Assembly (NCBI RefSeq): GCF_021869535.1
Contig: NW_026262581.1
Location: forward strand, 80,476,001 to 80,540,000
DNA from: Mytilus californianus
Lineage: Eukaryota
Direction of reading: 5' to 3'
Length of the DNA stretch: 64,000 nt
The notes beneath the pieces are model-generated. The model was not told where the DNA came from. It made no database searches and was given only the letters and a program-made list of their open reading frames with translations. This document shows, piece after piece, positions 1 through 64,000 of this stretch; position 1 is the stretch's first letter; every line of letters starts with the position of its first letter. A program made the position numbers and the translations under genes.

Positions 1-26
1 CAGTTTATTACTTAATTAAGAACTCC

Positions 27-1143
27 TTTTTGTCGAGCATGCGACTTTTGTCGCAGAAAGCTCGACATAGGGATTGTGATCCGGCGGCGGCGTTAGCTAA
101 CTTCTTAAAAGCTTTATATTTTAGAAGGTGGAAGGTCTGGATGCTTCATACTTTGTATATGGATGCCTCATGTTACGAAGTTTCCGTCAGTCACATGTCC
201 AATGTCCTTGACCTCATTTTCATGGTTCAGTGACTACTTGAAAAAAAAGTTAAGATTTTTTGTAATGTTAAATTCTCTCTTATTATAAGTAATAGGATAA
301 CTATATTTGGTATGTGCATACCTTGCAAGGTCCTCATGCCCGTCAGACAGTTTTCACTTGACCTCGACCTCATTTCATAGATCAGTGAACAAGGTTAAGT
401 TTTGGTGGTCAAGTCCATATCTCAGATACTATAAGCAATAGGTCTAGTATATTCGGTGTATGGAAGGACTGTAAGGTGTCATCTGAGCTTGACCTCATTT
501 TCATGGTTCAGTGGTTATAGTTAAGTTTTTGTGTTTTGGTCTGTTTTTCTTATACTGTATGCAATAGGTCTACTATATTTGGTGTATGGAATGATTGTAA
601 GGTGTACATGTCTAGCTGGCAGGTGTCATCTGACCTTGACCTCATTTTCACGTTTCAGTGGTCAAAGTTAAGTTTTTGAGTTTTGGTCTTTTTTTCTAAT
701 ACTATATGCAATAGTTCAACTATATTTGGTGTATGGAAATATTTTATGATCTATATGTCAGTCACGCAGGTTTTTTTTTTACCTTGACCTCATTTTCAAT
801 GTTCATTGCTCAGTTTTAAGTTTTTGTGTTTTGGTCTGTTTTTCTTAAACTATAAGCAATAGGTCAACTATATTTGTTGTATGGAAGAATTGTTAGCTGT
901 ACATGCCTGCCTAGCATGGTTCATCTGACCTTGACCTCATTTTCTTGGTTCATTGGTCAATGTTTAGTTTACTTGGTTCATTGGTCAATGTTTAGTTTAC
1001 TTGGTTCATTGGTCAATGTTTAGTTTACTTGGTTAATGTTAAGTTTATGTGACAGTTGTAATAAAGCTTTATACTTAGGACTATCAACATAATATCAATG
1101 ATTAGTAAAGAAGGCGAGAAATTTCAGCGTGTGCACTCTTGTT
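27..1143 (+). mobile_element. Non-autonomous satellite-bearing element (HINE/Helentron-associated or Pearl-like)
   Basis: 5' nested hairpin TGTCGAGC-a-TGCGAC-tttt-GTCGCA-gaaa-GCTCGACA (31-67) after a T-run, then a short (GGC)n. Internal degenerate ~147-bp units, with GACCTCATTT at ~210, 366, 491, 638, 786 and 933. A 28-bp unit x3 at 945-1028. 3' end ...GTGTGCACTCTTGTT. The class assignment rests on resemblance to described bivalve satellite-carrying elements. Confidence 0.7.
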
Positions 1144-3959
1144 TCATTCATCAATTCTTTATACTTGGAAATATAATTTTGCTTGGAGTTATAGTTTCTA
1201 AAAAAAGTATTGTCTTTGAAAGAGTTGACATGTTGCAATGTACATTTATTCTACATAGTTCTATGGTACCAAATCAAAAGTTTATATTAAAGAAAGAAGT
1301 CAAAGGTTTCCCATCATAGTTTAGTTACATACATTTTTTTTGTACCTGAGGTCGTTGAATATAGATCATTATATAAATAAGGAGATGTGTTATGATTGCC
1401 AATGAAACAACTATCATCCATACATTGTACTTACCAGTAACAAACCACATTTGCAAAGTTGAATAAAATACAGTTGATAACATTTACTTATTACTAAAAA
1501 GAAAATGCCAAACTATTTTAAACAGTATTGGACTATAAACATAGATAAAAAAGGTATAAACTGGACATAATGCACTAGTTTATAAACAAGTGAGAACAAT
1601 CGCCTTCATATAGTGCTCAGAATATTACATTCATAAAACTTTTTCAATATCATTAGAGAACTCTAAATCTTAAATACTGAAAGCCACCTCTGATAAGTAC
1701 AATGTACTATGCAAGATAATGATATAACTGGACTAACAATACACACAACCTGTAATTAACTGCCTTTACAGCGCTTTCGCGCTTTGATTGTATAATGCTA
1801 TAATTTGCCTTTGGTCGTTTTTTTTTCTTGCTATGGCATTGTCAATTTGTTTTCGACTTATGAGTTTGAATATCCTTTTGGTATCTTTCGTCTCTCTTGA
1901 GATGAAAAGACAATTTTTGACTTCATTCCGTTAACGACGGTAACTGATAATCCACTGTTTGCCAACTTTCATTACGATGCATTTAAAATTGATTTCAAAA
2001 GGAAGAAATTAAATTAATGTCAATTTGTTCATATTTCCAATCACTTTTCAGAAACTTTGGACGTTCTTATGTAAATTGAATATGGGGAACTTTTGTTCTT
2101 TATGCAAATTGGTCGGTTCTACAAATTTTGTATGTTCTGAAGTAACTAAATGAATTAAAATCGTACATGCGTTGCATGTCATATGAAATGCTATTCAGCA
2201 AGATCACACAAGGAAGATATTACATTGTGAAGTGGAGCAACTAACTGAGCTAGAAAGAGAAATTTAATATTTGTTAAAGTGTTTTACCATAAATCATTAA
2301 ATTATTATTGTTCATTAATTTTGCGCTAATCGGCATATGCAAAAGTTTCAATAGACTTAGTACATGTATGTGTATTTTTAAAAGGAAATTACAGTTTTCC
2401 ATATAAAAATTAAGGCGTTCTAGTAATTCTGTGCTTCGTCCGTTAGTACCGTGACATCATTGAGTTAATTTGGTATTACATGTACTTTTCCAACATTGAT
2501 GATAACAATTAAATGTATCCAAACAGTCGCCTAGAATTATCAAAACTTTTATGAAGGATATATAATCCTTGGTCTAATTTTTAAACTTCAGTATCATGTT
2601 ACTTTTTTGCAACAGGTGGTCGGTTCCCCGATAACTATGCAAAACAGGTCAATATCTGCAAGGAGAATATGATGCTTAATTTTCGATCCTTGGTAACTGA
2701 AAGACAATTCATCAATATTTGCTTAATTTTCAAATCATTAGAATTCTGATGACCCGTAAAAGAACACCTATATACAAAAACTGATCTATTTCCTTTATTT
2801 ATTGTTCGAACCTAAAATCTTTTCTTTTTTTTTTCGAAATACATAAGAATTCCAGCATTATATTAGCATGCGCATACCGTTACAGACAAGTTCCAGATTA
2901 ACAATCACCCCTTTTTTAGTTTTTTTATGTTGCAACTTAGGTGATCGCCCTGAACATGCATGAAATATTTGACACAGGACATAAGCAATCAATAATGATA
3001 TAACTTAGAATAAATACTAGAAGCGATATTCGTTACATTTCAATTGTGAGATCGTCGTGTATGAAATTTGACCATCCGTGAAAAAATATGACTTGATACA
3101 TGTACTTCGATATTGAAAAAATGAAGGAGAGAATGTTTCAGTTGTTTGGAAATCCCTATAACAAAGCATGTCCAGATTTGTGAACTTTTTAATCTTAATT
3201 TTCGCTTTATCTCCGTGACAATATCAGCACTCAAATCGGATTTCCCTGTACTTTTAAAGATATTAAGAGTTAAACTATTTTTTAATTGGAAAGAAGACTC
3301 TGAGGCTACAAACTTTAATTTTAATCGATTTTGTATTTACAAGATTGCATGCAGTTTCCATTTATCATCAATGAATTTGATTAAAATATTTCATTCCATC
3401 AAATCTAGAAGAATTATCAAAATTAAATCAGTTCGCTTTATTTTATTTAGATTACTTAGAAATAAGCCTCTCTTAATTGTTATGTCAATTTTACGCCTGC
3501 TTATTTCAGCGTTCAAAGATAACAACACACAGAGAGTTTGATTGATATTAGATAATAACTCCACTCCATATACGTTTTCAATATTTTGTGACACTGGGTT
3601 TTAAAATGGAATTAGTGTTTGTTGAGCAGAAAAGGAAATTAATCAGCACCTGTTGTCAGTGCTTGCAAAACCGTAACAAACAATTCAAGAACACGCTTTG
3701 ATAAATCATTATTTATAGTACATTTATTTATGATCTTGATTTTGATAGAGTGTGTTTCAAAAGTGAAGTATAAATTAATGATACACAATTTGATAGAGAG
3801 GAATAATTTTGAAAGTTAAATCTCTAGATGTATTTTCTAATTTTTGTGTTCTTCTGTTTCCCTCTCATTGACGTATAGATCTCAATTCTTTTCAAACGGG
3901 TCTAATGCTGTCTTAAGCATGTTATGTGAAGTTTTATTCGTATTCGTCAAAAGAGAAAA

Positions 3960-4170
3960 CCAACGCCCTTATTTATGTTTAAATCAATAAACCAAACGCC
4001 AATATAACAGACTGCAACAAACGGCAACCGCTGAATTACTGGCTCCTGACTTGGAACAGGAACAGAAATAATGTGGCGGGTTTAGACATATTTGTAAGTA
4101 CTCAAACTTTCTCTTAACCTGGGACAATGGTTTAACTGCAAAACATAATAATGTAAAAATCAGTTGAAAA
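3960..4170 (-). mobile_element. Decayed short repeat carrying a degenerate twister-like core (4028-4130)
   Basis: Minus strand reads ...CCCGCCACATT...TTCCTGTTCCAAGTCAGGAGCC, preceded by a TGAGTACT(T)A palindrome remnant. Homologous to 28873-29463. Confidence 0.55.
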
Positions 4171-5659
4171 TACGTGCTGTGTTGAATTTGACTTCAAAAC
4201 ATCACCGGCAGAATAAAGTTAAAAATAGAATTACTAGTAGACCCTGTTGATACTGAATTTTTTTTAAAGGAAAGGGTTAGAAACTAGAACTTTTCATTAA
4301 AATTTTATAGATTGTGTGTTTTGTTTTTTTATCTACCGATTAAAATAACTATTTCCTGGAGCTTAGCAATTCTTGATTCATTAAGTTGCAATAAGTTCTA
4401 ACTAAAAGGGCAATCTAATCAACAATTTAATTTGTGAATCATCACATTTGTTTTAGATACTGTCTAATTTTAAATAAGACAAACATCGACAAAAGTTTAA
4501 GAGAATTCAAACGTACTAATTACATAATATGCATGTTAAAACTTACAAAGTCGGTGAAATGCTAGAACCACTGCTGCTCGTGACCGAGGTTGAACATATC
4601 GTAGAAGAACAAGTATTTAACAGGGAACCAGTACAGCAAAATTCATTTGACGTACATGTCAGCTCTTGGTAGGTATTACTGCTATCAGTATAGCTACAGT
4701 TTGTCGTTGCCATAGCATAGAAGCATTTTGACTAGTGTCTGAAAAGGAACAAGAAAAAAACATTATTTTTTTTCTATTGACCTGCTTTTTTATCCATTTT
4801 ATAAAAATATGGAGATGAGGTATGATTGCCAAAGAGACAACTATCCATAAAAGCACAAATACAGAGGATGTAAGCAATTGTTTTCCTTCTGTAGAATGTA
4901 TGCATAACAGAGTTCTCGAAAAGTGGTAGTCCAAAAGTTTTGACTACCAAAATTTTGCAAAGGACCAACACATTTTTGGTATTTTGCAATTAAAATAATA
5001 CTGAGGACCAGCAGATTTTCGTCAAGGACCACCAGAGATAAACGATTTTGAGAACTCTGGCATAATACGCTTAAGATATTTGGACCATTATAAAAGAGCA
5101 ACCATCATTTCTACCATGATTTATTATTATAGTATTGATTCAGAAGTTTATTTTGAAGGAGTTTATTGGTGTGTAAACTCAACCTGAATTATGTCGGGAA
5201 GACTTCGACCTATGTATTCCAGTGAAAGGTCCAGTTTACACATCGATATTATAAACTTTACTACAACGAACCTAATCAAATTAAAATAAAATGTACGAAA
5301 ACTGCGCACAGATCGAATATTTGTCTTAGATAGATGATTTTTTAGTAGTTGTTATTGGCTTTGAACTAGCTGTCAGTAATTGCGAGTACTCTCAGATCTG
5401 TACTTTAAGTCTTTTTTGTTGTGAGGGATGTATAAATTCCCTGCCACGTCCGTTATGTATTTTTGTTAGATGTTTTTCGGCTTTGTATCGATCTGATGGG
5501 TTTCTCAATTGAATTGTTTTATATTTTTCATGTCGGGGCTTTTTACAGACGACTATGCGGAATGGGTTTTTAACCATGCCACATCTCCGTATTTTTATAG
5601 GTATTTTGCCTGTTTAGGAATTCATACTCGTGTCGTAATGATTTCAGTTGAAATGACGC

Positions 5660-6090
5660 TCGCCAATGAAACAAGACATATCATCGTCATTTCCTTCGCC
5701 TATATCAGCCTGCTCAGTCGCTCCGTTATTCTCGTGTGCGGCTTTGCGATGTGAGCAAAACTTTTCAGCGACGTCACAATGTCTGAACAGAATCGAAGTT
5801 ATCAGCGACGTCACAATGTCTGAGGAGAAGTTATCAGTTGCGTCACAATGTCTGAGGAAACGTTATCAATCTTATTTTCGACAAGCGTTTAACTGTCTAT
5901 TGATGTGAAAACGATCGGAAATAGCATGATTAATAGATTATCGGGTTTTCTGCTCATAGAAATCGTAAAATATCAGCAGCTCGACACAATGTGAAGCTTT
6001 TTCGCTCGTTGGCTACGCTCACTCGGTTGATATTAAGAACCGCGACTGATATTTTACGATAACAATGTGTAGAAAACCCATTAATCTATA
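5660..6090. mobile_element. Non-autonomous foldback-type element with a short internal tandem repeat (possibly Crypton-associated)
   Basis: About 3.5 copies of a 32-37 bp unit (TCAGCGACGTCACAATGTCTGA) at 5762-5868. Imperfect ~45-bp inverted arms at 5933-5977 and 6044-6089 flank a CGCTCGTTGGCTACGCTCACTCG centre. Confidence 0.5.
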
Positions 6091-8696
6091 TACATAAATA
6101 CATGTATCTGCAACATTAAAATTCAGAACTGGTTTTAAGACTGAATAAATTGTATATCAACGGTTTTACCTATAGAGATATTTTGTTTCGTAATGTGAGT
6201 TAATTAAAAAAAAATATGCGATAATTCCCACAAAAAGTTGACGCACCGGTAGATTTTAACAAAAGCTCTTTCTTATCCAGGAAATTAAGTTAAAACATTT
6301 AATGTTCACATTCTGACAATCATAATGTCTCTTCTAACACTTTATTTATCAGAGGTATGGAATGACGTCTTATGATCGATAAAACAGTTCTTGCAGCAAT
6401 CAATTATTCATAATAGATATCATTTGTATTGTGATAAATCTTTGAATTTAAAATGCTATATGAAATCTTTACAATCAGGCTAATGGTTAAAACAAAATAG
6501 TCTTTTATTTCATGTCTACGGCTAACATACTAACACTACTTCCTCAAAATTTGTTTTAAGAATTAATAATTCATTCATTTGAAGGAAATTGTTTGAAAGT
6601 TTTTCATTACCAATATTTCTCTTGTTGTAATTCTCCAGACTTTTAATTGAGAATTCAAATTTCAAATTGCAATATCTCTAACAAAAATGTTTGAATTGTT
6701 AATGTTCGTCGGAAAAAATGAAACTGAATTGATCAATCAGTCTTGGAAGAACACTTTATTGAGATTCAATACCTGTTTTTTCTTAGAGTGCCATCAATTA
6801 GTTTCAATTTACAACGAAAAATTAATTACAGTAACTCGTATCTGCAATAAAAGGGATAATTTGACTGGAAACAAATCACTTGCAGAAATATAACTCATAA
6901 AATCGCATAATTTACAAATGAAGAGTGCATTCAAACACGTTTCATCTTTAATCAACTAAGAGAACATAAATGTTTTAAACATGAATTCTACTTGATGCTA
7001 AAATACTATTTTTATCTGCAAAATCAATTTTAAACACAATTATACAAAAAGTAAAGGAATATTTAACACATTTCTTTACATAAAGATGTAGAAATCGAAA
7101 CGAAAAAGCTTTCAGAACAGTCATTTTTCATGAAAGCTGTCAATCTCTCCGGTACACTGCACACAAAATTATAAGCATACATATGTATTCGTAAGAAACA
7201 TGCAGAAACATTTCACATGGGTCATGCTGTCAAAATGTGGAGACCATCTGAGGTTAGAACTGATATTAAGTCTAAAGTCCTTTGTTTTTGTTTTACTGTA
7301 GCTAGGGGTATTCCATATATTTTGTAGGTCGCGTCACATAATGTGCGTCTGTTTGTGTTGCGCAGTACTCCACACTTGTCGAGGTTGAAGGACATGGCCC
7401 AGTTTTCTTACCGTTCTTGCCACATATCCAACTTATTGTGAGTTCACTGTACCTTTTGAATGTTTGGAGTTTCTTCACTGGTCAAGATAACAAAAGAGGC
7501 TGTAATCGTATAAAAAGTACATGAAGTCCGCCATAAGTTAAATTTTAGTTCCAGTCTGGAAACTCGTTAGTTCAATAGTTGTCGTCATTCTATATATCTT
7601 CATGCAATTTATTTGACGTTACTAGCAGATCTTTAATAGCTTATGTCAAAATAATTCCATGTCTAGACTTGTAAAGAATAAGTGGTGTTCTGTTAAACGT
7701 TTTTTAAATGTTGTTTGTTCATTTATTTTCGTCATTTCATTCATCAACAGTTTTAAGTCAAAGAGGTATCTGACATTAAAAGAAAGGTTTCGTATCGAAA
7801 TTATCTTTTTTTAAGTACTCCTTATATAAGGCGATGTAATCACGGGGTGGGGAATTCTACGAGAAAAGGATGTACCAACGAATACAAAAGAAAAACACAT
7901 GAACCAGATATACTATCTTGGTACAAGCACTAAATGTATATGGTAAATACACTAAACTATAAACAAAACAAAAACAAAAAAAACGATAAAAAACGAACAC
8001 ATTCCTTTTCCCTCCATGAAATTTTCAACACCACATGTTACATGCAAAACATACGGAATCCGACCATTTACGTAGCTTTAATTGTTTCAAATTTTACCAA
8101 TTTCTATTTAAATTTGATACATTTGTGTAGCAGGGATTGGGGCGTAATTGATCGAATGGTTTGACGTCCTTTACAACCCCTATAGTATACTCTTTCCCCT
8201 GAATTTGCAATAAGAGATAGGTCATGCATATTCGGTATGATGTACAACCTGGACCATTAAGAGTATTAATTTTGTTTTGAAAGAAAGTGAGTCACCGGAA
8301 AATTAAATGTACATGTTACTAATTGTAACATACAGCTAGGGTTTTTACTGTGTATAATTATTTACTTAAACAATACGGCTGTTTCCTTTGTTATTAAAAA
8401 CATATATATTAAGTTATAACGGGTAACATTTTTTCACGATCATTAGTGTAAACATATTTTATTAAAGAAATCGTTATGTATAGCTACAAGAGTAAAGAAA
8501 TAAATACGAAATATACAAGTGATTCAATAATTGGGATTAGGAAACAAGAGCGGTGCTCTTATATAATTCCGTCTCCCTTTTCACGATCATTAAAGATTCT
8601 AAATTATGGTACTTAGTAAAGCCAACAAAAATCATATCAGAAATATAAATCAATTGTTTTAAAAACAATTGTAAACGGTCTTTCCCCTCCGAAACA

Positions 8697-8883
8697 TGAT
8701 TGATTGGTTGGTTGGTTGGTTGACCGACCAACTGATTAAACACGTGGGATCGGGTCTCTTGGAACACGCGACAAAGAAAGCAATGAGATCTTGGACTCCC
8801 TATTAAACACATGGGACCGAAACATTGATTGATTGGTTTATTGGTTGGTTGGTTGTTTAAATTGGTTGGTTGGTTGATTGATT
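8697..8883. repeat. (GGTT)n/(GATT)n microsatellite clusters, probably SINE tail-derived
   Basis: GATTGGTTGGTTGGTTGG runs at ~8700-8722 and ~8826-8883, next to a CORE-SINE-like fragment (8885-8990). Confidence 0.6.
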
Positions 8884-9989
8884 AAAAGTTGTGCATGGCA
8901 CTCTCTCTATGCAAGGCATCGGACTTAAGGTCCATATTCTGTCGAACGTGGCTGCTTATTTATACATCCCGCACAACCAAACGGACGCCTTAAGTTAATA
9001 ATCAGAACAAAATCAATAGGTCTTTCCATGGAAAAGTGGAAAGACCTAATAAAACAATGCTTATAACTGTTGTACATTTTTGGAGTAAGATTTATGAAAT
9101 ATGCTAAGTTTAGAGACAAGAGTTGAAACCTGCATTTGTGTGCCCTGTTCGATCTACTTTTCAGTAGCAATTGAAAAACATTGACAGACATGCTTGTAAT
9201 CACTCCGGCGTTAATGGTCGACTAGATAGAGTTTCTTTTATACCGTTTTAAACTTTGTTTCGTGTTTTATTTAGAATATCGTAGTTTTCATTTCATTTCC
9301 GCAAATGTTATATTTCTTTCCGTGTTGAATTCATTGTTTGTCTACACGCAGTTATCCTGTTTCAGCTATTTAAAAACTACATTTTGAAAATCCATGTAAA
9401 CTTATATGATTGATTCACTATTATGTTGTGGAATGCAATTAACAAAAAACCTAAGCAGCTTCATTATTATGTAAAGTTCCTTAAGTACATATAATATATA
9501 CCGAGGATTATGGAGCAATTATATCGAAACGACGTCTTGCGTGTTCTTTGTCTATATGAATCAATCATCTATCAAGAAAGTAAACATTGATACTAAAAGT
9601 CCAAATTGCCCATGCAGGAACAATGGATACTGGTAATGAAGATAAAAAATTAAAAAGGTAAAAAAAAATTAAAAAAATTGATATACTAGATAATAGACAC
9701 ATGCCATATTGGTTTCAACATTATTCCTGTGAAACCCTTTACGTGCCATTTGTTTTGAGAATTAAAGGTTTTATTTGGAGGAAGAGGAGAAGGTTATGTA
9801 ATGGTGATTATGGTAATGGTGACAGTGGCATTGGTTGTGTTAATAGTGATGGTGGTGATGATTATGATAATGATGACGGTGGCATCGATTGTGTTAATAG
9901 TCATAGTGGCGGTAATTGTAAAATTGGGTTAGATTTGGTAAAAAATAATTTTCTTTTAGATTTCAAATACTTTTAGGAAATACATGCAT

Positions 9990-10205
9990 GGGTTTACTCT
10001 TATGTTTGTCTATCCAAAGCCCTAGATGACCATAGTTTCATTTGGCACAACTTCATCAGAAATGTTTGGTTTTTAATGCTTTTTAACTTCGTATTTGATT
10101 AAGCCTTCTAATGTGTCTAATTCGAGCGCCACTGACGAGTCTTTTGTAAAAGAAACGCTTTTCTGGCGTACCGAATTATAAGTCTTGTGTCGTTGATAGA
10201 TTTTA
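9990..10205 (+). mobile_element. Decayed non-LTR retrozyme monomer with a broken type I hammerhead (10127-10168)
   Basis: CGCCA-CTGACGA-GTC..-GAAAC..TC-TGGCG. Stem I and core are retained; stems II and III are mutated relative to the 37190-37231 copy. Confidence 0.7.
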
Positions 10206-11087
10206 CGTCAATTTTGTTCAATTTTTATTGAGAATAAAAATTGATAGTGACATGTATACAGTTTTTTGATATATCAAACAAAATGCTCACAAGTGTATTG
10301 TTTGTATTTACCATGTATTAGTTTAACCCAAAAGATCCTCATAAATGCCCATAAGCCTCATCTTCGTCAATTACCGGTTATGTATAGATTGCAAAATTTT
10401 AATCCAGAGTTCGCTCTTAACTTGACGTATTTAAAGAATGTCAAAATCCTTTTGAAGACTCTTTTGTAGACATAAATAAGTATTTTTTCACCAAGATTAC
10501 TTTAAAAGGTACTTTTTTACCGACCTTAATTTCCTCCTCAATACAAAGCCCCCCCCCCCCCCCCCCCCCCCCCTGGCCACGCCCCCGTAAAACTTTATCA
10601 CGTTTGATATATTGTTGTACTTGTTTATGACCTCAATATGAAAAGTGTTTTCAACTATTTTCAATCGAATTACACTTTGATGGCGTAATGGATGACATTG
10701 GATACGGCAGTTTTTATTAAGCCCTACATCGTAATATTGACATTTGATTTTCGACTTCAAAATAACAACAAAATGCTCATATCTCATTTCTATAAATGAT
10801 GACAATCTGTTTAACGGTCGATGCTCTAGTTATTCTTGCATGCGTAATAAACGGGATTGTAAATGTTAAGAACGGAAATTTCATTTAATATGACTTTCAC
10901 TGTACATTTGACAAATGTAATCGAAGGAAAGTGATGAAAATGAAATACGACAAAACAAATAAAAGAAGACAAATGAGACAATATTAACTTCTTAATGTGA
11001 TAAATTTGTGTATTTTGATTTGCCATTGGTTTGATTTTAAGCCACTTAATACATCCGTACAAGATTCGATGCTGTCAATTTTACTGG

Positions 11088-11320
11088 TAGAAGTCATTGA
11101 CAGCATTACCAAACACTGTCCAATTTTAGCACCGAAAACAGGGAACTTTTCAAGGTTTCGCACGATCTGAGCGGGGACGCTACTGATGGGTGTAAAAGCG
11201 TTGACCGAAGCTCATTTTGTATGAAGCGCTTCATACTAAGAAGGGCGCACGATGAACGATTTTATGCCCGATGAACGATTGTACGCCCCTATAAAATTAC
11301 AAAAGAAGAATTTACTTCTA
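11088..11320. mobile_element. Small palindromic/foldback element
   Basis: Imperfect terminal inverted repeat TAGAAGTCATT / AATTTACTTCTA, a perfect 18-bp palindrome GTATGAAGCGCTTCATAC (11219-11236), and a duplicated CGATGAACGATT. Confidence 0.4.
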
Positions 11321-11779
11321 GTACTAACATTCTTACGTTATAAAATACGGAGTAAATCACGCTTTTCAGTTTGTTTTCCTGTACATTGATGTACCGTTGT
11401 CATGGACAGCATGTTTAGGCATAGATGTTATATTTTATAGGGAAATAAAATGTAAATTTGGACTGTTGTCGGCCCATCAAAATTTCGGAATCCTATGAAA
11501 CATCCAAGTTAAGTAATTATACAGAAATGATAAGGAAAACATCTAAAATCGTAGGTGTGGTAAATCGGGAAATTGTATCATGCTTAGGACTATGCAGAAC
11601 ACTCTGCAAATTTGTAAAATGAAAGAACATAATAGTTCATGATTGTTTTCCATTCTTATCAATATGTAGGAAAGATATCTTTTTAAACTATCAGTGTAAC
11701 AAGACTCTATTGCAATTCTCTTGGTGAACAATGAAAACAAAACAATATTTTATGCTGACAGATCGTTTTTGGTAAATAG

Positions 11780-12560
11780 ATATGAAAAGGAGATCTGGTA
11801 TGATTGCCAATGAGAAAACTCTCCATCTGAGTTCAAACGTGGGTGTACGCGACTATAGGTCAACAATGAGCAAAACCCATACCGTTATGAAACGCCCCGA
11901 CATGACAAAATATGAAAAAAATGATTCAAACGGGAAAATTGAAGACATGATGTATGGCAAAAAAAAATAAACGAAAAAAAAATATAGCATGCAGCAACTT
12001 ACGACCACTTAATTACGATCTCCTAACTTGGGAAAGGCAAATACAGAAAATGGCAGAGTTGAAAATGTGTGTGAGCACTCAACCCTTGAAGTTGCCCTAA
12101 ATTAGGATAGTAGTGTTTCAGCACAACATAAAAACAAGATGTAAAAATCAAGTAGAAATTGTTTGACTCTTCAGTTTGGCACGAACTACAAAATTCAACT
12201 AACATAAAGGCAAAAAACACAAAGTACCGGTCTAAGATTGATTGATTGATTGTTGGTGTTTTAACGCCACTTTTGGGATTATTTCGTGGCGGCCAGTTTT
12301 TATTGGTGGAGGAAGCCGGGGTGCCCGGAGAAAACCACCGACCTTCGATAGGAAAACTGACAATCCTATTCAGTTAAGATTGGAGTCGAGTGCACCCGCA
12401 CGAGAGGGGTTCGAACTCACAACCTCAGTGTTGACAGGCTAGTGATTACAGTAGTAGAACTACATAGACCACTTGGCCACCGAGGTCCCCACCGATCTAA
12501 GAGTACTCGCAGTTACTGAAAGCTATTTTTCAAAATCAATTACATGTACAACTAAAAGAT
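11780..12560 (-). mobile_element. Decayed twister-family non-autonomous element, interrupted by a SINE
   Basis: Family 3' end (AAGGAGATCTGGTATGATTGCCAATGAGA on +), degenerate CTCCTAACTTGGGAAAGGC core near 12020, and CGCAGTTACTGA at ~12508 after the SINE insertion. Confidence 0.6.
12238..12490 (-). mobile_element. tRNA-headed V-domain SINE (BivaV-like), full length with target site duplication
   Basis: Minus strand: A-box TGGCCAAGTGG, B-box GAGTTCGAACCC, V-like GGTTTTCTCCGGGCACCCCGGCTTCCTCC, (CAAT)n tail. 12-bp TSD ACCGGTCTAAGA (12226-12237) / ACCGATCTAAGA (12491-12502). Confidence 0.85.
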
Positions 12561-13366
12561 AAAGTATTTTCTCCCTGACTTAAGTGTCAATCGGTACGTA
12601 TCCAATTTAGTAAGACGTCACAAATAGTCTGAAAAAACACGAACTTGAAGCCAGTATGTTTCCCAATTAGATGGCATATGGATTTTTACCTCGTTGGACT
12701 GATTTCTCATTGGCGTATGCCCGACATCTCCTTTTGTTCATCATTGAACTTCTGATCATCAATGTCCGAGAGTATATTAAGATGAAAGTTATCTGCAAAA
12801 TTGTTTTTTTTAAGTCGAGCTAGCCCATCTCTTCGAGACAAAACACAATATTCTGTTTAAAATACAATCATCTAGTTGCTATCGAATTTCAATAAGTAAA
12901 GTACACCAATTTTTGATTTTGCAAATAAATTTTGTGTGTAAGAGTATTCGATGTATGATTTTCGTAAAGGTAGGATATAGTAAAATGCAACTATATATAT
13001 ATATATATATATAAACAAGTCTAAATTGAAACAACATTCAAACCTATGATTGTGTTGGATAAAAACCGCAATTTTTATACGTGTGCATGCAAAACAAATT
13101 TCTTGTTAGAGGGGTCTAAATACAGCACAAACAACATTTTCCAAAAGACAAAAAAAAGTGAAAAAGTATATTTTAACAAAACGCATTTGACTAACAGGTC
13201 GAACAACAAATGTTCTTAAACCCTGCTGACTGCCATTGGCGATTGCCAAATAAACGGATCACCGATGTAATAAATGGATCTTATTTATAATTTTTATACT
13301 AAACAGAAAACAATAAACTTGCGGAAAAGATGGTATACCGCAAAAAGAAGGTGCAAAAGTTTTTGT

Positions 13367-13410
13367 ACACCATATCCGGATTTCGACAATTAATGTCTCT
13401 TCAGTGATGT
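13367..13410 (-). ncRNA. Minimal type I hammerhead ribozyme (copy 1)
   Basis: Minus strand ACAUCA-CUGAAGA-GACA(UUAAU)UGUC-GAAA-UCCGG-AUA^UGGUGU. Stem I is 6 bp, stem II is 4 bp, stem III is palindromic, and the cleavage triplet is AUA. Confidence 0.88.
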
Positions 13411-13906
13411 TAGGAATCGAAACGGTATTTGGAAAGCCATACAATTTACCTCAATTTGGGATAGACTCTTGAATTTTGAGGAGTCAAAATAGGATGAACG
13501 GATCATATAAACCCGAAGGTAAATATAATACAAGTCCAAACGAAAAAATATAAACAAGTCTAAATTGAAAACAACGTTCAAACCTATGATTGCGTTGGAT
13601 AAAAACCGCAATTTTTATACGTGTGCATGCAAAACAAATTTCTTGTTAGAGGGGTCTAAATACAGCACAAACAACATTTTCCAAAAGACCAAAAAAAGTG
13701 AAAAAGTATATTTTAACAAAACGCATTTGACTAACAGGTCGAACAACAAATGTTCTTAAACCCTGCTGACTGCCATTGGCGATTGCCAAATAAACGGATC
13801 ACCGATGTAATAAATGGATCTTATTTATAATTTTTATACTAAACAGAAAACAATAAACTTGCGGAAAAGATGGTATACCGCAAAAAGAAGGTGCAAAAGT
13901 TTTTGT

Positions 13907-13950
13907 ACACCATATCCGGATTTCGACAACTAATGTCTCTTCAGTGATGT
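13907..13950 (-). ncRNA. Minimal type I hammerhead ribozyme (copy 2)
   Basis: Same as copy 1; the only change is in loop II (UUAGU). Confidence 0.88.
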
Positions 13951-15667
13951 TAGGAATCGAAACGGTATTTGGAAAGCCATACAATTTACCTCAATTTGGG
14001 ATAGACTCTTGAATTTTAAAGAGTCAAAATAGGATGAACGGATCATATAAACCCGAAGGTAAATATATTACAAGTCCAAACGAAAAAATATAAACAAGTC
14101 TAAATTGAAAACAACGTTCAAACCTATGATTGCGTTGGATAAAAACCGCAATTTTTATACGTGTGCATGCAAAAAAAATTTCTTGTTAGAGGGGTCTAAA
14201 TACAGCACAAACAACATTTTCCAAAAGACAAAAAAAAGTGAAAAAGTATATTTTAACAAAACGTATTTGACTAACAGGTCGAACAACAAATGTTCTTAAA
14301 CCCTGCTGACTGCCATTGGCGATTGCCAAATAAACGGATCACCGATGTAATAAATGGATCTTATTTATAATTTTTATACTAAACAGAAAACAATAAACTT
14401 GCGGAAAAGATGGTATACCGCAAAAAGAAGGTGCAAAAGTTTTTGTACACCATAATATATATTTAAAAAAAAAAGAAGTTAGGCGAATTAACTGAAGAAT
14501 TTTGATAAAATAAATGTATTCAAATAGCGAAAAATAACAGTTTATTGAAAATTCATTAGCTAAAATGTTTTGTTCCCATTATAGACCTAATGTAAACTAT
14601 GCCAGCCGCATGAATGTCTTGAACTAGAAAATTAAAATCATTCTATCTTTGTTCCTTTGAAAATTCAATCTCTCATATAAAGTCCTTATATAAATATTTG
14701 TCTTCCACAAATTAGTAATTGATTTAGAGATTAATCGATTACAAATGTAAATTTCATTACATCATCTTATGTCACATCAAGTATAATTTTCAATAATTGT
14801 TATTGAAAATATCTTAGATGCTGTGAATGTTCGTGTTACTTAAGGCTTTGGTTTATGTAAACACGAGTCATATCTATCATCATAATCAAATATAGGTTTT
14901 TTTCTGTGTCATTGTCCAGATTTTGTTCATTTGGCTTCCATTTTCTCTCTTTTGATTGGCAGGTGATTCTTTTATTAGAATTTCCTGATTTTCGTGAATA
15001 TAGAAATGTATGGTATATATATTATTACAGAAATTCATCACTCAGAAAAACTAAACTAGTTGAGGGATTTAAAGAAAATAATGACTTCCAGGCATGCAAG
15101 TTTTATAAAATTGCAAAAAGTAATTTTCCAAAATTGACAGGAAAACAAATTTAATAGTAAAAATCATGGATTTCAGATTTCATACTTAGATTTGTTGGTT
15201 TTAGCTTTTCAGCTTGTTTTTTTTATCGGCGTTTTTTCATATCGTGGCAAAGATATTTAATGGTTCAAATGTGTTTCTATTGTTAAATATTATATATACG
15301 TCTACCAGTAAAGTCGCTGGAAAAGCTATAATTCCTGTGATAATTCCAACTAGAAATACTTTACCTGCATGTACCTCTAGATCTCTTATCGACGTTTCTT
15401 ACAATTTTTGTCATTTGAATGTAATGTGTGCATTTTAACCAGGAATTTTCGTCAATCAAAGACAGGGAAAGGTAAAACATATTTCTACACTATCTTTCAT
15501 TGATAAGTTTATTTTCATCATGAAAAACGCTGGAGGAACAATAAGAAGGAACTTATTGCAGCCTTAATTGTCCATATATATTTTAATGCGATCTCAAGGT
15601 ATGCAAATATACATCTTATTTTTTCAGTTATCTAAACCCCACGGTTGGAAAAAATGTATACATCGAA

Positions 15668-15930
15668 TCTGATGTTCAGTAGTTGTCGTTTGTTGATGTG
15701 GTTCATAAGTGTTTCTCGCTTCTCGTTTTTTATATAGATTAGACCGTTGGTTTTCCCGTTTGAATGGTTTTACACTAGTAATTGTTGGGCCCTTTATAGC
15801 TTACTGTTCGGTGTGAGCCAAGGCTCCGTGTTGAAGACCGTGCTGTGACCTATAATGGTTTACTTTTATGAATTTTGACTTGGATGGATAGTTGTCTCAT
15901 TGGCACTCATACCACATCTTCTTATATCTA
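15668..15930 (+). mobile_element. 5'-truncated copy of a twister-family repeat (3' portion only)
   Basis: Near-identical in its last ~140 bp to 58988-59131 (CCTTTATAGCTT..TTCGGTGTGAGCCAAGGCTCCGTGTTG..GTTGTCTCATTGGCACTCATA.CACATCTT). Confidence 0.7.
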
Positions 15931-17827
15931 TGGACCCACCATTACCTACAACGAGTATTCGATAACTGCACGATATGAGCAACTATCGAGTCCTTAAACT
16001 GCAAAAGAGTTAACTCCTTCAATACAGTTTCTTAATTATTTATGTTTTATAGATATTAGTTGTGAAGTTACTATCATAACGTAATAAACCTGTAGAATTA
16101 ACATGTTTTTCCTAAAATGATCAGATGATACAAAATTTAAGCAAATTAATTAGCAACTAAATACCGTTTGTTTTTAGAACAAATACATGATTTATCAACT
16201 GGAATATACATTTACAAGCAAAATGTATCACCAAAATCATGCCAGTACCAAATCACTGGCTACTAGGCGTGTTTTATCCTCCTGAACAGTTCTCTCCCAC
16301 TCAGCAGTAGTATTATAGATCCAGTGGTAGTCAAGGCGTCTGATACCGATTTCTGTATGAGCGAAAAGTGTTTCAGTAAAAAATTTACTAATTAAGCTCA
16401 AGAACAAAAGACTAGAAAATCTAAAATAAAAAACGTTTAAAAGCATAAAAACCATAAGAGCCAATAGAGAGACCAACCAAAACCGTATGTGGTAAACTTT
16501 GCAAGAGAGAGTTGCAACATTAGTTCTAGCACTATGACATATGTATAACAAGGTAACTATTCGGACAAAACGAAATCAGTTAAATCATGCCTGTCAAAAC
16601 GGTACTGGATGCTGACCGGTTGGTACCCTTGGGAACTAATAGTCAACTAGCAGTAACAGATACTAACTTAGTGGTAAATACGCATGATACCGACTTCCGA
16701 ACGCATGCAAAGTGTTTCTTGAATAGCCTTTAACAGATACGCTCAATAACAAAAGTAGCGTTACTGGTACATATATAGAGACACATTCATAAAACACCAT
16801 TTACTTTTTAGTAAACTTGAATAAAAATATAATAAACTTTAGTGTATGTTACAGTTGAGAGTTTATATTGTTCCAAAAGCTACCTCTCGTATGCTATTTA
16901 ATAAATCTCTAGAAATACTTACAGTTGAAAAGTATCGTGAGAAGATAATGTTTCATTGATAAGGTAAACTGGTAGAGTTTTTTCTTTTATGATTTTATTG
17001 GAAATCCCAAGTACAATGTATATATTTCGAATAGATTTGGCGGGAAATTCGAGACGATAACTTTGATTAAGTACTGTTGATAAAGGTGGAACTGTAAAAC
17101 TGACTTATCATATGAGATCATGTCATTGTCCACTACCGCACACGTCGCTTGGGACATACATGTATATGTTACAATAAATTTAGTCCTTCTTTGTCCATCT
17201 GTAGGAATACAATGATATTTTCGATTCGTTTCTAAAAAGGTTTCATACATGGTAGAATAATTTGTTATGATGTTCTTTTGACCAAATATACCGTCATTTT
17301 TATTTAACAATTTTGCAGATCTAGAGGTAGTGGGACCGACCTCTTTTTATGTTGTAACAGTGACACCTTATGGACGCAACTCCTTTGAGACTGTTTGACA
17401 GAAAGCTTTCATACTAGTTACTCAGTAGATTTATTTGTTATCATGTGACAAAAACGTATGAAATGAGATGTGGGTACACTTCAATGAGACAGAAACAGAG
17501 CGACACAAACAAACGAAATTCCAACTAGAGGACAACAAACGGTCTTGGACAATATTTGTTAATATGATAATATGTTGGGTATGAACCAATGAAACAGCAA
17601 CCCAACGAATTGAATAACAACAAAACATCTAGAGGGAAACATAAAGATATGTATATATAAATTAAATATAACATCTACACACGCTTAAAACACATGTCTT
17701 ATGTCTATCTTTAGATTCTATATCAGAGATGAGCTATCAACAACAATTTATCCTAATAACAAAAAGCAATGAGGTAATACATAAACCAACCATTGAGGAG
17801 ATTCCTTGCTGGGATGTGGCTGGTTAA

Positions 17828-18180
17828 AATATATATGTATGTGTATTGTCAACACAATTTTATAACATCATCTTCGTATATTACCATCTTATATTGGTAC
17901 CGTTGTGCAAATCTTAAGACTTATTTAATGTTTTCCTTATCTGCGCAGTATCGTCTATTCTAGACGATCCGGTACATATTAAATTTGCTGGTTGGTCCTT
18001 TTTATAGACTTCTATATATAACTCGTCTCAAATTTAGCCCAACAATGTTGGATCTTCAAATTTGCATTAGCAAATTTTTGTTCTTCCCTCAGCAGGATTC
18101 GAACCCTTGCTTCTGAGACATCGTGGCGACATCGCCTGCACCGTGTGTGGCGCCCTAGACCAATTGACCACCTAGGCTAC
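17828..18180 (-). mobile_element. tRNA-derived SINE
   Basis: Minus strand head GTAGCCTAGGTGGTCAATTGGTCTAGG (A-box) and GGGTTCGAATCC (B-box), with an insertion-expanded tRNA body. Simple-repeat (AT/AC) tail near 17830. Confidence 0.7.
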
Positions 18181-18409
18181 ATAAATATATACATATATAT
18201 AGATTTTTCTTATAGATTTAATTATCTTAAAATACAACATAAGACAAACCTTATTTATATATCAAGCTCTAAATACTTAGTAGCTCCGAGTCTGGAAAAT
18301 TGTAAATAAGTTAATCAGAGACCCTCAAAGATATGCCTAAAAAAATTTCCTAATGACAAAAACGTAAGATACGAATACGAATATTTTATTCTCATAAGCA
18401 CTAAAACAG

Positions 18410-18525
18410 AAATTTAACTAAGAGAAAGCACGCCACAAACGAGGCTCCTGGCTTGGGTCCGGCACATGAACATTTACATTTATCGGGGTTAAACAAGTTT
18501 TTAGGTCTCAACTCTCCACTTTCAT
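18410..18525 (-). mobile_element. Degenerate twister-like fragment
   Basis: Minus strand GGAGAG-TTGAGACCTAA-AAACTTGTT-TAACCCCG...GCCGG-ACCCAAGC-CAGGAGCC. Confidence 0.5.
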
Positions 18526-20704
18526 TTTCGTTCAGTGGAACAAAAAGTTGCATAAAAAACGTACACTAAAATTCAGTACTCAAAACGCACTTAATTCTAT
18601 AATAACGAAATAGAAGATAACAAAACCACAAGTACAGAGAAAAAAAAAACAAGTAGAGAATTAATGTTAATCCTAAGAAAACACCACTTTTGATTGAACA
18701 AGAGTAGTTAGAATATAACCTTTAGCAATAGTCTATTTAACCAAAACAAAAACGTCTGTGTGCTGACATTTCACATTATATGAAATCTACGAATATACTG
18801 ATTATACATACATGCACTAATTCTGGCAAAAAAAGTATTTAAATACGTTCAACGGCGATAAAATAGGTCTCGCATTGAAAAAGGAGTGAAATCTTCACTT
18901 CATTAGTGTCAAAAATCACAATTAGGATGAGGTTATTTGGACTTTTATTTCTTTTTCTTTTTCGAGTTTAAACTGTATATGAAAACGACGAGGCTGCATT
19001 TTTTCTCAGTTCGTGAGCTTTCTAAGACAAAAACATGGTCTAGGCAAGATATTTTAAATATGTTTGCTTTAAAATACTATTTAAAAAAAGAGAACACGGT
19101 CCAAAATTAGATTGGTGATTGATGATTTTTTTCGTGAAATATTTTGTTATGCATTGAATCATTTCCGAAAACAGATTTTTAGTATAAGTCAGTTACTTTC
19201 ACCGTTATATATGCATGTCTGTAGCTTTTTCATAGATTGTCGAACGACTCAAAATTGATAGAATGCCAAACATGCCTGTTTAATCAAGTACTAATAATAT
19301 ACATGTAGTTTTCAATATGAAAATAAGGAGATGTGGTATGATTGTCAATGAGACAACTATCTACATGTACCAAAGACCAAGGAACAAGAAGTGAACAAGA
19401 TAATTCAACAATGCGCAAAACGCATGCCGTATAGTAAGCTAAAAAATGGAGTTACCAATATGTGAACAAATTAAAAAAAAAATAACGCTCTGGTGTTAGC
19501 TTAAAACCTAATGCGAAAAACTGTTATGTCGGACAGCAACGGACTTAAAACTCGTGGCTTGGTCAGGCTCAATTTCTTTTCATAACACGGGGACAGTGGA
19601 GTATGAGCACAATATTAGAACACACAATAATAATCAGTTTAAAGGGCTTGACTCATCAGAACGTATAGTACTAATAGATAAAAAAAACATCAAATAACAC
19701 AAAGCATCGATCTAAGAGTACAAGCAGCAACGTTTAATGAAAGCTAGTTCGAATACCAAATTCAACTCATGAATAGACCAATTTTTCAAGACTAAAATTA
19801 TACTCTCTATACTATACATATATACACTCCCGTGCTCTATACTATACATATACACTCCCGTGAACACAGAGAAAGAAGTTTTCCACTTTTTGAGTCAATC
19901 ACAGTTACTTTTGTGAATAACTTTTAGACTCGGTTCTTGATTACATTAATTACGAAAATTAAATGTTCAGTTATTAAGTGCACTGTAGTATGTCATTTGC
20001 TATGGTTTTTATTTTTATGGTTATACTTTTCTATTTTTTCCCCGTTTATTTTTACGACGATAAAGCTGTTACAACAATGATTTTTTAAATATCGATATTT
20101 ATCATGTATTGAATCAACCTGAATCTTTTGAAAATGTTTAGAACTGAGAATTTTTATATTAGTAATAAATTACATATTGTGTTATTTTTATTAATGTGTA
20201 ATGACTCACAAGGGAATGAAATAAATGAATGAAATGAAAAGGATGATAATTATTAAGGAAACATTTCATTACAGTTGAACAATATTATTTTATTGCTTTT
20301 AAAAACATAAAATAACAAAAGCAAAAAGAACCATTGGAAGTGCGTGGTTCGTATTTCTGTGTTCAAATTCATTGACATTTTCTATAATGGCTTAAAGCAG
20401 ATTCGAAATACGGCAATGTTGAGCCAATCAAATACCAAGTGTAGCCTTAGCAATCACATACTTACGTCAGTTGATCTCTTGTGGAAAGTTGTCTTGTTGG
20501 CAATCATACATCTTCTTATTTTTAGTTAGCAAAAACCCATTCGATTAATTTATTGTTGCTAAACATTCTTGGTATATGTTTCATGCATATTTTTCCATGT
20601 ATATAGGTGGTACATTTAAATCAAGTGAACGTACAATATATCGAATATGCTATATGTTATGAAATTTACTAAAAAGAAGTAGACAGTAAAGAAAAGCACA
20701 CCAA

Positions 20705-22464
20705 ACAATACAATACAATATGCTTTATTTAAAAACACTCCGTCACATTGACATGTGAAACAAGAGGTAAATATATACAAAATACAATCACATACAATCA
20801 TAGAAATAAATAGAACAACTTCGAAATGAAATATATTAATAATTACTTTACTTTATAATATTTTCGTTAACTTTGAAACGAACAAAGATACATTCTTAAG
20901 TACATTAATATTAACCAATGATAGTAGTCCTTTCATTTTTGATGCACTGGTATATTTAATATAGTATTCTGAAATGTGCTGATTTCTGATACTTTTTACT
21001 AATACAGAATTGCATTCAAATAAATAATGGTATTCATTACCAATAGCATTTAAACACAAATTACATGTCCTCTCGTCTTTTGGAATATTGTACCATCTAC
21101 CCAGCTCTACTGGAATTTTTACATTACAGCATCTTTATTTTGAAATATATTCACGTTCGATTGGTGATAATTGTACAAGATAGTTTTCTAAGCCAAACAT
21201 TGTTTTAAAAAGACCATAAAATTCTCCTCTGGATGAGTTGTCAATTTGATTATGCCAATTTTGAATGAATGCATCTTTAAGTTTTTCTTTCAGAACGATT
21301 TTTAGTTGATTTACATCTAATGGTAATTGCTGAGTCCAAACATAGCTCAGTCCGGAATTGTCTAAAATCGATTTAATATAGTCAATCCATTTGAACATGT
21401 CTTTTAAGTTGAACATAATTTGATAAAGTATACTGCTTAGTTTATTTTCATTGGCGAGAAGTTTGTTCCAAAAACACACCATTCTACATTTTATTATGGT
21501 ATCTATTGGTGTACGACCAAGTTCTCCATATGTCATAATATTTGGTGTCGAGGATCTAATTTTCAACACATTCCGGCAAAACTGTAGTTGGATTTTTTCA
21601 AGCATGTAATTGTTTCCGAATCCCCATATTTCACACCCATATGTCAGAATTGGAAGTATAAGTGCATCAAACAGCTGTAATTGTACGTCGACAGGTATTG
21701 AGAGGTTACGTATCTTTGTATAAAGACTAAAAAGTGCTTTCTGTGCTTGTTCGCTAAGACGTTTCTTCGCTGTTTCAAATGAACCATTGTAGTTAAAAGT
21801 TAGTCCTAAATATGGATAAAAATCTTGAATTCCAATAGACTGGTTAAATATTTGAAACTTTGGTAATGTTCGTGATTTCCGTTTGCAGAACACAACAACC
21901 TTTGTCTTCGATAAATTAACATTTAACTTCCATCATACACAGTATCTTTCAAAAACATTTAAGGCTTGTTGCATTGATTCGGCCGTTTCAGATATAATTA
22001 TATAATTATAGTGTCGTCGGCGTACAAAAGAACGAAAAGTTTTATATAGATATGCAAATAATTGCGGCAAATATTTTCCATAACTTGCAAGTTTTGAAAA
22101 TCATTTTCAGCAAAGAAAGACTCAAGATCATTTAGATAAACAGCAAATAAAAAGGGGGATAAATTTTCTCCCTGTCTCACTCAATATTCGCCTTTTGTAA
22201 TTTTATCCATAAAGATGTGTGACAGATTGTGTCAAAGGCTCTCGAAAAATCAACAAAAGTGCAAAAGAGTTTTTTTTCCAAGAGCTTGATAATTGATATT
22301 AATGAATGTAATACACATATGTTATCCAATGTACTATAACCTTTTCTGAATCCTGTTTGAGCCTCGGAAATCAGATTGATCTCAATTGAAAGTTCCCCGA
22401 GTCTTTCATTTAAGATCGATGTGAAAGTTTTTCCTAGACATGACACTAAAGTTATTGGTCTGTA
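20705..22464 (-). mobile_element. 5'-truncated, decayed non-LTR retrotransposon (RTE-X-like RT plus C-terminal zinc-binding region)
   Basis: Motifs YRPITLVSCLGK, QTGFRKG, FVDFSRAFDTI, RQGENLSPFLF, LLYADD, YPYLGL, then CNLC...EYHYLFEC across frames. Internal deletion near 22180; stop at 20853; AATAAA followed by an (ATTGT)n tail at 20705-20729. Confidence 0.9.
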
Positions 22465-23483
22465 TGGGGGGGGGGGGGGGGGGGGGGGGGGGTCACCATT
22501 AATATCAGTCGATCATTCATCATGGGGGAAAAAACTTTTAATCAAAAAGCGGGAGACATTTATTCCCAAGGAATCAAATAGTATAGGCAAAAACTAGTGT
22601 TACGGTAGTTCGATCGATTATTTCCGAGGGATTTGCAATTTGGTTTATAAAAATTACAATTATACCAGATTACATTTTATAAAAACGTTCGAAATACATG
22701 TAAAGCAATGTCAATGGGTGATACAGTCCACACGAAGATTTTTGCTAATGAAATTCAAAATACTATAATAATTCATATATGAAATTTTTTTATAATGCAT
22801 CAAAATTTCAAAAGACAAAGTTAGTGCTTGTTTGTCTTTTATAAAGCTATAAGTAACAGAAAAAATATAGCTTTGTGGCTTTTTATATAAAATGTATGGA
22901 AAGAAACGAATTTTTAACTGCAAGAAAAATAACAGCATATGAAAAATAACAAGAATTCCAAAGTATTATACCATAGGTTATTCAACATATCGAAATAACT
23001 ATGTGGAAGGCAACATGGGAATTCGTTAAATTATTACCATTCTTTCCTGATGCAGTATCAAAAGTCATTATGTTAATTCAAGGATAAAATTTCGCTAAGC
23101 CGAAGAAAAGACGAAAACCACCTTCAGCGTAACAGCAGAAATACGAAGAAAGTAAGGTCCGTCGTGATTTTACCCGTTTTGTAACGACTACAAATGAATT
23201 ATGTTTTCCAACAATTTTGTAATTAACTAAATGATTAATCAAATATTAACGAAAATATTATAAGTATTTATAATTACCGGCCTTTGACTTTTGATAATTG
23301 AAGTCATAGACACCGAAGAGGAACTAAAATGAACTGTGACGTTAACGGTTACTTGAACAATACCGTTCGTTTGTAGTGGAAGTGTAAGACGATAATTGTA
23401 TGCCATACGAATATTACATATTAGGTTGTTTTGTAAACTTGTATTTTAAATTATTTAATCAACATGGTATATAAATTTGCTTT

Positions 23484-23615
23484 AGGGACTACAATTTGAT
23501 TTTCTGGGTGGGGACAGAAGGATTTTGAAAAAGAATAACTTGGCCTGGTAAGAATTGAAAAATAAATGACTTTGCACAAGACTGGAAGAATATGAATAAT
23601 TTGCAAAATAAAATG
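23484..23615 (+). mobile_element. Left half of a TIR MITE split by the Penelope-like insertion
   Basis: Begins AGGGACTACAATTT and shares TGGCCTGGTAAGA..TGAAAA(A)TAAAT with the intact copy at 63365-63630. Confidence 0.65.
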
Positions 23616-25145
23616 CATAAGGCTGCTAACAATATCATTATTGTTTGACGTAAATTTTACATTGAGGTTCTGAAAAAGGAAATCAAGAATTCACCCAACA
23701 TTCCAACTGACTCCATTTTCAGAAAATGACATCTGTAACAAACATAAACTTTTAGCTATCTCTTTACAAGCAAAACCAAATACATTGTACAATGAAAGTT
23801 CCAACTATGTACTGGCTTGCAAAGCTGCACAAAACTCCTTACAAATATAGATTTATTTCTTCTTCAATGTTCCACTACTAAACTATATATTCTACTTACT
23901 AGTACACTTGGTATAATCAAAAACCTGGTAATAAATTGTTCAAATAAGGCCTTTGAATATAGTGGAATTAATTACTTTTGGAGTGTCAAAAATTCGTTGG
24001 AAGTACATGTACTTGATAAATTGCATGCTTATATTGGTGATTTCGAATTTGTTCAAAGTTTTGATTTTTCTACCCTATATACCACTTTACCTCATAATCT
24101 TACTAAGAAAAAATTCACACACCTGATTAAATGTGCATTTAAAAAGTCAGAATGCGAATATATAATTATGTTCAAACTCTTTTAGGTCATTTTTAGTAAC
24201 AACAAACAAAAGAACTATGTCAATTGGACCTGTTTTGATACTATAACTGCCCTTGAATTTTTACTAGATAACATTTTTGTTCGCTATGGAGATTCCGTAT
24301 ATCGTCAAGTTATTGGAATTCCCATGGAGACTAACTGTGCACCACTTATTGCGGACCTGTTTCTGTATTGTTATGAGTTACAATTTATGACTAAAATCAG
24401 CAAAGACCCATCGAAACAACACCTGATTCCAAAATTTAATAACAATATTAGATATTTAGGTGATATATTGGCTCTCAATAATGACGACTTCAGTATGTAC
24501 ACTAAAAAGGTTTATCCTGCCTAACTGACCTTAAATAAAGCTAATACTAACAATGAACACTGCCCCTTCCTGGATCTTGATATCTATATCTTTAACGGGA
24601 AGCTTAATACCAAAATTTATGACAAAAGAGATGATTTTTCATTTCCTATTGTTAATTATCCATTTTTAGATGGTGACGTTCCCTTGTCACCATCTTATGG
24701 TGTTTATATATCTCAACTTGTTCGATTCGCTAGTGTATGTAACAACGTATTTGATTTTAACGAAGGAAATCTCATAACTGAAAAGTAATTACACCAGGGT
24801 TTTCGATATCACAAACTAGTCAAAACATTTACTAAATTTTATCATCGGTACAATGACATCATTCGTAAATATAAATCAACATGCAGACATCTTATACGTT
24901 CAGGTATTTCACATCCAATCTTTTATGGTAATATTCTTTACAAAGCACAAAAATGTCGGCATTCACCTCAAAAGCTAACCAAACCTTTAAACAGACTTAT
25001 TCGGAAGGGATATAGTTACGATACTGTTGTCAAGTCATTAAGAATTGCATATTTTGGTACATGTATTAATATTGATTCACTCATAGGGTCTTTGCATCGG
25101 AAATAAACACATTTATTCTAAAACCAGTTGTTGGCATGCTACGGG

Positions 25146-25234
25146 TTATGTTCTTCTCATATATTTTTTGATGGTATGATGCTAAACCCCTAACGGAATG
25201 GATTGTACTTGATTTTCATATGATTAAGACATAA
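25146..25234 (+). promoter_or_regulatory. SECIS-like element (form 2-like) in the 3' UTR of the Penelope-like element
   Basis: UGAU (25169-72) / UGAU (25210-13) quartet. Helix II GGUAUGAU/AUUGUACU. AAA at 25184-86, 11 nt after the quartet, followed by a CC/GG mini-stem. Helix I UCAUAU/AUAUGA plus UUAUGU/ACAUAA. The base before the core is U, not the usual A/G. Confidence 0.7.
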
Positions 25235-25426
25235 CACATAATCTTTCAATCAGTTTAATTGAGGTCTGGAGCTGGCATGTCAGTAACTGCTAGTAGTCCT
25301 TTGTTAATTTATGTATCATTGTCATTTTGCTTAGTTTCTTTTGTTACCTATTCTGAAATTGGACTCGGACTTCTTTTAAACTGAGTTTTACTGTGCGTAT
25401 CGCTGTGTGTTTCTTTATTCTACATT

Positions 25427-25518
25427 GGCTAGAGGTATAGGGGGAGGGTTGAGATCTCACAAAACATGTTTAACCCCGCTGCATTTTTGCGCCTGTCCCA
25501 AGTCAGGAGCCTCTGGCC
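25427..25518 (+). ncRNA. P5-type (circularly permuted) twister ribozyme fold; predicted cleavage U25471^A25472
   Basis: GGCUAGAGGU(P5)-AUAG-GGG(P2')-GAGGG-[palindromes]-U^AA-CCC(P2)-C-GC-U-GCAUUUUUGC(P3)-G-CCUG-UCCCAAGU-CAGG(P4)-A-GCCUCUGGCC(P5'). The core matches, position by position, the Oryza twister core as I recall it. Confidence 0.82.
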
Positions 25519-25759
25519 TTTGTTAGTCTTTTATGTTTTTTAATTTTAGTTCATTTATATGTTTTGGAGTTTAGTATGACGTACATTTTCACTGAACTAG
25601 TGCACATTTTTATTTAGGGGCCAGATGAGGACCACCTCCGGTGCGGGATTTTCTCGCTTCGTTGAAGACCCATCGGTTGCCTTTGGCTGTTATCTGCTCT
25701 TTGGCCGGGTTGTTGTCTCTTTGACATATTCCCCATTTCCATTTTCAATTTTACGACAG

Positions 25760-25888
25760 TTGAGGATACATATGTGTACAAAAGTGAAAAAATAAGCATG
25801 TGTAGCAACAGATGAAAAAATAAATGATTAATCAAAAAAAAAAAAATCATCCTGTTCCCTCTCCCCAGACTGTTAAATGGTCGTCCCC
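25760..25888 (+). mobile_element. Right half of the TIR MITE split by the Penelope-like insertion
   Basis: GTGTACAAAAG..GTAGCAACAGATGAAA..AAATGGTCGTCCCC followed by TTA, matching 63525-63633. Confidence 0.65.
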
Positions 25889-26375
25889 TTAAAACATACA
25901 GGAACAATAAGATTTTTTTTTTTAAATTCAATGTTGAATTTATTTTCTCCGCTAATTTTCAATGGAAACAAACACATTTTTTTTTCAATAACCTTGTGAA
26001 ACTATCATTGTTTTTAAACGTTCCACATCCGCCTCCCCACCCCAACCCCACCCCAAAAGATAAATGGTCGGTCCCTAATAATATTAGTTTGACACTAATG
26101 GACATACAGACAACGCATGTGGTGTCTTGAAAATACTTCGAGAATTCTGTATTAAGTTAACGTAAAATGTATTTCTGAGCACATTATATCGTAATTAAAC
26201 TATGCTGCAATTTTTCTGAAAAAAAAAGTTTTGTGTCTCCTTGACACAATAACCAAAAATATTATGAAGAAAGCGAAAATTAACAAACAGATGTCACTTG
26301 GATTTTATGTCATGGGTTTGCTGTCTACACGTATAGTCTACACTGTTCTTTTTTCAGATTCTGTTTTAGTTGTGT

Positions 26376-26402
26376 TTATTATTATTATCATTATTATTAT
26401 TA

Positions 26403-26439
<37 letters not shown>

Positions 26440-26460
26440 CATTATTATTATTATTATTAT
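26376..26460. repeat. (ATT)n microsatellite
   Basis: About 28 ATT/ATC triplets; this is the source of the poly-Ile ORF 26231-26464. Confidence 0.95.
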
Positions 26461-28872
26461 CTGAAAAAAAAACAATGTTACAGTCTCATATTTCTTTGAA
26501 AAAATACATTATTTCATAGAAGATTAATTTTAATTTTATATTCAACAAAATTAGGATATTGAACTTTAAAGTCTTTTGGAACTTTAACATTGAAACTACA
26601 AAATCGGTTACAAACAGCCTTACCTTATTTGATAATCATTTTTTGATCACTAACCAGTCCAACATTATGGAAGAAATTTATTTGAATACTGCTGTGATTG
26701 ACTTTCCGTGTTTCATTTCAGTGTCGGAATAGTTTTGAAATTCAATCATTCAAAAGTCAATAATGTTCTAGAGGGAGACACCTTCTGTCAATGGCTCATT
26801 TCACCGGAAACAAAAAGAAATACGTACGTACTAGCGACAAGCGATTAAATCCAAGTGCCATGTGATTTTTACGATGGAATAATCAATACTCACGAAATTT
26901 AAAAGTCGCAATGAACTCTTGTCCAAAGAAAAAAGTGTTAAATAATCGGAAAACTTAAAGCAGCATAAGGAATAAATCTGTTAATGTGTAACAAGGCTTG
27001 AAGATGAACATGTGAAATATGACGTTTCCCCTTTAATCAATGAAGTCGAATAAAAAACCGTTAACAAGATCCGCAAGTTAGGTTAAATGTCAATTAAACA
27101 TGATGGAAAGCCGGCGTGCCGCAGAGTTTTTACTGTTCGACATTTTGTTTTTTGTTTGGAATTCGATAGGTTGTAGAGAAATGACAGTTCCAGTAAAATA
27201 ATCAATAATTTAAATGTCAATTATGATATCTCAATTTCAATCTTTATATGAAAAATGGTTAATAATTTGATAATTTGTTTCAATATTTATGTTTACGATA
27301 TTGATAAAAGGCATTATGTAACATTATCGTTTTATTTAAGTTATTTATAAAGTAAGCATGAATTATTAACTATTATCATAACAACTAAGTGCAGTGTATA
27401 TTGTTTTCCATTTTTTTCCACTGGCGCGATTTGAAAAGTCATGACAAATTAACATGTTTCATTCTGGAGATTGTCTGATAATAATCCCTGCTTACGTCTA
27501 ATAATGAACATACGTGCCGACAGATTTTTTCATTGTAGTATTTCCTTTTTGTTCTATGAAAATGTTGTAAATAATACGTGCATCACTTGCATACAGTGTT
27601 TTACATGTCACGACTAATTTACTCTCTGTAAGTTTGTGATGATGACTTTATCTTTTTTTATCTACAGTATAGCTGGCATATATGACAAATGAAACGTTGA
27701 CTCCTTCAAGGACAGCACATGCTAGTAGTTCTGTAAATGGGGGCATTGCGTTTGAGGGTGTTGAAATAATTGCTGGAAGCGCATACATGTGTTGCATGTA
27801 TGTTTTTCGATATATTTATAGGGAAAATATCCCTTTAATAAACAGGTTAGTCTTAGAAAAAAATAAACTATGCTCATATTTGTTCCGAATGAAGCTTTAA
27901 AAAGTTGGTTTGCATTTTTGTTGACAAGATAATCATATAATACAGGCAAGTAAAATATATATTTTGATACGAAAAATAAGAAATCTGTATACCGTGATAT
28001 ACCAACTTTTGTGATCCTAGTAAACCACGAATTCGAAAGAACCACTAACCTTAAATGACCATGTCAAAAGTTTACCGAGGCTTTAAACAACATGAAGATT
28101 TGTAGTTGAAAATTAAAGAGTGATGTAACTCCAGTTCCCGTTCGTGATACTTCAAAATATACATATCTGTGTTTGGTTTTGTAATTCTAAATATATAATG
28201 AGTAAACTGCAGTGAGAAAAATAATGGTATGCTTATATTTGTGTGTAAACTCATTCACTTTCATTACGTCCGGTATCAGTGTTGGGTGAAAGACAACAGA
28301 TATACGTACATAATCAAAATGAAACTTTCGTCTCCTTACACGTATTGGATGATTATGATAATTTATCATAATTAAGTTTCCCAAACGAAGTTTAGAGACA
28401 TTTTTTCAGTTCGTCTTCTCCTAGGCCTTCTTCTTGTTTATTGCACCTGAACTAATTCACAGCTGTTTAGAAACCCTCCAGTCTACTTATGTTAAGGTCT
28501 TAAAATCAATTTTACTGCCTTTTTGGAAAGAGATAATAACATGTAATTTTGTAATTTACTGCTTAATTGGGCTAAAGAGGGTAGAGTAATTCAATTTGGT
28601 TATTATTTCACGAAATAGGTTTAGTTTGGGAAACCTTTTCTGTAAGCATCCTAACTGATTATTTGCTAGTCCCAAGGAAACCAAGGTAGTAATTGTTTTT
28701 AACATTAGACAAACTCCGTTTCGATTTTGGATATTATAATATTTTTCATAATAGTTGTATGATTTACTTCGCAAAAATACAACAATTCTTGTAATAAACT
28801 ATGTTTGCTTTTAAGTGAGCCCTACAAAATATATACACATTTTTTTTTTAAATATATTCAATGAATTAATAT

Positions 28873-29463
28873 AAAAATCAAGAGATGTGGTATAATTGCC
28901 AATGAGACAACTATGATCCATCAAAGTTCAAATGAAGTGGATGTTAGCAAATATAGGCAATCGTGTGGCCTTCAACAATGAGAAAAACCCATACCGTATA
29001 ATCGGCTATAAAAGGCTCCGACATGAAAAAATATGATACAAAACAATTGAGAAAATTTATGGCCAAATTGTAACAAAACAATTTAAGAAAAACAAATACG
29101 GTAGACATGAACCAACGACAACCACTGAACTACAGGCTCCTGACTTGGGACAGGCACATATTAAAAGTGGCGGAAGTTAAAACTAGTTTGCCGGCGCCAA
29201 ACCTTCCCCCTAACCTGGGACAGTGGTGTAACAGTACAACATAAGAACAAACTATAAAAATCAGTTGAAAAAGACTTAACTCATCAGATCGATACAAAGC
29301 ACACAACATCTAACGAAAACCGCAACTGACGTGGCAGCCTATCTATGCATCTCACAACAAAAATGACAATAAGGAAAGATCTGAGCGCACTCGCAGTTAC
29401 TGACAGCTGTTTCAAAGCCAATAACAACTAATAAAAAGATAATGTATCTAAGACTAAAATATC
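28873..29463 (-). mobile_element. ~590-bp non-autonomous element with twister fold (29122-29226)
   Basis: Minus strand CCACTG..CAGGTT-A-G-GGG-GAAGG-TTTGGCGCCGGC-AAACTAGTT-T^AA-CTTCC-GCC-..G-CCTG-TCCCAAGT-CAGG-AGCCTG..CAGTGG. Family 3' end GTTGTCTCATTGGCAATTATACCACATCTC. Confidence 0.75.
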
Positions 29464-30548
29464 TATACTTTCAATTTTTAAGACCCTCAGATATGTCGAC
29501 GAAGAGATCTTGGAATTGTATCGTTAGACATGTGAAAATGCATATCATTTGATTACTAAATCCTTATTCAAGTTTTCATAAAATGTATATGCAATATTCA
29601 CGTACATGTATCTTGTGCAAAAGCCTATTTCTCTTTCTCATAATCCTATGAAATTTTATAACAGCTAGCTACCTCTCCTTCTATTCTCAAATCTATGGGA
29701 CTTTTATGGAGGAAAAAGTTTTAACGAAGTATCATTAGCTTAGTGTACAGTAGTTTGTATCTTTTTGCAGTGCTATTGTCTGTACTAATTTAATCATTGC
29801 TGTATTGGTCTCTTTTAGAAAGAAAGTAACAAAATGATACAAAAAACAAAATTCGTTTCAACAATACAACTACATGTCCATTCAGACATAAATGCCTGCA
29901 TATTTGAGATTAACATAATTTAAGCTATTTGAGTGATTTATGTTTTTTTTAATAAATATACACACATTATGGATGATTATTATAATTCTTCATCGTTTGT
30001 TATACTTTCCATGTATGGAAAATGATTTTGTAATTATTGAATAATTTGTTGTTATTTGTCAAAAGTGAATGGTATTCTCTTATCAAACTGAAGGTTGGTT
30101 GTAAAGGCAATAAATAGTAAGTATATTTTTTATTATTTATTGCAGAACGTAAGGACTTTATTTTTATTCTACAATGGCACCATATTAATATTTTGTGATT
30201 GTATATGTTGCTATGCAATATCTTATATCTGTCCAACAAATGTGATATCCTTCAAAAGAAGTATGTATTGTTCATGCTAAGCCTATTTATTTTTGAAGCA
30301 GAGATCAAAAATATTGTAATTAATGTTTAACAAATGGGAAATGTATATTTGTTATATTACCCTTCATGATTAAATGTTTGAATTTGAATTCGGCAAATTA
30401 TTTATTCAAACAAAAATTTGGCTTCAACAATACACATTTTTGGTACAGCCCTGGTAGTATAGTTATTAAAACAATTGAATTGCAAATATCTAATGCTACG
30501 TCATTGACAAACTGAGTATTTCAATTTTGCATGAGTTATTTATGCTAG

Positions 30549-31411
30549 TTACAGTTCTTGAAAAATTGATATTTTCTTCACTCCATGCACCAATAGCAGT
30601 TTTCGTTTCTTTCGGTGCACCGCCAGTGATCTTGGTGAGGCTATTTCGTTTAGTTTTAATCTCAACATTTTATCTTTCCCGTTTTGTGAAATTTGCGTAA
30701 TACTATGTCTGCCTGGACTAAGCTTAGCCACAAGAATACTGCTATCTTTTAACAACGCTATTCCATGTATATAGCCAAAACCATCAACTTTCAATGTAAA
30801 TTTTCGTTTTTTACTATGTGTGTACGAATGCACCAAACATTTCTTTGTTTCAGCATAACTAATAGTTTCTGCATTTACGTCAACTGGACCTTCGTCATTG
30901 TGTTTTATCGATATTACATTAATACTATTATCGCTCCCAACTAAATATAATCCAGTTTTCTCACAAACTACTACCAAGAGACTGTCTTCATACAAGTTCA
31001 GACCGGATGCGTTACTATGGAGAATAAGTTCATCAATTTGTTCCATGAAATTGATATCAGGGACTTCTACTCGACGATCATTCAACATTGATATTTAAAG
31101 AGCTTCGAATTTCCTAGTACAGCCACATCAAACGGTTCGAATGGCAAGGAAACTTCTTGAAATATTTGACCCTTGTCCTTCACATGTAAAAGCCTCTTAA
31201 TTGTGAGCTGTATCAGCTAAAATAATGCTCTCATCTGGCATGAATGCAGCCCCAGACACTTCAGGAAGGAACTTGTCAAGAGAAGTATTCACATTAAACT
31301 CCTTACTGCGTTTTAAACGTGTTCTATGCCATCTGTGGTCTTCTTTGTTCTCAACTGTTGTTTTTTGTTTAACAGTTGATACTTGGTAAGAACGGATTGA
31401 TATTAAGCATT
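30549..31411 (-). pseudogene. 5'-truncated, frameshifted duplicate of the B-box/beta-propeller gene (propeller region only)
   Basis: Highly similar to 34271-35129. A +1 insertion near 31095 and a +4 insertion near 31199 break the frame. The B-box and coiled coil (first ~230 aa) are absent. Confidence 0.88.
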
Positions 31412-31993
31412 GATCAAAAATGTTTTGTCAAAATAAGCTAAGAAACATCGCTGATGAATTATTCACTTGCAAGTGAATCATTCGACCTCATTGAATCCGT
31501 ATTCATGTGACCTTCAATTTAACCCATTAGCTAGAGATTGGTTACGCATATATTAGTCGTGTTCAGCCATTAAAAGGCATTGACAGTAAAACAAAGGTGA
31601 ACTATTTCGTTGAATGATTCGATCCACAAAGTATCATTCTTATACAGGTTAAAACGATGATTAACTTATTTTTAACCTATAACATGAAATAAAACACATC
31701 TAAAAAAGTCCAATTGCACGAGGTCGCTATTTATTTATATTTATTTTTATGTTTAAATCGGGTTATGAGACCGTCGGCAGTCTTCATAGGTCATCTCGAT
31801 TGTTAATTAGATTGCGTCTAGACTAAAATACACACGAAATGCTGATATATAATTATCGCGTCCTTGCATTGTTTATTGTTTATTTCAGACTTGATGTAAT
31901 TTGGATATACGTTTTAATATGTTATATATCAAATATTAGAATTTGAGTCAAATCGGTGAACATGAATTTGACAGCTAATGCCCCTTTAACAGA

Positions 31994-34900
31994 ATACCGA
32001 GGCTTTGAACAACATGAAGATTTGTAAATGTATAAATGAAAATTAAAGAGTGACGTATCTCCAGTTCCCGTTCATGATTATTCAAAATATACATATCTGC
32101 GTGTGGTTTTGTAATTTTAAATATATAAAGAGTAAACTGGAGAAATAATGGAACGCTCATATTTGTGTGTAAACTCATTCGCTGTCATTACATCCGGTAC
32201 CAATGTTGGGTGAAAGTAAACAGATACATGTATATGTACATATTAAAATGAAACTTTCGTCTCCCTACTGGTATTGAATGATTATGTTAATTTATCATAA
32301 TTAAGTTTCCCAAACGAAGTTCAGAGACATTTTTTTTTCAGTTTGTCTTCTCCTAGGCCTTCTTCTTGTTTATTGCACCTAACTAATTCACAGTTGTTTT
32401 GAAACTCTCCAGTTTGCTTAAGTATAGATGGAAGGAAGGTGAGCTTAATTTTGTGTTTTTCTTGAGGGTCTGTCAAGGTATACTTAAACATACAATCGGG
32501 GGAGGGAGGAGGGTATGTCAAACTAATAACTTAACGGTAAGGTCTTAAAAATAATTTAACTGTCGAAAGAGATGCCAAAATATAATTTTGTAATTTACTG
32601 CATTATTGGGATAAAAAGGGTGCAGTAATTTAATTTGGTAATTAACTCAAGAAATGGGTTTAGTTTGGGAAACCTTTTCTGTAAGCATCCTGACTCGTTA
32701 TTTGCTAGTCCGGAGAAACCAAGGTAGTAATTGTTTTAACATTAGACAAACTCCGTTTTGATTTTGGAGATTAAAATATATTTCATCATAGTTGTATGAG
32801 TTACTTCGCAAACATACAGCAATTCTTGTAATAAAACATGTTTGTTTTTTCAGTGAGCCCTACAAAATGTATACACATCTTGATATATTCATTGAATTGG
32901 TATAAAAATAAGGAGATGTTGTATAATTGCCAATAAGATAACTAAATTAAAATAACTCCTCCAAAGTTCAAATGAAGTGGATGTAAGCAATTAAAGGCAA
33001 CCGTGCGGCCTTCAACAGTGAGAAAAACCCATACCGTATAGTCGGCTATAAAAGGCTCCGACATGAAAAAAATATGAAACAATTCAATTGAGAATGGCCT
33101 AATTTATAACAAAACAAATATGACGGACATGATCCAACGACAACCACTGAACTACAGGCTCCTGGCTTGAGACAGGCACTTATAGAATGTGGCGGTGCTA
33201 AACTTGTTTGCTGGCGCCAAACCCTCCTCCTAGCCTGCGCAGTGGTGTAACAGTACAACATAAGAAAAACTATGAAAATCAGCTGAAAAGGGCTTAACAT
33301 GTACATGTATCTTGTGCAAAAGTCTATTTCACCTTCTCATAATCCTATGAAATTTTATAACAGCTAGCTTCCTCTCCTTCTATTCTCAAATCAATGGGAC
33401 TTTTATGGAGGAAAAAGTTTTAACGAAGTATCATAAGCTGAGTGCGCAGAGGTTTGTATCTTTTTGCAGTGCTATTGTCTGTACTGATTAAATCATTGCT
33501 GTATTGGTCTCTTTTAGATAGAAAGTAAAAAAATGATACAAAAAACAAAATTCGTTTCAACAATACAACTACATGATGATTATCCATCCAGACATAAATG
33601 CCTGCATATTTGAGATCAACAAAATTTAAGCAGTAAGCTTTTGTTATTTGAGTGATTTACGTTTTTTTTTTAATAAATATCCACACATAATGGATGATTA
33701 TTATAATTCATCATCGTTTGTTATACTTTCCATGTATGGGAAATGATTTTGTAATTATTGAATTATTTGTTGTTAAATGTCAAAAGTGAATGGTATTCTC
33801 TTATCAAACTGAAGGTTGGTTGTAAAGGCAATAAATAGTAAGTATATTTTTTATTATTTATTGCAGAACGTAAGGACTTTTTTTTTTATTCTACAATGGC
33901 ACCATATTAATATTTTGTGATTGTATATGTTGCTATGCAATATCTTATATATGTCCAACAAATGTGATATCCTTCAAAAGAAGTATGTATTGTTCATGCT
34001 AAGCCTATTTATTTTTGAAGCAGAGATCAAAAATATTGTAAATAATGTTTAACAAATGGGAAATGTATATTTGTTATATTACCCTTCATGATTAAATGTT
34101 TGAATTTGAATTCGGCAAATTATTTATTCAAACAAAAATTTGGCTTCAACAATACACATTTTTGGTACAGCCCTGGTAGTATAGTTATTAAAACAATTGA
34201 ATTGCAAATATCTAATGCTACGTCATTGACAAACTGAGTATTTCAATTTTGTATGTGTAATTTATGCTAGTTATAGTTCTTGAAAAATTGATATTTTCCT
34301 CACTCCATGCACCAATAGCAGTTTTCGTTTCTTTCGGTGCACCGCCAGTGATCTTGGTGAGGCTATTTCGTTTAGTTCTAATCTCAACATTTTATCTTTC
34401 CCGTCTTGTGAAATGTGCGTTATACTATGTCTGCCTGGACTAAGCTTAGCCACAAGAATACTGCTATCTTTTAACAACGCTATTCCATGTATATAGCCAA
34501 AACCATCAACTTTCAATGTAAATTTTCGTTTTCCACTATGTGTGTACGAATGCACCAAACATTTCTTTGTTTCAGCATAACTAATAGTTTCTGCATTTAT
34601 GTCAACTGGACCTTCGTCGTTGTGTTTCATCGATATTATATTAATACTATTATCGCTCCCAACTAAATATAATCCAGTTTTCTCACAAACTACTACCAAG
34701 AGACTGTCTTCATACGCGTTTAGACCGGATGCGTTACTAGGGAGAATAAGTTCATCAATTTGTTCCATGGAATTGATATCACGGACTTCTACTCGACGAT
34801 CATTCAACATTGATATAAAGAGCTTCGAATTTCCTAGTACAGCCACATCGAACGGTTCGAATGGCAAGGAAACTTCTTGAAATATTTGACCCTTGTCCTT

Positions 34901-35129
34901 CACATGTAAAAGCCTCTTGTGAGCTGTATCAGCTAAAATAATGCTCTCATCTGGCATGAATGCAGCCCCAGACACTTCAGGAAGGAACTTGTCAAGAGAA
35001 GTATTCATATTAAACTCCTTACTGCGTTTTAAACGTGTTCTATGCCATCGATGGTCTTCTTTGTTCTCAACTGTTGTTTTTGGTTTAACAGTTTTGAGAC
35101 TTGGTAAGAACGGATTGATATTAAGCATT
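31994..35129. repeat. Tandem segmental duplication, copy B
   Basis: Counterpart of 28072-31411; contains the intact gene's 3' half and its downstream flank. Confidence 0.92.
32904..33298 (-). mobile_element. Duplicated copy of the twister-bearing non-autonomous element (twister fold 33144-33245, decayed)
   Basis: Minus strand GAGGG-TTTGGCGCCAGC-AAACAAGTT-TAG-CACC-GCC..G-CCTG-TCTCAAGC-CAGG-AGCCTG. Confidence 0.7.
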
Positions 35130-35824
35130 TCCAAGTTTACGTAAGCGTTTGCTTCTATTGTTTCAACTGAGCCTAACGATTTTATATTCAAAACATCTTT
35201 TATGGCTTCGGCGAGTTTGAATTCAACTGAATAGTTTCGAATTGTCTCATTTAGTTTCGTAAGATGTTCTACCTCGTGTTTTGCAATCGCCATTCCTTTC
35301 TTAGCAGCTAAAATAATTTGTAAATTAGACCCATATTCCTTAGCTTTCGCCGATTCGTCGTCATGTGAATCAAGAACAGCATTTCGATATTTATAATCAG
35401 TTATTTCTCCCGAAAGGTTTGTAGCGTATTTTTCACATGTTTTATCCAGTTCACTGATGAGTTTGTTCTCTAGTTCTATCAAATGATAATTTAGATTTTC
35501 TCTTAATTTCCTAATTTCATCGCGAATTTGTACTTTTTGAGTTTTTACACTCTCTATATTGCCTTCTCTTTCTCTTTGCAACTTTTTATATATTTTTCTT
35601 ATGTTTCCAAACTTAACTTTCAGTGTTTTGAAATCACTGTTAAGCTGAGCTATACTGACAATTTCACTGAGTGGTTCCAGCCCATCACAATCGGAATGGT
35701 CATTTTCTTGACATTCAGAACACACGCCCACGTCATGCACAGGACACCATGAGACAATTTCTTTAGAGTCATGCTTTTCACAATGTTCTGAAATCTTAAT
35801 GTCTGGTTTTCCACGCAAATCCAT
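34271..35824 (-). CDS. B-box / coiled-coil / C-terminal beta-propeller (NHL-like) protein, RING-less TRIM-like, 517 aa
   Basis: CEKH-x8-CPVH-x4-CSEC-x4-H-x2-C B-box, a long helical coiled-coil region, then propeller-type repeats (VSGAAFMPDESIILAD, PFDVAVL, IHGIALL, PRSLAVH). An AG acceptor lies 24 nt upstream of the ATG, so an upstream exon is possible. Confidence 0.88.
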   Translation of the reverse strand: MDLRGKPDIKISEHCEKHDSKEIVSWCPVHDVGVCSECQENDHSDCDGLEPLSEIVSIAQLNSDFKTLKVKFGNIRKIYKKLQREREGNIESVKTQKVQIRDEIRKLRENLNYHLIELENKLISELDKTCEKYATNLSGEITDYKYRNAVLDSHDDESAKAKEYGSNLQIILAAKKGMAIAKHEVEHLTKLNETIRNYSVEFKLAEAIKDVLNIKSLGSVETIEANAYVNLEMLNINPFLPSLKTVKPKTTVENKEDHRWHRTRLKRSKEFNMNTSLDKFLPEVSGAAFMPDESIILADTAHKRLLHVKDKGQIFQEVSLPFEPFDVAVLGNSKLFISMLNDRRVEVRDINSMEQIDELILPSNASGLNAYEDSLLVVVCEKTGLYLVGSDNSINIISMKHNDEGPVDINAETISYAETKKCLVHSYTHSGKRKFTLKVDGFGYIHGIALLKDSSILVAKLSPGRHSITHISQDGKDKMLRLELNEIASPRSLAVHRKKRKLLLVHGVRKISIFQEL

Positions 35825-37059
35825 TGTAAATAAGAATTTAAACGAATCCTAAATTTTCTTGTGTAAAAAAAAGCAAGAATGATGATGCAGTCCTACACTT
35901 TGCTTACTGACATATCTGAAAATGAAGTAAACAAAAGTTACCAATAATTTAAACTTGTATAAAATATAGCTTCGCTAAAATGGGTTTTCTTCTTCTAAAT
36001 GTTGTTTCGTGTCTATCAACCAATATTCAAAATATTTTATTGAAAATCTTACTGTATCATTGATGCTGTTTGACTAACAGGGGATTTTAGATAGCGAATG
36101 ATAAATTATAACAGTCTTGTTTTTTTCTTTCTAAAAATGAGCTTGTTTACAGAATTTATAAATTATTACACATGCTTCAACGGTAACTTTTCTTGTCGAT
36201 ACAAATTACGATAGACTGTACTTGGTTCAACAAGTTTTAAAAAGGCATGTAAATGAATTGGTATCATGCCTTGGCATCTCCAATACAGTAAAGCATTGTA
36301 TGATACCTTAATAGAACCGAAAATAAAATCATCGGATTTAAAACATGACAGATTTCACGAGTTAAGCAAGAACTGCCTGACTATCATGAGCACATGAGTT
36401 CACCCTTGTGTCTTAGTATGGTTCGCGTCGATAGTCTATATTAGATAGTTATGTCAAGGTGCTGTTTGATCATTCATTTTGATATAATGGTTTTGATAAT
36501 GTATTCAATGTCTTCTATTTCTCAAATATGTTCTTTCCCCTTTTATGCAAATGGTCATCCCCTTATTGTTTACTATTCTTTGGTCAAAAAATGTAACTTA
36601 CCTTCGCACTTTGTACCCCGACCTGTCTTTGTTTTAAAACTACGTTTGTCTATATTTTGTGTTTTGATTTAAAGTGTCGATTTCTTTCGATCGTATTTAC
36701 GTTAACAAAGAAATTACGACTAAATATTATTAAACACAAAACATTAAACGGTTATTGAACGTATTGAACTTCTTTTGTTCCATTGATTACTATCAGTGCA
36801 TGATTGTCACCTTTCAAGTTTGTTATTGAAATATTTATTGCATGTATGACGTAAAAAAAATTCCTGTACATTCCCCTTTCTTCGTGTCTTTTTATAATAC
36901 TATATATTAAATTCAAGAATACTGTTAGCCAAAACAAAACACACACAAAAAAACAAAACAAAAACGGAAAAATAGTTAAATAAACTTCAGTGTTGACAAT
37001 GAATATCATTGATATGGTCATAATTATAAATTAAAATGTTTACAAAACTTTGAATTGTT

Positions 37060-37265
37060 TGAAATAATAAGGATTGTCTACTCCAGGTTATATTACCTTA
37101 GCTATATTTGGCAAAACCTTACGGAATTTGGGTCTTCAATGCTCTACAACATCGTACCTTATTTGGCTTTTTTACTTTTAGGATTCGAGCGTCACTTGTG
37201 AGTCTTTCGTAGACGAAACGCGCGTCTGGCGTACAAAATTATAAGCCTAGTATCGTTGATGGGTT
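37060..37265 (+). mobile_element. Non-LTR retrozyme monomer remnant with type I hammerhead (37190-37231), core mutated
   Basis: CGTCA-CTTGTGA-GTC(tttcgta)GAC-GAAAC-GCGC-GTC^TGGCG. All three stems are intact and stem III is palindromic, but the core is CUUGUGA instead of CUGANGA. Confidence 0.8.
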
Positions 37266-38899
37266 TTTTAAAGGGAGACAACCAAATACGATTAGCCGAG
37301 GAATATTTTCGTAATGGTTAATTAAGATAAACTAATTAAGGAAAGAGTCCGTTAAAAGTTACACTGGTATGTCTTTTAAAGGTAAATCAACCACACAACA
37401 AAAAATACTGTATATTGGAATCCTTACGAAACATAATCTGATATATGGATATGATGTAATTTGTTTTGAACTAGCTTTCGGAAACTGCAATTACTTTTAG
37501 ATTGGTACTGTGTCTTTTGTCTTTATGTTAGTTGGGTTTAGAGGTAATCTGGTGATTGAAGCCATTTCCAAGTGTTTTTTTTTTTTCTCACAGTGTTTTC
37601 TTGGTTGTGTTGTTACGCCGCTATCCAAGGTAAAAAGGTGGAGCGCTCACACACATGTTTGTTATTATTGTTTATGCGCCTGTGCCATGTTAGGAGCCTG
37701 TAACTCTGCACTTGCTGTTTGGTTGCTGTCATTTTAAATTTAGTTTAATATGATAATATGAAGACTTATCTTGACAAGTTCCTTCTTGAATATAATAAAA
37801 GTTAGAACGTTGGTTTCCTAGTTGGAAAAGAAAGCAAACGAGACTCGTTTGCTTACTACATAATAAAAATTTACCCTCATCAGGAACGATCAAACCACAA
37901 AATTTGAAAGCCAATAATGTACCATAACTGAAAACGTGGGGAGCTGTACATATATCTATTTAATCAAAAGGAAATTAAAAAGATTCTCCAAATTCATTTA
38001 AGGTGAACTCTGTCTGAGAGAGTTGGAATGTTATAAATATTGTCAGTACCAAAGTAGATACTGAGCTAATGAGACCTCATGGACTAACAGTCGACCAGCA
38101 GCGTTATCGACCCAGTGTTATAAAACAATGAAAATAACACTTTATAAATGAGGTGTGTTCGAATCGTGAAGCTGCAAAATCGTAGTTTTTCATGCTTTTG
38201 CATATAAAAATAAAAAGATGGTGGTATGATTGACAGTGAGACAACTCTCAACCAGAGACCAAATGACGTAAAAGAAAGCAACTAAAGGTCTACGTACTAC
38301 TCAATCTTATATGAATTAAAAGACGGTAAAGACAAATCAATCCCGAATCTAGGTATTTTGTTTCACATCTTTAAAACATAACAGTTACTGTTAACATATC
38401 ATTTTTAGATATGAAAAAAAAATAGACGGAATTTTGAGAAATAACAATTTAAAGTGAACAAATTGCATCTTCTCGCCGCTTTTTACGTAAATTCTATACA
38501 TAATCTATGTTTATTTTATAAATTGTTATTTTGTTTGTTTCGCTTGAAGTTTAAATACAGCATATATCAAGTCCATAAAAGACGGTTACCATAACACCTT
38601 CAATGAGAGAAACCGTCTAGATTCTGAATCTTCCCCGATTCAAAATAACCAGATTTCTTAATAAGACGGGCATATGAAAATATTGCTTATAAAAAAATAA
38701 GTAGTTGATTGTGACTTTGATATGACTTATTTGTTTGTGTTCGTTAACGTTTAGTGGCAAATATTGCATGCCCATTCAGGACAAAAACTACAATAGGAAG
38801 ATTCTGCAAAGTTGTTTGACCGGAATAAAGGATGGGAATTTGGATTACAACTATGCAGTAAGAGTATGTTGAATATGGACAGACATTGTGCATTGCAAC

Positions 38900-39090
38900 A
38901 GGTCATTTACGGACGACTAATAGAGCTATTACAAAGGCTCTTTGTGTCCAAGCGTGACACTCTCCTTACACTCGACATCGGTATTAACGTCCCCATTTCG
39001 ATCGGACGTGACTGCATATGTATACATCCCACGACTGCAAAACGGACTTTTTTCATAAGCATGGGTTTAACTACCATATTTGAGATCCAG
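38900..39090 (-). mobile_element. Decayed CORE-type SINE fragment
   Basis: Shares CATCGG..TTAA..CC..TCCGATC(A/G)GACGTG(G/A)CTGC..TGTACATCCCAC with 62390-62490 and 8910-8975. Confidence 0.5.
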
Positions 39091-40069
39091 GGATGATAAT
39101 ACACAATATATATATATATCTGTGATGCCGTATGGTGTGCATAATCAGCTCAAAGAAAGATAACTTTATACAATTTCACATGAAACAAGCGTAACTTTAT
39201 AATACATCACTACAAAATCGTGTCCACATATTCACCAAAGCCCAAATGATGAGGATATACGCAACTACATGTCACAGCCTTCAACAATGTGTAAAACCCA
39301 TACCGCAGCTAATTATAATTTGAACATATTACAACATAAACATATGTAAGTTGCCATTTTTAAAACACATATTAAGCACAGAAATGCACTTGTAGAAGTC
39401 CTATAGGTACTCAATTAACCTCCAAAATTTCATTTTTGGTATTTAAATCCTTTACTGGTGTGTTTCCTGGATTTCACAGTTGTTTAGGTCAAATAAGGTC
39501 CAAAATCTAATATGTTCTCCTTTCATTCAAGAGAAAAATACCATTCATCAATCGATAGGAAATTTGTTACAGGCTTGATAGAATTTTTTAAAATCTATAA
39601 AGCTGAATTGACACACAAATTATATAAGAATAAACATACCTGACAACTGTCACTATTTGCGGGGGATTTCCCCCCATGATAGCTCTAAAATGGAAATTTT
39701 GAAAGAACAATTTTGGTCACAGTTTAAAACAAAATAATTAATTTACTAGTCTATAAGTTTGTTAAAGTATGAAGAAGCAAAGAAAAAAAAAAACCAACCA
39801 ACTAAAAACATTAAAATAACATTGAAAGGCCCTTTAAAAGTTTTGTAGGACGATGAGAGCCATCTTACATCAAACCTCCATGGGTTTTTAAAATGTTAGC
39901 AGATATGAATAAAATGTAGTCATGTCCTGGAAACTTGTTTTAACTGCACTCGGAGTATCTCCATTTCCACTAATCTAGACACAAGTATTTGTATTACTGG
40001 TATTATATTTGTATCATTTTAAAGAAGACATTAAATTGAATTATCCTCATCGATCACATGATGAAAAAA

Positions 40070-40245
40070 CAAACTCATCAAAGATACCAGGCTTGTCATT
40101 TTAGTATGCCAGACGCACGTTTCTTCGACAAAAATCAGTGGCGCTAGAATTAAAAGGTTTGAAAGGCCAAATCAAGTACGAAGTCGGAATATAATTGAAA
40201 CCAAATATTCAAAAAAAGTTGTGCCAAATCTGCTTTAGAAAATTT
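40070..40245 (-). mobile_element. Decayed retrozyme monomer with deleted stem II (hammerhead remnant 40107-40143)
   Basis: Minus strand CGCCA-CTGA...GAAAC-GTGC-GTC-TGGCA; flanks homologous to 37060-37265. Confidence 0.65.
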
Positions 40246-40797
40246 TCCGACTGGGACGTGACTGTTTATGTGGGCAGCTAGGTTGACATTTATGTTTATA
40301 CTGCACTCGTTCTATTTGAGCAGTCAAAATGCGTTGACTGTATATTTCTATGTCATATACAGTCACTGACCCGATATCACTTTTCCTCATGAATATTTAA
40401 ATAGAAGTTGCCGAAACTATATTTAATTATTCATACGACCTCTTCAACCTGTTCTTGTTTCCAATGTATACAATGAAGCGTGGAACGACCCAAACTTATT
40501 TCTTTTACAATTTTTGGAAAACATATTTCACTTGTTAATATTTTTTGTTTGAAACCAAAAAAATCATTATGTTTTATGCTTATTGTTGATATTTTATTCC
40601 ATACTCAAACGAATTCGTTCACCATTGATTGCGGGTTTCAACAGGTAATGTACATTTCATTGCGTTGTCTATTTCTCCGCCTGATACCGGTATGAGGCCT
40701 TTTTAAAGGGGGATTTTTCCCAATATTTAAATCAAATAAATAACATTTACACATTTAACAACTATTGAAAATGTTTTTTTTCTAGATTGCAGTATAA

Positions 40798-40946
40798 AGA
40801 CAATAATAGTGCATTGACTTGACATATCAACGATATAAGGATTCGGCCCGAAACGGGGAAAAAGCTCGGCAGAGCCTCGCATTTCCCCGTTTCTAAGCCT
40901 CATCCTTATATCGTTGATATGTCAAGTCAATGCACTATTATTGTCT
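40798..40946. mobile_element. Near-perfect palindromic (foldback) element, possibly non-autonomous Crypton-type
   Basis: Perfect 45-bp inverted arms 40798-40842 / 40902-40946, inner 12-bp arms GAAACGGGGAAA/TTTCCCCGTTTC, central GCTCGGCAGAGCCTCGC. Confidence 0.75.
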
Positions 40947-42408
40947 ATTTATAATACATATACATTCCGCACAGCCTTATTGATTCCCTTCAGAAACAGC
41001 ATTTGCAAGGACAGCCTGGATAACTCCTACATATTATCACTTATCGTTCTGACGTGGTTGCGGTGTAATTTTCCAAATGTAAATCCATTGGCAAGAGTAG
41101 TTGGTAGTGTGACTCCGAAGGGAACCAGGTACATTTTAAAAATAATATATTTCAACAATAAATTGAATTGGTGCTAAATTCACTACAAATAGATAAAAAA
41201 CTTGACAAAACTAAAACATTACAATAACGAGAGCAGACACAAAATTCTACACACAACCACAGACACATTTACATCAATATTTATCTTTAAAAGGAAGTTG
41301 TTCCAAATAATGTCCGATTTGTTTAGATACATGAATTTTGACTCCTGACCAGTTTATTTTCCGACGAAGCTCATTTTTACTTTTTCTACCATCCTGCTTT
41401 TTGATCACCCTATGATTCATAACCAATTCTTTACCATGATATGCCCTTAAAAGAATAAAAATAATAAAAGAATAAAATAGCTTTCTACCAATTTGAACAG
41501 AAACACTAAATTTGGGGAAAACTTTACCTAAATTCAAATTTACAAGAGAATGATTAACTTCTTCGGATTAACAAAGTAAGAAACGCTATAACCTTGAACA
41601 TTACGAACACCTAAATAGATCTATTAAGCATAAACTATGATAAAAAATTAGGCTTCTTTAAAAAAAATATCATCAAATTGGTTGTTGCGTACAATCTTGT
41701 GTGTATTTTTTAAACGATCGCATTAAATTCAAGTGCAAATGTTCTGCTTGACAAATTTATAATTGATAAAGTATCTCGTATCAGTGTAAAATTTAACCTT
41801 GAACAAATGTGTGTTATCTATTACTGTTTACAAAACAGAATTTGACAAGGTAAATGACATATTTAGTTGAGATGACTGCTGGCGAAATATAGCAACGACA
41901 TACATTTATAGTGCATTTCTTGAGAAGAACACTCTGTCTGGATAACATCTCAAATTTGTAAATACGTAAGAAAACTTTATTAATTCTAATATACACTTAT
42001 TTAACAATATGTAGAGGTGGACGTTCGGTTATTTGGCTTTAAACTTTAGTATAGGAATTAACACAATGGAAGACTGCATGTGACACACAGTATCGTAATA
42101 TTGGTTATGTTATATATTTCTCTACATGATAAACAGACTGACTATTACATAATACGCACACGTTTGTTTGAACCATGTGCTTATGTTATCTTTTGTGTTA
42201 AAAGGACAAGTGGTTGTCAAATATAACCGTAGCAGTCGGAGCTATTTATCTGAAAGGCATGATAACATTCATGGTTTTATTTTTTTGTGTTTGCAAAAAA
42301 AAAAGACTCTTTAAAATTAAATTTCCCTGTACATTTTATGCTAATTTGCAGAAACAACCTCGTTACAATAAAACTGAAAATAGGAATTTGCATATGAAAA
42401 ATGCATGT

Positions 42409-45400
42409 GTTGTTAGTCGTCGTATGTATGTCTTAACTTTTAGAGGAGTTGATTGTTTGTCGTCGTATGTATGTCTAACTTTTAGAGGAGTTGGTTGTTT
42501 GTCGTCGTATGTATGCCTTAACTTTAAGAGGAGTTGGTTGTTTGTCGTCGTATGTATGTGTAACTTTTAGAGGAGTTGGTTGTTTGTCGTCGTATGTATG
42601 TCTAACTTTTAGAGGAGTTGATTGTTTGTCGTCGTATGTATGTGTAACTTTAAGAGGAGTTGGTTGTTTGTCGTCGTATGTATGTCTAACTTTTAGAGGA
42701 GTTGGTTGTTTGTCGTCGTATGTATATTTTAACATTAAGAGGAGTTGGTTGTTTGTCGTCGTATGTATGTCTTAACTTTGAGAGGAGTTGGTTGTTTGTC
42801 GTCGTATGTATGTGTAACTTTTAGAGGAGTTGGTTGTTTGTCGTCGTATGTATGTCTAACTTTTAGAGGAGTTGGTTGTTTGTCGTCGTGTGTATGTTTA
42901 ACTTTTAGGAGTTGGGTGTTTGTCGTCGTATGTATGTCTTAACTTTTACGAGTTGGTTGTTTGTCGTCGTATGTATATTTTAACATTAAGAGGAGTTGGT
43001 TGTTTGTCGTCGTATGTATGTCTTAACTTTGAGAGGAGTTGGTTGTTTGTCGTCGTATGTATGTCTAACTTTTAGAGGATTTGGTTGTTTGTCGTCGTAT
43101 GTATGTCTTAACTTTTAGAGGAGTTGGTTGTTTGTCGTCGTATGTTTGTCTTAACTTTTAGAGGAGTTGGTTGTTTGTCGTCGTATGTATGTCTAACTTT
43201 TAGAGGAGTTTGTTGTTTGTCGTCGTATGTATGTCTTAACTTTTGAAGGAGTTGGTTGTTTGTCGTCGTATGTATGTCTTAACTTTGAGAGGAGTTGGTT
43301 GTTTGTCGTCGTATGTATGTCTTAACTTTTAGAGGAGTTGGTTGTTTGTCGTCGTATGTATGTCTAACTTTGAGAGTTGGTTATTTGTCGTCGTATGTAT
43401 GTCTAACTTTTAGAGGAGTTGGTTGTTTGTCGTCGTATGTATGTCTTAACTTTTAGAGGAGTTGGTTGTTTGTCGTCGTATGTATGTCTAACTTTTAGAG
43501 GAGTTGGTTGTTTGTCGTCGTATGTATGTCTAACTTTTAGAGGAGTTGGGTGTTTGTTGTCGTATGTATGTCTAACTTTTAGAGGAGTGAGTTGTTTGTC
43601 GTCGTATGTATGTCGAACTTTGAGAGGAGTTGGTTGTTTGTCGTCGTATGTATGTCTTAACTTTTAGAGGAGTTGGTTGTTTGTCGTCGTATGTATGTCT
43701 TAACTTTTAGAGGAGTTGGTTGTTTGTCGTCGTATGTATGTCTTAACTTTGAGAGGAGTTCGTTGTTTTTCGTCGTATGTTTGTCTTAACTTTTAGAGGA
43801 GTTGGTTGTTTGTCGTCGTATGTACAGTATGTCTAACTTTTAGAGGAGTTGGTTGTTTGTCGTCGTATGTACAGTATGTCTAACTTTAAGAGGAGTTAGT
43901 TGTTTGTCGTCGTATGTATGTCTAATTTTTAGAGGAGTTCGTTGTTTTTCGTCGTATGTTTGTCTTAACTTTTAGAGGAGTTAGTTGTTTGTCGTCGTAT
44001 GTACAGTATGTCTAACTTTTAGAGGAGTTGGTTGTTTGTCGTCGTATGTACAGTATGTCTAACTTTAAGAGGAGTTAGTTGTTTGTCGTCTTATGTATGT
44101 TTAACTTTAAGAGGAGTTGGTTGTTTTTCGTCGTATGTATGTCTAACTTTTAAAGGAGTTGGTTGTTTGTCGTCGTATGTATGTCTAACTTTTAGAGGAG
44201 TTGGTTGTTTGTCGTCGTATGTATGTCTAACTTTTAGAGGAGTTGATTGTTTGTCGTCGTATGTATGTCTAACTTTTAGAGGAGTTGGTTGTTTGTCGTC
44301 GTATGTATGTCTAACTTTTAGAGGAGTTGGTTGTTTTTCGTCGTATGTTTGTCTTAACTTTTAGAGGAGTTGGTTGTTTGTCGTCGAGTTGGTTGTTTGT
44401 CGTCGTATGTACAGTATGTTTAACTTTTAGAGGAGTTGGTTGTTTGTCGTCGTATGTACAGTATGTCTTACTTTTAGAGGAGTTAGTTGTTTGTCGTCTG
44501 ATGTATGTCTTAACTTTTAGAGGAGTTGGTTGTTTTTCGTCGTATGTATGTCTAACTTTTAGAGGAGTTGGTTGTTTGTCGCCGTATGTATGTCTAACTT
44601 TTAGAGGAGTTGGTTATTTTTCGACGTATGTTTGTCTTAACTTTTAGAGGAGTTGGTTGTTTGTCGTCGTATGTACAGTATGTCTAACTTTTAGAGGAGT
44701 TGGTTGTTTGTCGTCGTATGTACAGTATGTCTAACTTTTAGAGGAGTTAGTTGTTTGTCGTCTTATGTATGTCTAACTTTTAGAGGAGTTGGTTGTTTTT
44801 CGTCGTATGTTTGTCTTAACTTTTACAGGAGTTGGTTGTTTGTCGTCGTATGTATGTCTTAACTTTTAGAGGAGTTGGTTGTTTGTCGTCGTATGTATGT
44901 TTAACTTTTAGAGTTTGTCATCGAATGTATGTCTTAACTGTTAGAGGAGTTGGTTGTTTGTCGTCGTATGTATGTCTTATTTTTTAGAGGAGTTGGTTGT
45001 TTGTCGTCGTATGTATGTCTAACTTTTAGAGGAGTTGGTTGTTTGTCGTCGTATGTATGTCTTAACTTTTAGAGGAGTTGGTTGTTTGTCGTAGTATGTA
45101 TGTTTATCTTTTAGGAGTTGGTTGTTTGTCGTCGTATGTATGTCTTAACTTTTAGAGGAGTTGATTGTTTGTCGTCGTATGTATGTCTAACTTTTAGAGG
45201 AGTTGGTTGTTTGTCGTCGTATGTATGTCTTAACGTTTAGAGGAGTTGGTTGTTTGTCGTCGTATGTATGTTTAACTTTTAGGAGTTGGTTGTTTGTCGT
45301 CGTATGTATGTCTTAACTTTTAGAGGAGTTGATTGTTTGTCCTCGTATGTATGTCTAACTTTTAGAGGAGTTGGTTGTTGGTCGTCGTATGTATGTCTTA

Positions 45401-47581
45401 ACTTTTAGAGGAGTTGGTTGTTTGTCGTCGTATGTATGTCTAACTTTTAGAGGAGTTAGTTGTTTGTCGTCGTATGTATGTCTAACTTTTAGAGGAGTTG
45501 GTTGTTTGTCGTCGTATGTATATCTTAACTTTTAGAGGAGGTGGTTGTTTGTCGTCGTATGTATGTCTTAACTTTTAGAGGAGTTGATTATTTTTCGTCG
45601 TATGTATGTCTAACTTTTAGAGGAATTGGTTGTTTGTCGTCGTATGTATGTCTTAACTTTTAGAGGAGTTGGTTGTTTGTCGTCGTATGTATGTCTTAAC
45701 TTTTAGAGGAGTTGGTTGTTTTTCGTCGTATGTATGTCTAACTTTTAGAGGAGTTAGTTGTTTGTCGTCGTATGTATGTCTAACTTTTAGAGGAGTTGAT
45801 TGTTTTTCGTCGTATGTATGTCTTAACTTTTAGAGGAGTTGGTTGTTTGTCGTCGTATGTATGTCTTAACTTTGAGAGGAGTTGGTTGTTTGTCGTCGTA
45901 TGTATGCCTTAACTTTTAGAGGAGTTGGTTGTTTGTCGTCGTATGTATGTCTAACTTTTAGAGGAGTTAGTTGTTTGTCGTCGTATGTATGTCTTATTTT
46001 TAGAGGAGTTCGTTGTTTTTCGTCGTATGTTTGTCTTAACTTTTAGAGGAGTTGGTTGTTTGTCGTCGTATGTACAGTATGTCTAACTTTTAGAGGAGTT
46101 GGTTGTTTGTCGTCGTATGTATGTCTTAACTTTTAGAGGAGTTGGTTGTTTGTCGTCGTATGTATGTCTAACTTTGAGAGGAGTTGGTTGTTTTTTGTCG
46201 TATGTATGTCTTAACTTTTAGAGGAGTTGGTTGTTTGTCGTCGTGTGTATGTTTAACTTTTAGGAGTTGGGTGTTTGTCGTCGTATGTATGTTTATCTTT
46301 TAGGAGTTGGTTGTTTGTCGTCGTATGTATGTTTAACTTTTAGGAGTTGGGTGTTTGTCGTCGTATATATGTCTAACTGTTAGAGGAGGTGGTTTTTTGT
46401 CGTCGTATGTATATCTTAACTTTTAGAGGAGTTGGTTGTTAGTCGTCGTATGTATGTCTAACTTTTAGAGGAGTTGGTTGTTTGTCGTCGTGTGTATGTT
46501 TAACTTTTAGGAGTTGGGTGTTTGTCGTCGTATGTATGTCTTAACTTTTACGAGTTGGTTGTTTGTCGTCGTATGTATGTCTTAACTTTTAGAGGAGTTG
46601 GTTGTTTGTCGTCGTATGTATGTCTAACTTATAGAGAAGTTGGTTGTTTGTCGTCGTATGTATGTTTAACTTTTAGGAGTTGGTTGTTTGTCGTCGTGCG
46701 TATGTTTAACTTTTAGGAGTTGATTGTTTGTCGTCGTATGTATGATTAACTTTTAGGAGTTGGTTGTTAGTCGTCGTGCGTATGTTTAACTATTAGGACT
46801 TGGTTGTTTGTCGTCGTATGTATTTCTAACTTATAGAGGAGTTGGTTGTTTGTCGTCGTATGTATGTTTAACTTTTAGGAGTTGGTTGTTTGTCGTCGTG
46901 CGTATGTTTAACTTTTAGGAGTTGGTTGTTTGTCGTCGTATGTATGTGTAACTTTTAGGAGTTGGTTGTTTGTCGTCGTGTCTTTGTTTAACTTTGAGGA
47001 GTTGGGTGTTTGTCGTCGTATGTATGTTTAACTTTTAGGAGTTGGTTGTTTGTCGTCGTATGTATGTGTAACTTTTAGGAGTTGGTTGTTTGTCGTCGTG
47101 TGTATGTTTAACTTTTAGGAGTTGGGTGTTTGTCGTCGTATGTATGTCTAACTTTAAGAGGATATGGTTGTTTGTCGTCGTATGTATGTTTAACTTTTAG
47201 GAGTTGGTTGTTTGTCGTCGTATGTATGTGTAACTTTTAGGAGTTGGTTGTTTGTCGTCGTGTGTATGTTTAACTTTTAGGAGTTGGGTGTTTGTCGTCG
47301 TATGTATGTCTAACTTTAAGAGGATATGGTTGTTTGTCGTCGTATGTATGTGTAACTTTTAGGAGTTGGTTGTTTGTCGTCGTGTGTATGTTTAACTTTT
47401 AGAGGAGTTGGTTGTTTGTCGTCGTATGTATGTCTAATTTCTAGAGGAGTTGGTTGTTTGTCGTCGTATGTATGTCTTAACTTTTAGAGGAGTTAGTTGT
47501 TTGTCGTCGTATGTATGTGTAACTTTTAGGAGTTGGTTGTTTGTCGTCGTGCGTTTGTTTAACTTTTTGGAGTTGGGTGTT
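42409..47581. repeat. 42-bp minisatellite array (~120 copies; 40-, 43- and 45-bp variants)
   Basis: Unit GGTTGTTTGTCGTCGTATGTATGTCTAACTTTTAGAGGAGTT; the 14-aa periodicity in the ORF track confirms 42 bp. Confidence 0.98.
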
Positions 47582-48141
47582 TATAGTTGGTGTGATTTGT
47601 TGTACTGTATATTCTTAATACTTCCTGTTATCCTTATGTATAATTTTGACTTAAAGTTTTTGACCTCATTTAGTTTCGAAACGGAAAGCTGAACAATTTC
47701 AAATAAATGACAGGATTGATTGTTGTTTACTTTACACTTAATAGCCAATATTCCATGCATCTCCAGGACGAGAGAAAATGAAACAAAACAACAAATTAGT
47801 AGGTGCTGGGAGTAAGTCTACCGGGTGGGAGAGGGGGGGAATTTTACATGTATATCTGCTGAATGCATGCATGTAATTCCTTGATTTACTCGATCTTGAC
47901 AAGCTATCTGATTTCACTTCGAAATAAAGTTCAAGAAATTAAATGATCGCCATGCGTAGAATTAAAGCAAAGAACCTAATGTTATGAATTATTGTATTTC
48001 ATTATGCAAAAAATGTTGTCACTTTCAGAAGTTTGCCCCCCTCCCAACTCCTTCCAGTCTACCCATACTCCCCTGAAATGCTATTTAAGTGATTAATTTA
48101 GCCTTTAAATTCTGTAAAACAATTCTGTAAATGTGGTATAC

Positions 48142-48144
<3 letters not shown>

Positions 48145-48186
<42 letters not shown>
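48145..48186. repeat. (TA)n microsatellite
   Basis: About 21 AT dinucleotides, ~120 bp upstream of the first amine oxidase ATG. Confidence 0.95.
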
Positions 48187-48188
<2 letters not shown>

Positions 48189-48304
48189 CAACGGGTAAAC
48201 TCAGCATAATTCGTAAAATATTTTCAGAATTGTAAATTAAGATTTTAGATAAAGTATGAACTATCCTATCTAGTTATGTTTGTTTTTCTTTCACAGCTGG
48301 TATT

Positions 48305-51300
48305 ATGGCAGATCCTAAAGCCAGGCGATCATTGGGTAGATGGCGTTTAGCAACTTTCATCTTCTCGTTTGTAGCATTAGTACTATTTATTTGTATTGTA
48401 GCAATACTTATAACAATTCACACGAGGAAAAAGAAGATAACTACCTGTGAAAGTAAAGAAAACGGACAGTATGGTCATATTGATCTTAAGGAATCAGATA
48501 ATCCATCTGTGTTCCATGATTTAACTTCAAAAGAAGTTAAAGGTTTGATGAAGTATTTATATTCTCAAAAAACGCTCAACTTGGTTAAAACAGCAGATAT
48601 GAAAGTCAATACTAGCTACGTATTTTTAAGTGAATTATACCTGCCAAGGAAAAATTCCGTGCTCGATTATCTAGACAAAAAGGCAACAAAGCCAGCACGA
48701 GAAGCACGTGTTATACTGCTACGAGGAGACAAACAAACGCCAGATATTGAAGAAATAATAGTAGGCCCTTTACCTAATCCAACCGGACATAGGCCGAATC
48801 CTAATAGGAAAAAATCAATTCCATTTATATACCGGCCTATCACTGGTCCAGAACATGTTGGGTCGATAGAAATGGTGACAGTGAAAGTTGACCAAGTACT
48901 TGGAACAATGTTTGAAGATGTTTACGACGGAAAACTATTTAATTGTAATAGCAAATGCTTAATGATTCGATACATAACACCGGTATCGTCTGTGCAGTCC
49001 GGAGAAAAACGACGTAAAACATGGTATTGGCTGTCACAAACTGCGGAATACTTCATCCTACACCCTCTAGACTTTTCTGTATTGGTAGACTTGGATGGAC
49101 CAAACTTTACAATCGAACAAGTTTGGTTTGATGGAAAACTATATAAAACTCTAACGGATGTATTAGATTACTATGAAGCAAATAAGGGATCGTTCTCAAA
49201 GATTAAATTTCCAGATGTTAGCAGTGATCTCTTCTCTACAATGAACCAACGCGGTACACCACCAATTAGTCCTCCTTTAAGAAACCCAGTTCAAGTCTCA
49301 CCTGATGGAAAAAGATATAATGTGAAGGATCGCCATGTGGAATATATGTCTTGGCAATTTGATTTCGGGATGTCACCAATAAGAGGCCCACAACTGTATG
49401 ATTTGAGGTTTAAGAACGAAAGGATTGCGTATGAATTGAGTTTACAAGAACTTTCTGTATTTTATGCAGGATACAAACCAATGCAAGCTTTAGCTAATTA
49501 TTTAGATGGTGTTGGTTTAATAGGAATACAAGCAAAAGGACTTGTCCCTGGGGTTGATTGTCCAAAAGACGCCACGTATCTTAGTTCTACATTTCAAGTG
49601 GAGTCAGATGGTCCATTCTCATTTGAAAATGCTTTCTGTATTTTTGAATACAACCTGGGTATGCCCTTACGTAGACATCATTCCTATTCGTTTTCTTATG
49701 GCAGGTTTTATGAAGGGATGGAAACAACGGTGTTGATCTTAAGAACAATTGCAGTCATTATTAATTATGATTACGTAATTGATTTCATGTTTTATCCTAA
49801 TGGAGCTATGCAGGTCAAAGTTGTTTCTACTGGTTATGTACTTGGCACTTTCTATACTGACAATGAAAGTAAATACAGCTTCAAACTTCACGAGAATTTG
49901 GCGGCTAACATACATCAGCATTTGTTTAACTTTAAAGTCGATTTAGACATTCAAGGAACTGCAAACCGATTTGCAACAGCTAACATTGAAACTGAAGATA
50001 TACCGAACAAGTTTTCGAAAGATTCGAATGCAAGATTAATACAACATAAATTTTCGACTTCTCTCAAAACAACAGAGAAAGATGCTGCATACAAATTCGA
50101 TTTTGAAGCTCCAAAATATTTACTCGTATACAAAGAAGATGTTAAAACAAGAAAAACGTATAAGAAGAGTAAAAGTTATCGAATACTCAATAATGGAATG
50201 TCTAAACTCATCCTCCCAGAAGGAAAAGGAAACGAGCCAAGTATAAGTTGGGCCAGATATCAAGTTGCCATGACAAAATACAACGATTCGGAGCCAACCA
50301 GCAGTTCTTTATACTCAATTCTAGATGCTGAAGACCCAATTGTACATTTTCAGAATTTTATTGATGATAATGAATCAATTGTGGATGAAGTAAGTTATAT
50401 ATGAAATATTAAAAATTTTATGTATGAAAACTAAATGATAACCTATTAGATAAACAATTTAAGAGAAGTGAAACCATGCATGTTTTATCTTGGGAGTAAA
50501 ACAGTGTTATAGACCATGGAAAAATTAAATTTAGAATGTTTACAACTATATACATGATATAAGCAAGATTATTTTACTGACATTTAGGGTATTTAATCAT
50601 GAATTGTTTTTGCATACATGGACGTAATATATATTTCTGTAACTTGATTGCCATAGTAATTTTTTTGTTGTAAACATGCTAAATGATAGAAAAAAAGATG
50701 CACCGATAACTAACTCGATGTACGCAACATCTAAAATGACCTTCATTATGCGCTATTAATGCAAAAGGTTTAGAAATATGCGTAAATCAAGGCATTTTCC
50801 AATAAGTTTATATCACTATATATCTATTTATTACACACCATGTAGAATCGAAAAAAAAACGAGAAACAAAAAGAGTGACACAAATACATTCATGATTACA
50901 TACAAAATTCGACTGACATGATAACATGCGAGGTTCGACTGACAAGACTACATTTGAGGTTCGATTGACATGACTACATGTGAGTATTGACTCAATAAAG
51001 CTGTGACGGCGTGAATGATAAACAATCTTTCGCTCAGACAATTTAGGTTCATCATGCCCAAGTAAACAATACACTGTAAATATAAAATGCAAGTTCTCAC
51101 AAAGCAAAAATGATCATACACAACATTGCATCATTCCAAAAAGGCAGGTTGCATTCCATAAAATCGGAAAACAGTGGGGATAGCCTGAACCGATCTGTTG
51201 CATTTATGCCTGTAGCATTCGCAAAAATGACACGTATAAACCAATACCTAATTCACATAATCATCTTTAACAAGCACCTTACAAGTATTATTCTCTTATG

Positions 51301-52102
51301 CAGAAAACGAAACCAATTTTAATGACATCGTGTCGCATGTAAAATATAAATTAACTAACTAAAGAATACGACCAGATATTATATAAACACTTGTCTATTG
51401 TAAAAAACCTTATATTGGTCTCTAAATGTCTTTCGTTGTTTTGTGTCCATCGGTTTCGTTTTATCGACGTTTCCCCAAAATTTCTTTTTCGTAATAAAGA
51501 AATAAAGAACTTACGTTAAAGAGTATATTTATTTCATATTGTCAATGGAAGTATGCATTTTCATTTTGTTAAGTGGAAACGGCATTTGACATGTTTTCTG
51601 ATGTTTTGATAAAACTGCATTCATATACCTTCTTATCAGAATACCATAAGAGCTTTCCTTAAAGTAGATTTACATGAGAAATATATCACAAATATAAAAA
51701 GAAAGAAAAATGCATTAACTTCTTATGTAAGTTGAAGATGCAACAATTATGCTCATTGAAAAAATCATTGGTAATTTATTTTAGGATTTGGTAGCATGGA
51801 TCACGATGGGTATTCACCATATACCACATACTGAAGACTTGCCGGTTACACCTACTCCGGGAATGGAATTGAGCTTTTACCTATTACCATACAACTATTT
51901 TGATGAAGATCCAGCTATTTCTTCCTTGAATGCTGTCCGTATTGAACCAAAAGATAATGCCAAGCTGAAGACATCTATTAACATTAACCGTTATGGCGTC
52001 AAACAAAGTCTTCAGTGTGTACCAGAAAAAAATAAATATGACGAGGAAATTAAAGAAAATCCTTCTTTAATAATTGATACTGAAGGAGGCACATTCTTGT
52101 AA
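48305..52102 (+). CDS. AOC: Copper-containing (TPQ) amine oxidase paralogue 1, type II membrane anchored; join(48305..50389,51785..52102), 800 aa
   Basis: N-terminal hydrophobic anchor; conserved Tyr in ELSVFY; catalytic Asp in NYLD; TPQ motif INYDY; Cu ligands HQH and HHIPHTED. Phase-0 intron GAA|GTAAGT ... TTTTAG|GAT. 5'UTR acceptor TTTCACAG ending at 48296. Confidence 0.95.
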
Positions 52103-53176
52103 ATTTATATGTTATAATAAAACAAGTTTCAGGAATCAAACCGTCTGACAAGTGGAAATATATTGTACTTTTATATTTTATGACAATCTGTGCGAACATT
52201 CACTGGACAAATACTTCAGTAATTGATTTATATATGAATATACTTAGCATGCATAATTTATGTGCATTTTATACTTTTTTTTATCCGTGACGTTTATATA
52301 TATTATGCTTGATTCCATGCCCTTAGAGTGTATATTTGTTTGTGTGTATGTTTGTGGGAGATATAACAACTGTCATTAAATGATCATCACTGCTCTTATA
52401 AAAAGCAAACGCATTATTTTATATTTTAATTAAACAAAAATATGCATTGCAATCTGTCAATTTTACTACTTTCAATGCCAGTGTAACACATTTTGTTGAC
52501 TCAGTATTTAGTAGATTTGGTCTCTGGTGGATAGTTGTCCCATTTCAATCATAACACATCTCCTGTTTTCTATATTTAAGATAAATTAAACTTGTATGAT
52601 ATCACAAACCCTTAACGAAAGTATGCAAATCATGCTGTTCTGTTTTGTGATACTTATTTGCGGTCATTATATGATAACAATGAACTGCAACTGCAACTTG
52701 AACTTCATACTTTTCACTCATATGAAAATTTCATATAATTTCATTTAATGGGGGCAACATTTATTACAAATCTTTTGGTTGTTTAAAGAGTTATATATGC
52801 ATAAATAAATCTTTGTTTTATTTGTACAATTGTCGGAAAATGAAAGATTTATTTGTTTTTACCTTCTCGGCGTGACTCGTTTTTCTCCTTGTTTCTCCCG
52901 CTAGTCAAAATACTTTTTAATTTTACGTATATATAAATTGTGTATGTACCGAAACTGTCTTTTGTTGTAGACCGTATGGTAATCCCTAGGTGTTTTTATA
53001 TTGTTCGGTTGCTGTGTCTTCTCATATACCCCTCATTTATTTTTATTCATAATATTAATACATGCCACTTCTCTACACATGCCGATAAAGTTTGAAATTA
53101 ACATACTAATAATATTTCAGGAATATTAAGTATCAAAAGATTGCAGTGTGAAAACTAACAGCTTTTCCCTGTGATC

Positions 53177-56100
53177 ATGGCAGATCCTAGCATCAGGCAA
53201 TCAGTCGATGGACGGCGTTTACTCGTTTTACTCTTGCTACTTATAACAATATCTCTAGTAATTGCAATCATAGTGGTAGTTATTAATACTCATAGCAATA
53301 GAAAGCATCTACCTACCTGTCGCAGAAAAGAGAAAGGACAGTATGGTCAAATTGATCTAAAGGAATCTGATAATCCTTCTGTTTTTCGCGATTTGACTTC
53401 AAAAGAAATTGAAGCATTAATGAATTACTTACATTTGCAACAAAGTCTTAATTTGGTCAAAGCAGCAGATATGAAAGTAAATACTAGTTATGTTTACTCA
53501 TGTGAAATTCATCTACCTAGTAAGAGCTCCGTCCTTGATCATCTTGACAGGAATGCAAAAAAGCCTCAAAGAGAAGCGCATGTCATAATCTTCAGAGGTG
53601 ATAAACAAATACCAGATATCGAAGAAATAATTGTTGGTCCTTTACCCAATCCAACTGGTCATAGACCTGTTCCATATAAAAGACAGTCTATTCCGTTTAT
53701 ATATCGTCCCACTACGGGACCGGAACATATAGGGGTAATAGAAATGCTCAATTTAGAAATTGACCAACTCCTTGGAACAATGCTTGAAGAGTTGTACGGG
53801 GGACGACTTTTAAATTGTGATAGTAAATGCTTAATCATTAGGTACATAACACCGGTATCGTCTGCACTGTCTGGAGAAAGAAGACGTAAAACGTGGTATT
53901 GGCTGTCGCAATTTGCTGAATATTACATTTTACATCCTCTTGATTTTTCTGTATTGGTAGACATGGAGGTAACTAATTACACAATAGAAAACATATGGTT
54001 TAATGGAGAACTTTATGACACTCTTTTAGATGTTTTAAACTATTACGTTGCAAATAAAGGATCTATTATTAAAATTCAATTTCCAAATGTGAACACTGAT
54101 AATTTTTCTACAGCGAAACAACGTGGCATACCACCAATTAGTCCTCTTTTAAGAAATCCAGTGCAAGTATCACCTGACGGAAAAAGATATAATGTGAATG
54201 ATCGTCATGTCAATTATATGTCCTGGGAATTTGATTTCCGGATGTCCACAACAAGAGGTCCACAAATATATGATTTAAAATTCAAGAAAGAAAGGATTGC
54301 ATATGAAATAGGCTTACAAGACATTGCCGTATTTTATTCAGGGTACAAACCCATGCAAGCTATGGCTAACTATTTAGATAGTGTAGGTTTAATCGGATCT
54401 CGTGCACAAGGTTTAGTACCTGGTGTCGATTGTCCAAAGGACGCTACATTTGTAGGGACGACGTTGCTGGTGGAGTCAGACAGACCTTTTTCGTATGAAA
54501 ACGTATTCTGTCTGTTTGAATATAATATAGGTATGCCATTACGAAGACACCATTCCTACTCGTTTTATCATGGTAGGTTTTATGAAGGAATGGAAACAAC
54601 GGTACTGGTTTTGAGAACTATTATCGTTATTGTCAACTATGATTACATTATCGACTTTACATTTTATCCGAACGGTGCAGTACAAGTAAAGGCCGTTTCC
54701 ACTGGCTACGTATTAGGTACGTTTTATACTAAAAATGAAACTAAATACAGTTTCAAACTTCATGAGAATTTGGCAGCTAACATACACCATCATATTTTCA
54801 ATTTTAAAGCCGATTTAGATGTAAAAGGAAAAGAAAATAGATTTGCGACGGTTGACATTGAAACTGAAGATTTATCGAATAAGTTTTCAAAAGACCCGGG
54901 TTCAAGATTATTTCAACATAAGTTTTCGTCTACTCTAAAGAAAACGGAGAAAGAAGCTGCGTATAAATTTAATTTTGAAACTCCAAAATATTTACTTCTT
55001 TACAAAGAAGATGACAAAACGAGGAAAGCTTACGAAAAGAGTAAAAGTTATCGAATACTGAATACAGGAATGTCGAAACAAATCCTACCAGAAGGCAAAG
55101 GTAACGAGCCGAGTATAAGTTGGGCTAGATATCAAGTTACCGTTACTAAATATAAGGACTCGGAACCAACGAGTAGTTCTTTATACTCTATTCTAGATGC
55201 CGAAGACCCAATAGTACATTTTCAGAACTTTATTAATGATAACGAATCAGTTGTTGATGAGGTAAATGTAAAAATAACCGATAAGATCTGCCAAGTTCAT
55301 TTGAAAAAAAAAGATAAAAGATAATGATATTAACTAAGACAGCCGATGGCGTGGTTCCAAACATACACTTAAAACAATCGACCGGGTCAAGTTATTTTTA
55401 TCATCGCCATAAAATAAAAATCAATTCTGAAGGAAAATCATTTAACCCAAATCAACAGTATGAAAGATAACAAAAACTCAAATACACCGATTTATAATTT
55501 AATTTTGGATGTAACGCGTCTTCCGATTAGCTGACGTTGTTTTGTTTATCAGCTCATAGACATAATTTTGTCATGTGACCTTGACGTCATCAACGTTTTT
55601 CATGATTTACTCTGGTTTAAAATGGAATTAAGAATTAAATTATAAGAAATGACTGTATTATTTTTTCTGTCTATTCGAAAAAACATAAAAAATGTGGTGC
55701 ACACTTTAAAATAACCCGCTACGCGGGTTATTCCGTGTGCACCACATTTTTGATGTTATTTCTTCATAGACAGAAAAAATATTAAAGCCATTACTTAAAT
55801 AAACAAAATAATAATAAATAACACCTTTTAAAAGAATGTTTAAAGTTAATGAAAGCAGGGTTGTATGTAACCTACAGTAATTGATATGCACTCATCTGTC
55901 ATACTCTAATGTCGGTGGCTGTATTTCACAGTACATTTCAAACTGAAATGACATTAACAGTACAGGAAGACATGAACTTATGTAATGCTTAAAACAAACC
56001 CTTAAGGTAGATGGGGTGTCTAAATTATAATCCATAGAATTTTTTAATAATTTGCCAAAATGTTGTTTATATCATGCTTTTTAAAAAAAAATAATAAAAA

Positions 56101-57059
56101 GAATGGGTCACGGGGCTTATTTTCACGCTACAGGTTGTGCAAAATTGACAGATTTTGTATAGATTATGCATGGAAAACCCAATTTTCTGCCATAAAACGA
56201 AAACTACACCATAGAATTTTGAGATAAAATATGAGAAAATAGCTCTAATAGTATGCTTTCAGATAAGAAAAAGAAAAAATGGGGTAACGGGACCCGTTTT
56301 CTTGCTACATAATAAAATAGGTAAATTCCTAACACATTCTATTGTAAAAGTAACTTTATCTGAATTATCTGCCCTTACATTTGAGTTGCCTCCCCTTATG
56401 TGGCAAAGTTGGAAAAAATAGAATCAAACAAAAGTATTCTGTTTTTCTGTAAAATACAACCAAAAATATGATAAAATATGTCATTTTCTCTATTGAAATG
56501 AAAATTCTTACACATGAATTACCTACTACTCTCAAAATTTGCACCTTTTATTAAAGATCTAGACCGATTGTTTTCTTGTATTTCAAAATCCAAGATGGAG
56601 GAAGACACCCTATCTACCTTAAAGACGTATACAGAAAATAAACGGAACTTTTTGCTTAAATTTGTTTTAGCGAATTGATGTTCAATATAAAATAAAATAG
56701 AATTTTCTTTTTAACTAATATTTTCTATTTTGAAGGTGACTTGTTATCTATATTTGTAGGATTTAGTAGCATGGATCACTATGGGAGTTCATCATATTCC
56801 ACACACTGAAGACCTGCCGGTTACTACTACCCCGGGGATGGAAGTAAGCTTTTACCTATTACCATACAACTATTTTGATGAAGATCCAGCTATTTCATCA
56901 TTGAATGCTGTGCGTATAGAACCAACAAACAAGCTGAAGCATAAGACATCTATAAAAATAAACCGATATGGAGTTAAGCAAAATTTTGAATGTCTGCCAG
57001 CGGAAGTCAATTACGACGAAGAAATTATGAAGAATCCTACTATAATCCTTGATACTTGA
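53177..57059 (+). CDS. AOC: Copper-containing (TPQ) amine oxidase paralogue 2, type II membrane anchored; join(53177..55261,56760..57059), 794 aa
   Basis: Same motifs (NYLD, VNYDY, HHH, HHIPHTED). Exon 1 is exactly 2085 nt, as in paralogue 1. Intron GAG|GTAAAT ... TTTGTAG|GAT at the same codon. Confidence 0.95.
55490..55800. mobile_element. Foldback element (possibly non-autonomous Crypton-type) in the paralogue 2 intron
   Basis: Long imperfect hairpin 55660-55780 centred on AATAACCCGC-TAC-GCGGGTTATT, with AAAAATGTGGTGCACAC/GTGTGCACCACATTTTT arms. Confidence 0.7.
56006..56618. mobile_element. Non-autonomous DNA transposon, Kolobok-like (TTAA TSD, GG termini)
   Basis: TTAA|GGTAGATGGGGTGTCT ... 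AGACACCCTATCTACC|TTAA: 16-bp TIR with one mismatch. Confidence 0.8.
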
Positions 57060-57824
57060 GAAGACAATATCGTGTTATATTTGCTTTCTTCGTTAAGAAT
57101 AATTCTCAGACACATTATTAATGTATTATATGGCTAGCAGCTATGGTTCTGTATGTTTTTACTTTTAATTTATAATTATCCTTATAAAGTATATGCAGCA
57201 TTTGATATTCAGTTATCGTTACGAACATTTTTGATCGGGGACCTTTGTAAAATCATATATGTATAATCTTGCTATGTGATAATCGTTTACCTAACACGTA
57301 TCGAAGACAAGAATACTCATTTTTAAAATGTTTGCACCAAAAGCAAAATATATTTAAAATGTAAGACGAAATTTTAACCAAAAAAAAAACTCAATATATC
57401 ATAAAAATCCATAAACACACGTGCTTTTTCTACACGTATTTCCCACAACCACCCCTTTTCAGTTACATTTATGGTTGTTTCTAAGATGCTTAAATTCAAC
57501 ATGTTTCATTTAGTGTCTGTAGAAGCTGGTTCATTGCAGACTGTGTTTTGGTTTAAAAATTTGATGGAATGTGTTCTCCTTTACGTGTATGTAAAATATA
57601 CGTTAGAAACTAGTAGTTCACTCCATGAATCTGTGAATTGTATTTCAATATCGCACTTAAAAATGCAACCAGCAACAACGTTACATATGCTTTTATGTAT
57701 AAACAAAACTTTATGTACTACAATGTACTAGGTATTTCAAATGTTTATGTTGTACAAGAATTCACATATAAAATATATACTTTCTAGTAAATCTCATGCA
57801 GTTTATTTACATAATATAAAATAT

Positions 57825-58883
57825 TTATGATGATTTACATCCATCTACAGATGATTTTGAATATCTGGTTTTCGTCGATATATTTGATGCTTTCGAGAAC
57901 CTTCCTGAAAGTGGGCCTGTTTCTGCTTCGGTCTTTGAGGGAGAGCGTATTTCGGGTCTTTTGTTGATCTGTGTTGTCGGGCGACTGTTTATCATTGGAA
58001 GTGTATAATTATCTTTTTTGGTCTTTTGATCACTTGAAAGTTGACTACAAGGATCAAGCTTTGTTGTCAATATTCCTAAAGTTGTCAAATAAGATTCCTG
58101 ATTTTTTGGATGGATATATACAATATTTATATCTTTTAAAGAATGTATTAGTACTTTGATTTGTTTTCTTTCTTCAGTGGTGGACGTTTTCAAATTATGA
58201 AGTGTAATAAAAACTTGGCTATTTGAGCCAAATTCTTTTACAAAATCTAGCTCCTTTTTATGCTCGTTTACCTTTTCGATTAACCCCGAAACCTTATCCT
58301 CCTGCTTTTCAATGTTTGATGATTTCAAAAGATGCACAGATGACAGTTCTGATAGCAATGCATGCTCTAATGCTTCAAGACGATCAATAATGTTTTGTTT
58401 AATTTCAGCAATAGATTTCGTTATTTCGTCCTTTTGCTTATCTAGTCTTTTTAAATTTTCGGTTCGGTTCTGTGCTAATTTGTTTAATAATTGAATATCT
58501 TCATCCATATCTTTCGTCACGGTCTGTAACAAAGGCGATTGTTTGATTCCCTTTGCGACAGTATCTATTGACTGCATCCTATCGCACCCTCTATGTTTTT
58601 CCGTCATGCATGATCGGCAACACAGTGCATTATGATATGCACAGTACAGATCTAAAATTAGATCCGAATGCAAAGGACAATACTTTTGAGATGTTAAACT
58701 TGGGGATATCTCTGGCGGCATATCTTCTATTTTCTTTAGTGTATGTGCAAGAGTAATTTTATTGATTCGATGCGCATTATTACAATTCTGACATAATGAT
58801 TCAACACAGTCACAACACCAGCTAACTGCCTCTGCTGTATTGTTTTCTCTTTGGCAAGGTTCACAAAACGGAATTGAAGACAT
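57825..58883 (-). CDS. Double B-box / coiled-coil protein (RING-less TRIM-like) with S/T/P-rich tail and no propeller, 352 aa
   Basis: B-box1 CEPC..CCDC..LCQNC..AH..H; B-box2 CPLH..YCAYH..CCRSC..H..C; then coiled coil. Strong acceptor TTTTTTTTTTAG 6 nt upstream of the ATG. Confidence 0.88.
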   Translation of the reverse strand: MSSIPFCEPCQRENNTAEAVSWCCDCVESLCQNCNNAHRINKITLAHTLKKIEDMPPEISPSLTSQKYCPLHSDLILDLYCAYHNALCCRSCMTEKHRGCDRMQSIDTVAKGIKQSPLLQTVTKDMDEDIQLLNKLAQNRTENLKRLDKQKDEITKSIAEIKQNIIDRLEALEHALLSELSSVHLLKSSNIEKQEDKVSGLIEKVNEHKKELDFVKEFGSNSQVFITLHNLKTSTTEERKQIKVLIHSLKDINIVYIHPKNQESYLTTLGILTTKLDPCSQLSSDQKTKKDNYTLPMINSRPTTQINKRPEIRSPSKTEAETGPLSGRFSKASNISTKTRYSKSSVDGCKSS

Positions 58884-58987
58884 AGTTATCTAAAAAAAAA
58901 AGACATTTGCATAAGCCATTCATGTACATATGAATAAAAGAATGATAATCGGAAACATATAATAATTATGATTTTTTTTCAGTTATA

Positions 58988-59131
58988 TGGCCCTTTATAG
59001 CTTGCTGTTCGGTGTGAGCCAAGGCTCCGTGTTGTAGACCGTACTTTGACCTATAATGGTTTACTTTTATAAATTTTGACTTGGATGGAGAGTTGTCTCA
59101 TTGGCACTCATATCACATCTTCTTATATCTA
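58988..59131 (+). mobile_element. 3'-terminal fragment of a twister-family repeat
   Basis: Near-identical to 15790-15930. Confidence 0.7.
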
Positions 59132-59744
59132 TTTACAAATGTTGCTGCATTTGTAGCTATCAAACTTGAAAGAAATATTTGCCTTGATCCGAAAAAAAAA
59201 ATCTAATCGACGTCTTGACAATATCTGACCTTTATGTACTGAAAAAAACAATTTAGGCGATGTTTTACAATAAAATACCTCGGTTTTTCAATTAAGTCAA
59301 AGCATCCCACCTTAAGTCAACCTCGAATCTCCCTTGTTATAAAAATAAGCAACAGTGGGAACCAGAAGAAACTATTGCATATTTCTGATCTCGAACAGCA
59401 ACATATCTTATGTAATTAAGCTCTTTCGTAACCGAAAGTTAAAGATATAACATATTTCAGAGTGGTGTAGTTTCTTGAAAAAAAAATGGTAAATTTAGAA
59501 AAAAAAATAAGTATGGCAAGTGAAAGTTTGTAGCACTCTTTGAATTGAGGAGCCAAACATACAGGGTCTCTAAATAAAAAAAGGATAGGAATACATAACA
59601 TAACACACACTTGAAACAGCAAAATGACAGAGCTTTCATTAAGGCCTGTTTAGTTAAATGTTTTTTGAATTGCTGTCTCATAATGTTTGCTCCTTTTAAC
59701 ACTTATCATAGATATTCAGTAATACATCTTTCATTTTAGTAGTT

Positions 59745-59955
59745 AGTCACCACTTCGGTGTTAACATGTATATCAGTTATATGGTCATTTTTATATTTTA
59801 TAAATTTACTGTTTGCAAAAAGATGAATTATTCTAAATACTTAATAATTTCTTATCCCAGGCAGATAACCTAGCCGTATTTGGCACAACTTTTTGGAAGT
59901 TTGGGTAATCAATGCTCTTCATCTTTAGTCCTGGCACCTTTGATAACTATTAGCT
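59745..59955 (+). mobile_element. Retrozyme monomer remnant with the hammerhead segment deleted
   Basis: TATTTGGCACAACTTTTTGG..CAATGCTCT joined directly to CCTGGCACCTTTGATAACT, skipping the hammerhead present at 37190-37231. Confidence 0.55.
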
Positions 59956-59969
59956 TGTCGTTATGTTCT

Positions 59970-60331
59970 ATTGTATTGTTTATTTGTGTGTTTCTCTGTC
60001 CTGTATGTTCTTCCATTTATTTGTATTCTAGTCCTGTCATGTAATGTTGTCATTTTAGTGTTATATTTAACATTGCCATTAAAGCGGGAGGTTTGGCTAG
60101 TCACAAACCCAGGTTCAACCTACCACTTTTTCTTAAAATGTCCTGTACCAAGTCAGGAAAATGGCTATTGTTATCTTTTAGTTCGTTTCTGTGTGTGTTG
60201 CATTTTAGTGTGTCTTTGTTCTCCTCTTATATTTGATGTGTTTCCCTCAGTTTTAGTTTGTAACCCGGATTTGTTTTTTCTCAATCGATTTATGAATTTC
60301 GAACAGCGGTATACTACTGTTGCCTTTATTT
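59970..60331 (+). mobile_element. Third, strongly diverged twister-bearing non-autonomous family
   Basis: No obvious flank similarity to the other families, but it contains the complete twister architecture (60075-60165). Confidence 0.7.
60075..60165 (+). ncRNA. P5-type twister ribozyme fold with compensatory pseudoknot changes; predicted cleavage 60116^60117
   Basis: GCCAUU(P5)..GG-GAGGU-[UGGCUAGUCA][AACCCAGGUU]-C^AA-CC-U-AC-C..CCUG-UACCAAGU-CAGG-AA-AAUGGC. GAGGU pairs with loop ACC; AC pairs with loop GU. Confidence 0.72.
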
Positions 60332-60505
60332 AATATCAATATACAAAAGAGTACGAAGATTATCGACTGTCTTGATGCCTTTGATTTGCAGATTTGCTTT
60401 TTCTGCAGTTTGTTTGGTATCCTTTATCGTATATTAAAAGATAAAAAATAAATACAGCACATCAGACAAAACCACTGTTTTAAAAACATTTGAATGCAGT
60501 TTAAA

Positions 60506-61043
60506 TAAAATTGAGAATGGAAATGGGGAATGTGTCAAAGAGACAACAACCCGACCATAGAGCAAACAACAGCCGAAGGCCACCCATGGGTCTTCAATGC
60601 AGCGAGAAACTCCCGCACCCGGAGGCGTCCTTCAGCTGGCCCCCAAACAAATATGTATACTAGTTCAGTGATAATGGACGTCATACTAAACTCCAAATTA
60701 TACACAAGAAACTAAAATTAAAAATGATACAAGACTAACAAAGGCCAGAGGCTCCTGACTTGGGACAGGCGCAAAAATGCGGCGCGGTTAAACATGTTTT
60801 TTGAGATCTCAACCCTCCCCCTATACCTCTAGCCAATGTAGAAAAACAAACGTACAACAGTACGCACAGTAAAACTCAGTTTAAGAGAAGTCCGAGTCCG
60901 ATGTCAGAATAGGAAATGAAAGAAAATAAAGAAAATGACAATACTAGTATTACATAAATAACAACAGACTACTAGCAGTTACTGACATGCCAGCTCCAGG
61001 CCTCAATTAAACTGATTGAAAGATTATGTCTTCATCATATGAA
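60506..61043 (-). mobile_element. 3'-region-only copy of the Naiad-type element (truncated inside the SECIS 3' arm)
   Basis: Reverse complement of ~25215-25753 with high similarity. Confidence 0.9.
60743..60833 (-). ncRNA. P5-type twister ribozyme fold, second copy of the Naiad family; predicted cleavage 60790^60789
   Basis: Minus strand GGCUAGAGGU-AUA-GGG-GAGGG-UUGAGAUCUCAA-AA-AACAUGUU-U^AA-CCG-C-GC-C-GCAUUUUUGC-G-CCUG-UCCCAAGU-CAGG-A-GCCUCUGGCC; one P2 mismatch. Confidence 0.8.
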
Positions 61044-62229
61044 GCTTGTTTAAAATTCTGTATCATGCCACACAAAAGAAAAAATAAAAATAAAAAAAGA
61101 TATATTAAAAAGAGGCAATAAAAACATTTGACAAAAGGAGGACAGACAGCAGTGGCTTCAAAAAGATACTGCTTCAGCAATGCCAATGATTTTTGTAATC
61201 CTTGAACTTGTTGATTGACCTACTATTGTCAACGATAAATTCAATAAGGCAAAGTGAAAACTTGTATACAGCTTAAGTGCAAAGATTCGCCTAAACATTA
61301 CAGATAATTAACATGAGAGATCTGGTAAGAATATACTATGATCTTAGTTTTAACATATTTCACGTATCTATTCTTTGAAAAATCACTCTTCGTTGACCTA
61401 TGCAGTGATTCTTGAATTGTGCAACGAGTCTAATCATTTAAACTAAATTACAACAGACGTATATGCTGTTCAATGGCCGTTCATGCAACTTTTAGAAAAG
61501 GTTCCTTCCTTAGTTTTGACATTTTTACATCACTAAAAAGGGGTCCAACCCCATGAATTGAAATTCCTTATGATCAATCACAGTCAATCATATTTGTAAT
61601 TACATTTACACATTAGAGCAAGAATTATAATGGCCCATTTTTTTCGATTATTTCCCTTACGGTTTTTACGTACACGTGTAATTTGAAAATATCAAATAAA
61701 CAAAGAAACAATATACTTACTATGCGTTGTGCATGTGCAGGATTTGTATTTTTAGATTGTGTCGTTAAAAAAACGCTAAAATAATGTTCTGTTTGAAACG
61801 TTATTAAATGGAACATTAACTTTTTGAAAGGGAATACCTAATTGTATGGTTAAGCATAATAAAACTAACCGATCCGAAAGATAAAATTGACAACAGTCAT
61901 TTTAGATATCTTGATCGGTAAAAAAATTTACCATTATTTATATTTACATAAACATATATACAAATTGAATAAAAAACGTGTTAAAAATCTTAAAATGATC
62001 TGAGTTGCTCCAGTCCCGTGATGGAAGCTTTGATAAAGAAGAATCGACCTTTAGGTCAGATATACTAATGTTTTAAAAGTTTTCTTCTAGGTTCATTTTT
62101 TCCTTCGGTTCCTAATACCAGACTACGCATTCTCTTCTATAGCATGTTGTGTAATATGGCCCAAACACACCATAACGCCCAGTAGCAAATATTTTATGAT
62201 TATCAATGACGATAATAAACTAACAATAA

Positions 62230-62515
62230 ATCCTATAGGTTGTTTCTAAAAAAAAATGGATCAACTGCTATGTCGGACGGGCAAGTTAGACTACCAATGG
62301 GAACGGGGGTTGTGTTGGATAGGAGCAGCAATTATGACTTTCAAAAGTAGTCCTACAAATCTACGGGGAGTTGTTGCAAGGGTTCTTTAACGTGTAGAGA
62401 TTGTGGCACTTTCCATACACAAGGCATCGGATTTAATTTCCAAATCCGATCAGACGTGGCTGCGTATTTGTACATCCCACGCAATAAAAAGGACACTCTA
62501 TATCTTGCATAAATC
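62230..62515 (-). mobile_element. Decayed CORE-type SINE
   Basis: Minus strand GGGATGTACAAATACGCAGCCACG...CACGTTAAAGAACCC (CORE-like), homologous to 38900-39090. Confidence 0.55.
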
Positions 62516-63364
62516 CCTTTTTTTTTAATTAGAAATTTAAACTAATGTATAAACTACGCTCAGGAAAATAAATAGGCATTTCCTTCGATGTGCCAGCACA
62601 ACTGCTATGTAGTGTAATAATTCTAGTTTAGTATGCGTATATATAAGAAGAGAGATAACTTTTGTTTACATATATACAAAACGTATATTTCTTCTAATAG
62701 AGACCCCGGTATTGACTGGGATCTAAAGAAGAGAAAGAGACTTTAAAATATACATTTTTTGAATATTAAATCTGGACCAAGGAGTGGACACAATATTTTT
62801 TTGAAAGGGGGGCGTAATTGCAGAAAACGTAATAGATAGTTTTTGAACAATTTTGAACGATTTAGTGCTAAAACAGCATTAAAAATCGTGAAAAACATGA
62901 GATTTTTAATTTTTGGGGTGACAAAAAAAAATTAAAAGAAGTCACTAAAGCCAGGGCTGGACTACATCGGTATGCTACTGAAACCACTGTCAAGAAGGAC
63001 GGTTGAGCATTCAAAGCCATCTTAACCTCACCATAATCTTTTGAGGGTGTGAATTTGGTATTCCAAATGACGACCAACATGCAGTTAAACATTTGTTAAA
63101 TTGAAGTAAATTATATATATTTTACTCTGATTGACTCTAGCAGTAGCTAAACAATATGATGTAACGAATGACAATAAAAATTTAAGGCTCATTCGATTCG
63201 GAGGCAAAAAAGGGACGATAAAGGACATTTCTACAATCCATTAAGCGTCTGCCAAGACAGGAGTTGTTGTCTAGTGGTCGTCGGTGTCTCCCTGTCATTT
63301 TGATTTTTCTTTAATGTATTGTTAACTAGGCCATTAGTTATCCTGTTCGAATTTTTTACATTTA

Positions 63365-63630
63365 CGGGACTACCATTTGAATTTCTGTGGTGGGGAGGGG
63401 GTGCCAGGAAAATTATGAAAATGAATATCCTGGCCTGGTAAGAGCTGAAAATAAATAGTCTTGCATTATTAGTCTAAATAGGATGAAAATGAATATTCTG
63501 CAACACAAAATGTATGAAACAATTGTGTACAAAAGGGGAAAAAAGGGGAAAAAAGTAGCAACAGATGAAATTGAATGTTCAATCCGCAAATATATCCTCA
63601 TCCTTTTTCCCCCAGAATATGGTCGTCCCC
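63365..63630. mobile_element. Intact TIR MITE with TTA target duplication (PIF/Harbinger- or Zator-like)
   Basis: TTA|CGGGACTACCATTT ... ATATGGTCGTCCCC|TTA. Confidence 0.7.
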
Positions 63631-64000
63631 TTAGTTTAATGGAACATTTTACACATTTCATTACGGTATGGAACTTGAACGACCCTAACATATCGTGTTA
63701 TTCAATATTATACATGATGGTAGAATCACAGAATCCATCTTTTTTTATTTCTACCCGACAATAACACATATTCCAGGCATGAATTTGGATAGCTCATATT
63801 GAAAATAGTATGTGTTATACTTTTTAATAAGACCGTATTGCAACACCTTAACCACAATTTCAGATTGCTGTAGTTCGAGACACTAACAAATATTTCACAG
63901 GTGAATTATCCAACCTTTCCATCAGTTTCAGTAAAACTACCTCCGAAGAACTTTAGTTTTGAAAATACATGATAGATTACAAGCACAACAGTTGTCCTAG

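What the first reader, a model, noticed from the sequence alone, without database searches (positions are those of the whole stretch)
13012..14452. 540-bp tandem array whose boundary coincides with its hammerhead cleavage site
Seen: each full unit holds an intact minimal type I hammerhead on the minus strand (13367-13410, 13907-13950), with predicted cleavage at AUA^UGGUGU. The third, partial unit stops at ...GTACACCA (14452), and only a 2-nt TA microhomology follows. So the minus-strand 5' end of the whole insertion is the ribozyme product end. The other end joins a (TA)n tract at an internal TATA of the unit. The copies are almost identical and carry no credible ORF. Inference: a recent insertion reverse-transcribed from a self-cleaved multimeric or circular RNA and primed at a TA microsatellite, that is, a non-autonomous Penelope-dependent retrozyme-like element. 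At 540 nt it is larger than the mussel retrozymes I recall (about 350-400 nt).
Basis: partly seen in the sequence, partly recalled or inferred. Interest (0 to 1): 0.78.

Follow-up and report, generated by a model that had tools for sequence, protein, structure and literature searches.

The report
Mussel hammerhead retrozyme array in (TA)n
This is one young copy of a very abundant, non-coding jumping element of a mollusc genome whose 540-base repeats each carry a hammerhead self-cutting RNA; that this copy ends at the ribozyme's cut site looks like coincidence, because thousands of sister copies share a fixed tail end but stop at scattered points at the head end.

Summary
Window 13012-14454 holds 2.67 head-to-tail units of 540 bp, 98.5-99.4% alike, with no credible ORF. 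Each full unit has a minimal type I hammerhead on the minus strand at the stated coordinates. The array's minus-strand 5' end lies within 2 nt of the predicted cleavage site.

The genome (1.65 Gb) holds at least 7,272 unit junctions and about 3,900 insertions of this family.
- Nearly all insertions sit in (TA)n microsatellites.
- Their 3' end is fixed at an 11-nt box (TTTAGACTTGT).
- Their 5' ends are scattered, and head-to-head inverted copies are frequent. This is the Penelope-like (PLE) insertion signature.

About 15-20 copies (0.4-0.5%) start at the cleavage site, which is about what a uniform spread predicts. A control ATATA site far from the ribozyme shows a similar local spike. In this copy a phase break in the TA flank favours a start 2 nt upstream of the cut. 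Only 2 copies end at the ribozyme's other product end.

An abundant autonomous PLE with intact ORFs ends in the same box followed by (TA)n, so it is the likely driver.

Verdict: a new, longer family of the known animal non-LTR retrozymes. The scan had already noted this family elsewhere in this genome (s1-340017).

The parts
12992..13013 (.). (TA)11 microsatellite flanking the element's 3' end (sense strand = minus); part of the split insertion target
13012..13551 (-). unit 1 (539 bp), the 3'-most unit on the sense strand; it ends in the family's canonical terminus ...CAATTTAGACTTGTTT
13552..14091 (-). unit 2 (540 bp), used as the reference unit for all family searches
14092..14454 (-). 5'-truncated unit 3 (unit positions 178-540; the junction is ambiguous over 178-180)
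14455..14462 (.). (AT)4 remnant of the target microsatellite on the 5' side; it is out of phase with the TA at 14453-14454
13367..13410 (-). minimal type I hammerhead of unit 1: helix I 6 bp, helix II 4 bp, helix III 2 bp within the palindrome AUCCGGAU; predicted cut between 13373 and 13372
13907..13950 (-). hammerhead of unit 2 (one A>G change in loop 2); predicted cut between 13913 and 13912
13015..13025 (-). 3'-terminal box TTTAGACTTGT next to the (TA)n. It is the fixed start point of copies across the family, is shared with an autonomous PLE, and recurs at the unit junctions 13554-13564 and 14094-14104
13530..13540 (-). second, degenerate box TTTGGACTTGT (unit 12-22; also at 14070-14080), which is almost never used as an end

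Best explanation
The array is one insertion of a 540-bp non-autonomous, hammerhead-bearing retroelement: an animal 'non-LTR retrozyme', and a new, longer family of that kind.

How it most likely works:
1. Genomic arrays are transcribed on the hammerhead strand.
2. A Penelope-like reverse transcriptase/GIY-YIG endonuclease cuts a (TA)n microsatellite.
3. Reverse transcription starts at one fixed place on the RNA, immediately 3' of the box TTTAGACTTGT. On a multimeric or circular RNA this place is internal, 360 nt downstream of the ribozyme cut site.
4. Copying runs through one or many units and stops at variable points. The 5' junction forms preferentially at TA-like positions. Sometimes the other DNA strand is extended too, which gives head-to-head inverted copies.

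The likely driver is an abundant autonomous PLE with a Neptune-type CX5CxxC linker and intact 926-aa ORFs. Its roughly 650-nt 3' UTR ends in the same box followed by (TA)n.

The hammerhead is predicted to act as a dimer through its palindromic helix III. It probably processes multimers into unit-length RNA, which in published mussel retrozymes is circularised. It does not define the ends of the DNA copies.

That this copy's 5' end lies at the cut site is best read as one of the 15-20 such cases expected among about 3,900 insertions. The ATAT at the site may favour this.

Shown here: the insertion anatomy, the shared box, the copy numbers, the motif statistics and transcription of the hammerhead strand.
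Inferred: the identity of the driver, self-cleavage itself, and the form of the template. I lean slightly towards rolling-circle copying of a unit circle for the multi-unit homogeneous arrays.
For: Family size and spread:
- 1,821 first-look candidates lie on many chromosomes.
- 7,272 exact unit-junction 29-mers.
- 4,886 raw matches, about 3,900 loci, of box + (AT)5.

Insertion anatomy:
- Fixed 3' end at unit 537-540 followed by (AT)n, variable 5' ends usually preceded by (TA)n, and head-to-head inverted pairs in L031, L035, L043, L044, L047, L048 and L050.
- 22-30-nt tail-only copies stand in tandem at L050:4658-4735.
- The start site is specific. The second box with a TA-like run is used in 0-1 loci, and the ribozyme's 5'-product end in 2 loci.
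- 5' ends are about 7 times commoner in unit 356-386 than in 150-180 (844 against 194 raw matches).

Driver:
- The L036 ORF has RVT_1, DKG, a CX5CxxC linker and an EN homologous to the GIY-YIG ORF of L050.
- It has 14,860 first-look candidates, with ORFs up to 926-948 aa and no stops.
- Its terminus ...GTACCCTTTTAGACTKGT + (TA)n gives 416 raw matches. Several lie about 660 nt downstream of the ORF hits.
- End-anchored similarity of the last 45 nt is matched by 11 of 1000 shuffles.

Hammerhead:
- 0 hits in 200 shuffles; Rfam RF00163 at E 9.6e-4.
- 95 of 128 sampled units keep it intact.
- The cofold minimum-energy structure is a double hammerhead with an 8-bp intermolecular helix III: -26.7 kcal/mol, against 2 x -9.1 for monomers.
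- An unrelated element (L033:727-770) keeps only the 54-nt module, with compensatory changes in helix III (AUCCGGAU to AUGCGCAU) and helix I (A-U to G-C).

RNA:
- Stranded runs X22 and X23 show first mates mostly on + (245-321 against 15-22), and the flanks are silent.
- Reads run across the cut site, with no pile of starts or ends there.

Array history:
- The window's three units share 10 subfamily variants and differ by private singletons.
- Many arrays are far more homogeneous inside (0.25-1.3%) than between arrays (3.15%).

Literature:
- Mussel retrozymes and their circRNAs (PMC7229834).
- Retrozymes as PLE derivatives (bioRxiv 10.64898/2026.07.22.740005).
- (TA)n targeting, tandem and inverted copies (PMC8557442).
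- Internal RT initiation, cutting of both strands, and HHR dispensable for insertion in a purified PLE (PMC11167929).
Against: - No cleavage, circle or retrotransposition was observed directly.
- The RNA runs are from coded organisms, partly other species, and are probably poly(A)-type libraries. In the unstranded run X21, DNA carry-over could give the same coverage.
- About a third of reads at the unit's 3' end continue into TA repeats, the same share as in the genome. That fits broad read-through transcription, not a dominant circle pool.
- The 540-nt monomer is not unusually structured (z = -1.0), unlike the 'highly self-paired' published circles.
- Homology between element and candidate driver is limited to an 11-nt terminal box. 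The rest of the 3' UTR is not similar (local alignment matched by 19 of 300 shuffles). Several other (TA)n-inserted families also carry TTTAGAC near their ends, so the driver could be another PLE family.
The genome-wide figures come from exact patterns and are lower bounds.
- At nucleotide level, a run-off on a cleaved RNA followed by addition of TA cannot be excluded for this one copy.
Confidence: 0.8

Rival explanations
1. One reading: the minus-strand 5' end of this insertion is the 5'-OH product end of hammerhead self-cleavage. Reverse transcriptase ran off a self-cleaved multimeric RNA, so the boundary reports ribozyme activity in vivo.
For: The junction lies within the 3-nt ambiguous window 178-180 that contains the cut. 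Within unit 150-180, 9 of 30 listed 5' junctions fall at 177-180.
Against: Only 8 exact junctions exist genome-wide, or about 15-20 with variants, among about 3,900 insertions. That is near the uniform expectation. A control ATATA site at 381-385 takes 11 of 49 junctions in its window, so TA-like microhomology explains the spike. This copy, C88:110398286 and C57:446330 show a TT phase break, and C2:33757762 has non-TA filler before TATGGTG. These place T178-A179 inside the element. The 150-180 region as a whole is depleted of 5' ends (194 against 844 raw matches). A purified PLE inserts HHR-dead RNA equally well (PMC11167929).
Confidence: 0.08
2. The 540-bp unit is not a separate non-autonomous element. 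It is the pseudo-LTR of an autonomous Penelope-like element not sampled here, and the arrays are pLTR-only remnants of it.
For: PLEs form tandem pLTRs that carry hammerheads. Xenopus retrozymes are homologous to PLE pLTRs (bioRxiv 10.64898/2026.07.22.740005). PLE ORF fragments lie within 3 kb of 7 of the 20 arrays read.
Against: In L050 and L036 the neighbouring PLE ends in its own (TA)n, and the unit follows as a separate 5'-truncated insertion. Neither PLE's 3' UTR is similar to the unit beyond the 11-nt box. More than 7,000 unit-unit junctions exist against none seen joined to an ORF.
Confidence: 0.08
3. Classical satellite DNA, or tandem repeats carried inside a DNA transposon (Helitron or MITE with a central array, as described in bivalves), spread and lengthened by DNA-level recombination without reverse transcription.
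For: Some arrays show higher-order periodicity and segmental duplication (L049, L045), so DNA-level amplification does occur after insertion.
Against: There are thousands of dispersed short arrays, each with the same 3' terminus, a variable 5' truncation and (TA)n on both sides. Flanks beyond the TA run are unrelated, with no conserved transposon arms. Tail-only copies of 22-30 nt exist. Inverted head-to-head pairs match PLE behaviour.
Confidence: 0.03

Closest known systems
Metazoan non-LTR retrozymes, in particular those of Mytilus galloprovincialis (Cervera and de la Pena 2020, PMC7229834)
   Same: Dispersed short tandem arrays in a mollusc genome, low GC (33%), no ORF, LTR, PBS or PPT. One type I hammerhead per unit with a weak helix III. 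Thousands of copies. Autonomous PLEs co-exist in the genome.
   Different: The unit is 540 bp against about 350-390 bp. No sequence comparison with the published clones was possible (one search found nothing in the held supplement). CircRNA is not shown here, and the predicted monomer is not unusually self-paired. The fixed 3' box, the (TA)n target and the 5'-end statistics are not described in that paper.
Canonical EN+ Penelope-like elements and their insertion mechanism (Craig et al. 2021, PMC8557442; Frangieh et al. 2024, PMC11167929)
   Same: AT-rich/(TA)n targets, tandem plus inverted 5'-truncated copies, a fixed internal RT start on a multi-copy RNA, hammerhead cleavage not needed for insertion, and no RNA-seq ends at the cut site.
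   Different: This element encodes nothing. It shares only an 11-nt terminal box with the candidate driver. The optional 30-40-bp 'tail' between two RT start sites was not seen: the second box is used in 0-1 loci. The start site abuts a TA run, whereas the Anolis element starts at a site not homologous to the target.
Newt/salamander satellite 2 and other dimer-dependent minimal type I hammerheads
   Same: Helix III of 1-2 bp capped by a palindromic loop. The predicted minimum-energy fold of two copies is a double hammerhead. Tandem genomic repeats of a few hundred bp.
   Different: Different host phylum and unrelated sequence. Dimer dependence is predicted here, not measured.
SINE-LINE pairs that share a 3' tail (what it works like)
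   Same: A non-coding element carries the same 3'-terminal recognition sequence and target preference as an autonomous element, and shows 5' truncation.
   Different: Tandem multi-unit copies, a ribozyme, a PLE (not LINE) driver, and a microsatellite in place of a poly(A) tail.

Membership tests
Type I hammerhead ribozyme (Rfam RF00163) | Conserved core C3-U4-G5-A6-N7-G8-A9, G12-A13-A14, A15.1-U16.1 and H17, with helices I, II and III in type I topology | tested here: met
   Descriptor hits at 13367-13410(-) and 13907-13950(-): helix I 6 bp, helix II 4 bp, helix III 2 bp, H17 = A. There were 0 hits in 200 shuffles.
Type I hammerhead ribozyme (Rfam RF00163) | Score at or above Rfam's gathering threshold (34 bits) | tested here: not met
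   22.4 bits over the full-length model, E 9.6e-4 in an 81-nt search. No hit at gathering or at E<=10 in larger searches. The shortfall comes from the minimal helix III.
Type I hammerhead ribozyme (Rfam RF00163) | Covariation or conservation that supports the helices | tested here: met
   L033:727-770 keeps only the 54-nt module in unrelated sequence, with compensatory changes in helix III (C-G to G-C within the palindrome) and helix I (A-U to G-C). This rests on one variant only, so it is limited.
Type I hammerhead ribozyme (Rfam RF00163) | Self-cleavage at the predicted site | not testable with these tools
   No pile of read starts or ends at 13372/13373. That neither shows nor excludes cleavage followed by ligation.
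Metazoan non-LTR retrozyme | [quoted passage not shown] | tested here: met
   (GC 33.1%). At 540 bp the unit exceeds the published 150-450 bp range.
Metazoan non-LTR retrozyme | Transcribed from the hammerhead strand | tested here: met
   In stranded runs X22 and X23, first mates lie mostly on +, and the flanks are silent. The strand convention of the library is assumed.
Metazoan non-LTR retrozyme | Accumulates as unit-length circular RNA | not testable with these tools
   On a tandem reference, circle-derived reads map linearly. No joints were reported. The libraries are probably not total RNA.
PLE-mobilised non-autonomous element | PLE insertion signature: AT-rich/(TA)n target, tandem plus inverted 5'-truncated copies, fixed RT start | tested here: met
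   compared with PMC8557442 and PMC11167929.
PLE-mobilised non-autonomous element | Sequence shared with an autonomous PLE of the same genome (pLTR or 3' end) | tested here: inconclusive
   Only the 11-nt terminal box plus (TA)n is shared with the abundant Neptune-type PLE. The end-anchored 45-nt similarity is matched by 11 of 1000 shuffles, and there is no wider homology.
Satellite DNA or transposon-borne tandem repeat | Long homogeneous arrays or conserved transposon arms, with no fixed terminus or truncation gradient | tested here: not met
   Short dispersed arrays with a fixed 3' end, variable 5' ends and unrelated flanks.

The most novel reading that the evidence does not exclude
The family gives in-genome evidence, from thousands of natural insertions, of three things. 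First, an animal retrozyme is copied by PLE-type internal initiation at a single box-defined site 360 nt from its ribozyme cut site. Second, hammerhead-made RNA ends are used neither as start nor as stop of the DNA copy. Third, an 11-nt terminal box plus (TA)n ties the retrozyme to one abundant Neptune-type PLE. That would be the first sequence-level driver assignment for a mollusc retrozyme, and a natural counterpart of the in vitro result for the Anolis Poseidon element.
Probability: 0.45. Interest if true: 0.55.

Novelty: new member of a known kind. Interest (0 to 1): 0.38.

Why it matters
Animal retrozymes are known, and Penelope-like elements are their suspected drivers. But what the hammerhead does for mobility, and where reverse transcription starts and stops on the RNA, have so far been shown only in vitro, for one lizard PLE.

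This family is large and young enough to read the mechanism from its insertions. There is one fixed start next to a short box shared with an autonomous PLE, stops are scattered, and neither ribozyme product end is favoured. That argues that the ribozyme serves RNA processing or accumulation, not integration. It also offers a concrete pair (retrozyme RNA and a PLE protein) for a biochemical test.

For the scan, the case shows that a striking single-copy coincidence has to be tested on the whole family before it is read as a mechanism.

Tried and rejected
- TRF found no array because the period exceeds 500.
- Rfam at gathering score and at E<=10 on 1.7 kb gave no hammerhead. Weak U6 and C0719 rows there are chance.
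- Folding one hammerhead alone gives a non-hammerhead minimum-energy structure, z = 0.18. The 540-nt monomer folds at z = -1.0. So there is no support for an unusually structured rod.
- The unit shares no tail or other segment with anything else in the window, including its Naiad copy.
- I considered that the PLE ORFs next to arrays in L050 and L036 own the unit as a pLTR. I rejected this: each ends in its own (TA)n before a separately truncated unit.
- I first took the L036 PLE for a Naiad. I rejected this: its endonuclease is C-terminal.
- A relaxed hammerhead search of that PLE's 3' UTR found only a CUGAUGA...GAAA core with a 5-bp helix II, and no helices I or III.
- Pol III termination at the T6 after the box was rejected as the cause of the fixed end, because the unit holds several longer T runs.
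Later searches gave coordinates only.
- The supplement of PMC7229834 held no matching hammerhead string.
- Within-array against between-array distances do not decide between a circular and a multimeric template.
Full report
1. The observation

Window 13012-14454 holds three head-to-tail copies of a 540-bp unit in register (spacing 540, 540). Units 1 and 2 differ at 8 positions. The partial unit 3 differs from unit 2 at 3 positions. TRF missed the array only because its longest period is 500.

On the minus strand each full unit carries the string CAUCA-CUGAAGA-GACAUUAAUUGUC-GAAA-UCCGGAU-A^UGGUG. My descriptor finds it at exactly 13367-13410 and 13907-13950, and finds nothing in 200 shuffles of the 64-kb window. 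Rfam's Hammerhead_1 model aligns to 13367-13410(-) over its full length at 22.4 bits (E 9.6e-4 in an 81-nt search). That is below the gathering score of 34, and the model did not report in the larger searches.

The partial unit begins within 2 nt of the predicted cut. blastn extends it to unit position 178, and the cut lies between 179 and 180.

Two details need correcting. The sense-strand 5' flank reads ...AAATATATAT|TATGGTG, so a remnant of a TA microsatellite flanks this end too. The 'internal TATA' at the other end is the canonical terminus of the whole family.

2. The family

The window lies in a 1.65-Gb, 175-contig genome. An RNA run that holds the unit is labelled 'mollusc metagenome', and earlier notes of the scan call the genome a mussel.

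The unit is dispersed over many chromosomes, with 1,821 first-look candidates. Exact-pattern counts give 7,272 unit-unit junctions. They also give 4,886 raw matches, about 3,900 distinct loci, of the unit's last 15 nt followed by (AT)5 or more. These are lower bounds.

- The sense-strand 3' end is fixed at unit 537-540 (...CAATTTAGACTTGT or ...TTGTTT) and is followed by (AT)n almost everywhere.
- The 5' ends run from unit 1 to 502 and are usually preceded by (TA)n as well.
- Flanks beyond the TA runs are unrelated.
- Seven loci hold head-to-head inverted pairs.
- L050:4658-4735 holds three tandem tail-only copies of 22-30 nt.

A fixed 3' end, 5' truncation, a microsatellite target and tandem plus inverted copies together make up the insertion signature described for Penelope-like elements (PMC8557442).

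In the 45 segments, only the window copy (178) and L038 (175) start within 5 nt of the cut.

A pattern anchored just after the cut, with a TA run up to 30 nt upstream, listed about 30 distinct loci. Nine of them start at 177-180. The rest start at 146, 155, 158, 162-163, 166-168, 169-172 and 175.

The same test anchored at unit 386 listed about 49 loci. Eleven join at an ATATA (381-385) that has nothing to do with the ribozyme, and fourteen join at 360-363. The cut site sits inside an ATAT, so a local spike of this size is what TA-like microhomology gives elsewhere in the unit.

Genome-wide there are 8 exact (AT)4-ATGGTGTAC... junctions, or roughly 15-20 when phase-broken and filler variants are scaled in. 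That is 0.4-0.5% of about 3,900 insertions. A uniform spread predicts 0.56% for a 3-nt window. The whole 150-180 window is in fact poorer in 5' ends than 356-386 (194 against 844 raw matches).

At nucleotide level, the window copy, C88:110398286 and C57:446330 show a TT break in the TA phase, and C2:33757762 has non-TA filler before TATGGTG. All of these place T178-A179, which lie upstream of the cut, inside the element.

The complementary prediction also fails. Copies that end at the ribozyme's 5' product (...CCGGATA joined to a TA run) occur in 2 loci.

A run-off on cleaved RNA followed by addition of TA cannot be strictly excluded for this single copy.

4. What defines the fixed end

The unit contains several TA-like runs, but only one is used. 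A second, degenerate box (TTTGGRCTTGT followed by a 6-7-nt TA-like run, unit 12-29) serves as an end in 0-1 loci genome-wide. So the start is site-specific and not a matter of microhomology alone.

The same terminal design appears in an autonomous element.
- The ORF in L036 (594 aa here; 926-948 aa and free of stops in other copies; 14,860 first-look candidates; many copies 95-97% identical) has RVT_1, a DKG motif, a CX5CxxC linker and a C-terminal endonuclease homologous to the GIY-YIG ORF of L050. This makes it a canonical EN+ PLE with the linker that marks the Neptune and Nematis clades (PMC8557442).
- Its 3' UTR of about 650 nt ends ...GTACCCTTTTAGACTKGT followed by (TA)n.
- That terminus gives 416 raw matches genome-wide. 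Several lie 659-660 nt downstream of ORF hits on the same strand (C1:47182560, C2:53951806, C2:10223454).
- Apart from this 11-nt box, the UTR and the unit are not similar. Local alignment is matched by 19 of 300 shuffles, and the end-anchored 45 nt by 11 of 1000.
- Other (TA)n-inserted fragments in the loci also carry TTTAGAC next to the TA run.

I read the box as the shared 3' recognition or start signal, and this PLE family as the most likely driver. That assignment is an inference.

5. The hammerhead

Of 128 sampled units that cover the motif, 95 keep it intact, and 93 of those keep the palindrome AUCCGGAU.

Alone, the motif does not fold as a hammerhead: the minimum-energy structure is -9.1 kcal/mol and the hammerhead fold is -3.1. 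Two copies cofold at -26.7 kcal/mol into a double hammerhead with an 8-bp intermolecular helix III. This is the arrangement known for newt and axolotl motifs, which cleave well only as dimers (PMC7229834).

An unrelated element (L033:727-770) shares only the 54-nt module (87% identity). It has AUGCGCAU in place of AUCCGGAU and a G-C in place of the outer A-U of helix I, which are two compensatory changes.

In RNA runs of another species (organism C), most reads match only window 13361-13441 (unit 111-191, the hammerhead block) and then run on into unlike sequence. So the module is conserved in a different expressed family.

6. RNA

Four runs were laid on window 12700-14800. The single-copy flanks have no reads, while the units are covered. 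In the two stranded runs the first mate lies mostly on + (245-321 against 15-22 over the hammerhead, and about 4:1 over unit 328-540). Under the usual convention this means the minus, hammerhead strand is transcribed.

Reads cross the cut site. There is no pile of starts or ends at 13372/13373, and no joints were reported.

About a third of reads at the unit's 3' end continue into TA repeats, the same share as array ends have in the genome. This fits read-through transcription of many copies. These data neither show nor exclude circles, because a tandem reference hides them. For the unstranded run, DNA carry-over cannot be excluded.

7. Mechanism, and what is inferred

Shown here: the insertion anatomy, the site-specific start, the target, the shared box, the statistics of the motif, and transcription of the right strand.

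Taken from the literature:
- Mussel retrozymes accumulate as circRNAs made by hammerhead cleavage and RtcB-type ligation (PMC7229834).
- Retrozymes are PLE derivatives (bioRxiv 10.64898/2026.07.22.740005).
- A purified Poseidon PLE starts reverse transcription at fixed internal RNA sites, cuts and extends both DNA strands, prefers AT-rich DNA, and inserts hammerhead-dead RNA equally well (PMC11167929).

The genomic record of this family behaves in the same way.

Not decided: whether the template is an uncleaved multimer or a unit circle copied round and round.
- For circles: many arrays are far more uniform inside (0.25-1.3%) than the 3.15% between arrays. The window's three units share 10 subfamily variants and differ only by private singletons. 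And 5' truncation alone could never lengthen arrays.
- For linear read-through RNA: the RNA-seq proportions noted above, and the weak predicted structure of the monomer.
- Post-insertion duplication also occurs (L045, L049).

8. Comparison and novelty

The element fits the animal non-LTR retrozymes in every feature I could test, except that its unit (540 bp) is longer than the published 150-450 bp, and longer than the 350-390 bp of M. galloprovincialis. CircRNA could not be tested.

The hammerhead meets the structural definition of type I but not Rfam's curated score.

It is a new member of a known kind. The scan had already met this family on other pieces of this genome and reached the same class (s1-340017, s1-302566).

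9. Limits

- Only 20 arrays were read with flanks.
- Genome-wide numbers rest on exact patterns and on the first 100 rows of long lists.
- Organisms of the RNA runs are coded.
- No experiment was possible.

Noticed in passing
L033:727-770 (-) (G000:C110, about 2.2 kb from a 540-bp array): An otherwise unrelated sequence carries the same 54-nt hammerhead module (87% identity). It has compensatory changes in the helix III palindrome (AUCCGGAU to AUGCGCAU) and in the outer pair of helix I, and C as the cleavage-site base. It is a single copy in the locus, and its element type is unknown.
   Followed up: partly
L036:5460-7909 (-); also L050:5668-7159 (-), L039, L044, L045, L048, L042: A very abundant canonical EN+ Penelope-like family: 14,860 first-look candidates, intact ORFs up to 926-948 aa, a CX5CxxC linker, and a roughly 650-nt 3' UTR that ends in TTTAGACTKGT + (TA)n. 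PLE ORF fragments lie within 3 kb of 7 of 20 retrozyme arrays, presumably because both use (TA)n targets.
   Followed up: partly
L036 (-) about 5525-5560, in the PLE 3' UTR: A hammerhead-like core (CUGAUGA, a 5-bp hairpin, GAAA) with no recognisable helices I or III. It may be a relic or an atypical motif.
   Followed up: partly
L050:4658-4735 (+): Three tandem copies of only the last 22-30 nt of the unit, each followed by TATATA. They look like aborted insertions that started at the box.
   Followed up: partly
window 13412-13425 with 13375-13386 (-), unit 127-139 with 165-176: A stretch upstream of the hammerhead (CCGUUUCGAU) pairs with GUCGAAA..CGG in the minimum-energy fold, hiding the GAAA core and helix III. 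This is a possible off-state. The stretch lies inside the 81-nt block that is conserved in the expressed family of another species.
   Followed up: no
window 13361-13441, RNA runs X22 and X23 (organism C): Hundreds of reads match only this 81-nt hammerhead block and continue on both sides into consistent but unlike sequence. So a different, well-expressed family with the same module exists in a related species.
   Followed up: no
L049:489-9301 and L045:2899-5791: Higher-order periodicity (a repeating pattern of unit identities every 5 units) and an exact 1.65-kb segmental duplication of an array with its flank. Arrays also grow by DNA-level duplication after insertion.
   Followed up: no
window 48260-50401 (+) and 53159-55321 (+): Two tandem, uninterrupted ORFs of 714 and 721 aa, each with copper amine oxidase domains (Pfam E 1e-90 and 1e-86).
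   Followed up: no
window 57828-58889 (-) and 34274-35848 (-): ORFs of 354 and 525 aa with B-box zinc-finger matches (TRIM-like). The second match is weak.
   Followed up: no
window 11246-11288: A short 19-bp tandem repeat (2.3 copies), unrelated to the array.
   Followed up: no

Follow-up and report, generated by a model that had tools for sequence, protein, structure and literature searches.

We describe a type-P5 twister ribozyme motif in the 3′ tail of a Penelope-like retroelement, in which the linker at the position of helix P1 has, we think it fairly likely, been remade into two self-pairing segments. The motif lies in a 64,000-nucleotide stretch of the Mytilus californianus genome (GCF_021869535.1 NW_026262581.1:80476001-80540000), which is called the window below. 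The two P1 strands would no longer be complementary to each other; each would be complementary to itself, and each would pair with its twin on a second RNA, either another transcript or the second copy in a partial tandem. Pairing between two RNA copies by these self-complementary linkers is well supported by comparison of the copies, and we infer that the partner is RNA. As a natural twister with an intermolecular P1, the arrangement would be the first of its kind, and it offers a testable way into the unexplained part that ribozymes play in Penelope-like retrotransposition. Its diagnostic feature, central adjacent nucleotides that pass through all four Watson-Crick pairs, is a searchable computational signature of RNA homodimers.

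Results

A type-P5 twister motif below the Rfam threshold

By its core, helices and permutation the motif is a type-P5 twister, without a cis P1 and with a score below the Rfam threshold. Its parts, all on the + strand, are as follows.

25427-25518, + strand: type-P5 twister motif (twister core, helices, permutation)
25427-25436, + strand: P5 5′ strand GGCUAGAGGU, 10 bp with 25509-25518 including two G-U (read directly)
Between the P5 5′ strand and the P2 3′ strand GGGG, + strand: AUA (read directly)
25440-25443, + strand: P2 3′ strand GGGG (RF02684 positions 1-9 span 25440-25448)
25444-25448, + strand: conserved GAGGG (L1), whose GGG is the predicted T2 partner of CCC at 25497-25499
25449-25471, + strand: 23-nt linker at the P1 position, consisting of U, Pal1, CA and Pal2 (read directly)
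25450-25459, + strand: Pal1, loop-less, TGAGATCTCA / UGAGAUCUCA, five mirror pairs
25460-25461, + strand: spacer CA (read directly)
25462-25471, + strand: Pal2, loop-less, AAACATGTTT / AAACAUGUUU, its last U lying 5′ of the scissile bond
25471-25473, + strand: predicted cleavage site U^AA (U25471^A25472), aligned to the UAA of RF02684
25474-25477, + strand: P2 5′ strand CCCC (RF02684 alignment)
Directly after CCCC, within 25474-25507, + strand: T1 GC (RF02684 alignment)
25480-25491, + strand: P3 hairpin (RF02684 alignment)
Within 25474-25507, + strand: P4 CCUG/CAGG closing the loop UCCCAAGU (RF02684 alignment)
25509-25518, + strand: P5 3′ strand GCCUCUGGCC, preceded by a single A (complement of 25427-25436)

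At Rfam gathering scores the window gave no match. Bit scores were 23.2, 20.6 and 20.2, against gathering scores of 37.6 (RF02684) and 67.2 (RF03160); all twister copies score 20-23 bits, below the 37.6 of RF02684, and the twister is visible only by region-restricted E-value searches. In such a search Twister-P5 (RF02684) aligned over model positions 1-58, on both flanks of the linker and with the P1 part skipped (23.2 bits), and the twister of a related retroelement (L097) likewise aligned on both sides of its linker with the P1 part skipped. P5 is also present in the predicted MFE fold. The conserved loop nucleotides U^AA, GAGGG and L4 GUCCCAAG are found at 25471-25473, 25444-25448 and 25495-25502, respectively, and are nearly invariant across 27 copies. 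In the same 27 copies, pairing amounts to 85% in P2, 89% in P3 and 98% in P4, and P3 and P4 each have three pairs with both sides changed. The T2-complementary bases of the window copy are 25446-25448 with 25497-25499, in an alignment register that shifts between families.

Two loop-less palindromes at the position of P1

The original prediction held that the bases between GAGGG and U^AA cannot form a normal P1, and both direct reading and the skipping of the P1 part by the model bear this out. The linker ends are mismatched (U-U, U-U, G-G); there is no cis P1 because the first and last bases of the linker cannot pair. Linker length is 21-23 nt versus 20 in the model, which is the size of a normal P1 hairpin, and Pal1 begins one or two U after GAGGG, the usual start of the P1 5′ strand. 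Two other readings of the linker were rejected. The sole alternative register for a cis P1, GGGUUGAG with UUUAACCC, would bury the cleavage site and T2, and we regard it as a competing inactive fold. If Pal1 were the true P1, the cut would fall after Pal1; UAA-CCCC-GC aligns to the model immediately after Pal2.

The prediction had also described two adjacent palindromes with a perfect 12-nt form at 60801-60812, and its coordinates and sequences are correct. That 12-nt form, TTGAGATCTCAA, is imperfect in the window copy at 25427-25518 (T...C) and perfect at 60801-60812. Families A, B and E have a palindromic stretch (AACNNGUU) at positions -9 to -2, upstream of the cut; U-1 falls within the palindrome, on its border or beyond it. 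The two-palindrome score of the window linker has p=0.0015 in 2000 composition-preserving shuffles, and other intact families have two loop-less palindromes totaling 10-11 bp, with p of 0-0.01 in shuffles.

Copies and families

We collected 48 copies from the window, from metagenome host contigs and from eight related retroelements. BLAST and nhmmer recovered about 10 copies in the window, in at least five families and several of them decayed; those beyond the motif at 25427-25518 include the following.

60740-60831, - strand: second copy of the family of 25427-25518, with a perfect 12-nt Pal1 at 60801-60812 and Pal2 at 60790-60799
29110-29232, - strand: twister of SINE-like family B; Pal1 TTGGCGCCGG / UUGGCGCCGG at 29200-29191, Pal2 AAACTAGTTT / AAACUAGUUU at 29189-29180
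33133-33251, - strand: decayed family B copy in which UAG replaces UAA (GUCUCAAG); Pal1 TTGGCGCCAG / UUGGCGCCAG at 33220-33211
4016-4136, - strand: decayed copy; Pal1 TGAGTACTTA / UGAGUACUUA at 4104-4095
60058-60189, + strand: diverged family; Pal1 TGGCTAGTCA / UGGCUAGUCA at 60094-60103, Pal2 AACCCAGGTT / AACCCAGGUU at 60106-60115
37612-37721, + strand: decayed copy; Pal1 GAGCGCTC / GAGCGCUC at 37641-37648
11994-12116, - strand: decayed copy; Pal1 UGAGUGCUCA at 12081-12072, with CpG changed to TpG

The second copy of the first family is 88% identical (61029-60506 versus 25236-25753), and every palindrome variant named in the original prediction was located in the window. Metagenome contigs were scanned with an 18-mer from P4/L4, a query blind to the linker; among 88 loci, about 20 are the same element on apparent mollusc host contigs. 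Gutless-worm contigs among the 88 loci carry an unrelated type-P1 twister. In genome and viral contig sets, the same 18-mer gave only unrelated bacterial or viral matches and one contaminated MAG contig.

Pal1 occurs as GAGAUCUC, GAGCGCUC, GAGUACUU, GGGAUCCC, GGCGCC and GGGCCC, and further as AUGGCCAU, AGGUACCU, AGGCGCCU, AGGAUCCU, UGGUACCA and GGCUAGUC; Pal2 occurs as AAACAUGUUU, AAACUAGUUU, AAACCGGUUU, AAAUGCAUUU, UAGCAUGCUA and AACCCAGGUU. Some forms occur in elements with and without an ORF: GGGAUCCC is found both in the ORF-linked L097 and in the SINE-like copies L033, L041 and L055, and GGCGCC both in the ORF-linked L103/L105 and in window family B. Four copies (L074, L035, L041, L098) have imperfect palindromes despite a good core, and the truncated copy L055 starts at the cleavage site.

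The palindromes covary as strongly as P3 and P4

That palindromic character is kept while the sequence changes was part of the original prediction, and covariation over the copies upholds it. Across ten mirror pairs in 32 distinct linkers, 87.3% of cells are paired versus 71.5% after shuffling (reached in 0 of 500 shuffles), and 47 cells are changed on both sides versus 15.7 in shuffles of these 32 linkers. The covariation score is 0.406, compared with 0.143 for shuffled linkers and 0.07-0.09 when the partners are slid by 1-3 columns. Pal1 is 89-92% paired across copies, with four of its five pairs changed on both sides; in an alignment also holding P3 and P4, Pal2 is 92% paired, with three pairs changed on both sides. 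The palindromes thus covary as strongly as these two accepted stems.

Decayed copies lose their palindromes. Because dead copies lose the symmetry and no repair acts in place, symmetry is kept only in propagating lineages. Among non-Watson-Crick cells, the 17 best-kept linkers have 10 G-U versus 1 A-C, several of the G-U cells being phylogenetically linked, and the decayed copies have 6 G-U versus 8 A-C. The excess of G-U over A-C points to pairing as RNA of the twister strand rather than as DNA. Core conservation set against palindrome integrity was rejected as support, the relation being weak (Spearman 0.37, p=0.015) and confounded by lineage-specific compensated core changes.

These patterns bear on whether the palindromes could be a DNA-level or copying by-product without RNA function, left for example by RT template switching or quasi-palindrome correction. 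They are perfect DNA palindromes of the restriction-site type, and the block changes of Pal1 between nearly identical tails (described in the next section) could be produced by template-switch module exchange. However, the symmetry is lost in dead copies, where nothing corrects it in place; on the twister strand G-U is tolerated and A-C hardly (10 versus 1); the palindromes sit exactly at the two P1 strand positions, with covariation equal to that of P3 and P4; and a fold-back cannot copy through a loop-less center. We regard a by-product as quite improbable.

Probable pairing between two RNA copies

In each palindrome the innermost mirror pair is made of neighboring nucleotides, and the pair outside it leaves just two between its partners; a single strand can form neither. 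The innermost pair of Pal1 is AU 12-14 times, CG 5, UA 4 and GC 2-3 times, and that of Pal2 is AU 14 times, CG 5, UA 3 and GC once; a second alignment gives a like picture for both. Since adjacent central nucleotides take all four Watson-Crick types, the pairing must be intermolecular. What selection has preserved is therefore the ability of each segment to pair with its like on a second copy. This covariation is what sustains the earlier proposal that self-complementary linkers let two copies pair, and the linker has one of the features of dimer-dependent ribozymes, a helix that is unstable in cis yet self-complementary.

The same nucleotides weigh on a monomeric three-way junction, in which both palindromes would fold back as small hairpins, Pal2 serving as a P1 of 3 bp capped by a tetraloop. 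Such hairpins would form the outer pairs of both palindromes, and a hairpin would also suit the odd-length Pal1 of one copy, UUGG-ACA-CCAA (L033:603-639). Yet the two innermost pairs would then fall in the loops, and these nucleotides covary through all four Watson-Crick types; moreover, the linkers alone reach only 0 to -1.7 kcal/mol (the window linker has an MFE of 0.0), so we hold a junction of this kind to be very improbable.

For pairing between two copies, the calculated self-duplexes come to -14 to -20 kcal/mol for Pal1 and -7 to -12.5 kcal/mol for Pal2 (-15.4 and -8.8 kcal/mol, respectively, in the window). For a 90-nt RNA (25429-25518), the ensemble net dimerization energy is only about -9 kcal/mol, counting the Pal1 duplex alone because RNAcofold represents one palindrome duplex at a time, as the Pal1 and Pal2 pairs cross. 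With a net value of this size, tandem copies or proteins may be required for two RNAs to pair in trans at the concentrations found in cells.

Predicted palindrome pairing is family-specific: Pal1 homodimers average -16.5 kcal/mol and between-family heterodimers -5.8 kcal/mol, in a table of which two Pal1 entries (C*, F*) are idealized perfect forms, affecting two rows. Tails that differ at 1.2-2% of about 726 nt can have Pal1 forms that differ at four of eight positions (AUGGCCAU versus AGGUACCU), with all changes mirror-symmetric and Pal2 unchanged. Two processes could account for such switching of Pal1: diversifying selection that acts rapidly on a site of self-recognition, or template switching that exchanges the module.

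A dimeric protein, such as the element's own RT/EN, is another conceivable partner for the palindromes. Symmetric sites suit homodimeric binders, and a tail common to autonomous and SINE-like elements is what one would see in an RT recognition module. There are, however, at least 11 Pal1 variants, several of them in one protein family at 97-99% tail identity. A sequence-specific protein is unlikely because the sequence is free to change while the symmetry is kept, and we consider protein-binding sites highly improbable.

The host is probably a Naiad-type Penelope-like element

Upstream of the twister lies the following feature.

24186-25106, + strand: decayed C-terminal part of a Penelope-like RT ORF, with three in-frame TAG/TAA stops

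The twister was predicted to sit in a 3′ UTR, and the spacing between ORF and twister in the window and at related loci agrees with a place in the 3′ UTR of a retroelement. In the window it stands 326 nt past the stop codon of the decayed RT-like ORF, which is 85-93% identical to ORFs in L068, L010, L049 and L081 that lie at an equal distance from their twisters. In L068 the ORF spans 807 codons, one of them a TGA in frame (L068:2061-2063), and L049 has a matching split into 326+435 aa. A protein search returned 4376 relatives, of which nine loci were fetched; eight of the nine (L097-L103 and L105, at 52-76% protein identity) have a twister of like build 260-390 nt after the stop. Between stop and twister there is a SECIS, with SECIS_1 scores of 37.4 bits in L099 (gathering score 35), 30.9 in L068 and 28.8 in L097, and a weak match at 25158-25222 in the window.

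The element's tail extends about 300 nt beyond the twister and occurs in partial tandems: L100 has a tandem duplication of a 746-nt tail, and L099 and L103 have several tails. The tail is common to autonomous and SINE-like elements, and the SINE-like elements derive from the 3′ tail of the Penelope-like element.

In a protein atlas, the neighbors of the ORF by language model and structure are RT/HTH_animal clusters, some with GIY-YIG, and the ORF translation contains a YLDD motif and a CNC tripeptide. Pfam gave no match on the ORF pieces, and no GIY-YIG was detected in L068:1083-2060, where the element's 5′ part may be absent from the contig. No hammerhead was found in the window at the Rfam gathering score. 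Naiad elements, described from clams as selenoprotein-coding PLEs without hammerhead ribozymes and marked by an N-terminal GIY-YIG endonuclease and a CxC linker (Craig et al. 2021, PMC8557442), dominate bivalve genomes (PMC8557442). The present elements have the in-frame UGA with a 3′ UTR SECIS, and partial tandems as pseudo-LTRs without a canonical hammerhead. The host is probably, judging from these sequence traits, a Penelope-like, Naiad-type, selenoprotein-coding element; Naiad membership is only probable because the N-terminal endonuclease was not found.

Does cleavage depend on the dimer?

In RNA reads of a related organism, depth was even across 25471/25472 with no pile-up of read ends, at a threshold of one fifth of local depth, in a library that was not end-specific and with reads over the site coming mostly from many diverged copies. 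This absence of read ends argues weakly against efficient cleavage. Among the linker differences listed for related copies in these reads are C>T at 25460, in the spacer, and the absence of one A from the spacer run.

In nested folds of the monomer, computed with pseudoknots ignored, a competing helix of GGGUUGAG with UUUAACCC buries UAA; it is 4-5 kcal/mol better than the native nested helices with T1/T2 uncounted, and this varies between families. Occupancy of Pal1 and Pal2 would disfavor the competing helix. On the other side, the absence of P1 leaves the cleavage rate of twisters close to that of the wild type (PMC5408937), and in a test of more than a thousand natural twisters these proved 'essentially impervious' to P1 imperfections (PMC11662667). 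P1 being dispensable for catalysis, the monomer may cut well without pairing.

The dimer reading in its strict form would have the monomeric twister inactive and cutting only as a pair, so that a single-copy mRNA or circular monomer would be spared and tandem or multimeric transcripts processed. Several observations lean that way. The dimer contact is well supported, the tails occur in partial tandems, and the host is Penelope-like, a kind of element in which canonical hammerheads with a palindromic stem III cleave as dimers, as relayed by PMC6765202. The twister also lies between the ORF and the last ~300 nt, where free cleavage would sever the ORF from the 3′ end; the competing monomer helix buries UAA; and the even read depth is compatible with little monomer cleavage. 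Set against these are the near wild-type activity of P1-less twisters and the tolerance of natural ones for P1 defects (PMC5408937, PMC11662667), and a competing-helix advantage of only 4-5 kcal/mol before T1/T2 that is not uniform across families. Moreover, Pal2 pairing through U-1 could hinder the extruded U needed for in-line attack. We find the strict form unlikely.

Discussion

Dimer geometry and proposed working

In the dimer that we favor, the Pal2 duplex would serve as a P1 made in trans: its helix would abut the scissile U^A in each of the two ribozymes and stand at P1's place with a ribozyme core at each end. The Pal1 duplex, stronger and family-specific, would be the main contact for dimerization and recognition. 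The Pal1-Pal1′ and Pal2-Pal2′ pairings cross in sequence order, and one continuous helix is impossible; since the two palindromes do not fit one continuous duplex, we offer the geometry of the dimer as a model only. To close symmetrically, the dimer would have to place two helices side by side, each about one turn long, with crossovers at both cores; the alternatives would be one contact at a time, or chains. One crystal form of the Oryza twister contained intermolecular dimers (PMC5408937), which makes strand exchange around P1 physically possible.

The dimer could serve more than one purpose. That pairing gates or promotes cleavage is possible, though we lean against it. About as likely as gating is that the RNA pair serves retrotransposition itself, by supplying two templates or through tandem or inverted insertions. 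A joint reading would combine these: a family-specific dimerization site inside a ribozyme, retrotransposition by an RNA pair, Pal1 as a barcode, hitch-hiking by SINEs, and cleavage gated by the same contact. We offer this combination only tentatively, as rather doubtful when taken whole. If it were true, the dimerization site would play in Naiad elements the part that the dimeric hammerhead has in other Penelope-like elements, and a need for an RNA pair in retrotransposition, with two templates at the target, would explain tandem and inverted insertions. Pal1 would then be a fast-evolving barcode by which an element pairs with its own kind only, and SINE-like families that are not autonomous could hitch-hike by copying it.

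Comparison with known systems

The literature that we searched reports no twister in Penelope-like elements and no dimeric twister, and the Naiad paper (PMC8557442) makes no mention of twisters. Naiad elements are reported to be without the ribozyme that marks other PLEs (PMC8557442); the probable Naiad copies described here carry a twister instead. It may have been missed because its score falls below the Rfam threshold.

The closest ribozyme by structure is the type-P5 twister itself (Roth et al. 2014; RF02684). The motif has the same order, P5-P2-GAGGG-[P1]-U^AA-P2-T1-P3-P4(L4 UCCCAAG)-P5, the same conserved L1/L4 nucleotides, covarying P2/P3/P4 and a normal linker length; it differs in having no cis P1, in its sub-threshold scores and in its Penelope-like host. 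With the mini-twister without P1 (Kosutic et al. 2015, as relayed by PMC5408937) it has in common a twister core with P1 unpaired. The mini-twister, however, is an engineered deletion, whereas the motif described here retains both P1 strands in full, which selection would have reshaped to be self-complementary.

The twisters known from retrotransposons are of type P1 and lie at the 5′ ends of RTE-type elements (PMC8501958, PMC7761336). Among them, Perere-3/RTE of Schistosoma mansoni has 5′-end type-P1 twister variants whose P1 5′ strand comes from the target-site duplication (Liu et al. 2021, PMC8501958). The present motif resembles these in being retrotransposon-borne with an unconventional P1; unlike it, they are type-P1, belong to LINE-type elements and have no palindromes.

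A second copy completes an unstable helix in the double hammerheads of avocado sunblotch viroid and newt satellite RNA as well (Forster et al. 1988, as relayed by PMC6765202), and the same logic of multimeric RNA would spare monomers. Those are a different ribozyme in a different replicon, and their case was shown experimentally.

Retroviral dimerization initiation sites and the Ty1 PAL are short palindromes that vary by lineage and stay self-complementary, so that like pairs with like. A stable hairpin of the 5′ leader presents the retroviral sites in its loop. The palindromes described here differ from them in having no enclosing stem, in lying in the 3′ tail and in being inside a ribozyme.

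The nearest parallel is the minimal hammerhead of Penelope elements, which cleaves as a dimer (Cervera & de la Pena 2014; Lunse, Weinberg & Breaker 2017; both as relayed by PMC6765202). The original prediction drew this analogy, and it fits, as the host is itself Penelope-like. In both, a self-cleaving ribozyme lies in the terminal repeat region of a PLE whose elements occur in tandem, and one helix has become a palindromic segment that is unstable in cis and would pair between copies. The hammerhead has one short stem III with a palindromic loop, whereas the twister here has two adjacent palindromes; and the hammerhead's stem III is needed whereas the twister's P1 is dispensable. With its twister core, the motif relates to the dimeric hammerheads by analogy. 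Hammerhead and twister, ribozyme classes with no relation to each other, would thus each have turned one helix self-pairing in one kind of retroelement, which points to the RNA pair, and not the cut alone, as the selected property.

Variation and truncation at the twister palindromes

Across the compared retroelement tails (11701-12446 in the coordinates of L101), tails of 98-99% identity carry different perfect octamers as Pal1, the first of the two adjacent palindromes at the P1 position of the twister (L100:12481-12517 versus L100:13326-13362, L103 and L101). The changes affect 4 of 8 positions and are symmetric, and Pal2, which ends at the predicted cleavage site, is unchanged among these tails. 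Barcode-like turnover or module exchange could be the cause.

The border between Pal1 and Pal2 is also the exact 5' start of two 5'-truncated copies (AAACATGTTT... and AACATGTTT...), and one such copy (AACTTCTGCC...) starts 0-4 nt from the predicted cleavage site.

L061:~1555, 5'-truncated copy starting at the Pal1/Pal2 border
L021:~767 (-), 5'-truncated copy starting at the Pal1/Pal2 border
L055:~1340 (-), 5'-truncated copy starting near the predicted cleavage site

These three boundaries, which we regard as anecdotal, are of the type expected if reverse transcriptase stops at a stable duplex or if cleaved RNA is copied.

Neighboring repeats and other ribozyme motifs

At window 25688-25750, the retroelement tail is adjoined by a different, more abundant repeat: read depth rises ~3-fold across this interval, and 289 loose ends lie at 25688, where many reads diverge upstream. 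Elsewhere in the window, a 352-aa ORF at 57825-58883 (-) matches the B-box zinc finger (PF00643, E=2.6e-07); it probably represents a fragment of a TRIM-like gene of the host and bears no relation to the twister palindromes.

In copies of the SINE-like family B, whose twister tail probably derives from the retroelement, the sequence ~80 nt 5' of the twister includes CTGATGAG, which corresponds to the initial half of the hammerhead core.

Window 29287-29280 (-), hammerhead half-core
Window 19659-19652 (-), hammerhead half-core

No matching GAAA half was found near these family B half-cores in the window. Hammerhead half-cores have been mentioned for Naiad 3' UTRs (Craig et al. 2021, PMC8557442).

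A separate type-P1 twister (U^AACCAAGCC ... CCUGUCCCAAGCCAGG ... GGGAGGG) recurs in annelid host contigs of gutless-worm metagenomes (L001, L007, L013, L015-L017, L022, L029 and others), at the apparent 5' ends of a repeated element. Truncated twisters have been noted as markers of RTE-type retrotransposon 5' ends (PMC7761336), and this position agrees with that. Two records labeled as bacterial probably reflect host contamination of metagenomic bins by the animal retroelement: a Bacteriovoracaceae MAG contig holds a decayed twister copy (L089:586-723), and an RT homologue occurs as protein P0117 under the name Candidatus Thiodiazotropha MAG.

Probable ORF recoding and SECIS element

The retroelement ORF at L068:1083-3506 contains a single in-frame TGA (2061-2063; translation context IIIV*RKFY), and the resulting 326+435 aa split is shared with L049. 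A SECIS element lies 3' of the ORF stop and 5' of the twister in three loci, with a weak match in the window copy.

L099:3143-3210, SECIS match, 37.4 bits (above the gathering score)
L068:3562-3626, SECIS match, 30.9 bits
L097:2563-2630, SECIS match, 28.8 bits
Window 25158-25222, SECIS match, 20.6 bits

The combination of in-frame TGA and SECIS element is consistent with the selenocysteine-coding Naiads of clams.

Follow-up and report, generated by a model that had tools for sequence, protein, structure and literature searches.

The window, by which we mean the whole 64,000-nucleotide stretch of DNA that was analysed, carries on its forward strand a decayed Penelope-like retroelement of the selenoprotein-type Naiad kind, together with a short structured motif beyond the coding remnant (Table 1). 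The 3' end of the copy is sharp, at about 25752, and loose ends of RNA-seq reads at 25753 agree with it. When compared by tblastn with the RT frame of a full-length relative (L079), the RT remnant in the window aligns in three pieces at 87-96% identity. The copy is a dead, 5'-truncated insertion in which the motif is intact; because it lacks the endonuclease part, the designation 'Naiad-type' rests, for this copy, on its full-length relatives. The reverse strand carries, at 21135-22446, open reading frames of an unrelated LINE-like RT (…YADDTIII…), some 1.2 kb upstream of the Naiad copy.

Analysis of the full-length relatives gives an architecture that agrees with the earlier note, in which the element in the window was called Naiad-type. 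In L079 a single frame encodes a GIY-YIG-like N-terminus, a CNC motif, a DKA motif that stands for DKG, and then the RT, with TGA codons as its only interruptions; frame 1 reads ...IIYLLT-U-NKPGCGIQYVGETGR...EH... before it continues into the RT (motif read by eye). Three in-frame TGA codons of L079 stand at cysteine positions, and one of them is aligned with a cysteine of a related family (IVFVCK versus IIIV-U-RK). The GIY-YIG-like part is likewise N-terminal to the RT in L043, in the same order as in L079, and the site equivalent to the decayed SECIS-like element of the window scores 32.5 bits with SECIS_1 in that copy (L043, 3724-3788, reverse strand; cut-off 35). Pfam searches with two ORF pieces matched neither GIY-YIG nor RVT; the nearest Atlas clusters, which are language-model look-alikes, are invertebrate and carry HTH_animal, RVT_1 and GIY-YIG. 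The selenoprotein-encoding Naiads that Craig et al. 2021 (PMC8557442) describe from clams and spiders share this layout: GIY-YIG precedes the RT, UGA codons occur in frame where cysteines are conserved, and a SECIS comes directly after the stop. They too reach high copy numbers in bivalve-like genomes and lack a canonical hammerhead. Unlike the present analysis, that paper reports no ribozyme in Naiads beyond loose 'HHR core' strings, and a twister module is unmentioned. As judged from architecture, the full-length relatives are selenocysteine-encoding Naiads.

Genomic copies of the element show graded 5' truncation and a fixed 3' end. On several contigs they form tandem arrays in which the copies are exactly 4,020 bp apart and a 480-codon open RT frame is kept; this spacing falls within the 3.4-4.4 kb of Naiad units. 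The core of the motif lies 333 nt beyond the stop codon in L079, and in the window the motif starts 320 nt past the RT stop (TAA, 25104-25106), the distance that had been given for it earlier; the twister module is a constant component of the 3' UTR, which in tandem copies places it in the pseudo-LTR as well. In comparison with L079, the endonuclease part of a further, 5,586-bp tandem unit on contig C88 (L043, 5286-6302 versus 3846-5282, reverse strand) has only 38% identity, but the RT part 92%; the unit is chimeric and suggests that Naiad families have recombined.

Direct reading of the motif bore out most of the anatomy proposed for it in the earlier note. P5 has the predicted 10 bp, two G.U pairs among them, and the GAGGG, the U^AA, the GC of T2, P3, and P4 with a loop whose CCC is capable of forming T1 are all present. 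For T1, the loop CCC at 25497-25499 is complementary to the GGG at 25446-25448; for T2, G25478 and C25479 face G25502 and U25503, which gives one Watson-Crick pair and one wobble. The guanine G25444 corresponds to what we take, from published structures, to be the conserved active-site guanine of twisters. P2, described earlier as CCC/GGG, is present but is 4 bp long (GGGG/CCCC) rather than 3. At the base of P3, most copies and about 95% of RNA reads have C-G instead of U.G (25480 T>C). The statement that every twister element occurs here holds for the core, for P2 to P5 and for the pseudoknot partners, but not for P1, of which the intramolecular form is absent. A second copy of the same subfamily (subfamily A) lies on the reverse strand of the window at 60743-60834 and has one P2 mismatch (CCGC for CCCC).

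Table 1. Naiad copy and twister-like motif in the window, with the observation on which each assignment is based.
Feature	Position	Strand	Observation
Decayed, 5'-truncated copy of selenoprotein-type Naiad Penelope-like retroelement	23617-25752	+	Similarity to genomic copies begins at 23617
RT coding remnant with frameshifts, in-frame TAA 24787-24789 and stop TAA 25104-25106	23695-25106	+	tblastn
SECIS-like element, decayed, about 50 nt past the RT stop	25158-25222	+	Rfam SECIS_1, 20.6 bits
Whole twister-like motif, circularly permuted, opening at P5	25427-25518	+	92 bases
P5, 5' strand GGCUAGAGGU, partner 25509-25518	25427-25436	+	Duplex -23.0 kcal/mol, z -5.6 versus shuffles
Linker AUA between P5 and P2	25437-25439	+	Direct reading
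P2, 3'-side strand GGGG, partner CCCC 25474-25477	25440-25443	+	92% of P2 cells paired in 41 copies
Conserved GAGGG, with GGG 25446-25448 as T1 partner of the loop CCC	25444-25448	+	Aligned to GAGgG of RF02684
Palindrome 1, UGAGAUCUCA, in the position of a P1 strand	25450-25459	+	Paired substitutions across subfamilies
Palindrome 2, AAACAUGUUU, last base the predicted scissile U25471	25462-25471	+	CAUG to CUAG variant still self-complementary
U^AA, predicted cleavage U25471/A25472, then A25473	25471-25473	+	Aligned to UAA of RF02684
P2 strand CCCC, then GC (T2 partner of G25502 U25503)	25474-25479	+	Direct reading, Rfam alignment
P3 hairpin UGCA-UUUU-UGCG, 25480-25483 with 25488-25491	25480-25491	+	Direct reading
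P4 CCUG/CAGG (25492-25495 with 25504-25507), loop UCCCAAGU 25496-25503	25492-25507	+	98% of P4 cells paired
P5, 3' strand GCCUCUGGCC	25509-25518	+	Partner of 25427-25436
3' tail ending ...CAATTTT	25519-25752	+	68 matches to the terminal motif in genomic loci, unrelated flanks after it

The twister class was reportedly first described by Roth and colleagues in 2014. A covariance-model check, suggested earlier, returned Twister-P5 (RF02684, clan CL00120) as the only Rfam family matched on a 141-nt stretch, at 23.2 bits (E 0.0032), below its gathering score of 37.6 bits. The 58 positions of the model were aligned end to end, and every upper-case consensus position is matched (25444-25448, 25471-25473, 25478-25479 and 25495-25502), so that the core loop GUCCCAAG, the GAGGG, the U-A-A and the GC after P2 are all present. 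Type-P5 twisters consist, in order, of P2, GAGGG, U^AA, P2', GC, an optional P3, P4 with the loop UCCCAAG-N and an optional P5, and the motif is like them in all of this and in the partner letters of T1 and T2; it is unlike them in having two palindromes for the P1 hairpin, a G.U in T2 where the consensus has G-C, and a location inside a eukaryotic retrotransposon with thousands of copies. As a calibration, a canonical type-P5 twister with a P3 insertion and the same core pattern, from a metagenome contig (L107), scores 50.7 bits. The main visible difference between L107 and the window motif is the 8-bp P1 of the former, and the score deficit of the window motif is accordingly due essentially to the missing P1 and not to a poor core. 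A copy of subfamily B scores 18.3 bits with Twister-P5, also under the 37.6-bit cut-off. The speed filters drop the twister from Rfam scans of a 3-kb stretch and of loci totalling 20 kb, and narrow scans recover it; a whole-genome search with RF02684 gave no match among the only 79 of 35,978 candidates that were scored.

Between GAGGG and UAA lie 22 nt whose ends do not pair with each other, and the Rfam alignment skips the P1 of the model. A P1 built from the letters adjoining GAGGG and UAA was considered and rejected, as it brings U.U and G.G into opposition in all subfamilies. The minimum free energy of the P1 region is 0 for the monomer versus -15.4 kcal/mol for the homodimer. Across subfamilies palindrome 1 takes the forms GAGAUCUC, GAGCGCUC, GGGAUCCC, GGGCGCCC, GGCGCC, GGCGCGCC and UGGCGCCA, and the centre of palindrome 2 is either CAUG or CUAG. 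Pairing between copies is the simplest reading of these tracts, since a self-complementary centre has been kept that a hairpin would not need.

Exact matching of the core pattern GAGGG-N10-40-TAA-NNNN-GC-N3-30-GTCCCAAG to the 1.65-Gb, 175-contig genome gave 17,567 matches, versus 19 for the reversed control. The matches, like all sequences analysed here, are natural copies, and they fall into at least six subfamilies in which the core is unchanged and P3, P5, the palindromes and the flanks differ; subfamilies B-F are known from 8 loci and from the lists of pattern matches. P3 is CGCAUUUUUGCG, CACAUUCUUUAUGUG or a longer version, and the outer part of P5 is GGCUAG/CURGCC in subfamily A versus CCACUG/CAGUGG in B-F, either of which can pair. 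Standard pairs account for 96% of cells across 41 distinct copies, versus 30-50% with the partners slid by one to three columns, and shuffle statistics overstate the support because the copies are related repeats. Two-sided changes occur in these 41 copies at six pairs: three of the four inner pairs of palindrome 1 (across subfamilies), and one each in palindrome 2, P2 and P3, the last being a compensatory change from G-C to A-U in 7 of the 41. Variation in P2 and P4 is scant; T1, T2 and most of P2 and P4 contribute nothing to the covariation, since they are invariant and their letters are partly fixed by the pattern with which the copies were retrieved.

These observations make it very improbable that the resemblance to a twister arose by chance or is a decayed relic with no selected role. 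A score under the Rfam cut-off is what such a relic might have, and abundance alone is no proof of function because most copies are dead insertions; against this stand the excess of matches over the reversed control, the recurrence of one core in subfamilies that differ in P3, P5, palindromes and flanks and show compensatory changes, and the occurrence of the motif in L079 and L081, two copies in which a long RT frame is still open. Neutral drift from one recent insertion is likewise disfavoured by the sequence differences in P5 and P3. As the catalytic letters are invariant while the helices drift, master copies appear to be under selection for the twister fold, including the scissile dinucleotide. 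The motif is real and conserved, and the stretch is a genuine derivative of the twister class that resembles its members.

Members of subfamilies B-F are elements of about 570 bp with a homologous tail. Seven such units (L055, L059, L063, L069, L070, L073 and L074) lie at about 1265-1834 in each locus when oriented, and several begin at the same boundary, about 235 nt 5' of the core. In the seven B-F loci from L055 to L074, tblastn found no RT like that of L079 within 1.5 kb upstream of the twister, and ARAGORN found no tRNA gene. The B-F elements may be non-autonomous partners of the Naiads described above, or the tails of other Naiads. At 1420-1427 of L070 the sequence reads CUGAUGAG, a string resembling a hammerhead core.

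A scan of metagenomes with the core pattern returned 120 loci, almost all of them chance matches, and yielded two canonical twisters, L107 and L158. Three marine metagenome contigs (L130, L192 and L194) consist of tandem repeats of about 350-600 bp with one permuted twister each, in which P1 is a near-palindromic helix of 13 bp and T2 is AC:GU; they could represent a twister-bearing satellite or a retrozyme-like element. Another metagenome contig, L169, carries on its minus strand, at about 4055 along that strand (about 1700-1770 in plus coordinates), a relative of the Naiad-type twister that reads …UUUAAUCCCGC…CCUGUCCCAAGUCA…; the tract before its U^AA, AACCGGUU, is again self-complementary. 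No RT was found on the L169 contig.

Evidence on cleavage was sought in raw RNA-seq reads (four runs, two related organisms) and in the starts of genomic copies. The module at 25414-25558 is transcribed in both orientations at about 300-1100x, with flanks that vary between families; only the stretch 25418-25551 and the last 54 nt or so of the tail are common to the most expressed family, and loose read ends at 25418, 25551 and 25700 bound the parts that are shared between families. At 25471/25472 there is no place in any of the four runs where at least one fifth of the molecules start or end, and no drop in depth; the accumulation of reads starting at 25472 that had been suggested as a check was not seen in these runs. 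Undiminished read depth across the site gives no support to efficient, constitutive cleavage of the RNAs that were sequenced; a minority of them may still be cleaved unnoticed, since antisense transcripts and decayed copies dilute the signal.

It is accordingly quite improbable that the motif is a normal twister that works efficiently as a monomer, does without P1 and cleaves each sense transcript during transcription. Such a ribozyme would be consistent with the complete core and with the activity, in vitro and in reporter constructs, of P1-less variants from the 5' end of Perere-3 (PMC8501958), but in all four runs the depth at the site is full and no pile-up of ends reaches one fifth of it, and this reading leaves the maintenance of the palindromes by paired substitutions unexplained.

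Among approximately 10,000 subfamily-A copies, 9,699 have a U before the AA and 296 do not. The 296 are mostly point substitutions, and the first 100 of them include about 12 true breakpoints, approximately the rate at neighbouring positions, so that there is no excess of subfamily-A copies that start at A25472. A role in which the 5' end of the cleavage product becomes the start of the copy, as for R2 or Perere-3, was therefore rejected on the copy-start counts, and the motif is not a 5'-end-defining ribozyme of that type.

The absence of read-end accumulation in the four runs, the lack of a preferential copy start at the site, the missing P1 and the sub-threshold Rfam score all weigh against the claim, made in the earlier note, that the twister processes the RNA of the element. 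The same four observations fit the main rival explanation, which both negative cleavage tests favour: a compact, pseudoknotted fold derived from a twister would have been kept so that the RT encoded by the element could recognise it or prime on it, with the palindromes serving as an RNA dimerisation site as in retroviral genomes, and catalysis would have been lost or would not matter. Families whose 3' UTRs differ elsewhere have the module and the last 54 nt or so of the tail in common; this would be expected of sequences that the transposition machinery recognises in cis, and it too suits a fold of this kind. We nonetheless consider it rather unlikely. The letters conserved in Rfam, including the scissile U-A and the guanine of GAGGG, are unchanged in every subfamily examined while the helices drift, a binding scaffold has no obvious need for a scissile dinucleotide, and twisters without P1 have been reported to be weakly active (PMC8501958).

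Twisters of another retrotransposon offer the nearest precedent for catalysis with a reduced P1. The Perere-3/RTE element of Schistosoma mansoni carries twister variants at its 5' end (Liu et al. 2021, PMC8501958; PMC7761336), and twisters with a weak or absent P1 still cleave, inefficiently (PMC8501958). The Perere-3 twisters resemble the present motif in their twister core, in the weak or absent P1 and in being spread over many retrotransposon copies. They are unlike it in their position at the 5' end, in a cleavage site that coincides with the boundary of the copy and a target-site duplication, and in drawing half of P1 from the flanking sequence. The present motif lies inside its element, 320 nt past the stop and with about 280 nt left to the 3' end; the copy boundaries lie off the site, and the host is Penelope-like, not a LINE.

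The second precedent comes from canonical Penelope-like elements, whose pseudo-LTRs contain hammerheads (Cervera and de la Pena 2014, as cited in PMC6765202); small hammerhead variants associated with Penelope-like elements cleave as dimers, according to the title of Lunse et al. 2017 as cited in the same review. These minimal hammerheads are like the motif described here in the kind of host, in their location in the terminal repeat region, in a helix reduced to a short palindrome and in the tandem arrangement of the elements; they are unlike it in belonging to another ribozyme class, and dimer dependence is demonstrated for them and inferred here. For Penelope-like elements the 2019 review of retrotransposon ribozymes names hammerheads and no other class (PMC6765202), and in the part of the literature that was covered nothing ties a twister to Naiads, to other Penelope-like elements or to bivalves, in line with the earlier note, to which no twister in Naiads was known.

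On balance we favour, with a probability of about 0.6, the reading that the motif is a twister-class derivative in the 3' UTR of a Naiad and cleaves itself at U25471/A25472, the cleavage being promoted by pairing between two copies. Cleavage between U25471 and A25472 would proceed by the usual twister chemistry, and the cutting would process multi-copy or read-through transcripts of the element, as has been proposed for the hammerheads of other Penelope-like elements. P1 would be replaced by the two self-complementary tracts, whose palindromy would be maintained by the paired substitutions. A lone copy would probably cut weakly, and the pairing of two copies would promote cutting; the partners might be two RNAs or two pseudo-LTR copies within one tandem transcript. 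The predicted activity is thus possibly dependent on the pairing of two copies. A stricter version, which we offer tentatively and at less than even odds, is that this Naiad twister, with its P1 replaced by palindromes, is on only when two RNAs or two terminal copies pair, and is in this respect convergent with the dimeric hammerheads.

The favoured reading bears on the question of hammerheads in Naiads. According to the earlier note, Naiads had been reported to lack canonical hammerheads, and this is indeed stated by Craig et al. 2021 (PMC8557442). It further proposed that a twister is used in place of the hammerhead. For the element in the window this agrees with the Rfam search of 24000-27000, in which the Hammerhead families gave no match up to E 10; as a generalisation it is limited by another Naiad-like RT family, which has a hammerhead-like motif. 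The RT of this second family (L043, 8728-7286, reverse strand) is 45-49% identical to that of L079 and has a Naiad linker region upstream. After it, at 6505-6549 on the same strand, lies a motif of the minimal hammerhead type found in Penelope-like elements, which scores 22.8 bits with Hammerhead_1 (cut-off 34), has a palindromic CGCG in helix III and contains one extra core base. An Rfam scan of L043 6400-7150 reported no twister. Some Naiad-like lineages here may therefore carry a hammerhead-like motif.

Penelope-like elements are the retrotransposons closest to telomerase, and the mechanism by which they are copied is unsettled. Naiads are the most abundant clade of Penelope-like elements in many invertebrates. 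To our knowledge, hammerheads were thought to be universal in Penelope-like elements until Naiads were reported without one, and the existence of hammerhead-less Naiads prompted the view that these elements can do without the ribozyme, or that it is no more than a parasite. The twister described here, if its activity is confirmed, would be the first tied to Penelope-like elements and a natural example of a twister that has pairing between copies in the place of P1. For annotation, the Rfam cut-off misses thousands of sub-threshold twisters in mollusc-like genomes. A conserved twister in this position would, if the reading is true, restore the rule that the terminal repeat of these elements contains a self-cleaving RNA; the stricter version, if true, would further suggest that a self-cleaving RNA dependent on pairing is needed by the whole class, whichever ribozyme supplies it.

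What the first reader, a model, noticed from the sequence alone, without database searches (positions are those of the whole stretch)
60075..60165. Diverged repeat family shows compensatory changes in both twister pseudoknots
Seen: relative to the 25427-25518 copy, the L1 strand changes GAGGG to GAGGU while loop 4 changes UCCCAAGU to UACCAAGU (C-G becomes A-U in T1). The T2 dinucleotide changes GC to AC against loop GU (G-U becomes A-U). P5 is a different sequence (GCCAUU/AAUGGC), and both palindromes differ. Double covariation at tertiary contacts is unlikely in a neutral repeat, and it is the strongest internal evidence that the fold is functional. Caveat: the P2 segment is one nucleotide shorter than the reference core.
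Basis: seen in the sequence. Interest (0 to 1): 0.8.

Follow-up and report, generated by a model that had tools for sequence, protein, structure and literature searches.

The report
Diverged twister ribozyme copy in a repeat
This 91-base stretch is one slightly decayed copy of a very abundant mollusc-type repeat that carries a diverged twister self-cutting RNA. Its matched base changes at a tertiary contact are shared by about 11,700 copies, so the fold was kept by selection, but cutting itself is not shown.

Summary
Window 60075-60165 (+) has L1 GAGGU, loop UACCAAGU, T2 dinucleotide AC, a different P5 (GCCAUU/AAUGGC) and a P2 3' strand one base shorter than the 25427-25518 copy.

The changes are family-level, not private. 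Exact genome counts:
- GAGGU with UACC: 11,712, in at least four subfamilies.
- Discordant GAGGU/UCCC: 329.
- Discordant GAGGG/UACC: 183.
- Ancestral GAGGG/UCCC: 15,240.

A second, independent T1 compensation (GAAGG with UCCU) has 7,083 copies, against 491 and 448 for its single-change forms. A sporadic double change (GAGAG/UCUC) occurs 14 times.

On a covariance-model alignment of 30 held copies, 86% of cells pair (75% when shuffled, 37-43% when slid). P5, P3, the P2 pair next to L1, and two of three T1 pairs change on both sides. T2 changes on one side only (G-U to A-U).

Limits:
- Rfam finds no twister in this copy or in a majority-type copy.
- P1 is not canonical, and P2 is 3 bp with a bulge.
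- RNA-seq reads cross the predicted cut site with no pile of ends.
- Genomic copies do not start at the site.

The scan had already noted twister covariation elsewhere in this genome (s1-302510, s1-302467). Verdict: a new variant of a known ribozyme class, with the fold under selection and catalysis unproven.

The parts
59729..60332 (+). One copy of a ~604-bp non-autonomous interspersed repeat ('family c'). Copies have a fixed 3' end and variable 5' truncation, and the twister-like motif sits 347-437 nt into the element.
   Evidence: BLAST of L001 against 29 sister loci gives a common 3' end at L001 1792-1795 and 5' ends from 1190 to 1481. There were 2,120 first-look candidates; the 40 that were scored are 95-100% identical over the 161-base query. 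No tRNA head was found.
60075..60080 (+). P5 5' strand, GCCAUU.
   Evidence: It pairs 6/6 with 60160-60165. Sister family d has UGUCAUA/UAUGACA with two-sided changes at two pairs.
60084..60087 (+). P2 5' strand G(C)GG, with C60085 read as a bulge.
   Evidence: It pairs with 60119-60121. The pair next to L1 is G-C in family c, A-U in d and U-A in e (GC 16, AU 6, UA 1).
60088..60092 (+). L1 strand GAGGU. G60090, G60091 and U60092 form T1 with C60149, C60148 and A60147.
   Evidence: genome counts.
60093..60115 (+). Segment in the place of the P1 hairpin. It holds two self-complementary stretches (60094-60103 and about 60106-60115), both hit by private mutations in this copy (60101, 60108).
   Evidence: the majority letters appear. 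No canonical P1 pairing exists between the bases after L1 and those before the cleavage site (sequence inspection; folds).
60116..60118 (+). Predicted cleavage site C^AA, with the cut between 60116 and 60117.
   Evidence: Placed by position relative to L1, P2 and T2, as in the Rfam Twister-P5 alignment of the reference copy. Family d mostly has UAA. Cleavage is not shown.
60119..60121 (+). P2 3' strand CCU (family majority CCC), one base shorter than the reference CCCC.
   Evidence: reads show 60121 T>C.
60122..60123 (+). T2 dinucleotide AC, pairing with U60153 and G60152.
   Evidence: AU 21, GU 4; varies on one side only.
60124..60140 (+). P3 hairpin CACUUU/AAAAUG with one private mismatch (C60126; family majority U).
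   Evidence: P3 has a different sequence but stays paired in every family: CGCA/UGCG, CACAU/AUGUG, UGCA/UGCA and CAUUUUCU/AGAAAAUG.
60142..60157 (+). P4 stem CCUG/CAGG with loop L4 UACCAAGU.
   Evidence: exact match to the motif; the only stretch alignable with families a and b.
60160..60165 (+). P5 3' strand AAUGGC.
25427..25518 (+). Reference copy (family a, tail of a Naiad-type element): GAGGG / UCCCAAGU / GC.
   Evidence: Rfam Twister-P5 RF02684 scores 23.2 bits, E 0.0042 on 181 bases, below the gathering score of 37.6.

Best explanation
Window 60075-60165 is a mildly decayed copy of a diverged type-P5 twister ribozyme motif. It lies inside a ~604-bp non-autonomous retroelement family that is 5'-truncated in the manner of target-primed reverse transcription.

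The differences from the Naiad-tail twister were fixed in the common ancestor of two related repeat lineages (c and d). They are L1 G-to-U with loop C-to-A, T2 G-to-A, a new P5, a new P3, and a P2 shortened to 3 bp with a bulge. They were then copied about 11,700 times.

The T1 change restores a Watson-Crick pair. A different T1 pair was compensated independently in another abundant lineage (e). All amplified lineages keep P5, P3, P4, T1, T2 and the N^AA site while everything else diverges. From this I infer that the source elements were under selection to keep the twister tertiary fold.

The most likely use is self-cleavage of the element's transcript at C60116^A60117 (U^A in other lineages). 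This would be analogous to hammerhead ribozymes in other Penelope-like elements and in retrozymes.

Shown: the anatomy, the family-level status and the covariation. Inferred: selection. Not shown: catalysis and its role in the life cycle.
For: - Anatomy at the stated coordinates.
- The reference copy hits Rfam Twister-P5.
- The 30 sister copies fetched (all but a few) share GAGGU, UACC and AC.
- Exact genome counts: GAGGU/UACC 11,712, GAGGU/UCCC 329, GAGGG/UACC 183, GAGGG/UCCC 15,240. Reversed-pattern controls were 0.
- Independent T1 compensation: GAAGG/UCCU 7,083 against single-change forms 491 and 448. The sporadic double GAGAG/UCUC occurs 14 times.
- Families c and a/b share only the P4 hairpin at the DNA level.
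- Structural counts on 30 copies: 86.2% of cells paired against 75.3 +/- 0.8 when shuffled (0 of 500 shuffles reach it). 16 pairs change on both sides against 9.3. Covariation score 0.304 against 0.125. Slid controls give 37-43% paired.
- Pseudoknots alone: 93.5% paired against 86.0 +/- 1.4 shuffled, and 11-39% when slid. The covariance model does not model pseudoknots, so these columns were not fitted to the structure.
- High-throughput assays of natural twisters report that imperfections in P1, P2 and P4 are tolerated, while those in pseudoknots and catalytic residues are not (PMC11662667). This matches which parts vary freely here and which are compensated.
Against: - Rfam gives no twister hit at E<=10 for this copy or for majority-type c and d copies.
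- There is no canonical P1, and P2 is only 3 bp with a bulge.
- The fold is not thermodynamically distinctive for family c (z -0.35 for a majority-type copy, -1.46 for this copy). A nested alternative pairs L1 GGUU with AACC.
- RNA-seq from 4 runs shows modest two-orientation coverage. The same ~44 reads cross 60101-60126, and no pile of read ends sits at 60116/60117.
- Genomic copies beginning exactly at the predicted site are no more frequent than at a control position (4 against 2). Three of the four look like internal deletions.
- The T2 change is one-sided and CpG-type.
- Copies within a family are not independent. The T1 evidence therefore amounts to two events, and on the small held set 'pairs with change on both sides' for the pseudoknots alone is not significant (45 of 500 shuffles).
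Confidence: 0.7

Rival explanations
1. The twister-like fold is kept by selection, but as a structured recognition element rather than as a working ribozyme. One example would be a handle by which the partner (Naiad-type) reverse transcriptase or endonuclease picks its template. Under this reading cleavage is absent, weak or incidental in families c and d.
For: - No footprint of cleavage in RNA reads or in genomic 5' ends.
- The retrotransposed copies evidently derive from RNAs that were not cut at the site, because full-length and randomly truncated copies dominate.
- P1 is missing and P2 is weakened.
- Non-autonomous elements commonly keep the part of the partner element that its enzyme recognises (general knowledge of SINE/LINE pairs).
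Against: - All lineages keep the residues that matter for catalysis as well as for shape: the A after the scissile bond, the GA of L1 and the L4 bases.
- The reference family matches the Rfam twister model.
- Published natural twisters tolerate exactly these imperfections (PMC11662667).
Confidence: 0.18
2. Neutral founder effect. The two T1 changes and the T2 change happened by chance in the master copy of a decaying repeat and were simply inherited. Nothing is selected.
For: - Within each family the copies are 92-97% identical, so thousands of copies count as one event.
- Sporadic copies carry every kind of single change.
- The T2 G-to-A is a CpG-type transition.
Against: - Two independent lineages each compensated a different T1 pair.
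- No amplified lineage with an uncompensated T1 pair was seen apart from one local tandem array.
- Sporadic double changes occur at about 14 copies, close to the expectation from the single-change counts (491 x 448 / 15,240, about 14).
- Only 3-4 of about 27 core positions differ between families a and c, and two of them are partners.
- P5, P3 and P2 also change on both sides, while the rest of the elements is unalignable.
Confidence: 0.07
3. The conserved structure is a plain long hairpin in which L1 GG(G)UU pairs with AACC(C) around the 'cleavage site'. On this reading there is no twister pseudoknot, and the L1 change tracks the one-base shortening of the CCCC run.
For: Minimum-free-energy folds of a, c and d copies all contain this nested pairing. 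The G-to-U change (or loss of a G) and the shorter CCC keep it intact.
Against: - It does not explain the loop change C-to-A in c and d, or C-to-U in e. These are complementary to the L1 changes only in the T1 register.
- In family e the canonical P2 forms in the minimum-free-energy fold, and the changed L1 base has no partner in the hairpin.
Confidence: 0.05

Closest known systems
Type-P5 twister ribozyme (Rfam RF02684, clan CL00120; Roth et al. 2014 as cited in PMC8501958 and PMC11662667)
   Same: The order of elements is the same: P5, P2, L1 GAGGN, (P1), N^AA, P2', a 2-nt T2, optional P3, P4 with loop UNCCAAGN, A, P5'. Both pseudoknots can form, and the catalytic A and the L1 GA are present.
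   Different: The Rfam model gives no hit. The T1 terminal pair is U-A instead of G-C and the T2 first pair is A-U. P2 is 3 bp with a bulge. There is no canonical P1 and two palindromes stand in its place. The base before the cut is C in family c.
[quoted passage not shown]
   Same: A twister embedded in a highly repeated retroelement of a lophotrochozoan. The local sequence is very similar: GAGGG followed by UUGG, loop GUCCCAAGC, GC, and a long P3.
   Different: In S. mansoni the ribozyme is type P1, sits at the 5' end, and target-site duplications abut the cleavage site. Here it is type P5, internal or near the 3' end, and genomic copies do not start at the site.
Hammerhead ribozymes in Penelope-like elements and their non-autonomous derivatives, the retrozymes (PMC8557442; bioRxiv 10.64898/2026.07.22.740005)
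   Same: A small self-cleaving RNA motif shared between an autonomous Penelope-like element and abundant short non-coding derivatives.
   Different: The ribozyme class differs. Naiad elements were described as lacking canonical hammerheads, and that paper does not mention twister. No tandem or circular RNA form was seen here.

Membership tests
Twister ribozyme, type P5 (RF02684) | Scores at or above the Rfam gathering threshold (37.6 bits) | tested here: not met
   No hit at E<=10 for window 60040-60200 or for majority-type c and d copies in L003. The reference copy scores 23.2 bits.
Twister ribozyme, type P5 (RF02684) | P4 stem with conserved L4 loop (U C C C A A G C/U) | tested here: met
   CCUG-UACCAAGU-CAGG at 60142-60157. 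The one loop change (C to A) is compensated in L1.
Twister ribozyme, type P5 (RF02684) | T1 pseudoknot between L1 and L4 (3 Watson-Crick pairs) | tested here: met
   G90-C149, G91-C148 and U92-A147. 93% of cells pair on 27 distinct copies, against 11-39% when slid. Two-sided changes occur at two of the three pairs.
Twister ribozyme, type P5 (RF02684) | T2 pseudoknot (2 pairs) between the dinucleotide after P2 and the end of L4 | tested here: met
   A122-U153 and C123-G152. 94% of cells pair, and the variation is one-sided only.
Twister ribozyme, type P5 (RF02684) | Cleavage site N^A followed by A, between P1 and P2 | tested here: met
   C60116^A60117 A60118 in the expected position. Other families have UAA.
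Twister ribozyme, type P5 (RF02684) | P2 helix (4 bp in the Rfam consensus) | tested here: inconclusive
   Only G(C)GG/CC(C/U), that is 3 bp with a bulged base. The pair next to L1 covaries G-C / A-U / U-A. Such imperfections are reported as tolerated (PMC11662667).
Twister ribozyme, type P5 (RF02684) | P1 helix closing L1 and the cleavage site | tested here: not met
   The bases after L1 and before the site cannot pair. Two self-complementary stretches occupy the place. P1 is reported to be dispensable (PMC8501958, PMC11662667).
Twister ribozyme, type P5 (RF02684) | Site-specific self-cleavage | not testable with these tools
   Indirect looks gave no support. Reads span the site with no pile of ends, and there is no excess of genomic copies starting at the site.
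Non-autonomous retroelement mobilised by a Penelope-like (Naiad) element | Short, non-coding, fixed 3' end with variable 5' truncation, high copy number, and a module shared with the autonomous element | tested here: inconclusive
   Truncation pattern and copy number are met. The only module shared with the Naiad-tail copy is the twister core and a weak TTTTAGTTC stretch. The partner enzyme was not identified.

The most novel reading that the evidence does not exclude
The c and d lineage is a natural twister subtype that current models miss: U-A in T1, A-U in T2, a bulged 3-bp P2, and P1 replaced by two covarying palindromes. It may act only when two RNAs pair, or serve mainly as a template-recognition fold. 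Together with the a, b and e lineages it would form a twister-based counterpart of hammerhead retrozymes, with over 34,000 copies with intact T1 in one bivalve-type genome.
Probability: 0.25. Interest if true: 0.7.

Novelty: new variant of a known kind. Interest (0 to 1): 0.5.

Why it matters
Twister ribozymes are common in some animal genomes, yet their biological role is documented in only one case (Perere-3 in Schistosoma).

Here, retroelement lineages in one genome act as a natural mutagenesis experiment. Three different states of the 3-bp T1 pseudoknot are each fixed in thousands of copies, and mismatched states occur only as sporadic decay. This shows that the tertiary fold matters for the propagation of these elements.

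It also gives ready-made variants for testing (G-C, U-A and A-U at defined T1 pairs, a bulged P2, no P1). And it shows that model-based annotation with Rfam misses a large share of natural twisters. The finding does not yet show what the ribozyme does for the element.

Tried and rejected
- Rfam at gathering and permissive thresholds on the whole window found no twister. Only short-stretch scans recovered the reference family, and none recovered families c or d.
- A fuzzy regular-expression parse of the motif picked wrong registers and was dropped.
- MAFFT alignments shifted L1 or the P2 3' strand by one column between families. One alignment was spoiled by my own wrong coordinates. I therefore built a covariance model from c and d copies and re-aligned with it. 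Even so, P3 of family c stays one column out of register, so its pairing is under-counted.
Family e and most b subfamilies could only be read from the printed pattern matches, which lack the P2 5' strand and P5.
- RNA evidence for cleavage: no support. Most reads lay only partly on the stretch because they come from other copies, so read ends are uninformative.
- No tRNA-like head in the element.
- The supplement of the high-throughput twister paper is not held. The P4-loop strings occur in no paper of the library.
- A third T1 compensation (middle pair) was looked for and not found: 14 sporadic copies.

Full report
**What is there**

Window 60075-60165 (+) reads as follows:
- P5 is GCCAUU (60075-80) paired with AAUGGC (60160-65).
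- P2 is G(C)GG (60084-87) paired with CCU (60119-21).
- L1 is GAGGU (60088-92).
- A 23-nt segment (60093-60115) holds two self-complementary stretches in the place of P1.
- C^AA lies at 60116-18.
- T2 is AC (60122-23).
- P3 is a hairpin at 60124-40.
- P4 is CCUG/CAGG with loop UACCAAGU (60142-57).
- An A follows, then the P5 3' strand.

The comparison copy 25427-25518 has GAGGG, UAA, CCCC, GC and loop UCCCAAGU. It is the only one of the two that Rfam recognises: Twister-P5 RF02684 at 23.2 bits, E 0.0042 on a 181-base scan, below the gathering score of 37.6. The target copy gives nothing at E<=10. A majority-type sister copy and a copy of the related family d also give nothing.

**Context**

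The window lies in a 1.65-Gb genome and holds nine P4-loop motifs against 0.09 expected by chance. The target sits in a ~604-bp element (window 59729-60332). Its sister copies share a fixed 3' end and have variable 5' ends, as retrotransposed non-autonomous elements do. A 161-base query gave 2,120 first-look candidates; the 40 that were scored are 95-100% identical over that query. No tRNA-like head was found. At the DNA level this element shares only the 17-27-nt P4 hairpin with the elements that carry the reference-type motif.

**Family-level or private?**

The 30 sister loci share GAGGU, UACC and AC, with single changes in a few. The window copy differs from the majority at four places:
- 60101, in the first palindrome.
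- 60108, in the second palindrome.
- 60121, where P2 CCC becomes CCU. This is still a wobble pair.
- 60126, which makes one mismatch in P3.

RNA reads from four runs show the majority base at each of these places. The core of this copy (L1, site, T2, P4/L4, T1, T2) is intact.

**Genome-wide exact-pattern counts**

The pattern was L1 plus UU, then 30-60 nt, then the P4 hairpin. Reversed-pattern controls were always 0.

| L1 / loop | Count |
|---|---|
| GAGGG / UCCC | 15,240 |
| GAGGU / UACC | 11,712 |
| GAGGU / UCCC | 329 |
| GAGGG / UACC | 183 |

The discordant copies are scattered over all families, as expected for single mutations in decaying copies. The concordant GAGGU/UACC copies fall into at least four subfamilies, which differ in the palindromes and in P3.

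**A second, independent event**

A further lineage (e) has L1 GAAGG with loop UCCU. This is G-C to A-U at a different T1 pair. It has 7,083 copies in at least two subfamilies. The single-change forms have 491 copies (GAAGG/UCCC) and 448 copies (GAGGG/UCCU), again scattered over families.

The double change at the middle T1 pair (GAGAG/UCUC) occurs 14 times. That is about what independent single mutations predict: 491 x 448 / 15,240 is about 14. So two of the three T1 pairs were each compensated once in a lineage that went on to amplify. No amplified retrotransposed lineage with a broken T1 was seen. The only cluster of discordant copies is a local tandem array.

**Formal pair counts**

MAFFT shifted registers between families. 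I therefore built a covariance model from c and d copies with P5, P2, P3 and P4. I then aligned 30 hits at E<=0.001 from the held sequence and counted pairs with T1 and T2 added as pseudoknots:

| Measure | Observed | Shuffled | Shuffles reaching it |
|---|---|---|---|
| Cells paired | 86.2% | 75.3 +/- 0.8% | 0 of 500 |
| Pairs changed on both sides | 16 | 9.3 +/- 1.6 | 0 of 500 |
| Covariation score | 0.304 | 0.125 | 0 of 500 |

Slid controls gave 37-43% paired. Per helix:
- P5: 6 of 7 pairs are two-sided.
- P3: 5 of 8 pairs are two-sided, under-counted because family c is one column out of register.
- P2: the pair next to L1 is GC 16, AU 6, UA 1.
- T1: 2 of 3 pairs are two-sided.
- T2: one-sided only.

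For the pseudoknots alone, 93.5% of cells pair against 86.0 +/- 1.4 when shuffled and 11-39% when slid. The covariation score is 0.190 against 0.094 (0 of 500). The count of two-sided pairs (2 against 0.9) is reached by 45 of 500 shuffles on this small set. The model does not include pseudoknots, so these columns were not fitted to the structure.

**What this does and does not show**

Copies within a family are one event, so the T1 evidence is two events plus the absence of amplified broken lineages.

Only 3-4 of about 27 core positions differ between families a and c, and two of them are T1 partners. I estimate the chance of that at a few per cent per lineage (my own rough calculation, not a tool result). 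Two lineages make it about one in a thousand.

The T2 change is one-sided, and its G-to-A lies in a CpG of the ancestral CCCCGC, so it is weak evidence.

I therefore accept 'the fold was kept by selection in the source elements' and rate 'compensatory in both pseudoknots' as overstated.

**Is it an active ribozyme?**

For:
- The A after the scissile bond and the GA of L1 are kept in all lineages.
- Large-scale assays report that natural twisters tolerate imperfections in P1, P2 and P4 but not in the pseudoknots or catalytic residues. P1 is reported as dispensable (PMC11662667; PMC8501958).

Against or neutral:
- There is no canonical P1, and P2 is 3 bp with a bulge.
- Thermodynamic folds are not distinctive for family c (z -0.35; this copy -1.46; d -3.08; a -1.89). 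They contain a competing nested pairing of L1 GGUU with AACC. That hairpin cannot explain the loop changes.
- In RNA-seq, coverage over the motif is 30-130x in both read orientations. The same ~44 reads cross 60101-60126, and no pile of ends lies at 60116/60117. Most reads lie only partly on the stretch, so this is a weak test.
- If 3' cleavage products were reverse-transcribed, copies should begin at the site. Copies whose five upstream bases all differ from the family number 4 at the site and 2 at a control position 6 nt downstream. Three of the four look like internal deletions.

Catalysis therefore remains an inference. An alternative role for the fold, such as template recognition by the partner enzyme, stays open.

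**Comparison with what is known**

The motif works like a type-P5 twister and meets the loop, T1, T2 and site criteria. It fails the Rfam score and the P1 criterion. I file it as a variant, not as a model-defined member.

Local sequence resembles the S. mansoni twisters (GAGGG followed by UUGG, GC, long P3). Those sit at the 5' end of Perere-3 with target-site duplications at the cut.

Naiad elements were published as lacking canonical hammerheads, and that paper does not mention twister (PMC8557442). Neither does a 2026 preprint on retrozymes as derivatives of Penelope-like elements. Bivalves are listed among taxa with predicted twisters (PMC11662667). The P4-loop strings of these families occur in no paper of the library.

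Earlier notes of this scan on the same genome already reported twister copies with covariation (s1-302510, s1-302467), the Naiad-tail twister, and the palindromes in this window (s1-328129, s1-328138, s1-328176). What I add to them is the genome-wide count tables, the independent e-lineage compensation, and the negative cleavage-footprint tests.

**Housekeeping**

I built no consensus of an element and describe copies only by majority letters at single positions.

Noticed in passing
G000:C88:4287204-4290170 (printed): A local tandem array of at least 10 b-type twister copies, spaced about 138 or 277 bp apart. All carry the discordant GAGGG/UACC state. It is the only cluster of T1-mismatched copies seen, and it was amplified as DNA rather than by retrotransposition.
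   Followed up: no
window 60094-60103 and sister families: The first self-complementary stretch after L1 differs between lineages but stays self-complementary: UGAGAUCUCA, UGGCUAGCCA, UGGCAUGCCA, UAGCUAGCUA, UAGCGCUA, UGGUACCA, GGCGCC, GGGAUCCC. The second does likewise: AACAUGUU, AACUAGUU, AACGUU, AACC(A)GGUU.
   Followed up: partly
window 59744-59795 and 59871-59926: In runs X22-X24 these two blocks of the element's 5' part have 300-1,600x RNA depth with a strong read-orientation bias. A joint 59795>59871 (skipping 75 nt) is supported by up to 336 reads, and loose ends are consistent on both sides. Some abundant transcript or repeat variant shares just these blocks.
   Followed up: no
window 60743-60834 (-): A second reference-type (family a) twister copy lies about 400 bp downstream of the family-c element on the opposite strand. 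It has a private C-to-G change in its P2 3' strand (CCGC). RNA depth there is 600-900x, with no pile of ends at its predicted site 60790/60789.
   Followed up: partly
G000:C1:48319897, C87:1075595, C132:44566955: Recurrent internal deletion in family-c copies that joins CACAAAA directly to CCCACC. It removes the second palindrome and the cleavage site, and lies between short repeats of AAAACC.
   Followed up: no
Sequencing-run output: Word shares of 0.2-0.5 of the 604-bp element occur in runs labelled with four different organism codes. The family is therefore shared by several related species or labels.
   Followed up: no
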